Assembly (NCBI GenBank): GCA_030668825.1
Contig: DAOVET010000034.1
Location: forward strand, 1-25,294
Direction: 5' to 3'
Source of the DNA: Candidatus Heimdallarchaeota archaeon
GTDB taxonomy: Archaea > Asgardarchaeota > Heimdallarchaeia > Heimdallarchaeales > Heimdallarchaeaceae
Length of the DNA: 25,294 nt
Part shown: one piece after another, positions 1 through 25,294 of the stretch
How positions within the stretch are numbered: position 1 is the first letter of the stretch
Layout: each line of letters begins with the position of its first letter
Notes under the pieces: generated by a model
What the model saw: only the letters and a program-made list of their open reading frames with translations
The model's database searches: none
Told to the model about the DNA's origin: nothing
Position numbers and translations under genes: made by a program

Positions 1-2
1 TG

Positions 3-683
3 CCCTTTTACTCAACAGATGTAAGGTCTATATTATTTGGAAATATTTTCCTTGTTTCCATAGAAAATCTGATTATCTTATTCTTTGTCGCAGTTTCAGT
101 TCTATTAATAAGTTTGGGGTTAAAGAAAGACTTCTACTTCATGACGTTTAATCAAGAAATGGCTGATATCATTGGTATACCTGTACGATTTTTTAATTAT
201 CTATTTCTCGCTTTAATGGCAATCACAATTGACATTTCGCTTAAAGCCGTAGGAGCAATTCTAGTTTTTGCGATGATAATAACACCTGCTGCAGCAGCAT
301 ACCAATGGACTTTCAAGCTAAAGAAAATGTTATTTTTGGGTAGTCTTTTTGGTGTTATTTCTGGATTTCTAGGAGTAGCAATTTCCTATTTATGGGATTT
401 GCCATCAGGATCAACTATTGTTGGAGTAGCAACATTAATTTTCATAGTTTCTTTTGCTTTATCACCAAAAAGAAGAAAATCAGGAACAGGACATGTTATA
501 GCAGACTGTGATTATTGCTCAAAAACAATTTTAGGAAAACAATACTGTTTAGAGGAAAGTTGTTTAGCCAAAGATATACCTCACAGACATGATGAAAAGG
601 GATTACTTATCTACAAAACCGATTTAGATAGGAAGAAAACTCCCACAAAACATGAACATGATTTTGGAGGGGAAGAGAAATGA
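3..683 (+). CDS. znuB: Zn/Mn ABC transporter permease (ZnuB/MntB family), 5'-truncated by the window
   Basis: Frame is open from position 3 (PFYSTDVRSILFGNIFLVS...), upstream of the ORF-track start. Motifs LFG-I, VGAILVFAMIITPAAAA and DLPSGSTIV are typical of ABC-3 permeases. Overlaps the next gene by ATGA. Confidence 0.9.
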   Translation, partial: PFYSTDVRSILFGNIFLVSIENLIILFFVAVSVLLISLGLKKDFYFMTFNQEMADIIGIPVRFFNYLFLALMAITIDISLKAVGAILVFAMIITPAAAAYQWTFKLKKMLFLGSLFGVISGFLGVAISYLWDLPSGSTIVGVATLIFIVSFALSPKRRKSGTGHVIADCDYCSKTILGKQYCLEESCLAKDIPHRHDEKGLLIYKTDLDRKKTPTKHEHDFGGEEK

Positions 684-1420
684 GCTCTAAAGCTTCAAAA
701 GATGTTGTTATTTGTTTAAAGGATGTCAATGTAGTATACGGTAACTTAGTAGCTTTATATGAAGTAAATGTTGACATTTGCAAAGGCGATTTTCTAGGTA
801 TTTGTGGACCTAATGGGTCAGGAAAAACTACTCTGTTAAAAACAATTATGGGACTATTGGAACCTCTTACTGGTCAAGTAGCTTTGTTTGGTAACGAAGT
901 TGAGGATAAAATCCCTAAAGAAACTAAATTTAAGTTTGGATATGTCCCACAGATATCAGACATTGATCGTAACTTCCCAGCTTTAGTTAAAGATGTTGTT
1001 GAGATGGGGAGATATGCAAAAGCAGGTATTGGTAAGCCTTTAACAAAAGAAGACAAGCAAAAAGCCCTTGATGCATTGAAACTTGTCGAGATGGATCACA
1101 TGCTAGAACGTCCTATTGGTCATTTAAGTGGAGGACAACAACAACGAGTTTTAATTGCTCAGGCTCTAGCAGCTGAAGCTGAAGTATTGCTTTTAGATGA
1201 ATTTACAAGTGCTCTTGATTTCAAAATGACTGAGGAAGTTATGGAGCTGTTAGATTACCTGAATCACACTCATGGAATAACAGTTGTCAACGTTGGTCAT
1301 AATCTTGAATTGCTTAGAGCTTATTGTAGCAGGATTATATGCATGGATAAAATTATTGTTTATGATGGAACTCCAAAAAATCCTGAGTTAGATATTGTAA
1401 TTAATCAAATTTTTCACTAA
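680..1420 (+). CDS. znuC: Zn/Mn ABC transporter ATP-binding protein
   Basis: Walker A GPNGSGKTT, GYVPQ Q-loop, LSGGQQQR signature, Walker B LLLDE; FPALVKDVV..MGRY is typical of metal ABC ATPases. Confidence 0.93.
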   Translation: MSSKASKDVVICLKDVNVVYGNLVALYEVNVDICKGDFLGICGPNGSGKTTLLKTIMGLLEPLTGQVALFGNEVEDKIPKETKFKFGYVPQISDIDRNFPALVKDVVEMGRYAKAGIGKPLTKEDKQKALDALKLVEMDHMLERPIGHLSGGQQQRVLIAQALAAEAEVLLLDEFTSALDFKMTEEVMELLDYLNHTHGITVVNVGHNLELLRAYCSRIICMDKIIVYDGTPKNPELDIVINQIFH

Positions 1421-1487
1421 TGTAAAATATAAAAAGCAGAGAAAATAAAAGATAATCATCAGCTGTATGTTGAATAGCTGCTTCCAT

Positions 1488-1775
1488 CTATACTTTGCGT
1501 TTCATTAATATATCTATAGTAGAAACTGTTTTTGGTTGTCCATCACTATCTAATACTTCTGAACCGATAGTTACATCTGCAATTTCGACTATTTCAGGTA
1601 AAAATCTATTTTTTGAGATTTCTGCCACATCGACTGCTTTGGAAATTGATCTACCTCTAGCAAGTATTGTGCATTCCTCTTCACCTTTATTGAAGATTGT
1701 AACAACGACTAGACAGTAATTCATAGTACCTTTCTTACCTATGTAGATTGCGTTCTTTTTTTCGTCTTTTGACAT
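1488..1775 (-). CDS. albA: DNA/RNA-binding chromatin protein Alba
   Basis: IYIGKKGTMNY, ARGRSISKAVDVAE and VSTIDI motifs. ATG at 1775 is preceded by a GGTGA SD, so it is preferred over TTG 1796. Confidence 0.95.
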   Translation of the reverse strand: MSKDEKKNAIYIGKKGTMNYCLVVVTIFNKGEEECTILARGRSISKAVDVAEISKNRFLPEIVEIADVTIGSEVLDSDGQPKTVSTIDILMKRKV

Positions 1776-1867
1776 GTGTTTTATCACCGCTTGCAAATAG
1801 TGGCTAGTAAATAATAGGTATGTACTTTTTTAAATCTTTTTTCAACAAGGAGAAATTTTAAGGAGAA

Positions 1868-2887
1868 TCATTTCTTAAAATCTGATAATCGTTCATATTT
1901 GCGCTTTACAAAGGAATCTTCAAATTTTTCATGGAAGTATGATTCATCATATTCAATTTTATATTCGCGTTCCTTTGGAACTATAAGATTAATAGCGTCA
2001 TCAACCCTCTCGAGTTCAACTTTCAAACTCTCTTCATTATAGATTTCCCCTTCAGCTTCACAACAAAGAGGAACACCATGAGATTCAATTGTAATCTTTC
2101 TTCCTCTAGAAAACCATACACCTTCTAAGCCTAAATGGTTTCCAGGAATTGCTTTTACAAGCATGGCTATTCTACTGAATCCCTTCTTTCCATGGACAAT
2201 TCCGATTCCCAAATCCTTGTTTTTATCACAAAAAACGTAGTTACCTGGCATTACATGAAAGCCAGTAATATCATCTCCTAAAGCTACAAAGAAGTTTGAT
2301 AATTCATCAATCTTAATTGGCTCTTGATCATCTATCGTAACTGAGCAAGGAGTGTTTTTAGTTTTAATTACGTACTTCAGAGCAAGATAATTATATTTAA
2401 TCGCCCCGATTCTCATCCATTTCATTTCATGATGAGCAGCAGCTGCAGCTTCTCCTGAAAATCCTCCATCAGTCATATCAAATGAGTATGTTTCTTTATC
2501 TCCTTTACATTTAATTGCAGCGAATTTCTCACTGTGCCCTTCAGCTATGATGGCTAAACTTTCCTCCAAGCTATAGGGGATGGAATGAGTTTTGTGCCAA
2601 TCGCACATAGATCCAGCAGAGATTAAACCTAATGTCACATCTGGGTGATTGACAATTACATCGCCCATATTGGTAGCAGTTCCATCACCGCCAAAAGCAA
2701 CTAAAGTCTTATATCCATCCTTTATTGCTTTTTGCGCTAATTCCATCTCATGCCTTGGCCCCTCTGTGACAGCATGGTCAAAATTACCAATATACTCTTT
2801 AGCTATTTTAAGTGCTTTTTCTAATTTCTTGCCTAATTTGCCAGTATTCGCATTTGGATTAATAACAACAAAAGGGTCTTTAGTCAT
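1868..2887 (-). CDS. Diacylglycerol/lipid kinase family protein (YegS/DAGK-like)
   Basis: INPNANTG, FGGDGT, LGLISAGSMCD (variant of GT.ND) and C-terminal EAEGE (variant of DGE). Confidence 0.85.
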   Translation of the reverse strand: MTKDPFVVINPNANTGKLGKKLEKALKIAKEYIGNFDHAVTEGPRHEMELAQKAIKDGYKTLVAFGGDGTATNMGDVIVNHPDVTLGLISAGSMCDWHKTHSIPYSLEESLAIIAEGHSEKFAAIKCKGDKETYSFDMTDGGFSGEAAAAAHHEMKWMRIGAIKYNYLALKYVIKTKNTPCSVTIDDQEPIKIDELSNFFVALGDDITGFHVMPGNYVFCDKNKDLGIGIVHGKKGFSRIAMLVKAIPGNHLGLEGVWFSRGRKITIESHGVPLCCEAEGEIYNEESLKVELERVDDAINLIVPKEREYKIEYDESYFHEKFEDSFVKRKYERLSDFKK

Positions 2888-3021
2888 GTATTTCAGAGGA
2901 TGTTGACTTCTATATAAAATTAATGCAATAAATCATCTCTTAAGGTCTTGAAACATGGAAGACTCACCATTTTAAATGGATACATTTTAAAGTGTGATTT
3001 CTTTAAAGTTAGTTGATAATT

Positions 3022-3348
3022 ATGATTTGTCCTCAATGTGGAACTGAAAACGCAGATCACGCTAGATTCTGCGGAAAATGTGGTTTAGAACTAGAAGTTG
3101 CTCCTCAACAACCTGTTCAACAAGCTGCTCCTGCTCAACCTGTTCAACGTAAACGTCCTGATAAACTTGTTAGATGTTCAGATGATAAGCAAATTGGTGG
3201 GGTAAGTTCTGGTATAGCGAGATATTTCGGTATGGATGTTGGCTTAGTTAGATTACTAACCATATTAGGTCTTATATTTGGAACTGCTACTTTCTGGATA
3301 TATATTATCCTTTGGGCTGTTTTACCAGAAGAACAATGTGGAACTTAG
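3022..3348 (+). CDS. Zinc-ribbon + PspC domain membrane protein
   Basis: N-terminal CPQCG...FCGKCG ribbon, Pro/Gln linker, and PspC-like domain LVRCSDDKQIGGVSSGIARYFGMD..LVR...YIILWAVLPEE. Confidence 0.85.
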   Translation: MICPQCGTENADHARFCGKCGLELEVAPQQPVQQAAPAQPVQRKRPDKLVRCSDDKQIGGVSSGIARYFGMDVGLVRLLTILGLIFGTATFWIYIILWAVLPEEQCGT

Positions 3349-3354
3349 TATTAC

Positions 3355-4146
3355 CTATTTTTCATCCTTTTTTTCTTGAAAAAAATCTTCTAGTTGAGCA
3401 CTTTTTGATCTTTTTATAATTGGGAACACTTGATCCCAAGGAATTTGTTTAGCTTCTAAGTTATTTTCTTTTAGATATTTCAAGACCTTATCTGGAAAAT
3501 TAGGTGCCACCAGTATTCCTTTTACAGCTTTTTTCTCCTTTTCAACAAAATACTCTATATATCTTTTAAGTTGATGAGCATCTGCTGGAGTAGCATTTCT
3601 TTTCTTTACCTCTACAATTATCTCACCATTTTCCCCCACACCCCTAATATCTACAGGACCAACATCTGTGTTGTATTCAGTTCTGATTACTTGAAATCCA
3701 GGTTCAATTAAATCTGGATTAGTGACCAAATATTTCACTAAATCACTTTCATCTCCATAAATAGTCATTTCTATTTCATCTTGAGCATGCCATAAAGCAA
3801 CGAAAGCAATATGGGAAAAATCTATCACAAGAACTTCTTTTGTTTTTACTCGTTCAGTTAACATTTCTAAATGTGTTTCTTTTTGAGAAAATCTAATAGG
3901 ACCCGCTTGTGGTTTTTGCCAATTCAGAGGTTTCACACCAGTTGGTCCATGCATGATTATAGATAAATCTCTCTTAATCACCAATAATCTGTCCCCATCA
4001 CCTAAATATGATTTAATTCTTCCATCAAATGTTGCAGAACATCTTCCAGAAAGAATAATCATCTTTTCTCCTACAGCGGAATTTAACCTCTTAACAAGAT
4101 CAGGTAATGGATCTATAGATATTTGTTCAAAATTTGAGTGAAACAT
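3355..4146 (-). CDS. nucS: Mismatch-specific endonuclease NucS/EndoMS
   Basis: FDGRIKSYLGDGDRLLVIKRD, KPLNWQ, ESDL and GPVDI...IIVEVK...QLKRY nuclease motifs; C-terminal PIP-like LEDFF. Confidence 0.93.
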   Translation of the reverse strand: MFHSNFEQISIDPLPDLVKRLNSAVGEKMIILSGRCSATFDGRIKSYLGDGDRLLVIKRDLSIIMHGPTGVKPLNWQKPQAGPIRFSQKETHLEMLTERVKTKEVLVIDFSHIAFVALWHAQDEIEMTIYGDESDLVKYLVTNPDLIEPGFQVIRTEYNTDVGPVDIRGVGENGEIIVEVKKRNATPADAHQLKRYIEYFVEKEKKAVKGILVAPNFPDKVLKYLKENNLEAKQIPWDQVFPIIKRSKSAQLEDFFQEKKDEK

Positions 4147-4273
4147 GCAGAGGCCTCAGAATCTGATTTTGTGATTTACTATTTAAGAAGGGATTTATTT
4201 ATGCTATTTCAATTTTTCCAAAAAGCAACGTAAGGTTTTTTATTATATTGTTTATTGAAATGATTGAGATATA

Positions 4274-5089
4274 ATGGCGGACCCGATTATTGTTTATCAG
4301 ACTATGCTATATATTCAGATGTCTATTGTTATTGCATGTTTACTCCTTGGATCATTTATGGATTTAATTAAACGTGAAGTTTCAGATATTCCTTGGTTGG
4401 TTATGGCTGTTACAGGAGTTATAACATCTATAGTTCTCATCATCTTTGCAGAGGATAAGGGCAAAGTGGGGACTATGTTTGGTATCAATGTTGGTGTAGG
4501 AACTGTTATGGGGTTATTACTCTACTATACAGGTGTAATGGGGGGTGCTGATGCTAAAGCTGTCATGGCTCTATCATTTAATACTCCAGTTTATTTCTTT
4601 AATTTCGCAATCTTACATATCCCAATATACAATTGGGTCCCATCCATTTTCAATACTTTCTTCAATTGGTTACTCGCCATGGTAGTTTTTTATCCACTAC
4701 CGCTTCTATTCTACAACATTTATCGTAAGGCAAGAGGTAATAATCTATTTGAAAAAACTGAAGGTAATTTTGCAGCAAAGATTCTAATGCTAATTTCAGG
4801 TTATCTCACTCCTGTTGAAAAAGCTAAAAATAGACAGGATGTTGTTTATTCAGAAGTGTTCGATGAAACCAAGGATAAATGGGAGATTAAACACTTCATG
4901 CAAGTTGTAGAAATTGAAGAGGAAGAGAAATTCAAGAAAGAAGTAGAAGATGACATAGAAAAAACTGGAAGAGAGAAAATTTGGGTAAAAGTTCTCCCTC
5001 CAGGGATTGTATTTTTACTAATTGGGTATATTGTCAATATTCTTATAGGAAATATCTTCTTTCTTATATTCCATTTGACTTTAGGATGA
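4274..5089 (+). CDS. A24 family prepilin/preflagellin peptidase (FlaK/PibD-like)
   Basis: Catalytic motifs SFMDLIKREVSD and MGGADAKA, multiple TM helices, and the archaeal C-terminal IWV...P.IVFLLIGY segment. Confidence 0.88.
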   Translation: MADPIIVYQTMLYIQMSIVIACLLLGSFMDLIKREVSDIPWLVMAVTGVITSIVLIIFAEDKGKVGTMFGINVGVGTVMGLLLYYTGVMGGADAKAVMALSFNTPVYFFNFAILHIPIYNWVPSIFNTFFNWLLAMVVFYPLPLLFYNIYRKARGNNLFEKTEGNFAAKILMLISGYLTPVEKAKNRQDVVYSEVFDETKDKWEIKHFMQVVEIEEEEKFKKEVEDDIEKTGREKIWVKVLPPGIVFLLIGYIVNILIGNIFFLIFHLTLG

Positions 5090-5145
5090 AATTCTATTCT
5101 TTAAAAGGAAATAAATAGACTTCTTTCCTTTTATTCTTGATACAC

Positions 5146-5826
5146 ATGGAACCAAAAGAGATTGCAGAGAAATTTCTTGAAATGCATGAGAATAGCAAAG
5201 ATAAGGAGATAATTCCATTTATTACTAACTTATTCGATGATGATGAAACAGTTCTAAAAAACCTAATCAACACTCAGATTCAGATCAAAGAACTAGGTGG
5301 AGGATGGCCTCCGGTTGGAAAGCAAATAACAACTATGGAAGAAATTTTAGTTTATTCAAAAATAGCTATTGAGTATGCTCTCCAAAAGGATGCTAAACTT
5401 GTAGCAGGAATGTTGAATCACAACATTGCATCTTTTTGCTTCCCGAACATGGATGATGGTGTTGATGAGACACTTATCGAATCAGGTTACATTGCTGCAG
5501 TAAGTGATTTAGAACTTAGAAAGGAGATAGGAGATAAAGTACCTATGCTCTGGGCTAAATGGTTAGTTGGAGTAAGTGAATATATCAAAGGTGATGTATC
5601 TACATCAATCAAAACTTTAGAGGAAACATCAAAAATAGCATTAGAAGAACCTCAAAACGAAAGCTTAGCAGTTTGGGCTGACATGATGAAAACTAAGTTT
5701 CAATTGAAATCAGAAGAAATCTCTAAAGAAGATGCTTCTGCAGAAATCGCACGAATAGAATCGGTTCTAACAAAACTAGAAGATGATTACGGACTAGGTA
5801 CTCTTAAACAAATAAAGGAATTATAA
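5146..5826 (+). CDS. Hypothetical acidic, probably all-helical protein
   Basis: Long ORF with coding-like composition and TPR-like helical spacing in the C-terminal half; no family recognised. Confidence 0.7.
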   Translation: MEPKEIAEKFLEMHENSKDKEIIPFITNLFDDDETVLKNLINTQIQIKELGGGWPPVGKQITTMEEILVYSKIAIEYALQKDAKLVAGMLNHNIASFCFPNMDDGVDETLIESGYIAAVSDLELRKEIGDKVPMLWAKWLVGVSEYIKGDVSTSIKTLEETSKIALEEPQNESLAVWADMMKTKFQLKSEEISKEDASAEIARIESVLTKLEDDYGLGTLKQIKEL

Positions 5827-5835
5827 AAAAAGAGA

Positions 5836-6675
5836 TTACGAACTTATCTCTAAGTTAAGTTCGAGTTCTCTATCTATTTTTTCCTTAAAATCTCCCATAA
5901 TATAATTCAATACTTCGTTATAATCTACTTCAATTCTAAACAATCTCTTAAAAAATGGGAGGAGAGAATTAAGATCTTTCCTCAATATTCTATATGCTCT
6001 TGTTAAGGGGACAAGAGGAGAACCATATCCTATCGCATCCTTCAGAGCAAAATTCTTAGATTGAAGAAAATCAATTACATAGACTTGATCTTCATACCAG
6101 AGAAGGTTATGTTCACTAAAATCTCCGTGAACATATCTCGCTTTAAACATATTGTAAAGTATGTCTACACATTGTTCTAGTATTTCAGATGGATCATCAA
6201 AGAAATTTTTACTTAAATCTCTTAAAAGGGGAGCGGGACCATGTTCATCTCCTATTAGCTTCATTGAATAGCTAAAACCTGCATATTTGAATGGTTGAGG
6301 CACAGGAAGTTTAGCTTCGAATAGATCCAAATTCTTATAATATTCGAGTTTAGCAAATTGTGCTATCACTTCATATGGGGAAGTACGATGAGTACCATGT
6401 ATAACCCCTCTATGGATGGTTCTATAGAGTTTGTAACTCTTAACAGCAATATTACGTTCATATTTGTCTATACCCCAGCAAACGAAAGCTTCTTTTCCTT
6501 GACCTATGACTTGTTTTACTTCTACTAAAAGTCCATTTTCTATGGCCTCAGCTAAGGCTTCTGTTGTAGATAACTCTGTTATTTCATTTGAAGTATCTCT
6601 TTTTTCTAAATATTCTCTGTTTATCACTTTTGATACACTTCCACAAATAAAGGGGTCAAGACAAAACGATAACAA
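5836..6675 (-). CDS. RIO1-family Ser/Thr kinase/ATPase (start codon uncertain)
   Basis: IGQGKEAFV P-loop, AVKSY, E..NL, PVPQP, catalytic loop VHGDFSEHNLL and metal-binding VIDFLQS. Confidence 0.9.
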   Translation of the reverse strand: MLSFCLDPFICGSVSKVINREYLEKRDTSNEITELSTTEALAEAIENGLLVEVKQVIGQGKEAFVCWGIDKYERNIAVKSYKLYRTIHRGVIHGTHRTSPYEVIAQFAKLEYYKNLDLFEAKLPVPQPFKYAGFSYSMKLIGDEHGPAPLLRDLSKNFFDDPSEILEQCVDILYNMFKARYVHGDFSEHNLLWYEDQVYVIDFLQSKNFALKDAIGYGSPLVPLTRAYRILRKDLNSLLPFFKRLFRIEVDYNEVLNYIMGDFKEKIDRELELNLEISS

Positions 6676-6718
6676 GTGAATGCAATAAAGTAAAAATTGT
6701 AAAAGCGAAGAGAGGATT

Positions 6719-6799
6719 TTATAATTGTAGCTTAGGTGTCATAGTGACTGTTTCTTTGCAAACAATTGTGATTTTTTGTAAAGTTAAACTTGCGATCAT
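6719..6799 (-). CDS. Putative 26-aa leader peptide upstream of the RIO kinase (MIASLTLQKITIVCKETVTMTPKLQL)
   Basis: Manually translated. GGAGGTG SD at 6817-6811, ATG at 6799, TAA at 6721-6719. Confidence 0.35.
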   Translation of the reverse strand: MIASLTLQKITIVCKETVTMTPKLQL

Positions 6800-6882
6800 T
6801 TTCTTTATGACACCTCCATTCTTCTTATCTAAGTTAAAAAATGAAATTAATAAATATGTCGCACTTCGTGATATCTTTAGAA

Positions 6883-7080
6883 CTAGTCATCATTGAGGAT
6901 AATTCTCTGCATATATATTTCACAGTCTTTACAAACCAGAAAATCATAAGTTTCTTTCTCCTTATAATAAATTGTGAAAAACATTGGTTTATGGCATTTA
7001 CCACATTTTATTTCAGATTCCTCTTCCGAAACGAAAATCAGTTCTTTTGTATCTACTTTTGGAGTTATATAGCGACTCAT
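6883..7080 (-). CDS. Small zinc-ribbon protein
   Basis: CGKC...CKDC pairs; likely start MSRYITPK at 7080. Confidence 0.65.
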   Translation of the reverse strand: MSRYITPKVDTKELIFVSEEESEIKCGKCHKPMFFTIYYKEKETYDFLVCKDCEIYMQRIILNDD

Positions 7081-7208
7081 CTTAATCAACTTTGAAACAT
7101 TTTCTTTAGATATTATATAATATACCAACTAACTATTTATTTATTTTCCAATTTTTTTCGCTTGCAAACAAATAATATAAATATGGGTTCAGATTCAGAA
7201 GAAACGAA

Positions 7209-7580
7209 ATGATAGGAGATAGATATAACATCAAATTTATTCTACCTGGTAAAGGTGAAGCAGAGGGAGAATTGATACGCATTAAAGGACCTCACTTAAC
7301 TGAAATCATTAATCGAAACTTACCTATTACTTCTCGGGGTTTAGTGAGAGATGGAATGTTTGTAATCCCTACAAATGTTCTCTATACTATTGAAAAACCT
7401 GCAATTTCCGGGAGAAAAGGGGATATTGTTTACGATTCAAAAGCTAAGGCAATAATAATACTTTTTGAAGAGAAACGATTTGATTCTAAGATGGCAAACA
7501 TTGGGACCATAACAAAAGACCTAAAGATCTTCACATCATTAACAATGTCCTCGGGAGTAAGAATAGAGAGAATTGAATAG
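7209..7580 (+). CDS. Cyclophilin-like fold protein (archaeal DUF369-like)
   Basis: GELIRIKGPHLTEIINRNLPI, EKP...KGDIVY...AIIILF...NIG pattern. Confidence 0.7.
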   Translation: MIGDRYNIKFILPGKGEAEGELIRIKGPHLTEIINRNLPITSRGLVRDGMFVIPTNVLYTIEKPAISGRKGDIVYDSKAKAIIILFEEKRFDSKMANIGTITKDLKIFTSLTMSSGVRIERIE

Positions 7581-7668
7581 AAGATGTATATCTAATTTCC
7601 GAAGAGAAAAGAAGATTTATAAATAGATTATTAGTCTTTAAGCCGAGAGCATAAAATAGGGGAAAACA

Positions 7669-8010
7669 ATGAACATACGACAAAACATTGTTAAAACATT
7701 TAAAACTGTTAAAGAGGAATATGGAAAAGTAGATTTTGGAGATAAGCTTTTAGATTTAATCTCTATTGTCGGAATAGTTCTTTTCTTAGCTTCATTTATT
7801 TCTGTCTTTCTAAGTAGAGTATTCAACGCTGTTAATATTGTTTTTATGCTTTATCCTTTAGGTTTAGCAGGAATTGCTGCATCTTTTAGAATGAAGAAAA
7901 GAGAGAAACCAGAGGAAGCTGAAAAATTATTTAAAGAATGGGTTTGGATTTTCGGAACCATCACAGTTATCAGTATAATTATTATTATACTTGGTTTTGT
8001 GCTCGCTTAA
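7669..8010 (+). CDS. Small hypothetical membrane protein (3 TM)
   Basis: Three hydrophobic segments separated by charged loops. Confidence 0.7.
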   Translation: MNIRQNIVKTFKTVKEEYGKVDFGDKLLDLISIVGIVLFLASFISVFLSRVFNAVNIVFMLYPLGLAGIAASFRMKKREKPEEAEKLFKEWVWIFGTITVISIIIIILGFVLA

Positions 8011-8075
8011 AATATTTATATTTACTTTTCCTCTATCAGCAATTTTTTTATATTAAGTTATGTAAGTTTAATCTG

Positions 8076-9494
8076 ATGACTCAAGAAACTTACCGTATTT
8101 ATTCGAGGGTGCTTAAGTTTGGACAAAGGATTGGACTTAGAAGATTAATCGAGACACTAGTTTTTGGTATAACCATTTTTGCTATCACCTTAGTCTATTT
8201 ATATGTTATAACCTTCGCTCCAATTGGTTCAACAGGAAAATATATTTTCTTTCCACTAGGGTTCTTCTTTGAGTTAGTACTAATTCTTAGTTATATAGAA
8301 AATCACTACTTCATAGACATTTTTGGTGAAAATACAAACAAATTGATGTCAGTTTTATCAGTTATCTCATTAGTTGTAATAATTCTTTATGCCAGTATTC
8401 CTGGTTTTTATACTTTGGATCCTCCAAAAGTTCATCCACAGAGTATAGCTTTGATAGTCTTGTTCTTTCTGTTGAATGTAATTGAAACGGCGTATTTCTT
8501 GTTTTCAGTTCCACGAACCGACAGATCAAATACTTTTGGACTAGAATACCAATTTTCTATCCTTGAAAAAAGTTTAGAGAACAAAAGGCTGGGTGATTTA
8601 CATATAGATAAAGCTGTTACTAAGGGCTTGAATGCTTTGAAACGAAGAGTAACTGAAGAAGGATTTTGGGGAGATTTTAGTCCAACATTCGAAACAGCTT
8701 GTGTTTTAGAACTATTTAATAAATTGGGGTATAATGAGGATACTGAATGGATAATAAATACAGAAGAGGGTAAGAAAACAGTGACTCTTGGTAAATCCAT
8801 CGAAAGTCTAAAAGCTGTTGTTGAAACAGCTGAAACAATTGATAATTCATACGAGCAATTCTTTATTTTGTATGCTCTAAGTCTTTTTGATCCAACAATT
8901 TTCGATACGAGAAACGAATTAGTTAATGAGTTCTTTGATTCTATTTTTGAAGAAACAGAATGGGATTTCATCAATAAATTGAATAGATTCACTCCGAATC
9001 TTCGTTCTAGAACAACTCCATTACACATTATAATGAGCCATGTAGGAGATGTAACAGGAAATATTAAATTACTAGATAAGATGGCTAATTTATTCTCTGC
9101 TTCAATTGACATAGTGATCAAGAGAGGTTATGCACGATTCTCAACTTCACAAACAGGAAAAACACCGATAGAAATGTTTGCTAGAATGATGTTATCACTA
9201 CAAAATGTTAGAAGAGCACCTTCAAGAAGACAACAATTTGTACAAGCTGTTGTAGGTACCCAGTTCATCGAAGGATCTTGGGCAGCTAATATTGGTACTA
9301 CTGGATATGTAATCCAATCACTCCTCCCAAGTGAAACAGCAAATTCTTTACCACTAAAGAAAGCAGCTATTTACTTATCAGCAATTCAAGATAAAGAGGG
9401 ACTATGGAATGCAAGTATCGAAGAAACAACAATTGCTTTGATGGCATTGATAGGCTTACAAAAAATAACTGAACAAGAAACAGCTATAGTTTAA
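8076..9494 (+). CDS. Membrane protein with a C-terminal prenyltransferase/squalene-cyclase-type alpha-alpha toroid
   Basis: About 4-5 N-terminal TM helices, then QW-like repeats TEEGFW..FETACVL, QFIEGSW...TTGYVI and QDKEGLW..EETTIAL. Start set at ATG 8076. Confidence 0.65.
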   Translation: MTQETYRIYSRVLKFGQRIGLRRLIETLVFGITIFAITLVYLYVITFAPIGSTGKYIFFPLGFFFELVLILSYIENHYFIDIFGENTNKLMSVLSVISLVVIILYASIPGFYTLDPPKVHPQSIALIVLFFLLNVIETAYFLFSVPRTDRSNTFGLEYQFSILEKSLENKRLGDLHIDKAVTKGLNALKRRVTEEGFWGDFSPTFETACVLELFNKLGYNEDTEWIINTEEGKKTVTLGKSIESLKAVVETAETIDNSYEQFFILYALSLFDPTIFDTRNELVNEFFDSIFEETEWDFINKLNRFTPNLRSRTTPLHIIMSHVGDVTGNIKLLDKMANLFSASIDIVIKRGYARFSTSQTGKTPIEMFARMMLSLQNVRRAPSRRQQFVQAVVGTQFIEGSWAANIGTTGYVIQSLLPSETANSLPLKKAAIYLSAIQDKEGLWNASIEETTIALMALIGLQKITEQETAIV

Positions 9495-9537
9495 GCTCGA
9501 AAATTACATTTATATTTACCTTTTTTTAATTTCATTA

Positions 9538-10014
9538 ATGACTAAACTTGAAAAGAATGTCTACATAGCTTGTTCTATGATAAAAGCAAACCAGTTAGAC
9601 TTTTCTTTATTAGATTTTTTAATAGATTTTGTTGAAGAACAAGGATATCATCCTTTTGTACCTGGGAAGATGGAGGATGCTTCATCGAAAGTTGTTTTTG
9701 AGAGAGATATGAATTGGCTAAAGGATTCAACAAAGATAATAGCTGATGTCAATGAACCATCTCATGGAGTAGGGATGGAAATAATGTATGCCTATAAGCA
9801 TAAAATACCAGTAATATGTTTGTTGAATGAAAAGAACAAACCACTTTCTAGAATGGTAGAAGGAAGTCCAAATACAGTTATTATAGCCTATAGTTCCAAA
9901 AATGACTTAGAAGAAAAACTCAAGAATTTTAAATTGGATAAAACTAACATACACTTTTGTTCAAAGTGTAATGAAAGGACAATTCATTTGAAGAATAACT
10001 GCTTAATATGTTGA
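9538..10014 (+). CDS. Nucleoside 2-deoxyribosyltransferase / RCL-like N-glycosidase
   Basis: VYIACS, VFERDMNWL, IIADVNEPSHGVGMEIMYA and LSRMVEG motifs; C-terminal CSKC...CLIC. Confidence 0.88.
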   Translation: MTKLEKNVYIACSMIKANQLDFSLLDFLIDFVEEQGYHPFVPGKMEDASSKVVFERDMNWLKDSTKIIADVNEPSHGVGMEIMYAYKHKIPVICLLNEKNKPLSRMVEGSPNTVIIAYSSKNDLEEKLKNFKLDKTNIHFCSKCNERTIHLKNNCLIC

Positions 10015-10017
10015 AAA

Positions 10018-10091
10018 TGGCAGACCCAAGGCGATTTGAACGCCTGCCACAGGATCCAGAGTCCCGTATCCTTCCGCTAGACGATGGGTCT
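10018..10091 (-). tRNA. tRNA-Gln(CUG)
   Basis: Reverse complement: AGACCCA-TC-GTCT AGCGGAA GGAT-A-CGGGA CT CTG GA TCCTG-TGGC-AGGCG TTCAAAT CGCCT-TGGGTCT-G-CCA. A1-U72, G73, encoded CCA. Confidence 0.93.
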
Positions 10092-10201
10092 ATTTTGTTT
10101 GCCGAGTAGAGTAAAATAATAGTAAATTAAAAGTTTTGGTAGACGCCCCAAACCATTAAAGAGAGTAATTATAAATGAATAAAAAATCAATTAGATAAGG
10201 A

Positions 10202-10930
10202 ATGATTGGTATGAAAAGAATTTTAGTAACTGGAAGTAGTAGAGGATTGGGATTGGAATTTGTAAAACAGCTATTGGAAAAAGGAAATCAAATCATTGCA
10301 TGCAATAGAAATCCTCTAAAGTACCCAGACCTTTTGGAACTAAAAAATAAATTTGAGGATAAACTAGTTCTAATTGATTTAGATGTCTCAAGTAAAGATT
10401 CTATAGATAATGCCTTCACACTGATTTCTAAAGAAATAGATGGTTTGGATATACTGATTAATAATGCAGGTATCCGCTTTGGAGGAGAAGAGAAGTACTG
10501 TGATGAATTAGGTAAATTATACAAAGAGGATTTTGGTAAGATCTTCACAGTAAACTCTGTTGCACCAGTATTAATCGTGGAGAAGTTTTTACCATTAATC
10601 AAAAATGGAAGAGATCCAGTCATTGTTAACATTTCTTCAACCAGTGGTAGTATTGGTAGAAGAAGTCGTAAAGGAGGAGGATACAGCTATAGCGCAAGTA
10701 AGGCAGCATTAAATATGATCACTAAGGCTCTTTCTGTTGATTTGCACGAAGAAGGAATTACTGTTGTTTCAATCCATCCTGGTTGGGTTAAAACTACAAT
10801 GGAATATACAGAAAATGCTCCATTAACTACTTATGAATCTATAAAAGGAATGAGAAAGGTAATTGATACTCTATCAATAGAAAAAACAGGAAAATTCTTC
10901 GACTGGGAAGGTAATGATTTACCTTGGTAA
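10202..10930 (+). CDS. Short-chain dehydrogenase/reductase (C-factor/CsgA-like)
   Basis: TGSSRGLG, INNAG, NISS, YSASKAALNM, HPGWVKT and the C-terminal F.DWEG..LPW. Confidence 0.93.
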   Translation: MIGMKRILVTGSSRGLGLEFVKQLLEKGNQIIACNRNPLKYPDLLELKNKFEDKLVLIDLDVSSKDSIDNAFTLISKEIDGLDILINNAGIRFGGEEKYCDELGKLYKEDFGKIFTVNSVAPVLIVEKFLPLIKNGRDPVIVNISSTSGSIGRRSRKGGGYSYSASKAALNMITKALSVDLHEEGITVVSIHPGWVKTTMEYTENAPLTTYESIKGMRKVIDTLSIEKTGKFFDWEGNDLPW

Positions 10931-10974
10931 GACTCAGAAATTAAATCAACTAAAAGAGATTTAATGAAGAAAGT

Positions 10975-11049
10975 TGGTAGCCCTGAGAAGATTCGAACTT
11001 CCGTCTGTAAGCCTAAACCTACAATGCTTGGCCACTACACTACAGGGCT
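10975..11049 (-). tRNA. tRNA-Gln-like gene with an aberrant 6-nt anticodon loop (UUUAGG); identity unresolved
   Basis: Reverse complement: AGCCCTG-TA-GTGT AGTGGCCAA GCAT-T-GTAGG TTTAGG CTTAC-AGAC-GGAAG TTCGAAT CTTCT-CAGGGCT-A-CCA. All four stems pair; archaeal Gln-type body. Confidence 0.8.
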
Positions 11050-11083
11050 ATAATTGTAACTGATTCTCTTCTTTTCCAGTACA

Positions 11084-11093
11084 GATTTTAAAT
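11084..11093 (-). promoter_or_regulatory. TATA box of the aberrant tRNA gene
   Basis: ATTTAAAATC on the minus strand, preceded by purine-rich AGGAAGG. The identical 10-mer occurs at 11276-11285, upstream of tRNA-Gln(UUG). Confidence 0.55.
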
Positions 11094-11154
11094 CCTTCCT
11101 TTTGAACCTATATAGCATAAATGTTGTTTTCAGAAAAGAGATTAGAAGAAGTGT

Positions 11155-11230
11155 TGGTAGTCCCTGGGAGATTTGAACTCCCGGCGCCAGATTCAAAGTC
11201 TGGAATGTTTCCAGGCTACACCAAGGGACT
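11155..11230 (-). tRNA. tRNA-Gln(UUG)
   Basis: Reverse complement: AGTCCCT-TG-GTGT AGCCTGGAA ACAT-T-CCAGA CT TTG AA TCTGG-CGCC-GGGAG TTCAAAT CTCCC-AGGGACT-A-CCA. Confidence 0.95.
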
Positions 11231-11301
11231 TTGAAAGATGTCAAATTTCTTTGACAACCGTTCATTTCTTGTTTCGATTTTAAATTTTTCTAATGCTCTG
11301 C

Positions 11302-13227
11302 TCATTTATTAGTCCATGAATCTCTTAAGGTTATTATTCTGTTGAAGACTAAGTTTTCAGCTTTTGAATCAACTATATCAACTACGAAATATCCATTTCT
11401 TTCAAATTGGAACCTTGAACCTGGTCCCTTATCCTTTAAGAATGGTTCAACATAGGACTTTATTATTTTTATAGAATCGGGATTAAGGTAATCTGTATAG
11501 TCTTTTCCTTCTTCGGTATCCATTGGATTTTCCTTTGTATATAAACGGTCATATAATCTTACTTCTGCTTCTAGAGCATTGTCAGCAGATAACCAATGAA
11601 TTGTCCCCTGAACCTTTCTACCATCAGGAGATTCTCCTCCTTTAGTTTTTGGATCATGAGTACAATGAATTTCTTTTATCTTCCCAGTTTCTTCATCTTT
11701 GAGCACTTTTTCACACTTAATAAAATAAGCATACTTTAATCTGACTTCTTTTCCTAGTGAAAGCCTATAGTAATCTTCTGGTGGATTTTCCATGAAATCT
11801 TCTTGCTCGATGTATAGATTTTTAGTAAATTTCACGTTTCTTGTTCCCACTTCTTTGTCAGCAGGATGATTTGGAATTTTGAATTCCTCAGTCAAATCAT
11901 TAGGATAATTAGTGATTACAAGCTTGAGAGGATTGAGTACACTCATAACTCTAGGGCATCTTTTGTCCAAATCTTCACGCAAATAGTGTTCAAAGATTGA
12001 CATATCTATCAGTTTTTCTCGCTTAGTAATATTTACTCCTAATGAAAAATTACGTATAGCATCAGGTGTAATTCCTCGTCTTCTCATACCTGCTATTGTT
12101 AACATACGTGGGTCATCCCATCCGTTTACGTAATCTTCTTCTACAAGTCTACGTAACCTTCTTTTACTAAGTACCATATAGGAAAGATTCATCTTCGCAA
12201 ATTCAATTTGCTGTGAGTGGAATATGGGACTTCCATCTTCATTTTCTAACTGATCTATATACCAATCATAAAGTGGTCTATGGACCTCAAATTCCAGAGT
12301 ACATATAGAATGAGTTATCCCCTCAATTGAATCTTCTAAACCATGAGCCCAATCATACATTGGATAAATGCACCATTTATCACCTGTGTTATGATGGCTT
12401 GCATGAAGTATTCTATATACTATGGGATCTCTCATGAGCATATTAGGATGAGTCATATCTATTTTCGCTCTTAGAACTTTTTCTCCATCCTTGAATTCTC
12501 CATTTTTCATTCTCTCAAAGAGGTCTAGATTCTCTTCAATTGATCTATTTTTGTATGGACTATCTTTTCCATGCTCTGTTATTGTTCCCCTCATTTCCCG
12601 TATTTCTTCAACACTGGAATCATCCACATATGCTAACCCTTTCTTGACTAACTGAACTGCGTATTCATATAGCTGGTCAAAGTAATCGGATGCAAATAAC
12701 AACCTATCTTCATAATCAACACCAAGCCAAAGAACATCTTCGATTATTGATTCAACAAATTCTTCTTCTTCTGTGAGAGGATTGGTGTCATCAAATCGAA
12801 GGTTAAATTTTCCTCCATACTCCACTGCATAATTATAGTTCCTATTTATTGAATAAGCATGACCAATATGGAGCCATCCATTAGGTTCTGGAGGGAATCG
12901 AGTATGTACTCGTCCTCCAAATCTACCAGTTTTATTATGGTCTTCAATGATTGCTCTAATGAAATCAGTATCTTCCTGAATTTCTTCTTCCTTCTTTTGA
13001 AGAAGTTCAGGATATTTTTGTTGTGCGAGTTGCTGTATTTCTTCAGGCTTTAATGAATTAATATGGTCAATTTTCTTTTCCAATATCTCTTTGATGCTTT
13101 TAGCATCTTTTTTCAATTCAGGATTAGCTTTCATGATAAGACCCATTACAGGACCTACCGCTGCTTCTCCGTATTCCAAAGCGTTTTCAATAGTGTATTT
13201 TTCGCACAATTTTTCTACTGAAGTCAT
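11302..13227 (-). CDS. glnS: Glutamine--tRNA ligase with an archaeal GluRS-like N-terminal domain
   Basis: DFIRAII...[44 protein letters not shown] (Gln-type Cys, not the GluRS Arg), [25 protein letters not shown] and [11 protein letters not shown]. Confidence 0.93.
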
Positions 13228-13262
13228 TGTATGTTTTTTGATGTATAAAGAGTAATAAATCT

Positions 13263-13286
13263 TTAGTCCATTGAGGAGTGGACTAA
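13263..13286. promoter_or_regulatory. Inverted repeat upstream of glnS (operator or hairpin)
   Basis: TTAGTCCA-N8-TGGACTAA, perfect 8-bp arms, adjacent to a TTTATTA TATA-like element. Confidence 0.45.
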
Positions 13287-13429
13287 TTTATCCACTTATG
13301 TCATCCTTTCACCTATTAATTAATTCAAAAATATAATTCCACAATTTTATCTATATATTTTCCAATCAATAAACAAGATATTTTCACAAAAGTTTATTTG
13401 GATAGAAGCCTTCTTTAGAATTGATAAAA

Positions 13430-13606
13430 ATGAGCAAACTCCCTAATGATGTTTACTGCTTCCACTGTGGATTCAAATTTGATAAAAGCGACCCTGAAGG
13501 TTATGAAGCATGTCCTGATTGTGGTAAGGGTTTCTCTGACTTAAACGAAGAGGCTCAATATGCAGTAAAAATGGTAATGAAATCTATGATTGAACATTTC
13601 CGGTAA
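13430..13606 (+). CDS. Small zinc-finger protein
   Basis: CFHCG...CPDCG. Confidence 0.7.
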   Translation: MSKLPNDVYCFHCGFKFDKSDPEGYEACPDCGKGFSDLNEEAQYAVKMVMKSMIEHFR

Positions 13607-13614
13607 GCTAATTC

Positions 13615-14655
13615 TTACCCGAAGAGAAGAACTTCTAGAAATCCGTAATTATTGTTCAATACGATTAGAATAACAATACCAGCCAGTATAAGAGTTATCA
13701 TAGCTATTTGTATAATGTATAATTTACTAATTTTCCTATATTGTCTTGCTGAAACAGTTCCTCCTCTGACAAAGGATTGTGATGTCCAGAATATTAATGC
13801 ACAAGATGCATATATTGAGATAATGTTCAAAACAAGTAACAACAATGATCCTAAAGCCATCCTAATTGTTGCACCACTTGCAAGTAAAACGCCGACATTT
13901 GCTGCTGGAGGGCATAAAGAAGCTGCGACAGCAACACCCACAATGGCAGTATTTTCTCCCCTAACAATAAAAATTCCTGCAGCTAAACCACTAGCTATTG
14001 CAACTACGATATCTCCTATATTTGGTAAAATTCTAACAGCTATTTGTGTATCGGGATTTGAAGGTGGAACTTGGTTTAAAATTATTGAAGGATCAGAACT
14101 ATTATAGATTAGACCCACAATTACACCAAAACCTATTATGAATGCAATACCTAGTATTTCGGTAACTATTGCTCTCTTTGAATAGATATTCTTGGGTGTC
14201 ATAGTTCCAATAACTGCTAAAGCAATGGGTCCTAACAGAGGAGCTATAATCATACTTGCAATCACGATTATGACATTATTATAGATAAGTCCAAATGAAG
14301 CGAGTGCTCCTGCGAGTAATATCAATCCTAAGTAGGTTGGATTCATTAAAGCTAAACATTTGATATTCGCAATCATTTCATCGATACTTATCCCTCTTCC
14401 TCGAGCTTTTGATTCCTTTTTATCTGAAGAGATCTCAAAGGAGATAGGAGATACTGTAATGCGACCAAAAACGGTCCCAACTCCCAATCCTTTTAGTTCC
14501 TCTAAAAGGGTAGAAGTATGTTGATCTTCTAAAGTAGTGTTTATTGTTACTACATTTTCGAATATTGATATATTGAATACTAATCCAAGCTTCTCCTCCA
14601 ATTCTTTAACTAGCTCTAGTTTTTCGGAGGGGATGATAACTTTTACTTCTTTCAT
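13615..14655 (-). CDS. TIGR00341/DUF389 family membrane protein
   Basis: IASMIIAPLLGPI, VAIASGLAAG and GVAVAASLCPPAANVG motifs; soluble N-terminal domain. Confidence 0.9.
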   Translation of the reverse strand: MKEVKVIIPSEKLELVKELEEKLGLVFNISIFENVVTINTTLEDQHTSTLLEELKGLGVGTVFGRITVSPISFEISSDKKESKARGRGISIDEMIANIKCLALMNPTYLGLILLAGALASFGLIYNNVIIVIASMIIAPLLGPIALAVIGTMTPKNIYSKRAIVTEILGIAFIIGFGVIVGLIYNSSDPSIILNQVPPSNPDTQIAVRILPNIGDIVVAIASGLAAGIFIVRGENTAIVGVAVAASLCPPAANVGVLLASGATIRMALGSLLLLVLNIISIYASCALIFWTSQSFVRGGTVSARQYRKISKLYIIQIAMITLILAGIVILIVLNNNYGFLEVLLFG

Positions 14656-14804
14656 AGAAAAACCTATACAATTCTCTAATTATGACAAATATCCTTCGTT
14701 ATAAAATTGTTCCTCAAAAAATCTAAATATAGAAAAAAATTGACGAACTGACTTAACCCCCAAAGTTAAGTTCTCTGAACAAACAGAATAGCAATAATTT
14801 CAAT

Positions 14805-14993
14805 CTATTTTCCATGATTGAATTTTCCATTATTGAATTTGAACATTGCATATTTCAGCTTTTTTTCCTCGTCATCAATGAACTTTGGATATTTAATCAA
14901 GATTTTGTCTAATTCTCTATTTAAATTCTTCAAGTCTTCATCCATTTTAGAGAGAATACCATTCATTTCTTCTACAAGATTCTCTTGTTGCAT
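14805..14993 (-). CDS. Small hypothetical coiled-coil protein
   Basis: 62-aa ATG ORF with heptad pattern (LVEEMNGILSKMDEDLKNLNRELDKIL). Confidence 0.5.
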   Translation of the reverse strand: MQQENLVEEMNGILSKMDEDLKNLNRELDKILIKYPKFIDDEEKKLKYAMFKFNNGKFNHGK

Positions 14994-15068
14994 GATAACA
15001 AAATAGTGGGACTTTTTTATAGAATAGGTAAGATAAGTATATTACTCTCGTAATACAAATTTTAGAGA

Positions 15069-15245
15069 CTATTGTTCTCTATGCCCAGTAATTGTAGTTC
15101 GTATATCTGGTGAAAAGCATTTAGGACATACAGTTTTTGTTGTGAAAATTCCATCAACTTCTTCCTTTAGTCTCTTTTTCTCTTCATTGTTGAAACGATT
15201 CCCACAGTTATTACAGATAAATGCATCTGGTCTATTTATTGACAT
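15069..15245 (-). CDS. 58-aa zinc-ribbon protein missed by the ORF track
   Basis: Manual translation MSINRPDAFICNNCGNRFNNEEKKRLKEEVDGIFTTKTVCPKCFSPDIRTTITGHREQ; CxxC and CPxC pairs. Confidence 0.75.
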   Translation of the reverse strand: MSINRPDAFICNNCGNRFNNEEKKRLKEEVDGIFTTKTVCPKCFSPDIRTTITGHREQ

Positions 15246-15472
15246 GTAATCACTAGAACTAATATAATACTATCAAAATATAACTTTTGCTCTAAATAGA
15301 GGAAAAAAAGTAGTAAAATAACATACTTTGATGAAGGATCATTAGTATTCGGTTTTTGAAGCTAGTTATTCTATCTATCATAACTTTTGCAACCTTTGTA
15401 ATGCATCGAAAGAAGCAGAAAAATTAATATTGTAAGAAAAAAAAGCAAATTGAAGGATGTAAGAAGCAGATT

Positions 15473-16612
15473 TCAGATACAGCGATAAACAGCTGTAGGT
15501 CCTGTTTCTTTATATTCCTTCTTTGTTACCCAAAGTTTGTTAAAAGTTTTAAGAGAACTTAATATACTACCACCTATCCAAACAGAATATCTTCTTTCAG
15601 GAGGAGCAACTATCTTTACTTCTGTTGTATCAGGAACAAGTTCAGTTAATTCTCGGTGTAATCTTTCCTTTAATCCAGGAAACATTGTGGTTCCACCAGA
15701 TAAGACGATATTTGAAAACAGATCTCTTCTTAAGTCCACATCGCATCGCTGAACCATTCTATAGATTAGTTCATCAAGGGGTTCTTCTTCTGAACCGATT
15801 ACTCCTGGACTAAAAAGTAGCTCTGGAGCCATAAAGCGTTCTGCGCCTAGTGTTAAGGTTTCTCCGTCCGGCATTGTATAGTCTTTTTCCATACTTGATA
15901 CTCTTTCAGTTAGTCGTAGTTCTTTTTCTGGATTTAAAGCAACATAACAAAGTCTTTCTTTAATATCTAGAACAATTTCTCTTTCTGCGCTTGTTGTTAG
16001 GGAATATCCTCGTTGCTTTAAGAGAGTTCTTAGATAATTAGTAATATCTCTTCCTCCAATATCACATCGATGTATTGCATGAGATATTGCAAAGCCCTCA
16101 TAGACTGGAACAATGTGTATCACACCATCTCCTGCATCAACTACTAACCCTGTAGTTCTTCCAGATGCATAGAGTGAGAGTATTGCTTGCATAGAGATAT
16201 ACATTGCTGGAACATTGAACATCTCAAACATCATCTCAGCCATCTTTTCTTTATTTCTGTTATCGTTCAAAGGAGGTTCAGTTAGCATTATTGGATGCTC
16301 ATTTGGATTAACTCTCAAATCATTATAGAAAGTATAATGCCAGATATTTTCCATTGCTCCCCAATCTTTGACTTGCCCATGTTCAACTGGATAGACAAGT
16401 TTGAGAATACCTCGCATATTCATAGCCTCTTCTCCAATATAGTGTTCCTTTATCCATCCTTCAACATCAGGCATTACAACTGGATGTTTAGGATATCCAA
16501 TGATTGTTGGGAAAACACTTCTTGGTTGATCTTCTCCTGCAAATCCATTCTTCGTAAATCCAGTCCCATTATCTAAAACAAGTGGTTTTGTTTGAAATGC
16601 TTCAACTGTCAT
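15473..16612 (-). CDS. Asgard actin (Lokiactin-like, eukaryote-type)
   Basis: LVLDNGTGFTKNGFAGEDQPRSVFP, YPVEHG..DW, LSLYASGRTTG.VVDAGDG, NIVLSGGTTMFPG and APPERRYSVWIGGSILSSL. Start set at ATG 16612 (379 aa). Confidence 0.97.
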   Translation of the reverse strand: MTVEAFQTKPLVLDNGTGFTKNGFAGEDQPRSVFPTIIGYPKHPVVMPDVEGWIKEHYIGEEAMNMRGILKLVYPVEHGQVKDWGAMENIWHYTFYNDLRVNPNEHPIMLTEPPLNDNRNKEKMAEMMFEMFNVPAMYISMQAILSLYASGRTTGLVVDAGDGVIHIVPVYEGFAISHAIHRCDIGGRDITNYLRTLLKQRGYSLTTSAEREIVLDIKERLCYVALNPEKELRLTERVSSMEKDYTMPDGETLTLGAERFMAPELLFSPGVIGSEEEPLDELIYRMVQRCDVDLRRDLFSNIVLSGGTTMFPGLKERLHRELTELVPDTTEVKIVAPPERRYSVWIGGSILSSLKTFNKLWVTKKEYKETGPTAVYRCI

Positions 16613-17495
16613 CTTTTTTCCCCTTCCTTCTTGCATGGCTTTCTTTGACAGCTCTTTCTTTCTCATCTGTAATGGCTTTTTCCAAATTCTCTAGTCTTCC
16701 TTCAAGTTTTTCAATGCTTGAATCAAGTTTAGAATCTCTTTCTCTTCTAGATATTTCAGCTTGAACATTGTAAAGCATCATTAACTCATGAAAGACCTCA
16801 ATAAACTGATCTGTTCTATAGGGAGCTTTTAGAACTCGCCATCGTTTCACAGTTTCATCAGATCTTTTTTCCATGGTTGAGCGAAGTGCTATTTCATCTT
16901 CACTTGTTAATTCAACACCTTCTTCTTTGAGTTTCTGTATATATTCCTCAATTTTTCGATCTGTTTTGGGAGTTACTTTATCCTTAGTTTTAGCTAACTT
17001 CTTTGCTAGCTTCTCTTCAGGAGTTTTTAATCCAAGTTCAGATTTGCGTGAATCAAATTCTTGATCAACTGAAGGCATAACAGCTGTTTCCAAAGCAGAA
17101 ATTATAGGATTATAGTAACTTCCATAATATCTAGAAACTAGAGCATTTTCTATCCTAACTAAGTCCTCAAGTGGCATTTCAGTTAATTCATTTGGAGTAT
17201 ATCTAGCTGAACGAGCTTTAATCTGCTCTTGAATCTCAAGATATACAATTTGCTCATGGGGGATTTTTTTCTCATCGTATGTTGTCTTATCAATAGTTTT
17301 TTCCATTCTACCAACTCTTTCTTGTAATTCTACTATTCGTTTAACTCGTGATTTTTCCCAACTTTGTCTTTCTTCCTTCTTGCGCTCACGATAGGCCTTT
17401 TTTCGTTCCGCGTCAGTAGCATATTTTTTGGGTCGTCCTGGTCTTTTTTTTTCTTCGTCATTCATTTCAATCACTTTATTTTCGTCCCGAGACAA
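16602..17495 (-). CDS. AT-hook/basic-helix coiled-coil protein, putative DNA-binding
   Basis: KKRPGRPKKYATDAERKKAYRERKK followed by coiled-coil segments at both ends. Its end overlaps the actin start by 11 nt. Alternative ATG at 17465. Confidence 0.75.
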   Translation of the reverse strand: MSRDENKVIEMNDEEKKRPGRPKKYATDAERKKAYRERKKEERQSWEKSRVKRIVELQERVGRMEKTIDKTTYDEKKIPHEQIVYLEIQEQIKARSARYTPNELTEMPLEDLVRIENALVSRYYGSYYNPIISALETAVMPSVDQEFDSRKSELGLKTPEEKLAKKLAKTKDKVTPKTDRKIEEYIQKLKEEGVELTSEDEIALRSTMEKRSDETVKRWRVLKAPYRTDQFIEVFHELMMLYNVQAEISRRERDSKLDSSIEKLEGRLENLEKAITDEKERAVKESHARRKGKKDDS

Positions 17496-17664
17496 TATAA
17501 CGTTTGTCTCTAATCATTTAAAAACATTTTTGTCCTGAGACGAAATTCCCAAGTACTTACCGAGATTATTTAGAAGGAGTAATGAGGCAGTGGGACGTTT
17601 TAGTCAGTATGAAGCTTAAACCCACAATTCTATCATTTAAAAACATTTTTGTCCTGAGACGAAA
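17480..17664. promoter_or_regulatory. Repeated palindromes TTTYGTC-CYGA-GACRAWA plus a GAGACAA-N8-TTGTCTC inverted repeat
   Basis: Palindromes at 17480-17497, 17528-17545 and 17647-17664; inverted repeat at 17489-17510. They flank a TTTTAAA TATA-like element. Confidence 0.55.
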
Positions 17665-17747
17665 TTCCCAAGTACTCGAGATTATTTAGAAGGAGTAATA
17701 AGGCAGTGGGACGTTTTAGTCAGAATGAAGCTTAAATCCACAATTCT
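17513..17747. repeat. Imperfect tandem duplication (119 bp + 116 bp)
   Basis: Copies at 17513-17631 and 17632-17747 differ by one 3-nt indel and three substitutions. Confidence 0.95.
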
Positions 17748-17871
17748 TGCAGAACTTCCACGACGGATCAATTGGATGATGACATATCGGACAACGATTT
17801 TCTTCCACATTAACAGTAGTTCCTTTTAAGGCTTTATTCACCCTAAAGATTTTTCCAGGAAGTTTATGCAT
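17716..17871 (-). CDS. 51-aa zinc-ribbon protein missed by the ORF track
   Basis: Manual translation MHKLPGKIFRVNKALKGTTVNVEENRCPICHHPIDPSWKFCKNCGFKLHSD; classic CPxC-x9-FCxxCG ribbon. Confidence 0.8.
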   Translation of the reverse strand: MHKLPGKIFRVNKALKGTTVNVEENRCPICHHPIDPSWKFCKNCGFKLHSD

Positions 17872-17973
17872 ACTTATATTATTTTATTTCCGAATTATAA
17901 GTTTTGAGCCCAATTTAGTAAATTCATTGAGATAAAATTATAAGTGGAGAATTTCACTAACTTCTGAAATTAC

Positions 17974-18852
17974 ATGCAAGTCAAATTAACTAACATAGTT
18001 GACAATACAACTCAAGATAATAGTGATTTTATCCCCTCTGATGGTTTATCTTACTTGTTTGAGTTTGAGGACAAGAAAATTCTGTTTGACGCAGGAGACC
18101 AGGGCATGGTACTTCGTCATAATATGCAATTATTAGATATTGATCCTAAATCCATTGATACACTAGTTTTAAGTCATGGTCATTGGGATCATACTTTTGG
18201 TATTGAAGCATTAATAAACTCGAGAGGAGATGCACCTGTCCTTGAGATAATTGCTCACCCTCATGCTTTCAAAGAGAGAAGAGTAGCTAAATTTGTTTTG
18301 AGAATTCTCGCTCTTCTAAAATATAAGATATATAATTTCGGTTTTCCTATACTGTCCAAAGAAATTAGAGAAAAAATTTCCTTAACCCCGGTGACTGAAC
18401 CATTTGAGTTAACTCCTTCCTTAACCACAATAGGTGAAATTTCTGAATGGAAAGAAAAACCTAGTAAAATTGATAAGCTTACCATAAAAATAGATAAGAA
18501 ATTTGTTAATGATGAGCTTCTAGATGATCTTTCTCTGATTTTAAAAACAAAAGAAGGTATTGTGTTGATTCTTGGTTGCGGTCATGCTGGGGTTCTTAAT
18601 ATCTGCTCACGAGCTACGGAAATCTACCCAAATGAAGACATTAAGATGATAATTGGTGGAACTCACTTGGTAGCACTTGCAGAAGAAGAATTAGAATATG
18701 TAGCTAAGAAACTTGAAAAAGAACATAAAAAACCTATGCTCTATTTTAGTCACTGTACAGGCAAAAAAGCAATAAAATTTATGACTAATTATTTTGGTAA
18801 AGAAATAGTGAATTCTTTCAAAGTTGGAGATACTTTAAGTTTTGAATGTTAA
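17974..18852 (+). CDS. MBL-fold metallohydrolase (COG1237-like)
   Basis: GLSYL...ILFDAG, LSHGHWDHTFG, LGCGHAG, IGGTHL and HCTG. Confidence 0.9.
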   Translation: MQVKLTNIVDNTTQDNSDFIPSDGLSYLFEFEDKKILFDAGDQGMVLRHNMQLLDIDPKSIDTLVLSHGHWDHTFGIEALINSRGDAPVLEIIAHPHAFKERRVAKFVLRILALLKYKIYNFGFPILSKEIREKISLTPVTEPFELTPSLTTIGEISEWKEKPSKIDKLTIKIDKKFVNDELLDDLSLILKTKEGIVLILGCGHAGVLNICSRATEIYPNEDIKMIIGGTHLVALAEEELEYVAKKLEKEHKKPMLYFSHCTGKKAIKFMTNYFGKEIVNSFKVGDTLSFEC

Positions 18853-18958
18853 AAAAATTTGAGAAAATTAAGAGAAGGAAAGAAAAAGTCAAATCATTAT
18901 CCTCTATTGTAGAGCAAACTTTTTTATCCTTCTAAATTAGAAATAGTTTGACAATCAG

Positions 18959-19594
18959 ATGAATTTTGCAGATAATTGTAAGGAAGCAATCCTTAATGGA
19001 GATATAGGATTAACAGAAAAACTTGCAAACAAAGCAATATCAGAAAATATTGATATCAATCTTGCAATAGACGCTTTTTCTTTAGCAATACGTGAAGCAG
19101 GCGATTTGTTTGAAGAAGGGGAATTCTTCTTACCAGAATTAATGCGAAGCGCTGAAGCCATGAAAGCAGCAATGACTATCTTTGAACCTATTCTCAAGGA
19201 AGGAAAGGATGATAGAATACTTGGTAAGGTAGTTATTGGGACAATTGAAGGAGATATTCATGATATAGGAAAAACACTTGTTGCAGCATTGCTTTCTGCT
19301 GAAGGATTCGAAGTTCATGATCTTGGAGCTGATGTTCCAATAAGCGCATTCATCGATAAAGCTGTAGAAGTTGATGCGCAAATTATCTGTATCTCGGCAT
19401 TATTAACAACTACCATGGTTGGTCAAAAGAAATTAATTAATCAGCTGAAGGAAAAGAAACTCCGAGATAAGTTTAAAATTCTTATTGGAGGAGCTCCCAT
19501 ATCCAAAAAATGGGTTAAGGAAATTGGAGCAGATGGATCTGCTGAAAATGCTGTCAGTTCTGTTAAATTAGCAAGAGAAGTATTAGGTATTTAG
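18959..19594 (+). CDS. Corrinoid protein (MttC/MtbC-like; cap + B12-binding domain)
   Basis: FEEGEFFLPELM cap, GTIEGDIHDIGK (DxHxxG), SALLTTTM and IGGAP. Confidence 0.93.
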   Translation: MNFADNCKEAILNGDIGLTEKLANKAISENIDINLAIDAFSLAIREAGDLFEEGEFFLPELMRSAEAMKAAMTIFEPILKEGKDDRILGKVVIGTIEGDIHDIGKTLVAALLSAEGFEVHDLGADVPISAFIDKAVEVDAQIICISALLTTTMVGQKKLINQLKEKKLRDKFKILIGGAPISKKWVKEIGADGSAENAVSSVKLAREVLGI

Positions 19595-19605
19595 GAGGTT
19601 TTCCT

Positions 19606-20493
19606 CTGAATCATAAAAAATCCATTCTGGAATTAATTAAAGAACGAGTAGTCATTTTAGATGGTGCAATGGGTTCCATGCTTATTGATCAAGGTCTAGA
19701 ACCTGGAACACCACCTGAAAAATGGAATGCTTCTCATCCAGAAAAAATTCAGAAAATCCATTTGGATTATTTCAATGCTGGTTCTGATGCGGTTCTTACA
19801 AATACTTTTGGTGGTTCTAGAATGAAGTTAACCGCACACAAACAAGGTCATAGTACTGAGAAATATAATCAAAAAGCAGTAAAACTTGCAAGAGAAATCT
19901 GTCCTGAAAACCGTTTCATTGCAGGGGACATTGGTCCTTCTGGAGCATTTCTCCCGCCAGTAGGTACTGTAAGTGTTAGCGATTTTGAAGAGAATTTCTT
20001 AGAACAAGCTGGGTACTTAGCAGACGCTGATATAGATTTTTTCTTTATTGAAACTATGTTTGATTTGAAAGAAGCTGAAACAGCTGTTAAAGCTGCAAGA
20101 AGTGTCTCTAAAATACCCGTTTTTGCATCTATCACATTTCAAAAAACCAAAAGAGGATATTTTACAATAATGGGAGATACAGTGTTGAATTGTGTAAAAA
20201 CACTAGAGAAAGCTGGAGCCAATGTCATTGGTGCAAATTGTACAATAGGTAGTGATGAGATGATTGATCTCATTCCTTTGATTTCTCAAGAAACAAATCT
20301 CCCTATTTTAGCAAAACCAAATGCTGGAAAACCCCAGTTGGAGAATGGTAAAACAGTTTATCTAACAGAACCTAAACCTTTTGCAAAAGATATTGAGCAG
20401 ATTATAAAGAATGGAGCAAGAGTAGTTGGTGGATGTTGTGGTTCAAACCCAGAGTTCATCAAAGAAATTGCTAAGCAAGTTAAAGGTGAATAA
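19606..20493 (+). CDS. Homocysteine S-methyltransferase domain protein (MetH N-terminal module), probable CTG start
   Basis: The conserved VVILDGAMG lies upstream of the ORF-track ATG. TNTFG, AGDIGP, ETM, GANC, PNAG.P and GGCCG (Zn ligands). GGAGG SD 7 nt before CTG 19606. Confidence 0.9.
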   Translation: MNHKKSILELIKERVVILDGAMGSMLIDQGLEPGTPPEKWNASHPEKIQKIHLDYFNAGSDAVLTNTFGGSRMKLTAHKQGHSTEKYNQKAVKLAREICPENRFIAGDIGPSGAFLPPVGTVSVSDFEENFLEQAGYLADADIDFFFIETMFDLKEAETAVKAARSVSKIPVFASITFQKTKRGYFTIMGDTVLNCVKTLEKAGANVIGANCTIGSDEMIDLIPLISQETNLPILAKPNAGKPQLENGKTVYLTEPKPFAKDIEQIIKNGARVVGGCCGSNPEFIKEIAKQVKGE

Positions 20494-20494
20494 A

Positions 20495-21148
20495 TTGAGA
20501 GTTCTGGAAGATTTTCAAATTAAATTGGATGACAATGAAATTCTTCGTTTATTACAGAATAAACAATCTGATAAAGAAATGAAGAAACCTTCAGAAAACG
20601 TAATAAAAGAGATTGAGGAAATGAAGGAACTTGCTCTACCCTTAATCAAACCGAGAGGGATTTACAAGATTTATGAGAGTAAAGATTTTAGACCAAAATT
20701 TCTGTTTAAGAAGTCTGATATCTCTGTATTCGCAATTTGCACAATTGGTAAAGATTTGGAAAACTTAAGTAGAGATTATCTCAAGAGAGGAGAATTGGCT
20801 AAAGGAGTCATACTGGATGCAATAGCTTCTCATGCAGCTGAACAGACAGCTGAAGAGGTAAATCAGATCATTCTAAATGAGTTAAGTGACACAATTCAAG
20901 AAAAGGAAGTCAGTTGTCGATTTAGTCCTGGCTACTGTCAGTGGGATTTAGATAAGGGTCAAAAACAGATTTTCAGTCTTCTGGATAGCGAAAAAATAGG
21001 TGTTTCTCTTACTACTTCAATGATGATGAATCCAGTAAAATCTGTCTCATTTGCAATTAATATAGGAGTAGAGGTTGACAAAGAATTAGGAATAAGGGGT
21101 TGTGAGAATTGCGATATGATTAATTGTGCGTATCGCAGAACAAAATAA
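20495..21148 (+). CDS. Stand-alone MetH activation-domain-like protein
   Basis: AICTIG..LE, LDAIASHAAE, RFSPGY..W, IGVSLT.SMMMNPVKSVS and C-terminal CENC...C. TTG 20495 follows an AGGTGA SD. Confidence 0.85.
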   Translation: MRVLEDFQIKLDDNEILRLLQNKQSDKEMKKPSENVIKEIEEMKELALPLIKPRGIYKIYESKDFRPKFLFKKSDISVFAICTIGKDLENLSRDYLKRGELAKGVILDAIASHAAEQTAEEVNQIILNELSDTIQEKEVSCRFSPGYCQWDLDKGQKQIFSLLDSEKIGVSLTTSMMMNPVKSVSFAINIGVEVDKELGIRGCENCDMINCAYRRTK

Positions 21149-21149
21149 A

Positions 21150-22673
21150 TTAATGAGAGAAAATTTCTCTTTCTTTTTTGCTTCTATAAGAATCAAGTTG
21201 AGGAGCATGTAATAATTCCCTATTTACGCTCTCATAAAGAACATTAGAATCCAGTATTGATCCAATAGATTTTATTGCATTAACTATAAATTCTGCTTTT
21301 TCAATTAGGTCTTGTTTTCTCTCTAGAACATAAGGGTCCCAAATCATCGCAGGTTGACCCTCTAAACACTTAGTAATTACTTGCTTTGCTATTTTACAGC
21401 TTTCAATAACATTCTCAGGGGTTGCAGCATGATTTGCTTCACTATAACTTACAACATGAATAATATGTGGATTAAGTTGCATCTGCAACATTGTTGATTG
21501 TGCGAGTTGCCCTTTTGCCATATCTAAATCTATAGGATAACTGAATAGTCCCGTTCTTGTTTGAGTATAAACAGTAAAATTATCATCTTGCAACGATTCA
21601 ATCATTTCTTTTTGAGCGAGCATTTTTGCCAGATCATCTCTTTGATTTGTTTGAGGTGGTGTATTAAACATATATTGTGAGATAAAATTTCTTATTCCCA
21701 ACTTTTTACAAATATATGCTCCCAAAAATCCTGCCGCTATTGCTACTTCATCCTTCGCATCTCTCAAAGACCAATGATGTGATTCAAGAATCTCAACGGG
21801 GATATCATTTTCAGCATGCCATTTTATTGCATCAAGATGAGCTTGTATTGATGATTTTAGCTCCATCGGTCCTCTTCCATCCATTTGGTTGAACCAAAAG
21901 ATAGGTATTGCAGCCCATGCATTATTTATTGTGTCAACATAAAGCTGAGCTAATTCAATCAAATCATCTGTTCCTGCATAAGCCCTCATCAAAGGGTAAT
22001 TTCCTACTCTCGAAGCTTGAAAAAGCTGTTCATAATCCTCTTTTGTCCTGACAGGAACTCCTCCAGCACCTTTACCAGAACTCATTCTTTCAGGATGGAA
22101 AAAGTGTGCTTGTGCATTTTGGTCAGTTCCTAAAGAGATAATATCAAGACATCTACTCTCAGCAATCTTTCTAATTCCCTTTATTGTTTCTTCTAAAGAA
22201 GGCAAACCAAAATGATGTCTTAAAACAGGAAAAGGATTTTTTGAATCTATTCTTTCTATAATATGTTGGGGGGGTACTAGAAACTTATCTTCTACAACAC
22301 CTCCTTTAAGATAAGCAATCGCTTGATCTGCATCATCTCCTTTAAAATAAACACTAAAAAAACCATCTTGTTTTTCGCTTTGAATTAGTTCAGGTAAACC
22401 TCCTAGGATAAATTCTCTTTCACTTAAACCTTCTTCAGTAATTCTTCTTTTCAATTGTCTTAGAATTTTTATTCCTGCTTTAGGAGTCAGTCTATAACTC
22501 AAACCTACTATGTCAGGGTTATGTTCTCTAATTGCATTAATGATTTGTTCAGTTTCTACAGCAGGTCCCAAGAAGATTGTTTCGTAACCTTGTTTTTCCG
22601 CTAATTTCAAAAATCTATGAATGCCTGCAATATGAACACAATCTCCAATGCAAGCTCCAAGTATTTTTTTCAT
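21150..22673 (-). CDS. Cobalamin-binding domain fused to a TIM-barrel-like domain (putative B12 mutase-like enzyme)
   Basis: N-terminal GDCVHIAG (DxHxxG variant), VGLSYRL and ILGG, then a ~350-aa catalytic-type domain. Confidence 0.75.
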   Translation of the reverse strand: MKKILGACIGDCVHIAGIHRFLKLAEKQGYETIFLGPAVETEQIINAIREHNPDIVGLSYRLTPKAGIKILRQLKRRITEEGLSEREFILGGLPELIQSEKQDGFFSVYFKGDDADQAIAYLKGGVVEDKFLVPPQHIIERIDSKNPFPVLRHHFGLPSLEETIKGIRKIAESRCLDIISLGTDQNAQAHFFHPERMSSGKGAGGVPVRTKEDYEQLFQASRVGNYPLMRAYAGTDDLIELAQLYVDTINNAWAAIPIFWFNQMDGRGPMELKSSIQAHLDAIKWHAENDIPVEILESHHWSLRDAKDEVAIAAGFLGAYICKKLGIRNFISQYMFNTPPQTNQRDDLAKMLAQKEMIESLQDDNFTVYTQTRTGLFSYPIDLDMAKGQLAQSTMLQMQLNPHIIHVVSYSEANHAATPENVIESCKIAKQVITKCLEGQPAMIWDPYVLERKQDLIEKAEFIVNAIKSIGSILDSNVLYESVNRELLHAPQLDSYRSKKEREIFSH

Positions 22674-22678
22674 TTATC

Positions 22679-23785
22679 TCATCCTGCTGCTGTTTTATAT
22701 TCTGTTATTGTCTCAAGTTCAGACACTTCTCTTAAATCTCCAATAATTGTGCTGGCATTAAGTCCTAACCTATTTAAATTTCTTCCTTGGCTTCTAAAAT
22801 CAACCTTCAGCTCATTTGAAGCTTTGTTTATCAAAACATCAATATAGCTTGTATCAACCCCAATAGATTTACCAAGTTCAGAAAAGGGAACAAGGCCTGT
22901 AGGAATGTCCTCTGTTAGATATCTCATATCAAAAGTTGTAGGAGCTGCTAATCCTGCATAGAAAGGATTATTGTGTAAAGCATCAAATAGATTCGAGTTT
23001 GGGAGACTATATCTTTCGCACAACCATTCTTTTAATGATTGAACTTCTACGCCAAAGCTTCTTGCGATGGTTCGTCTTTCATTGTCAACTTGTTCCATAT
23101 AGTCAACTACTTCTCTTGTAGCCCCGTCTCTGTAAAAATCAAATGTTTCTTTATTTCTTATTCTCTCTTCATTTAACAAAGTTATTGTAGGATGGAACAC
23201 TGCTCCAATGTTTCCTAAACTTGTTGTTAAGAAGTTTTTTACAGAATAAAACTGAGGATAATCTTCATTTAGCATAGAAACCACCTGAGAAGTGCGATGA
23301 TTAGGTATAACTGATAAAGAAACTGAATTCTTAACTCCCTTAACATCACTTAAACCAGGTTTTATAATCCTTGTAGCATAAATCAAAGTATTAGCTTCTG
23401 CTATAGTAACATCTGCGGTCAAACCTCCTTCTAAAAGAGCATTCATAAATTCTAAACTACCAAAAGTTCTTCCAGGATTTAGAACAATTGTTTGCTCCTC
23501 TTGAAGATGGGGAGCTAAAGCAGTAGCAATATCATAATGTCCAGTAGCTGTTGTAACGACCATAATTAATTCTGTCCCCCTCACAGCCTCTGAAATATCA
23601 GTAGTAACTAGATTTAATTTTCCCTTTGAATGTATTTCTCCTTGTAATTCAATTTCCTTCTTTTTCATAAGAAGACGAATTCTATCTATAGATCTGTTGT
23701 AGAGATTAACTTCATTTCCTTTACTTGCAAGATAACCTGCAATTGCTTGTCCTCCACATCCAGCTCCTATTATGGCAATATTCAC
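22679..23785 (-). CDS. NAD(P)-dependent opine (octopine/nopaline) dehydrogenase family protein
   Basis: IAIIGAGCGG Rossmann, LNPGRTFG, AEANTLIYA.R, NIGAVFHP, FDFY..G and RYLTEDIPTGL. GTG 23785 gives the N-terminus MNIAIIGAG. Confidence 0.9.
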   Translation of the reverse strand: MNIAIIGAGCGGQAIAGYLASKGNEVNLYNRSIDRIRLLMKKKEIELQGEIHSKGKLNLVTTDISEAVRGTELIMVVTTATGHYDIATALAPHLQEEQTIVLNPGRTFGSLEFMNALLEGGLTADVTIAEANTLIYATRIIKPGLSDVKGVKNSVSLSVIPNHRTSQVVSMLNEDYPQFYSVKNFLTTSLGNIGAVFHPTITLLNEERIRNKETFDFYRDGATREVVDYMEQVDNERRTIARSFGVEVQSLKEWLCERYSLPNSNLFDALHNNPFYAGLAAPTTFDMRYLTEDIPTGLVPFSELGKSIGVDTSYIDVLINKASNELKVDFRSQGRNLNRLGLNASTIIGDLREVSELETITEYKTAAG

Positions 23786-23904
23786 CAAATCACCCACTTT
23801 AGGGGTGATTTTATTCTACACACTATTTTTCTCGTAATAAAGTAGTTTTGATAAACTAATTCCAAGTTAGAGTTGTTTTCCACGTATTTTGTTTCTTTAT
23901 ACAT
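23782..23904 (-). CDS. Putative 40-aa leader peptide (MYKETKYVENNSNLELVYQNYFITRKIVCRIKSPLKWVIW)
   Basis: AGGTGA SD 7 nt before ATG 23904. Its TGA overlaps the downstream GTG as GTGA. Confidence 0.5.
   Translation of the reverse strand: MYKETKYVENNSNLELVYQNYFITRKIVCRIKSPLKWVIW
23787..23811 (-). promoter_or_regulatory. SD-sequestering hairpin of the opine dehydrogenase gene
   Basis: AAATCACCC-N7-GGGTGATTT, perfect 9-bp stem whose 3' arm contains the GGTGA SD. Confidence 0.6.
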
Positions 23905-24346
23905 TTTTTTTTCACCTAATTGTTTTCTAGTATTGTAGCATTGACTTAGTAAGAATCTTCCTTGAAGTTTCGCCGTTTTAAACGTTCTAAGTAAATAGAG
24001 TAGTTTTCAATATTTAATACCACAAACGAAGTCAATTTTCGTTAATGATACCACTATTCTTCATAATCGAGCATTACAGTTAGTCAATCATATAACTATT
24101 CATATCTTTAAATAGTTATTCTTTTATTATCCCATATATTAATAAGTTCTTATAATAATTATTAAGTGATAATGTGATGAATCCATAATTAATTAAAGTA
24201 AAGCATAATTAATATGTTGTTTTCAATAGTAATTACTATAAAGGAAAGCTTGAATGATGTTATTTTTCTTTGATTAATCGGAAATAATCTTTTAAACACA
24301 GCAATTTATTTCATACATAACTGATTAATTGTTTGAGTTAATTGTA

Positions 24347-25294
24347 ATGAGACCTACTATCAATATTCTTGAAGAAGAACTAAAGGAAAAAGTTGTAATA
24401 GAAGCAATGGAAATACTTGAAGAAATCGGTTTTTTTGTCGAAAATGATGAAGCAATGCAAATCCTACAAAAAGAAGGTTTAAACGTTGACAAAATTAACA
24501 GACGAGTAAAAATCCCGCCAGATCTCATCAAGAAATCATTAAAAACAGCACCCTCATCAATTCCGATCTATGACAGAGACGGTAATTTAGTGACTAAATT
24601 AGAAGGAGACAATATTTGTTTTGATCCTGGTTCAGCTGCACTTAATGTTTTAGATCCAGAAACTAATGAAATTCGATCTGCAGTTTCAAAAGATTTCGTT
24701 GATTTCACTAAGGTTGTTGATCAACTTGAACACATACATGCTCAAAGTACAGCTATAATTTGTTCGGATGTACCAGAAGAAATTGGTGACAGATATAGAC
24801 TGTTAATTTCATTGATTTACTCAAAAAAACCAGTTGTAACCGGAACATTTGCAAAAGAATCTTTTGGAGTAATGAAAGATATGTTAGTAGCTGTAAGAGG
24901 AAGCGAAGAAGAACTAAGAAGAAAACCTCTTGCAATATTTGATGCTTGCCCCTCACCACCTTTAAAATGGAGTGACTTGACTTGTCAAAGTATAATTGAT
25001 TGTGCGAAATATGGTATTCCTTCTGAATTTGTCTCTATGCCAATGACAGGTGCCAATGCACCAATTACTATACTCGGAGCTGTTGTTCAACATGCAGCAG
25101 AAACATTAGCTGGATTAGTTATAACTCAACTTGTATCACCAGGAGCTCCTGTAATATGGGGCGGATCACCTGCAGTTTTCGATCTACGAAAGGCTACCAC
25201 ACCCATGGGTTCTATTGATACCATGATTCTTGATCTCGGTTATGTTGAAATTGGTAAATATCTCAATCTACCTACTCATGCTTATCTAGGCATG
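24347..25294 (+). CDS. Trimethylamine methyltransferase (MttB) superfamily protein, 3'-truncated by the window
   Basis: Absent from the ORF track. Open for 316 codons: MRPTINIL...EILEEIG...SPPLKW...SMPMTGANAPITILGAVVQHAAETLAGLVITQLVSPGAPVIWGG...LNLPTHAYLGM. Confidence 0.92.
   Translation, partial: MRPTINILEEELKEKVVIEAMEILEEIGFFVENDEAMQILQKEGLNVDKINRRVKIPPDLIKKSLKTAPSSIPIYDRDGNLVTKLEGDNICFDPGSAALNVLDPETNEIRSAVSKDFVDFTKVVDQLEHIHAQSTAIICSDVPEEIGDRYRLLISLIYSKKPVVTGTFAKESFGVMKDMLVAVRGSEEELRRKPLAIFDACPSPPLKWSDLTCQSIIDCAKYGIPSEFVSMPMTGANAPITILGAVVQHAAETLAGLVITQLVSPGAPVIWGGSPAVFDLRKATTPMGSIDTMILDLGYVEIGKYLNLPTHAYLGM

Follow-up and report, generated by a model that had tools for sequence, protein, structure and literature searches.

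The window analysed here is 25,294 nucleotides long and makes up one whole contig of a Candidatus Heimdallarchaeota genome (G000; 2.76 Mb, 33% G+C, 138 contigs), some of whose tRNA genes bear introns. Its minus strand carries a tRNA-Gln cluster headed by a gene for a bacterial-type GlnRS of 641 aa (11302..13227), recognised through Pfam, NCBIfam TIGR00440 and PDB chains. A canonical tRNA-Gln(UUG) gene (11155..11230, minus strand; ARAGORN, Rfam 58.2 bits) lies 75 nt downstream of the GlnRS stop codon, and a canonical tRNA-Gln(CUG) gene (10018..10091, minus strand; ARAGORN, Rfam 53.7 bits) is found further along. Between these two, at 10975..11049 of the same strand, ARAGORN, Rfam, independent contigs, orthologues and pairing counts place a third, tRNA-shaped gene of apparent tRNA-Gln origin, whose anticodon loop, TTTAGG, has 6 nt. 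The gene of an SDR oxidoreductase (10202..10930, plus strand; Pfam, synteny, alignment) converges on this odd tRNA, with 45 nt from the SDR stop to the tRNA 3′ end in the window, and the SDR neighbour is kept in all genomes that carry an orthologue with the 6-nt loop (clade A). The window also encodes an actin-family protein of 397 aa (15473-16666, minus strand; Pfam Actin 432.5 bits), a type of protein typical of Asgard archaea.

ARAGORN calls the odd gene a 75-nt tRNA of undetermined type ('tRNA-???') with a two-base 'anticodon (ta)', the only call of this type among 38 in the whole 2.76-Mb genome. The Rfam covariance model RF00005 matches 10978-11049 over its full length (model positions 1-71 of 71) with 48.8 bits, above the gathering score of 29, and the alignment lacks a single position, which falls in the anticodon loop. 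Reading of the sequence gives an acceptor stem of 7 bp beginning with A1-U72, a D arm with a 4-bp stem and a 9-nt loop containing GG, an anticodon arm with a 5-bp stem (GTAGG/CTTAC) around the 6-nt loop at 11013-11018, a variable region of 4 nt, a T stem of 5 bp with the T loop TTCGAAT, and a 3′ end with discriminator A and encoded CCA. The 7-nt loop with U33 and purine 37 that a decoding adaptor requires is missing, the 6-nt loop being found also in 8 further sequences, and the G000 loop contains neither TTG nor CTG in register and hence no YUG anticodon of tRNA-Gln. Archaeal tRNA-Gln is described in part of a 2022 review as having A73 and, typically, C12:G23 (PMC9499178). The combination of A1:U72 and A73 is present in the window gene and in all clade-A and clade-B genes discussed below, but pair 12-23 is G12-C23 in the window gene and likewise in the UUG gene next to it, with C12-G23 seen in the CUG gene and the clade-B genes. 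Minimum free energy folding of nine tRNAs recovered the cloverleaf neither for the odd tRNA nor for its canonical neighbours, and it predicted a U.G-closed tetraloop for the G012 variant only, so that the idea of a further closed anticodon hairpin is a conjecture.

Could the short loop result from an assembly or sequencing error, a base having been lost from the T run of a normal tRNA-Gln? The homopolymer context alone speaks for this, and we give the reading practically no credence. Logan contigs of runs X1 and X2 (both spanning 10700-11400) and of run X8 (10700-11302), which belong to three other studies, contain no gap and no differing letter within 10975-11049, and near the gene they depart from the window only at 11231-11238. 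None of the sequencing runs listed as containing the locus is an RNA run; the single contig of run X16, a run guessed to be RNA, covers 10764-11009 and ends before the loop. The 6-nt loop is seen, moreover, in seven genomes and two metagenome contigs. Independent contigs and orthologues thus refute the artefact reading, and an added base still gives no YTG in register, just as a preliminary description of this DNA had remarked that no single-base insertion would restore one. The same description had pointed to an intact tRNA-Gln-type body around a 6-nt TTTAGG loop and to the retention of GG, TTCGAAT and CCA, all of which are borne out by ARAGORN, the Rfam match and the pairing of every stem. 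It had also asked for the loop length to be verified, and the X1, X2 and X8 contigs run across the gene without an indel; the missed T that it had invoked to obtain a UUA anticodon is thereby excluded.

Upstream of the gene lies a BRE/TATA-like block, GAAGGATTTAAAATCT (11083..11098, minus strand), at -49..-34 from the mature 5′ end. These 16 nt do not vary among the 7 genomes and 2 metagenome contigs compared; the spacer between block and tRNA diverges, and so does the DNA beyond the block. Inside it, at -43..-36, is the box TTTAAAAT, which gives substance to the TATA box mentioned in the preliminary description. Most other tRNA genes of G000 have a TTTAAAA-type box at about -50..-35 that resembles TTTAAAAT, and we infer that the block is the putative BRE/TATA promoter of the odd tRNA.

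Some variation at this locus deserves description in its own right. Inserts of 2.4-4 kb separate the UUG gene from the odd tRNA in G009 (L046:4124-6540), G012 (L047:3434-7406) and G010 (L048). They encode a 600-690-aa protein with weak beta-propeller matches and, in G012, a Macro-domain protein, and the G009 insert terminates in a duplicated 3′ fragment of tRNA-Gln(UUG). As no integrase was found by Pfam in the G009 and G012 inserts, we do not call them mobile elements. The tRNA-Gln(UUG) gene beside GlnRS in G024, G010, G012 and G004 matches the UUG gene of the window over bases 1-59 only; in G004 and G024 some 30 additional bases within the T loop, at 59/60, separate this part from the remainder and look like a non-canonical intron. 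The third tRNA of G004 has extra bases at the same 59/60 place as its UUG gene (coordinates in G004, L050:13316-13374 and L050:12140-12245). Genes interrupted in this way are missed by both ARAGORN and Rfam. An additional intron-bearing tRNA-Gln(UUG) is present on another contig of G004 (C64, L110). In the family as a whole tRNA-Gln genes are unusually many and varied, G043 having three in tandem within 364 nt (L120:2111-2474).

Orthologues of the odd tRNA and the upkeep of its fold

When the 24 other genomes in the genus were searched at the DNA level, six yielded full-length copies and a seventh a fragment at a contig end. The genomes are MAGs, 63-95% complete, and the relatives are few and not independent; given this incompleteness, an absence here and below means 'not found'. 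According to ARAGORN, the loop of the orthologues is TTTAGG in G024, G009 and G013, TTTCGG in G006 and G010, and TTTTGG in G012. Of two metagenome contigs, one has a further TTTAGG variant and the other a TTTCGG copy that does not differ from that of G010. No version of the gene with a 7-nt loop was recovered by a pattern that left room for 14-20 bases in the anticodon arm, either from the genomes searched (6 loci) or from the metagenomes searched (2 loci). The comparison with relatives suggested in the preliminary description has therefore turned out in favour of a maintained gene, since six other species of the genus and the two metagenome contigs have the 6-nt loop, keep the fold and give no sign of random decay. 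As the 6-nt loop is common to all members of clade A, it predates the split of this clade.

How strongly the gene has been conserved can be judged against four-fold degenerate sites, which were drawn from the flanking SDR, GlnRS and nucleoside-deoxyribosyltransferase-like (NDT) genes. Between G000 and G024, G013, G009, G012, G010 and G006, the identity at these sites is 0.78, 0.59, 0.56, 0.59, 0.45 and 0.45, respectively, versus 75, 74, 75, 70, 67 and 70 identical positions out of 75 in the odd tRNA. Over the six congeners, the tRNA identity thus ranges from 0.89 to 1.00 and the four-fold identity from 0.45 to 0.78. Only 11 of the 75 sites vary among eight clade-A sequences: nine stem sites, position 9 and the fourth base of the loop. 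All nine stem sites stay paired, with two complete compensatory double changes, and the D loop, the T loop, the variable region and the ACCA end are invariant. The fourth loop base is the sole site with three states (A, C or T). The other five of the six loop bases do not change, which means that the loop is not fully free and that it may have a sequence-specific role.

The same constraint is visible when ten third-tRNA sequences are aligned. Bases are paired in 98.2% of the pair cells even though 10 of the 21 pairs have changed on both sides, the covariation score was reached by none of 500 shuffles, and pairing falls to 37-47% when the partners are slid against each other. The 31-39 pair varies between G-C and G.U only. 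In these homologues the cloverleaf has been kept by compensatory change, and the window gene has none of the marks of a pseudogene, namely change at the silent-site rate, broken stems or loss of the promoter. By these comparisons, the fold of the window gene has demonstrably been under purifying selection over a divergence that saturates silent sites. A conserved fold behind an invariant promoter indicates that selection acts on an RNA made from the minus strand and on its tRNA fold, not on an anticodon. The recent pseudogene considered in the preliminary description is contradicted by these figures, the tRNA being 89-100% identical at four-fold identities of 45-78%, with no pair broken.

A second gene type in clade B and the rival readings

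Four genomes without the window-type gene (clade B: G023, G001, G020 and G016) carry another Gln-type tRNA, located between a RIO kinase gene and a small hypothetical gene. In the more distant congeners G011, G017 and G005 this slot holds a normal tRNA-Gln(CUG) with a similar body. The body of the clade-B gene is identical at 62-64 of 69 positions among the four genomes, versus a four-fold identity of 0.47-0.53, and the gene has its own conserved upstream block. Its loops read ATTTATT, ATATTTAT, ATGATCT and ATGTTCT, all of them with an A...T closure and with a pyrimidine in place of the expected purine 37. The two odd types were never found together in one genome in the loci examined. Searched with blastn-short, clade-A genomes yielded no remnant of the clade-B gene and clade-B genomes no copy of the clade-A gene, and Rfam at permissive thresholds gave nothing credible in 6600-7300 of the window.

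Two further features of this second locus were recorded. An element of 21-24 nt in the intergenic region between the RIO kinase and hypothetical genes (6845-6866 of the window, minus strand) is 91-96% identical in G000, G024, G013, G009, G012, G010, G023 and G001, and it lies downstream of the slot that holds the third tRNA in clade-B genomes. The leader of the clade-B gene contains, about 35 nt upstream of the tRNA (L049, L051, L053), the inverted repeat TTGTTAAA / TTTAACAA, which sits between a TATA-like box and the tRNA 5′ end and could be an operator or a leader hairpin.

The origin of the window-type gene shows in relatives outside these two clades. In G004 the slot of the window gene is occupied, downstream of the same promoter block, by a gene with the normal 7-nt loop ATTTGAT and the anticodon UUG, together with a T-loop intron and an A1.A72 mismatch. 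G043, which belongs to another genus of the same family, has a tandem of UUG, third and CUG genes, the middle one with the loop ATTTATT and an A1.A72 mismatch. Only two canonical tRNA-Gln genes are present in the neighbourhood in G011, G017 and G005, so that the odd gene appears dispensable in some relatives. A covariance model (R1) run on 47 genomes of the order found third-type genes, among the matches listed, only in the genus and in G043, with 11 genomes of the genus at 84 bits or more. A pattern of Gln-type D arm plus ATTTATT, which was too strict to catch G023, occurred in one of 400 genomes of the phylum (G043). Origins were assigned by gene position and promoter likeness, as 24 Gln-type tRNAs have pairwise identities of 0.5-0.76, too flat to root. 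On these grounds the clade-B gene is derived independently of the window gene and repeats its pattern of a conserved body with a scrambled loop; surplus tRNA-Gln genes of this family, judged in the same way, have lost the anticodon at least twice and kept the rest.

The T stem offers a separate observation. Pair 51-63 is A51-U63 in both anticodon-less types and G51-C63 in the canonical tRNA-Gln genes of the genus, and the G043 and G004 relatives are without the A51-U63 change. In bacteria, this pair tunes the binding of the elongation factor. By analogy, A51-U63 in both odd types may hint at exclusion from translation.

The orthologue of G004, with its normal loop and UUG, implies that the loss of decoding is lineage-specific, and this could also describe a slow route to gene loss. 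The odd gene might then be a redundant tRNA-Gln copy whose anticodon was hit first, whose uncharged RNA is harmless and whose other parts have not decayed yet. Indeed, the genus has surplus tRNA-Gln genes, the third gene was not found in G011, G017 and G005 nor the clade-B type in clade-A genomes, and the odd tRNA has changed more quickly than the canonical UUG gene, of which G000, G013, G009 and G006 have identical copies. We nevertheless regard this account as unlikely. Since the clade-A split, four-fold identity has dropped to 0.45-0.59, yet no change has broken a stem or touched the D or T loop; the promoter is invariant, and the independent clade-B gene behaves alike.

We consider it very unlikely that the gene specifies a weak ochre (UAA) suppressor or recoding tRNA, its loop being read as U-UUA-GG so as to insert Gln or Glu at particular UAA codons. 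UUUA does occur in the loops of the G000-type genes, G023, G001 and G043, and in the genes of G023 and G043 the loop is formally of 7 nt (ATTTATT, with U33 and UUA), which ARAGORN reports as 'tRNA-Stop'. A UAA-related role owes what plausibility it retains to a single observation, the identity of this loop in two genes that differ in origin. However, the window loop has 6 nt, with no missed base in independent contigs, and UUA can be obtained from it only through a shifted reading, so a stop anticodon conserved in a functional loop is not what the gene family presents. Orthologues in clade A have UUUCGG and UUUUGG, and clade-B loops also contain GAU and GUU with pyrimidine 37. The genome gives no signs of read-through either: TAA is the commonest stop, ending 841 of 1614 ATG-ORFs of at least 200 aa (11 of 21 ORFs in the window), same-frame open stretches split by one stop are divided by TAA in 41 cases, TAG in 26 and TGA in 19, in proportion to stop usage, and the GlnRS and GatE matches contain no internal stops in any genome. 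A bacterial-type GlnRS would be expected to need G36, which also counts against suppression. The ochre suppressor of the preliminary description therefore loses its footing, both because some orthologues have C or T as the fourth loop base and because TAA, the commonest stop, gives no excess of joins; its analogy with ciliates fails in a host that is an archaeon using all three stop codons.

A frameshifting adaptor, with the 6-nt loop reading a doublet (-1) or an 8-nt loop, formed with G31 and C39 unpaired, reading a quadruplet (+1), appears extremely improbable. It would account for the size of the loop and for the two-base anticodons (ta, tc, tt) given by ARAGORN, and the restriction of the 31-39 pair to G-C and G.U would also suit an unpaired position. 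Against it, the would-be anticodon varies between species with no known co-varying site, and charging would still require an anticodon-dependent Glx ligase. We know of no natural precedent for such an adaptor, and literature phrase searches found no description of six-nucleotide or six-membered anticodon loops.

Alternatively, it might be the DNA or an antisense RNA that matters, the element serving as a structure or terminator at the SDR 3′ end, as an integration site or as a boundary element. In every clade-A genome, 20-45 nt separate the SDR stop from the 3′ end of the tRNA, and the nearby tRNA-Gln(UUG) 3′ fragments and variable inserts mark the locus as an insertion target. All the same, we find this highly improbable, in view of the invariant promoter on the tRNA strand, of compensatory changes that keep a cloverleaf and not a simple terminator hairpin, and of the clade-B gene, which follows the same pattern in another context, between the RIO kinase and hypothetical genes. 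From the list of readings in the preliminary description, the branch of a non-decoding RNA is supported, with a selected fold and promoter and no 7-nt loop; the suppressor and the recent pseudogene are not.

Enzymes for Gln-tRNA and a possible role of the RNA

On balance, it seems somewhat probable that the window gene encodes a selected, presumably expressed and non-decoding, tRNA-like RNA derived from tRNA-Gln. Its ancestor would have been a tRNA-Gln paralogue that lost decoding. The RNA would be transcribed from its own BRE/TATA promoter and processed like a tRNA, with the 5′ leader removed and the CCA already encoded, and would fold into a normal L shape in which the anticodon arm ends in a 6-nt UUUNGG loop, possibly closed further by a U.G pair. 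As a 6-nt loop cannot present a triplet in the standard way, the ribosome would presumably not use this RNA as an adaptor. Selection would keep the acceptor stem (A1-U72, A73), the D arm and the T arm.

What could such an RNA bind? The GlnRS of the window scores 687.7 bits with NCBIfam TIGR00440 (glnS; cut-off 425.8) and 636-647 bits with GlnRS chains of the PDB, that of E. coli included, versus 413 with the human one, and over its first ~85 residues it can be aligned with the N-terminal end of archaeal GluRS. G000 further encodes a second Glx-tRNA ligase (C135:22890-24587), 30% identical to GlnRS, and GatE and GatD, both above curated cut-offs (C20:67097-70342). Both routes to Gln-tRNA are thus encoded in this genome, GlnRS on the one hand and the second Glx ligase with GatDE on the other. 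Among the 25 genomes that represent the genus, GatE is found in 24 and GlnRS in 18. A bacterial-type GlnRS together with GatDE in one genus makes an unusual setting: a passage of the 2022 review states that all archaea are without GlnRS (PMC9499178), and GlnRS in other Heimdallarchaeia is mentioned in a section of a 2024 preprint (10.1101/2024.07.04.601786). GatDE, according to part of the same review, recognises archaeal tRNA-Gln via the D loop and A1:U72 and not via the anticodon (PMC9499178), and for this reason we propose a ligand of the enzymes that handle tRNA-Gln.

The RNA might accordingly be pictured as binding to the ND-GluRS/GatDE transamidosome, to the acquired GlnRS or to both without taking part in translation, where it would serve as a regulator, as a competitor or, less likely, as an amino-acid carrier. 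That these enzymes are its targets is a tentative proposal, which we think may well prove wrong. GatDE and GlnRS are present with or without the third tRNA, and their co-occurrence gives the proposed target no support. With similar reserve, one can imagine that Heimdall-type archaea with two routes keep a dedicated anticodon-less mimic of tRNA-Gln, evolved twice, which would dock via A1:U72 and the D arm and either tune the balance of the routes or carry Glu or Gln for non-ribosomal use.

Why does a gene of this kind matter? Annotation pipelines usually throw out anticodon-less tRNA genes as pseudogenes. To our knowledge, no non-translational tRNA function has been characterised in archaea, and literature phrase searches for an archaeal case of a non-translational tRNA found none, so the window gene offers a clean candidate for such a function. 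If the mimic is real, archaea would have their first described case of a selected non-decoding tRNA, and if the RNA acts on GlnRS or GatDE, it would bear on the passage from indirect to direct Gln-tRNA synthesis in a lineage near the ancestry of eukaryotes. If it is inert, it would still warn us that the decay of a tRNA gene may appear very slow. What would be new here, and we lean towards accepting it, is a selected, non-decoding, tRNA-derived RNA in an archaeon, of tRNA-Gln origin and evolved twice.

Comparison with known tRNA systems

The window gene has in common with canonical archaeal tRNA-Gln, and with its own two neighbours, A1-U72, A73, the GG of the D loop, the T loop and the encoded CCA. 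In contrast to canonical archaeal tRNA-Gln, it has no YUG, its loop has 6 nt and it carries G12-C23 instead of C12:G23. The ciliate tRNA-Gln(UUA/CUA) and the bacterial ochre suppressors have a 7-nt loop and a conserved anticodon, in organisms where UAA is a sense codon or is tolerated. The window gene resembles them in a Gln-type body with UUA inside the loop, but its loop is of 6 nt, one base of the 'UUA' varies by species and TAA is the main stop.

The non-proteinogenic tRNA-Gly of staphylococci are amino-acid donors for cell-wall synthesis, with T stems that are weakened for binding of the elongation factor. The odd genes are like them in being extra paralogues that would stand outside ribosomal decoding, and A51-U63 is found in both the odd tRNA and the clade-B gene. 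The staphylococcal tRNAs still have a normal Gly anticodon and receive their amino acid from GlyRS, whereas the window gene has lost its anticodon, a loss that should impede its charging by Glx ligases that depend on the anticodon.

Closer in kind is tRNA-Other of Bacillus cereus, presented in part of its published account as a pseudo-tRNA with a non-translational role that has been recruited into a regulatory RNA (PMC3399842). Both are tRNA-derived genes that stand, or in our case would stand, outside translation and yet are retained; tRNA-Other is expressed, according to a passage of that account (PMC3399842), and for the window RNA we infer expression. The same part places tRNA-Other in a bacterium, at the flank of a genomic island and within a longer regulatory transcript (PMC3399842). 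The window gene, known from sequence alone, is instead archaeal and of tRNA-Gln origin, with its own tRNA-type promoter, a short leader, a 6-nt loop and a second, independent copy. By analogy, tRNA-Other is the nearest described case and the staphylococcal tRNA-Gly a looser parallel. The authors of the tRNA-Other account conclude, in the portion cited, that inactivated tRNA genes can turn into tRNA-like elements recruited for other functions (PMC3399842).

Follow-up and report, generated by a model that had tools for sequence, protein, structure and literature searches.

A bacterial-type GlnRS with an archaeal GluRS-type N-terminal domain in a Heimdall archaeon

Helper domains appended to GlnRS are already known. 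The YqeY domain of Deinococcus GlnRS is described by Deniziak 2007 (PMC1865053) as a cis-acting enhancer of affinity for tRNA-Gln, and Grant 2011 (PMC3333875) reports a resemblance of the N-terminal domain of Gln4 to GatB and a tenfold increase in the Km for tRNA upon mutation of the linker. Archaeal GluRS has an N-terminal domain of its own, named the "YQEY domain" in the paper on the 3AII structure (PMC2978374), in whose crystal it is disordered. As for GlnRS in archaea, a 2022 review (PMC9499178) states that no archaeon has the enzyme, the cause given being that archaeal tRNA-Gln is unreadable by a foreign GlnRS, and lists U1-A72 and G73 as tRNA-Gln identity elements for bacterial GlnRS. 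We found no description of a fusion like the one reported below in the literature searched on GlnRS in Asgard, Heimdall or other archaea.

The window, i.e., the whole stretch of 25,294 nucleotides that was analysed, carries the GlnRS gene on the reverse strand at 11302..13227, a single unbroken frame of 641 codons and a TGA stop, yielding a 641-residue protein. Its body, residues 105-641 (11305..12915, reverse strand), consists by Pfam of a catalytic Rossmann domain (PF00749 at 107-415) and two beta-barrel anticodon-binding domains (PF03950 at 424-525 and PF20974 at 542-617). The glnS equivalog model TIGR00440 gives 687.7 bits against a curated cut-off of 425.8, residues 107-639 aligning with model positions 1-523 of 524, and alignments with GlnRS structures in the PDB start at residues 85-88 and run with E-values of 3e-193 for Pseudomonas aeruginosa and 4e-190 for Escherichia coli. 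The first-pass annotation had placed the start of the bacterial-type part at residue 88, where DFIRAII begins, and these end-to-end alignments agree with it. Of the class I motifs, HIGH lies at 120-123 and L353-S-K355 aligns with the MSK of E. coli, and the regions of the unpairing loop and the G36 loop are kept in alignment with both bacterial enzymes. The residues of the glutamine pocket, R110, Y291, H295, S307, C309 and Q340, correspond in the alignment to Arg30, Tyr211, His215, Ser227, Cys229 and Gln255 of E. coli and are invariant in A1; their roles are as given in PMC2978374, according to which every GlnRS has Cys at the site where GluRS has Arg. The string HSICTLEF, earlier singled out as Gln-specific, was confirmed at residues 306-313 with Cys309 at precisely this site, and the GluRS of the same genome reads HILRSIEF in its place. 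The archaeal GluRS model TIGR00463 gives the window protein 391.4 bits, under its cut-off of 401.75, and this score, together with Cys309 in place of Arg, sets the protein outside that family. The scores above one cut-off and below the other, the pocket residues and the kept loops thus identify a GlnRS and not a GluRS. Judged from its sequence, the gene encodes a complete GlnRS with the Gln-pocket residues, and the enzyme would be expected to be specific for Gln in vitro; the dN/dS ratio of the core, estimable in 5 of 8 pairs, is 0.05-0.09.

The part in front of this body is of different character. Residues 1-80 (12988..13227, reverse strand) form a predicted helical domain, followed by a charged helical linker of residues 81-104 (12916..12987, reverse strand) that, by the AF2 model and the PDB alignments, leads into the region where similarity to bacterial-type GlnRS begins. 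The first-pass annotation had likened residues 1 to about 80, including the string [34 protein letters not shown] (residues 10-43), to the N-terminal extension of archaeal GluRS, and separate searches with the two parts bear this out: in BLASTP, residues 1-95 match the N-terminus of the genome's own archaeal GluRS (26 of 84 identical, 31%, E 8e-11), and the sole match of the N-domain profile among 177,635 distinct PDB sequences is to residues 3-86 of M. thermautotrophicus GluRS 3AII (E 2.5e-24), the next best having E 0.18, whereas the body matches bacterial GlnRS. On these matches, the segment of residues 1-80 is a homologue of the "YQEY" domain found at the N-terminus of archaeal GluRS. A word-index search with residues 1-95 returned no GluRS and only 18 GlnRS, all close relatives; the method is insensitive and profiles were used instead. 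Among representative proteins, in the best 150 of 1026 matches, the domain sits N-terminally on full-length or cut GluRS-sized proteins, and in all four proteins of odd length that were checked by Pfam, it directly precedes an E/Q catalytic domain. AF2 models the domain with a pLDDT of 89 as helices 3-19, 24-34, 36-57 and 61-71, and the linker helix 74-98 with a weaker 68-70; the dN/dS of the domain is 0.09-0.23 (again estimable in 5 of 8 pairs). Links beyond GluRS, to the tail of YqeY and GatB, are weak and at noise level, although they agree with one another. Pfam gave only chance-level matches for the domain, the GatB/YqeY tail PF02637 matched neither the domain nor the whole protein, and a Foldseek search of the domain model against the PDB produced none at E<=0.001. 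In the VIA structure comparison, the top rows (Z about 6) are generic helical proteins without relation to the domain; YqeY 1NG6 aligns through residues 97-148 with a Z of 5.0 (47 residues, rmsd 1.9), within this noise band, and Z is 5.4 for residues 119-182 of human GlnRS and 4.6 for residues 119-184 of yeast Gln4. GatB chains are not among the rows listed, which carries no weight in either direction. The hhalign match to the tails of Heimdall GatE has E 0.0012 and a probability of 19.6% over 35 columns.

The junction between the two parts is genuine and the fusion is under selection. Following the suggestion that reads across position 12970 be checked, we found that Logan contigs from four runs in four studies, some of which may represent the source sample, cover 12340-13063 or more and bridge the junction without joints or indels. 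A further 52 clusters at 90% identity, 62-92% identical to the query, span at least 98% of it, and of 30 Heimdall GlnRS loci retrieved, 18 have the N-domain. An HMM of the domain matches all 19 N-type frames and none of the 12 Heimdall frames lacking it, nor any of 77 non-Heimdall frames (76 bacterial and one Thermoplasmata) or 21 viral frames; by this profile, the domain on GlnRS is confined to the Heimdall form among the frames compared. The idea of a two-part chimera of an archaeal GluRS-type N-domain and a bacterial-type GlnRS body is thereby upheld in both of its homologies.

The body also nests among bacterial enzymes in phylogenetic trees, in which GlnRS of giant viruses served as eukaryote proxies and the support values are SH-aLRT, moderate along the backbone. 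Once rooted, the tree joins the N-type clade, which has a support of 100, with Ignavibacteriota as its sister group (90) within a clade of 95, all inside a clade of 50 rows of bacteria and Heimdall (93), with the eukaryote-like GlnRS of giant viruses outside. The body is 54-64% identical to the 77 sampled GlnRS (76 bacterial and one Thermoplasmata) and about 37-41% to the eukaryote-like viral forms, and scores 413 bits with human GlnRS against 637-647 with bacterial enzymes. This nesting among bacterial GlnRS, far from the viral forms, indicates a body of bacterial type that was probably imported and fused to an archaeal domain, so horizontal acquisition, as had been proposed from the sequence, is likely; the suggested bearing on the origin of GlnRS at the Asgard–eukaryote boundary, on the other hand, finds no support, given both the branching of the viral forms outside the bacteria and Heimdall clade and the identities. 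The free trees split the N-type from the N-less Heimdall GlnRS, and the AU test (LG+G4) does not reject the monophyly of all Heimdall GlnRS (p-AU 0.269, delta lnL 43), so both one and two transfers are compatible with the data. Against a single transfer speaks that the nearest relatives of the two Heimdall groups are different bacteria and not one another; the N-less protein L005 shares 69-70% identity with bacterial GlnRS, compared with 60% for the window GlnRS. The N-domain tree, with 84 columns, is without resolution as to the donor GluRS lineage.

Across 400 Asgard genomes, GlnRS scores above the curated cut-off in 41, all from one class; by family, it is found in f1 (20 of 30), f7 (10 of 12), f5 (12 of 22) and f6 (1 of 2). 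It is missing from all 16 genomes of a further three families in the same order and from all of the approximately 317 remaining Asgard genomes. The fused form occurs in two Heimdall families and an N-less form, nearer other bacteria, in a third. GluRS, GatD and GatE are all encoded and intact in the window's genome, so the direct route has not displaced the indirect one. The earlier statement that archaea generally lack GlnRS and use GluRS and GatDE has to be qualified, given the 41 Asgard genomes and one Thermoplasmata MAG with GlnRS.

The gene has tRNA-Gln genes as neighbours. ARAGORN places a tRNA-Gln(UUG) at 11155..11230 (reverse strand; A1-U72, A73, CCA encoded; 84.5 bits with model R1), on the same strand as GlnRS and 72 nt past its stop, and a tRNA-Gln(CUG) at 10018..10091 (reverse strand; A1-U72, G73, CCA encoded; 81 bits with R1). 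No further tRNA-Gln gene was found in the genome, and both are of the archaeal A1-U72 type. In most f1 genomes, a tRNA-Gln lies at most about 300 nt downstream of GlnRS; at bacterial glnS loci, one was within 1.5 kb in only 4 of 60. Between the two genes stands a tRNA-Gln-like gene at 10975..11049 (reverse strand; "tRNA-???" in ARAGORN; 64.2 bits with R1) with a six-nucleotide anticodon loop, UUUAGG; in relatives, the loop reads UUUAGG, UUUUGG or UUUCGG. A role as a plain ochre suppressor is unlikely, as TAA ends 758 of 1447 long frames. The N-less GlnRS of a related Heimdall family coexists with A1-U72 tRNAs as well, which implies that, within this class, a GlnRS of bacterial type does not strictly require the N-domain. 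The tRNA-Gln genes in the N-less lineage are all G73; that this is purely an adaptation to GlnRS was rejected, as G73 also occurs in 5 of 10 sampled tRNA-Gln of a family without GlnRS.

Our favoured reading, which we hold to be probable, is that of a working GlnRS of bacterial descent with a fused archaeal GluRS N-domain that most likely acts as a tRNA-affinity helper in cis. A bacterial-descent GlnRS gene would have been transferred into a Heimdall archaeon and its 5' end then joined to a copy of the helical N-domain of about 80 residues common to all archaeal GluRS. The body would provide the activation of Gln and the usual contacts with the acceptor stem and anticodon, and the N-domain, carried on the charged helical linker, would serve as an extra tRNA-binding module raising the affinity for the archaeal tRNA-Gln, with its A1-U72 and mostly A73. 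The helper role is proposed by analogy with Deinococcus GlnRS and its YqeY domain and with eukaryotic GlnRS and its GatB-like domain, both of which are reported to act in this way on their own tRNAs. An adaptation of the enzyme to archaeal tRNA-Gln through the fusion is plausible. The enzyme would operate alongside the retained GluRS and GatDE, from a gene directly upstream of tRNA-Gln(UUG), with presumably some division of labour between GlnRS and GatDE.

The alternatives concern either the origin of the protein or its role. That the junction is misassembled, or that an upstream frame was wrongly fused to a gene of a bacterial contaminant, is a natural concern with a metagenome-assembled genome of 138 contigs and 4.67% contamination; given the contigs of four studies crossing the junction, the retention of the fusion in the other clusters and loci, the even GC along the window, the archaeal type of the neighbouring tRNAs and the Asgard marker genes (actin, Alba, NucS and RIO) flanking the gene, we regard the chance of it as negligible. 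The same markers, together with the Heimdall names of the protein's relatives, identify the host as an Asgard archaeon. A more substantial proposition is that GlnRS arose by duplication of GluRS in the stem of Heimdall and eukaryotes, that the N-domain was kept there, and that bacteria lost it later. As co-divergence predicts, the N-domain and the core are equally far from GluRS, the mean identity of the domain being 28.7% and that expected from the core divergence 28.8% (28.6% for the N-domain in GluRS pairs with 20-30% core identity), and there is thus no excess similarity that would mark a graft; the measure is saturated, however, and the comparison accordingly carries little weight. Further, the root inside GlnRS becomes a polytomy once the viral proxies are removed, and eukaryotic GlnRS has an N-terminal tail-like subdomain with weak structural matches to the domain. 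Against these points, the N-type clade lies several supported nodes deep in bacteria (90, 95, 92, 87 and 93) when the eukaryote-like proxies are included, neither the 16 genomes of the three sister families nor any other Asgard family searched has the gene, and the N-domain HMM is blank on the eukaryote-like viral forms, which have N-terminal extensions of their own. Ancestral retention is therefore, in our judgement, improbable.

Regarding the role, the N-domain could instead be mainly a protein–protein or regulatory handle, docking GlnRS to partners of GluRS such as GatDE or to another translation factor. In favour of this, the GluRS that supplies GatDE carries this domain too, in a genome that has both pathways, and the structural resemblance of the domain to tRNA-binding tails is weak; its disorder in the 3AII crystal fits as well. 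No result points to a partner, however, and the sole tested precedents of YqeY- or GatB-like domains appended to GlnRS are tRNA related, and we consider such a handle rather unlikely. Less credible still, and in fact very unlikely, is that the enzyme is no longer canonical and charges Glu or an odd tRNA-like RNA, or is a drifting redundant paralogue, with GluRS and GatDE making the Gln-tRNA. The intactness of GluRS, GatD and GatE does imply that GlnRS may be redundant, and an odd RNA is at hand in the tRNA-Gln-like gene with the six-nucleotide loop; yet the Gln-pocket residues, HIGH and the KMSKS-like motif are all kept, the core evolves at the low dN/dS noted above, and the score exceeds the GlnRS equivalog cut-off. 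The tRNA-affinity helper in cis remains our preferred account. As a tentative extension of it, Heimdall archaea could have crossed twice the long-proposed "orthogonality barrier" that kept GlnRS from entering Archaea, once with an N-domain-fitted GlnRS on A73 tRNA and once with an N-less GlnRS on G73 tRNA. In the fused lineage, comprising the window's family and one other, the imported enzyme, given the N-domain of the host's own GluRS, may use the archaeal A73 tRNA-Gln unchanged, and GlnRS may be the main route to Gln-tRNA in the window's family; there, GluRS and GatE score unusually low on their own family models, and the tRNA-Gln-like RNA with the six-nucleotide loop has arisen beside the gene.

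Overall, the gene family provides a natural counter-example to GlnRS-free archaea, with a visible candidate for the adaptation that such a transfer involved. If the helper role is correct, this would be the third independent GatB/YqeY-like helper domain on GlnRS, after those of Deinococcus and eukaryotes, and the compact pair of synthetase and tRNA may be of interest to orthogonal translation systems. On present evidence, the family has no bearing on how eukaryotes acquired their GlnRS.

Set beside the known systems, the body is most like bacterial GlnRS (E. coli 1O0B/1GTR and P. aeruginosa 5BNZ), to which residues 85-639 align end to end with E about 1e-190, and the catalytic and tRNA-contact regions are common to both. 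It is unlike them in carrying the N-domain, found in none of the 77 sampled non-Heimdall frames, and in its presumed substrates, the tRNAs of the window type having A1-U72 and mostly A73 against the bacterial identity elements U1-A72 and G73. At the site that we take to be Asp235 in the numbering of E. coli, the aligned residue is Val or Ile in all 19 N-type frames; of the 77 frames, 28 have Asp at this site, 25 have Asn and 18 have Val or Ile. The N-domain and the order of a Rossmann domain followed by two beta-barrels are shared with the non-discriminating GluRS of M. thermautotrophicus (3AII, PMC2978374, TIGR00463), but the window body shares no more than about 29% identity with the cores of Asgard GluRS, has Cys309 for Arg and keeps the GlnRS-specific loops. 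With eukaryotic GlnRS (yeast Gln4 3TL4 and human 4YE6), it has in common a helical domain appended N-terminally; the eukaryotic domain, however, consists of two subdomains of about 190 residues, and the N-domain HMM gave no sequence match to the viral eukaryote-like forms. Relatives are called "GlnRS/YqeY fusion" at NCBI because of their scoring with NF011291, a model with which the window protein reaches 826 bits against a cut-off of 681; the match is limited, though, to positions 6-558 of the 769 in the model, and the protein stops where GlnRS itself stops, with the C-terminal YqeY domain absent, so it does not belong to the Deinococcus type. The parallel with the GlnRS of Deinococcus radiodurans (2HZ7) is nevertheless close in design, both joining a bacterial-type body to an extra helical domain with ties to the indirect Gln pathway: in Deinococcus, the appended domain has 215 residues, and in the archaeal host studied here, it is N-terminal, about 80 residues long and of the archaeal GluRS type, the product of an independent fusion event.

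The reading frame at 11302-13227 on the reverse strand runs without interruption for 641 residues, and the protein strings cited for it in the first-pass annotation were all found where they had been placed. Judged by its sequence, the body of the protein is a GlnRS. The GlnRS equivalog model TIGR00440 matches residues 107-639 with 687.7 bits (cut-off 425.8), and the archaeal GluRS model falls short of its own (391.4 vs. 401.75); Pfam recognizes the class-I E/Q catalytic domain and both beta-barrel anticodon-binding domains, with no match in residues 1-100. Residues 85-639 align end to end with the GlnRS of P. aeruginosa (647 bits) and E. coli (637 bits); scores are lower for the GlnRS of Deinococcus (504), human (413) and yeast (388) and for 3AII, the GluRS of M. 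thermautotrophicus (230). The Gln-pocket markers listed by Nureki et al. (PMC2978374), a Cys replacing the Arg of GluRS, conserved His, Gln and Ser, and Tyr and Arg, are all kept in the alignment (C309, H295, Q340, S307, Y291 and R110), and the GluRS of the same genome has Arg at the position of Cys309 (HILRSIEF). The unpairing and G36 loops, GlnRS specific according to the same paper, align without gaps. The host is an Asgard (Heimdall) archaeon: the window encodes actin (Pfam Actin, 432 bits), Alba, NucS, a RIO kinase and an archaeal prepilin peptidase, its GC content is even (30-37%), and the nearest GlnRS relatives come from MAGs named Heimdallarchaeota or Heimdallarchaeaceae. The actin homologue and a corrinoid methyltransferase set occupy 15473-16666 (-), 18959-21148 (+) and 24329-25294 (+); the set comprises a B12-binding protein, an S-methyltransferase, a methionine-synthase activation domain and an MttB-family methyltransferase whose gene continues past the window end.

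By sequence comparison, the N-terminal 80 residues are assigned to the N-domain of archaeal GluRS. The GluRS of the same genome matches residues 1-95 in BLASTP (26/84 identities, E 8e-11), the N-termini of 45 Asgard GluRS align over the full length of the domain, and a profile from 37 N-domains has a single match in the PDB, residues 3-86 of 3AII (E 2.5e-24). Searched against 1.84 billion proteins, the N-domain profile gave 1026 representative matches; the best 150 of these are mostly GluRS-sized or short (69-300 aa, presumably truncated gene calls) and carry the domain N-terminally, and in all four odd proteins checked among them it directly precedes the E/Q catalytic domain. The AlphaFold2 model shows four helices (pLDDT 89), followed by a long linker helix of lower confidence.

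The fusion is real and maintained. The junction is continuous, as the first-pass annotation had asked to see confirmed: contigs from four runs of four studies, some of which may be the source sample, span it without joints or indels. Another 52 clusters at 90% identity, 62-92% identical to the window GlnRS, cover at least 98% of it, and of 30 Heimdall GlnRS loci retrieved, 18, the window included, bear the N-domain. In the five of eight pairs without dS saturation, dN/dS is 0.09-0.23 for the N-domain vs. 0.05-0.09 for the core. An N-domain HMM matches all 19 frames of the N-domain-bearing type and none of the 12 Heimdall frames lacking the domain, the 77 bacterial or Thermoplasmata frames and the 21 viral frames; as part of the N-domain-bearing set went into building the model, only its negatives are informative.

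GlnRS was found in 44 of 400 Asgard genomes (41 over the cut-off), all from the class of the window: 20/30 genomes of the window's own family (f1), 10/12 of f7, 12/22 of f5 and 1/2 of f6, with none in three further families of the same order (16 genomes) or elsewhere among the 400. The form with the N-domain occurs in f1 and f7, the form without it in f5 (loci L005-L007, L010-L013, L015, L016, L025, L029 and L032). In a tree rooted on Asgard GluRS, the N-domain-bearing clade (support 100) is sister to Ignavibacteriota, with a weak backbone, and the f5 clade (100) lies elsewhere among bacteria. When giant-virus GlnRS, some with eukaryote-style N-terminal extensions, were added as stand-ins for eukaryotic sequences, the former clade sat within nested clades with support of 90, 95, 92 and 87 and the f5 clade inside another (97). 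Against f5 proteins the window core shows 57-60% identity; over 77 non-Heimdall frames, 76 of them bacterial and one from Thermoplasmata, the range is 54-64%. The best bacterial matches of an f5 protein reach 69-70% identity, nearer than the window enzyme (60%). Two transfers of GlnRS into Heimdall are thus favoured rather than shown, since in the AU test a single clade of all Heimdall GlnRS was not rejected (p 0.269). The N-domains of GlnRS form one group (86) among those of Asgard GluRS, with no particular donor indicated, and their 28.7% identity to GluRS equals that of GluRS orthologues at equal core divergence, a saturated level at which graft and co-inheritance are not separable. The chimera reading is the better one because the body nests within bacteria; with the homology of both parts, this upholds the proposal of a GluRS-type N-domain on a bacterial-type GlnRS. 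The suggested relevance to the eukaryotic origin of GlnRS found no support, the giant-virus proxies branching outside the clade of bacteria and Heimdall (93).

Several further loci deserve mention. A full-length N-domain-bearing cluster (P0027, 68% identity) lies on a contig of ~220 kb labelled 'Candidatus Bathyarchaeia archaeon' by NCBI; the bin may carry the wrong name, or the label may point to one more host lineage. L091, a 113-kb contig with a Thermoplasmata label, holds a GlnRS lacking the N-domain (55% identity) and, just upstream, two tRNA-Gln(CUG) copies, one with a degenerate 3' half (46.9 vs. 85.2 bits). In the bacterial sister group (Ignavibacteriota and relatives; L039, L042, L045, L049, L087 and L096), tRNA-Leu(CAA) stands beside glnS: five of the six loci have it ~100-200 nt downstream, and L042 has it upstream, on the opposite strand.

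Of the 30 tRNA genes that ARAGORN detects in the genome, only two are for tRNA-Gln, and both are in the window: tRNA-Gln(UUG) follows GlnRS on the same strand after 72 nt, and tRNA-Gln(CUG) comes ~1.2 kb further. A downstream, often intron-bearing tRNA-Gln within ~300 nt of GlnRS recurs in most f1 and at least two f7 genomes, f5 has two tRNA-Gln genes convergent to GlnRS in 11/12 genomes, and 4 of 60 bacterial glnS loci have one within 1.5 kb. The adjoining tRNA-Gln(UUG) spans 105-110 nt in several relatives (G017:C30:6394-6501, G025:C50:6207-6314, G033:C173:20342-20449, G086:C64:15124-15233 and others), the extra 30-32 nt being an anticodon-loop intron in the three copies where alignment showed it (G072, G081 and G086); ARAGORN without intron search missed such genes. 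A1-U72 is present in every Heimdall tRNA-Gln sampled. The discriminator is A73 in 17/18 tRNA-Gln of f1 (the exception, G73, is the CUG gene of the window) and 9/9 of f7, and G73 in all 23 from 12 GlnRS-bearing f5 genomes; GlnRS-free f4 has five of each. The N-domain form thus pairs with archaeal-style A73 tRNAs and the form without it with G73, in just two to three independent lineages and with G73 occurring also without GlnRS. The window also holds a tRNA-Gln-like gene with a 6-nt anticodon loop (10975-11049, -; A1-U72, A73, CCA encoded; 64 bits with the tRNA-Gln model), seen also in relatives (L021:1168-1242, L027:1132-1206, L322:2239-2313, L319:21-95 and L320:21-95). Four genomes of the genus have UUUAGG as its loop, UUUUGG and UUUCGG occur in one genome each, and its stems keep their pairing despite base changes; a plain suppressor role is unlikely, as TAA closes 758 of 1447 long frames, more than any other stop.

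The genome also encodes archaeal GluRS, GatE and GatD, each over its cut-off and without stops, so the direct and indirect routes coexist. Its GluRS (L001, G000:C135:22902-24596) narrowly passes TIGR00463 (422.7 vs. 401.75 bits); most other Asgard GluRS score 500-610, and those of GlnRS-free f4 score even lower (349-386), so the divergence does not simply track GlnRS presence. Class-wide, GatE is 'canonical' (530-650 bits on TIGR00134) or 'divergent' (335-440); all full-length f1 matches are divergent, including that of the window's genome (G000:C20:67097-69007, 393.7), and both classes co-occur in 8/12 f7 genomes and one f2 genome. The tail of this GatE scores 25.2 bits on PF02637, under the cut-off of 27.

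A link between the N-domain and the GatB/YqeY tail domains is weak. Pfam gave no match to the tail domain, Foldseek no significant match, and hhalign against Heimdall GatE tails E 0.0012 (probability 19.6%). VIA of the N-domain matched residues 97-148 of YqeY, 119-182 of human GlnRS and 119-184 of yeast Gln4 (Z 4.6-5.4), below unrelated helical proteins at Z ~6. All three lie in the 'tail' subdomain, superposed on the GatB tail by Grant et al. (PMC3333875), a placement coherent with such a link and not conclusive.

By analogy, the N-domain would most likely add tRNA-binding energy, from which a foreign GlnRS could gain on archaeal tRNA-Gln. The YqeY domain of Deinococcus GlnRS is described as a cis-acting tRNA-Gln affinity enhancer (PMC1865053), and yeast Gln4 is a further precedent for an appended tRNA-affinity domain (PMC3333875). 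NCBI calls the N-domain-bearing relatives 'glutamine--tRNA ligase/YqeY domain fusion protein' because the Deinococcus-type model NF011291 matches, its C-terminal YqeY part remaining unmatched; the name is correct merely by accident. A 2022 review states that GlnRS is absent from all archaea (PMC9499178), and a single sentence in a 2024 preprint mentions GlnRS genes adjoining cox genes in some Heimdallarchaeia (10.1101/2024.07.04.601786); our literature search found no account of archaeal GlnRS bearing a GluRS-type domain at the N-terminus. Beside the known GlnRS that carry a helper domain drawn from the indirect pathway, the window protein would be a further case, with the domain at the N-terminus and of archaeal GluRS type.

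What the first reader, a model, noticed from the sequence alone, without database searches (positions are those of the whole stretch)
15473..17664. Actin coupled to an AT-hook coiled-coil gene and iterated palindromes: candidate ParMRC-like actin-DNA system
Seen: a eukaryote-type actin whose start overlaps by 11 nt the end of a gene encoding RPGRPKK plus a basic helix and coiled coils, with repeated GTC-N4-GAC palindromes directly upstream. Established: type II partition systems consist of an actin-like filament, a co-transcribed DNA-binding adaptor, and upstream repeats that double as an operator; the GRP core is the AT-hook minor-groove motif. Inference: an undescribed adaptor could tether Asgard actin to DNA (segregation or nucleoid positioning), or act as an autoregulator of actin expression. 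Nothing here proves a physical interaction.
Basis: partly seen in the sequence, partly recalled or inferred. Interest (0 to 1): 0.82.

Follow-up and report, generated by a model that had tools for sequence, protein, structure and literature searches.

The report
Accessory Asgard actin under zipper-like regulator
A Heimdall-group archaeon carries a second, dispensable copy of its eukaryote-like actin that is transcribed together with a gene for a previously unnamed DNA-binding protein, which most likely switches the pair on and off through two conserved palindromes in its own promoter rather than acting as a plasmid-style DNA-segregation machine.

Summary
Actin is at 15473-16612(-). Its ATG overlaps by 11 nt the stop of a 287-aa all-helical gene ("cc", 16602-17465) that begins with RPGRPKK. 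Three GTCYCRRGAC palindromes lie upstream.

New facts:
- This actin is not the core actin (that is on contig C31). It is a fast-evolving paralogue, "actin-2", found in 10 of 25 genomes of the genus and always directly behind cc.
- cc survives under purifying selection in at least 8 genomes that lack actin-2. The difference is a clean ~1.26-kb indel.
- Two palindromes bracket the BRE/TATA box and the likely transcription start in nearly all cc promoters. They occur nowhere else between genes in six genomes. The window's third copy comes from a local 119-bp tandem duplication.
- cc belongs to an unnamed Heimdallarchaeial family: AT-hook, then a basic helix, then a zipper. The best match among solved structures is a bZIP, at borderline significance.
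- In this family's paralogues a basic-helix residue (R, Y or H) co-varies with the promoter palindrome sequence.

Best reading (0.6): an autoregulated cc-actin-2 operon. A ParMRC-like tether fails every family criterion tested. The co-fold gave no verdict, so physical actin binding remains open. Interest is moderate.

The parts
15473..16612 (-). actin-2: an accessory Lokiactin-type actin paralogue, 379 aa, ATG at 16612, stop at 15473-15475
   Evidence: Pfam Actin 432.7 bits. It is 83% identical to the genome's core actin on C31. It forms a clade of 10 cc-linked actins with support 89/99.
16602..17465 (-). cc: a 287-aa protein with an AT-hook-like RPGRPKK, a basic helix (AERKKAYRERKKEE), a zipper-like coiled coil, a conserved helical middle and a long C-terminal helix. 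An alternative TTG start lies at 17495.
   Evidence: No Pfam family at E<=0.01. 58 homologues, all from Heimdall-type MAGs where named, apart from one labelled Thorarchaeota and one 'Asgard group'. Alignment A1. AF2 model all-helical. Sub-threshold bZIP and AT_hook hits.
16602..16612 (-). 11-nt overlap of the cc stop and the actin-2 start (translational coupling)
   Evidence: The same overlap occurs in G022 (L007). An 8-nt overlap occurs in the divergent pair of genus g2.
17484..17493 (.). Palindrome P2 (minus strand GTCTCGGGAC), at -28..-19 from the ATG, over the inferred transcription start
   Evidence: Conserved at -25..-29 in 16 of 17 genus promoters.
17470..17474 (-). Shine-Dalgarno-like GTGAT in front of the cc ATG
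   Evidence: GTGA is invariant across the 14 aligned promoters; the fifth base is T in 12 of them.
17514..17531 (-). TATA-like TTTTTAAATGA (17514-17524) and BRE-like AAAAATG (17525-17531)
   Evidence: A conserved block AAAAAT-N-TTTTTAWA lies directly 3' of P1 in 14 aligned promoters. Naming it BRE/TATA is inference from archaeal promoter consensus (recalled).
17532..17541 (.). Palindrome P1 (minus strand GTCTCAGGAC), at -76..-67 from the ATG, abutting the BRE
17651..17660 (.). P1', an extra copy of P1 created by the tandem duplication
   Evidence: It is not present at this distance in relatives, except for one rearranged promoter in G023.
17513..17747 (.). Two units of a ~119-bp tandem duplication (17513-17631 / 17632-17747). 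Each unit carries the 3' end of the zinc-ribbon ORF, P1 and the BRE/TATA block.
   Evidence: the repeat finder families D1 and D2. A 134-nt unitig covering 17528-17661 spans the junction in runs X1, X4 and X6.
17716..17871 (-). 51-aa zinc-ribbon gene upstream of cc (neighbour, not shown to be part of the system)
   Evidence: Pfam Zn_ribbon_3 33.5 bits. 88-96% identical copies in 4 relatives.
15329..16586 (.). The ~1.26-kb segment (actin-2 plus its 3' flank) that is missing from otherwise collinear loci of relatives
   Evidence: blastn of the window against L004, L006, L008, L009 and L010. Junction sequences read.

Best explanation
The window holds a two-gene operon, cc then actin-2.

Actin-2 is a dispensable, fast-evolving duplicate of the genome's core Lokiactin-type actin. 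cc belongs to an unnamed Heimdallarchaeial family of DNA-binding proteins. Its N-terminus joins an AT-hook-like GRP motif to a basic helix that runs straight into a short zipper.

I infer that a cc dimer grips the 10-bp palindromes GTCYC|GRGAC in the major groove, and that the AT-hook lies in the A/T-rich flanks. One palindrome abuts the BRE/TATA box and the other covers the transcription start. Occupancy would therefore control assembly of the pre-initiation complex and set the level of cc. Because actin-2 has no promoter of its own, it would set the level of actin-2 too. This is a local, autoregulated switch for an accessory actin.

Shown here: gene order, the overlap, conservation and uniqueness of the sites, the paralogue status of the actin, and co-variation between protein and site across the family.

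Inferred: that cc is the protein that binds the sites, that binding is dimeric and bZIP-like, and the sign of regulation. I lean to repression, because P2 sits on the transcription start.

Unexplained: what the ~200-residue helical remainder of cc senses or binds, and why cc is kept where actin-2 is lost.
For: Operon:
- The overlap is 11 nt in the window and in G022.
- In 8 further loci the spacer is 26-79 nt, with AGGAGG and a TTG start and no TATA-like block.
- The overlap is 8 nt in the divergent g2 pair.

Synteny: 10 of 10 full-length actin-2 genes, in 25 genus genomes, lie directly downstream of cc.

Paralogue status:
- Every one of the 31 family genomes has a core actin. The window genome's own is on C31, next to a gene that looks like prefoldin beta, in conserved synteny.
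- The actin-2 clade has support 89/99, with terminal branches of 0.02-0.10 against about 0.003 for core actins.

Cis-elements:
- The footprint P1-BRE/TATA-~20 nt-P2-SD is conserved in 14 aligned promoters, while the DNA upstream of P1 is not.
- The sites lie at -71..-76 and -25..-29.
- 3 of 7 motif sites in the own genome are here, and 17 of 17 other near-sites are inside ORFs.
- In five relatives, 11 of 11 exact TGTCYCGRGAC matches are at the cc promoter. The reversed-pattern control gave 2 matches in total.

DNA-binding module:
- The N-terminal profile's best match among 177,635 PDB sequences is a bZIP domain (7aw7_D, E=9.2e-4), aligned over the AYRERKK stretch and the following coiled coil. 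Pap1 follows at E=0.086 and GCN4 at 0.14.
- Sub-threshold Pfam bZIP_1/2 and AT_hook hits recur in 5 and 3 of 23 cc members, and in 6 (bZIP_1/2) and 3 (AT_hook) of 10 relatives scanned (nine short paralogues plus the g2 cc paralogue).

Co-variation, in 45 distinct family members with upstream DNA:
- 17 of 24 members with AYR carry GTC-N4-GAC sites. 0 of 21 members with AYY, AYH or AYN do.
- 6 of 6 AYH members have GTAGTNNGAC at -57/-58.
- 8 of 8 members of one AYY/AYN subclass have GTA-N4-TAC at both positions.

Precedent: archaeal TFs with paired basic N-terminal helices exist, such as AmzR (bioRxiv 10.1101/2025.05.05.652248; abstract and sections 10-11 read).
Against: No binding or expression data exist.

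cc is kept intact, with both palindromes, in at least 8 genus genomes that lack actin-2 (G007, G008, G017, G018, G021, G023, G024, G028). In those lineages dN/dS is 0.20-0.24, against 0.12-0.27 where actin-2 is present. No other promoter in six genomes carries the site. A regulator that controls only itself makes little sense, so cc must have a further role or further, weaker targets.

All bZIP and AT_hook Pfam scores for cc itself are below the gathering cut-offs. The AF2 model is of low confidence (pLDDT 64).

The co-variation rests on few independent lineages (3-5 classes), and relatives share labels. 7 of 24 AYR members lack a clean GTC-N4-GAC site.

Another, unidentified factor could bind the palindromes.
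Confidence: 0.6

Rival explanations
1. Actin-DNA tether or partition-like module. cc binds its unique chromosomal address through its N-terminus and captures filaments of actin-2, or of the core actin, through its helical body. The locus is thereby positioned or segregated. Autoregulation is a side effect, as with ParR/parC.
For: - The palindromes are a unique genomic address in six genomes, as a centromere-like site would be.
- The cc-actin pair is old. A 28%-identical cc paralogue still overlaps a 37%-identical actin in genus g2. A second g2 cc is followed by a 31-aa actin C-terminal relic.
- cc is retained under selection without actin-2. That would make sense if it also works with the 83%-identical core actin.
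- About 200 conserved residues of cc are not needed for DNA binding.
- Precedent: gene neighbours of archaeal actins bind them. Arcadin-2 binds crenactin (PMC5173319, passages read).
Against: - Every ParMRC family criterion tested fails (see Membership tests).
- cc is absent from 7 of 25 genus genomes (completeness 76-89%), from genera g3-g5 and from most of the class. It cannot be a core segregation system.
- Its shorter paralogues share the same N- and C-terminal modules and the same promoter architecture, but pair with TPR proteins rather than actins. The shared modules are therefore not actin-specific.
- Only two sites are conserved, not an array.
- No fused cc-actin form was found among longer proteins (weak evidence).
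Confidence: 0.1
2. Actin-sensing feedback regulator. cc binds monomeric actin-2 or core actin, and that binding changes its affinity for the operators. The operon's output would then follow the free actin pool. In function this would be an analogue of eukaryotic G-actin-controlled transcription (comparison recalled).
For: - Translational coupling and conserved adjacency hold in three diverged versions of the pair.
- cc has a large conserved domain that is not needed for DNA binding.
- The paralogue pairs look like regulator-plus-partner modules, with a TPR protein as the partner.
- 5 of the 15 fixed differences between actin-2 and core actins fall in residues 43-52. By recalled actin numbering this is the D-loop, a surface used by actin-binding proteins.
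Against: - No direct evidence of any contact.
- cc is conserved without actin-2, so actin-2 cannot be the obligatory ligand.
- The actin-2 and cc trees disagree. The G000 and G015 actins are sisters with support 100/96, while their cc proteins are about 50% identical. Partners have therefore been swapped without visible co-adaptation.
Confidence: 0.15
3. No functional link beyond co-transcription, and cc is not the operator-binding protein. cc would be a structural or chromatin-type coiled-coil protein, and its promoter palindromes would be recognised by some other factor. Actin-2 would be a duplicated gene that happened to land in the 3' end of this transcription unit.
For: - Actin-2 is a clean, dispensable ~1.26-kb insertion/deletion.
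- Its presence changes at least 4 times on the cc tree.
- The DNA-binding assignment for cc rests on sub-threshold similarity.
Against: - The co-variation between the AY[R/Y/H]ER residue and the palindrome sequence across 45 family members is hard to explain if the proteins do not read their own promoters.
- The GRP-plus-basic-helix module is the most conserved part of the family. G10, R11, A24, Y25, R26 and K30 are invariant in the 23-row cc alignment; across the wider family G10, R11, P12, R21, A24, Y25, E27, R28 and K30 are invariant while position 26 varies (R/Y/H/N).
- All 10 actin-2 genes form one clade and all keep the position behind cc. A deeply diverged pair does the same in g2.
Confidence: 0.1

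Closest known systems
ParMRC type II plasmid partition (ParM filament, ParR adaptor, parC centromere)
   Same: An actin-fold filament former is co-transcribed with a site-specific DNA-binding protein. That protein's sites lie in the operon's own promoter, and the sites are a unique address on the replicon.
   Different: [quoted passage not shown] Here the actin is PF00022/Lokiactin-type on a housekeeping chromosome segment. The partner is all-helical and sits upstream. The sites are two inverted repeats. The 'motor' is dispensable while the DNA binder is kept.
Eukaryotic bZIP transcription factors (Pap1/Yap-type basic region; GCN4, AP-1)
   Same: A basic helix is continuous with a heptad coiled coil, and the target sites are palindromes with abutting half-sites. 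The best PDB sequence matches are 7aw7_D (a bZIP domain protein), 1gd2_E (Pap1) and GCN4. The residue that varies in the family (R/Y/H after AY) aligns with a conserved Arg of the bZIP basic region in the HMMER alignment. That this Arg contacts bases is recalled, not tested.
   Different: All Pfam bZIP scores are below the gathering cut-off. An AT-hook precedes the basic helix. The zipper is short (about 3 heptads of I/L/V/M). A further ~220 residues have no bZIP counterpart. The N-terminal motif also occurs in small proteins whose residue composition looks bacterial to me (an impression, that library carries no taxonomy). Convergence is therefore as likely as homology.
[quoted passage not shown]
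   Same: Both are archaeal regulators that lack a helix-turn-helix and use paired basic N-terminal helices to bind promoters (bioRxiv 10.1101/2025.05.05.652248; abstract and sections 10-11 read). GvpE as a bZIP-like archaeal activator is recalled; I saw it only in the search listing.
   Different: AmzR carries PAS and GAF sensor domains and a disulfide-linked dimer. cc has none of these domains and no detected sequence relation to it (not directly compared).
Arcade cluster of Thermoproteales (crenactin with arcadins)
   Same: An archaeal actin is encoded next to small helical or coiled-coil proteins. One of them, arcadin-2, binds the actin's hydrophobic groove with a C-terminal helix (PMC5173319, passages read).
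   Different: No sequence relation to cc was found. Arcadins are not known DNA binders with operators. The cc-actin contact is untested.
Lokiactin, the conserved Asgard actin
   Same: Actin-2 is 83% identical to the genome's core actin and matches Pfam Actin over its full length. PMC9834061 (passages read) describes one highly conserved Lokiactin plus divergent ARPs per genome.
   Different: Actin-2 is a second, near-canonical copy. It evolves roughly ten times faster, its presence is polymorphic between close relatives, and it is tied to a dedicated upstream gene. I found no description of such a paralogue in the searches.

Membership tests
ParMRC (type II partition) | ParM-family actin-like ATPase carried on a plasmid or mobile replicon | tested here: not met
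   The protein matches Pfam Actin PF00022 at 432.7 bits and is 83% identical to the core Asgard actin. The 25-kb window carries housekeeping genes, including a Glu/Gln-tRNA synthetase, NucS, RIO kinase, ABC transporter and corrinoid methyltransferases. It has no replication or mobility genes.
ParMRC (type II partition) | ParR: a ribbon-helix-helix adaptor, usually encoded downstream of parM | tested here: not met
   cc lies upstream of the actin. The AF2 model has no strand: residues 1-17 are coil and the rest is helix. There is no RHH family among the Pfam hits, even at E<=1.
ParMRC (type II partition) | [quoted passage not shown] | tested here: not met
   The conserved state is two 10-bp inverted repeats about 46 bp apart, flanking the TATA box. 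The only direct repeat is a lineage-specific 119-bp duplication.
ParMRC (type II partition) | The adaptor binds the filament and couples it to DNA | not testable with these tools
   This needs co-sedimentation or reconstitution experiments.
Lokiactin-type (core Asgard) actin | Full-length actin fold with near-eukaryotic sequence | tested here: met
   PF00022 covers profile positions 4-407 of 410, E=1.4e-129. It is 81-83% identical to the core actins of five genera.
Lokiactin-type (core Asgard) actin | It is the single, universally conserved copy of the lineage | tested here: not met
   The universal copy is on C31: present in 31 of 31 family genomes, with conserved synteny beside a gene that looks like prefoldin beta. 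The window's gene belongs to a separate clade found in 10 of 25 genus genomes.
bZIP transcription factors | Match to Pfam bZIP_1 or bZIP_2 above the gathering score | tested here: not met
   The window protein has no hit at E<=1. 5 of 23 cc members hit bZIP_1, best E=3.7e-4. Short paralogues score 13-17 bits against cut-offs of 22.3 and 27.6.
bZIP transcription factors | Basic region continuous with a heptad zipper in one helix | tested here: inconclusive
   The AF2 model shows a single helix over residues 18-64 (pLDDT 73-85 over residues 11-50). Hydrophobic residues I43, L46, V50, M53 and I57 fall at a/d spacing, read from the sequence. The PDB profile search ranks a bZIP first at E=9.2e-4. 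Dimerisation was not tested.
bZIP transcription factors | Binds a palindrome of abutting half-sites as a dimer | not testable with these tools
   A suitable site (GTCYC|GRGAC) is conserved in the promoter and co-varies with a basic-helix residue across the family. Binding itself needs EMSA or footprinting.
AT-hook | GRP core flanked by basic residues, reaching the Pfam AT_hook cut-off (17.4 bits) | tested here: inconclusive
   The window protein has P-G-R-P-K-K but no Pfam hit at E<=1. 3 of 23 cc members hit sub-threshold. 1 of the 10 relatives scanned (nine short paralogues plus the g2 cc paralogue) passes, at 18.0 bits. The palindromes are flanked by T- and A-runs.
AmzR family | PAS and GAF sensor domains behind the basic N-terminal helices | tested here: not met
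   No PAS or GAF hit appeared among the 25 families listed for the 23 cc members at E<=1.

The most novel reading that the evidence does not exclude
cc is a bifunctional protein of the closest archaeal relatives of eukaryotes. Its N-terminus would read one unique chromosomal address, and its helical body would bind Lokiactin-type actin, either actin-2 or the core actin. It would then either anchor that locus to the actin cytoskeleton or make transcription respond to the actin pool. Either would be an archaeal forerunner or analogue of actin-DNA coupling. In addition, its DNA-binding module (AT-hook plus a Pap1-like basic zipper) could be a true prokaryotic relative of eukaryotic bZIP factors.
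Probability: 0.15. Interest if true: 0.85.

Novelty: new variant of a known kind. Interest (0 to 1): 0.55.

Why it matters
How Asgard archaea control their eukaryote-like actin is almost unknown. Work so far has addressed the conserved Lokiactin and its profilin and gelsolin partners.

This locus offers three things:
- A second, near-canonical actin that nature switches between presence and absence among close relatives.
- A concrete candidate regulator with a defined two-site operator. The operator is only about 60 bp long and can be tested in vitro without culturing the organism.
- An unnamed family of zipper-like DNA-binding proteins in Heimdallarchaeia with a readable protein-to-site code: R goes with GTC..GAC, and Y or H go with GTA-type sites.

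The third point bears on whether bZIP-style DNA recognition predates eukaryotes. If cc also touches actin, the locus becomes a rare handle on actin-DNA or actin-transcription coupling in archaea.

Tried and rejected
Approaches that gave no usable result:
- Co-fold of actin-2 (alignment A2, 16 rows) with cc (A1, 23 rows) returned 'no answer' (score 0.28, mark 0.32; controls not run). I count it as neither for nor against binding.
- Foldseek of the cc model against the PDB: 0 of 21 listed matches at E<=0.001. The model itself is weak.
- ESM Atlas: no usable hit.
- Full-length cc profile against PDB sequences: only weak hits, the best a synthetic helix at E=0.025, with a bZIP at 0.13.
- Search for longer or fused forms of cc: none at E<=0.001 among 5871 candidates (weak evidence by the tool's own note). 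I did not search shorter forms with that tool.
- RNA evidence: no RNA holder is listed for the stretch. Run X17, labelled RNA-Seq but 'probably DNA', covered only parts of it. Nothing can be said about expression, the transcription start or co-transcription.
- Literature searches for 'Asgard + bZIP + archaea' and 'Asgard + actin + AT-hook' returned nothing on this family. 'Heimdallarchaeia + actin + paralog' and 'lokiactin/Heimdallarchaeota/actin-related protein' returned nothing on a second Lokiactin-type copy in the titles and abstract openings listed. Supplementary tables of those papers, which I could not see, may list actin copy numbers.

Ideas considered and dropped:
- That the palindromes are a terminator of the upstream zinc-ribbon gene. 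They keep their positions relative to the TATA box and ATG in loci that lack that gene's duplication.
- That actin-2 is an assembly artefact or contamination. It has collinear flanks, occurs in 10 genomes, and is spanned by unitigs from three studies.
- That cc regulates a regulon. No other site lies between genes in six genomes. Weak or half-sites were not assessed.
- A thymosin/WH2-like look of the conserved L-A-K..D..T-P-K-T stretch. This is recalled resemblance only, with no Pfam support among the listed families, so I do not use it.

Rows left out of analyses:
- The actin tree omitted partial actins at contig ends (for example G007:C144, G010:C75, G011:C7) and the ~490-aa ARPs.
- The cc tree omitted the G018 fragment, the G015:C56 fragment and the g2 'D' paralogues.
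- The promoter alignment used 14 of the 17 genus loci with upstream DNA. It left out G023 (rearranged promoter), G007 (only 92 nt of upstream DNA before the contig start) and G015 (only 34 nt of upstream DNA).


Full report
**What is there.** On the minus strand the window encodes, in this order:
- a 51-aa zinc-ribbon protein (17716-17871);
- a 287-aa protein I call cc (ATG 17465 to stop 16602);
- an actin (ATG 16612 to stop 15473);
- two small ORFs and a DUF389 membrane protein.

A metallo-beta-lactamase-fold gene diverges on the plus strand. The actin matches Pfam Actin at 432.7 bits. cc matches nothing at E<=0.01. The cc stop and the actin ATG overlap by 11 nt. The wider window holds housekeeping genes: an ABC transporter, NucS, RIO kinase, a Glu/Gln-tRNA synthetase, corrinoid and methyltransferase genes. 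It has no plasmid or virus genes. Homologues that carry a source name are 'Candidatus Heimdallarchaeota/Heimdallarchaeaceae' hypothetical proteins.

**The repeats.** Three copies of GTCYCRRGAC lie upstream of cc, at 17484, 17532 and 17651. Two of them are one site copied by a 119-bp tandem duplication (17513-17631 / 17632-17747). The two units match 100% over a 45-nt block and 96% over a 71-nt block. The duplication also copies the last codons of the zinc-ribbon ORF and the TATA-like block. Unitigs from three metagenome studies span both the duplication junction and the cc/actin junction, so the arrangement is not an assembly artefact. One of these studies may be the source sample.

**The actin is a paralogue.**
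- The assembly has two actins: C31:118-1227 (446 bits) and the window's (430 bits).
- All 31 genomes of the family have a copy of the C31 type. It sits next to a gene that looks like prefoldin beta, in conserved synteny, and is almost invariant, with terminal branches of about 0.003.
- The window's actin is 83% identical to it. It belongs to a clade of 10 sequences (support 89/99) with branches of 0.02-0.10.
- It shows 15 fixed differences from core actins. Five of them lie in residues 43-52, which is the D-loop by recalled actin numbering.

I call it actin-2. PMC9834061 (passages read) describes one highly conserved Lokiactin plus divergent ARPs per Asgard genome. A second near-canonical copy is not mentioned there, nor in the listings.

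**Synteny.**
- cc was found in 17 of 24 other genomes of the genus and in 2 of 2 genomes of a sister genus.
- All 10 full-length actin-2 genes (own genome plus G009, G013, G015, G016, G020, G022, G025, G027, G030) lie directly downstream of cc.
- In the window and in G022 the genes overlap by 11 nt. In eight loci a 26-79-nt spacer carries AGGAGG and a TTG start, with no TATA-like block. Actin-2 is therefore read from the cc promoter.
- In the sister genus a 246-aa cc paralogue (28% identical) overlaps by 8 nt a very divergent actin (37% identical). About 6 kb away a second cc (41% identical) is followed by a 31-aa remnant of an actin C-terminus. The pair is thus older than the two genera.

**But cc does not need actin-2.**
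- At least eight genus genomes have cc with no actin behind it: G007, G008, G017, G018, G021, G023, G024 and G028.
- In five of them (G023, G024, G008, G007, G017) blastn shows an otherwise collinear locus. Window 16586 to 15329 (~1.26 kb) is simply missing, and the next gene is the same small zinc-ribbon ORF.
- On the cc tree, the presence of actin-2 changes at least 4 times.
- The actin-2 and cc trees disagree. The G000 and G015 actins are sisters (100/96) while their cc proteins are about 50% identical. This points to recombination within the population.
- cc stays under purifying selection without actin-2: dN/dS is 0.20 and 0.24 in two actin-less pairs, against 0.12-0.27 in pairs that have it.

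**The palindromes are a conserved operator pair.**
- In 16 of 17 genus loci with upstream DNA, GTCYCRRGAC sites lie at -71..-76 and/or -25..-29 from the ATG.
- An alignment of 14 promoters shows a footprint: P1, then a conserved AAAAAT-N-TTTTTAWA block (BRE/TATA by recalled consensus), about 20 variable bases, then P2, then a GTGAT Shine-Dalgarno motif. The sequence upstream of P1 is not conserved.
- With the TATA block centred near -54, the transcription start should fall on P2 (inference).
- The sites are unique. In the own genome, 17 of 17 other exact or near matches lie inside ORFs. In five relatives, 11 of 11 exact TGTCYCGRGAC matches are at the cc promoter, and the reversed-pattern control gave 2 matches in total.

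**cc belongs to a wider, unnamed family.**
- Full-length cc occurs only in the two genera. The survey covered 83 genomes of the class. In a library of 1.84 billion representatives there were 4 clusters at E<1e-30.
- Shorter proteins of about 200 aa share the N-terminal module (GRPRKY..AER..AY[R/Y/H]ERKK followed by a coiled coil) and the C-terminal helix.
- They occur in the own genome (C111:2067-2690) and, in several copies per genome, in two other Heimdallarchaeial families. They are usually followed by a 550-620-aa TPR protein.
- The N-terminal motif alone also occurs in small proteins that look bacterial by composition.

**Protein and site co-vary.** Among 45 distinct family members with upstream DNA:
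- 17 of 24 members with AYR carry GTC-N4-GAC sites. None of the 21 members with AYY, AYH or AYN do.
- All 6 AYH members carry GTAGTNNGAC at -57/-58.
- All 8 members of one AYY/AYN subclass carry GTA-N4-TAC at about -56 and about -111.

The number of independent lineages is small. Still, this is the pattern expected if each protein reads paired palindromes in its own promoter.

**What kind of DNA binder?**
- A profile of the N-terminal 66 residues finds a bZIP domain as its best match among 177,635 PDB sequences (7aw7_D, E=9.2e-4). The alignment runs across AYRERKK and the following coiled coil.
- Pap1 (E=0.086), GCN4 and AP-1 follow, mixed with generic coiled coils.
- Pfam bZIP and AT_hook hits recur but stay under their cut-offs, except one AT_hook at 18.0 bits in a short paralogue.
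- The AF2 model has one helix over residues 18-64, with hydrophobic residues at heptad spacing.

I therefore describe the module as an AT-hook plus a bZIP-like basic zipper. I do not file it as a bZIP. Zipper-like archaeal regulators have a precedent in AmzR (bioRxiv 10.1101/2025.05.05.652248; abstract and sections 10-11 read), which differs from cc in its PAS and GAF domains.

**How it most likely works.** A cc dimer occupies P1 and P2 and controls initiation at its own promoter. That sets the level of cc and, where present, of actin-2. This is a local autoregulated switch for an accessory actin (confidence 0.6). The weak point is that cc is kept, with its operators, where actin-2 is gone, and no other promoter carries the site. 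cc must do something more. This keeps alive two readings: that its ~200-residue helical body binds actin as a tether (0.1), or as a sensor of the actin pool (0.15). Neither was testable here, because the single co-fold job gave no verdict.

**Comparison with ParMRC.** I took the definition from PMC9426499 (passages read): a plasmid-borne centromere of direct repeats upstream of parM, a ParM ATPase, and a ribbon-helix-helix ParR. The locus fails each family criterion I could test. It resembles ParMRC only in logic: a filament gene, a site-specific binder, and sites in the binder's own promoter. The arcade cluster (PMC5173319, passages read) shows that gene neighbours of archaeal actins can be true actin binders, so the idea deserves a bench test.

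**Verdict.** The finding is a new variant of a known kind: an unnamed zipper-like regulator family plus an accessory Lokiactin-type paralogue. Interest 0.55.

Noticed in passing
window 17513-17747: A 119-bp tandem duplication copies the last codons of the 51-aa zinc-ribbon ORF together with palindrome P1 and the BRE/TATA block. This gives the cc gene a second promoter-like unit 119 bp upstream. It is specific to this lineage. Unitigs spanning the duplication junction, and a 45-nt repeat unitig with 1.5-2.2 times the depth of neighbouring unitigs, appear in metagenome runs (the junction unitig in X1, X4 and X6; the repeat unitig shown for X1 and X6).
   Followed up: partly
own genome G000:C111:156-2690 (locus L067): The genome has a 207-aa paralogue of cc with the same N- and C-terminal modules (AYY type). 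GTA-N4-TAC palindromes lie around its TATA box. It is followed by a 618-aa TPR (MalT-like) protein. The same pairing recurs in other Heimdallarchaeial families, with up to 8 copies per genome.
   Followed up: partly
L033 (G001:C35:45500-58000), 2024-3896 and 9251-10300: In the sister genus, two cc cassettes lie 6 kb apart on one contig. One has a very divergent actin (37% identical) with an 8-nt overlap. The other has only a 31-aa actin C-terminal remnant behind cc.
   Followed up: partly
L004 (G023:C126), about 900-1056: In the closest relative that lacks actin-2, about 75 extra bases separate the TATA-like block from P2 (sites at -149 and -28 instead of -74 and -28). The promoter has been rearranged there.
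   Followed up: no
L053 (G030:C391:1-1300): A third actin type, only 64% identical to actin-2 (427 bits to Pfam Actin), sits alone on a 1.6-kb contig of one relative. It might be contamination or a further paralogue.
   Followed up: no
L016 (G015:C50) versus window 15473-17465: The G015 actin-2 is 95% identical to the window's, but the cc in front of it is only 50% identical. A fragment of a window-type cc (86% identical) lies at the end of another G015 contig (L023). This suggests recombination between cc types, or a mixed bin.
   Followed up: partly
proteins P0083, P0088, P0091, P0096, P0102, P0113, P0116, P0127: The GRPRK[YW]..AER..AYRER motif also heads small (50-170 aa) proteins whose composition looks bacterial (high-GC-like). 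Some carry two tandem copies of the motif. This looks like a widespread, unnamed DNA-binding module.
   Followed up: no
window 15069-15245 and 14805-14993 (minus strand): Two small ORFs are conserved in relatives: a 58-aa zinc-ribbon-like protein and a 62-aa protein. They follow actin-2, or follow cc directly where actin-2 is absent. A T-run and a TATA-like block in front of the first suggest it has its own promoter.
   Followed up: partly
whole assembly G000: The loose pattern GTC-N4-GAC is under-represented genome-wide: 100 sites against about 237 expected from base composition.
   Followed up: no
family genomes, e.g. G022:C2:78936-80171: Most genomes of the family also encode an actin-related protein of about 490 aa (about 200 bits to Pfam Actin). 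Genera g3-g5 have a divergent 379-aa actin downstream of an ABC transporter, with no cc next to it.
   Followed up: no
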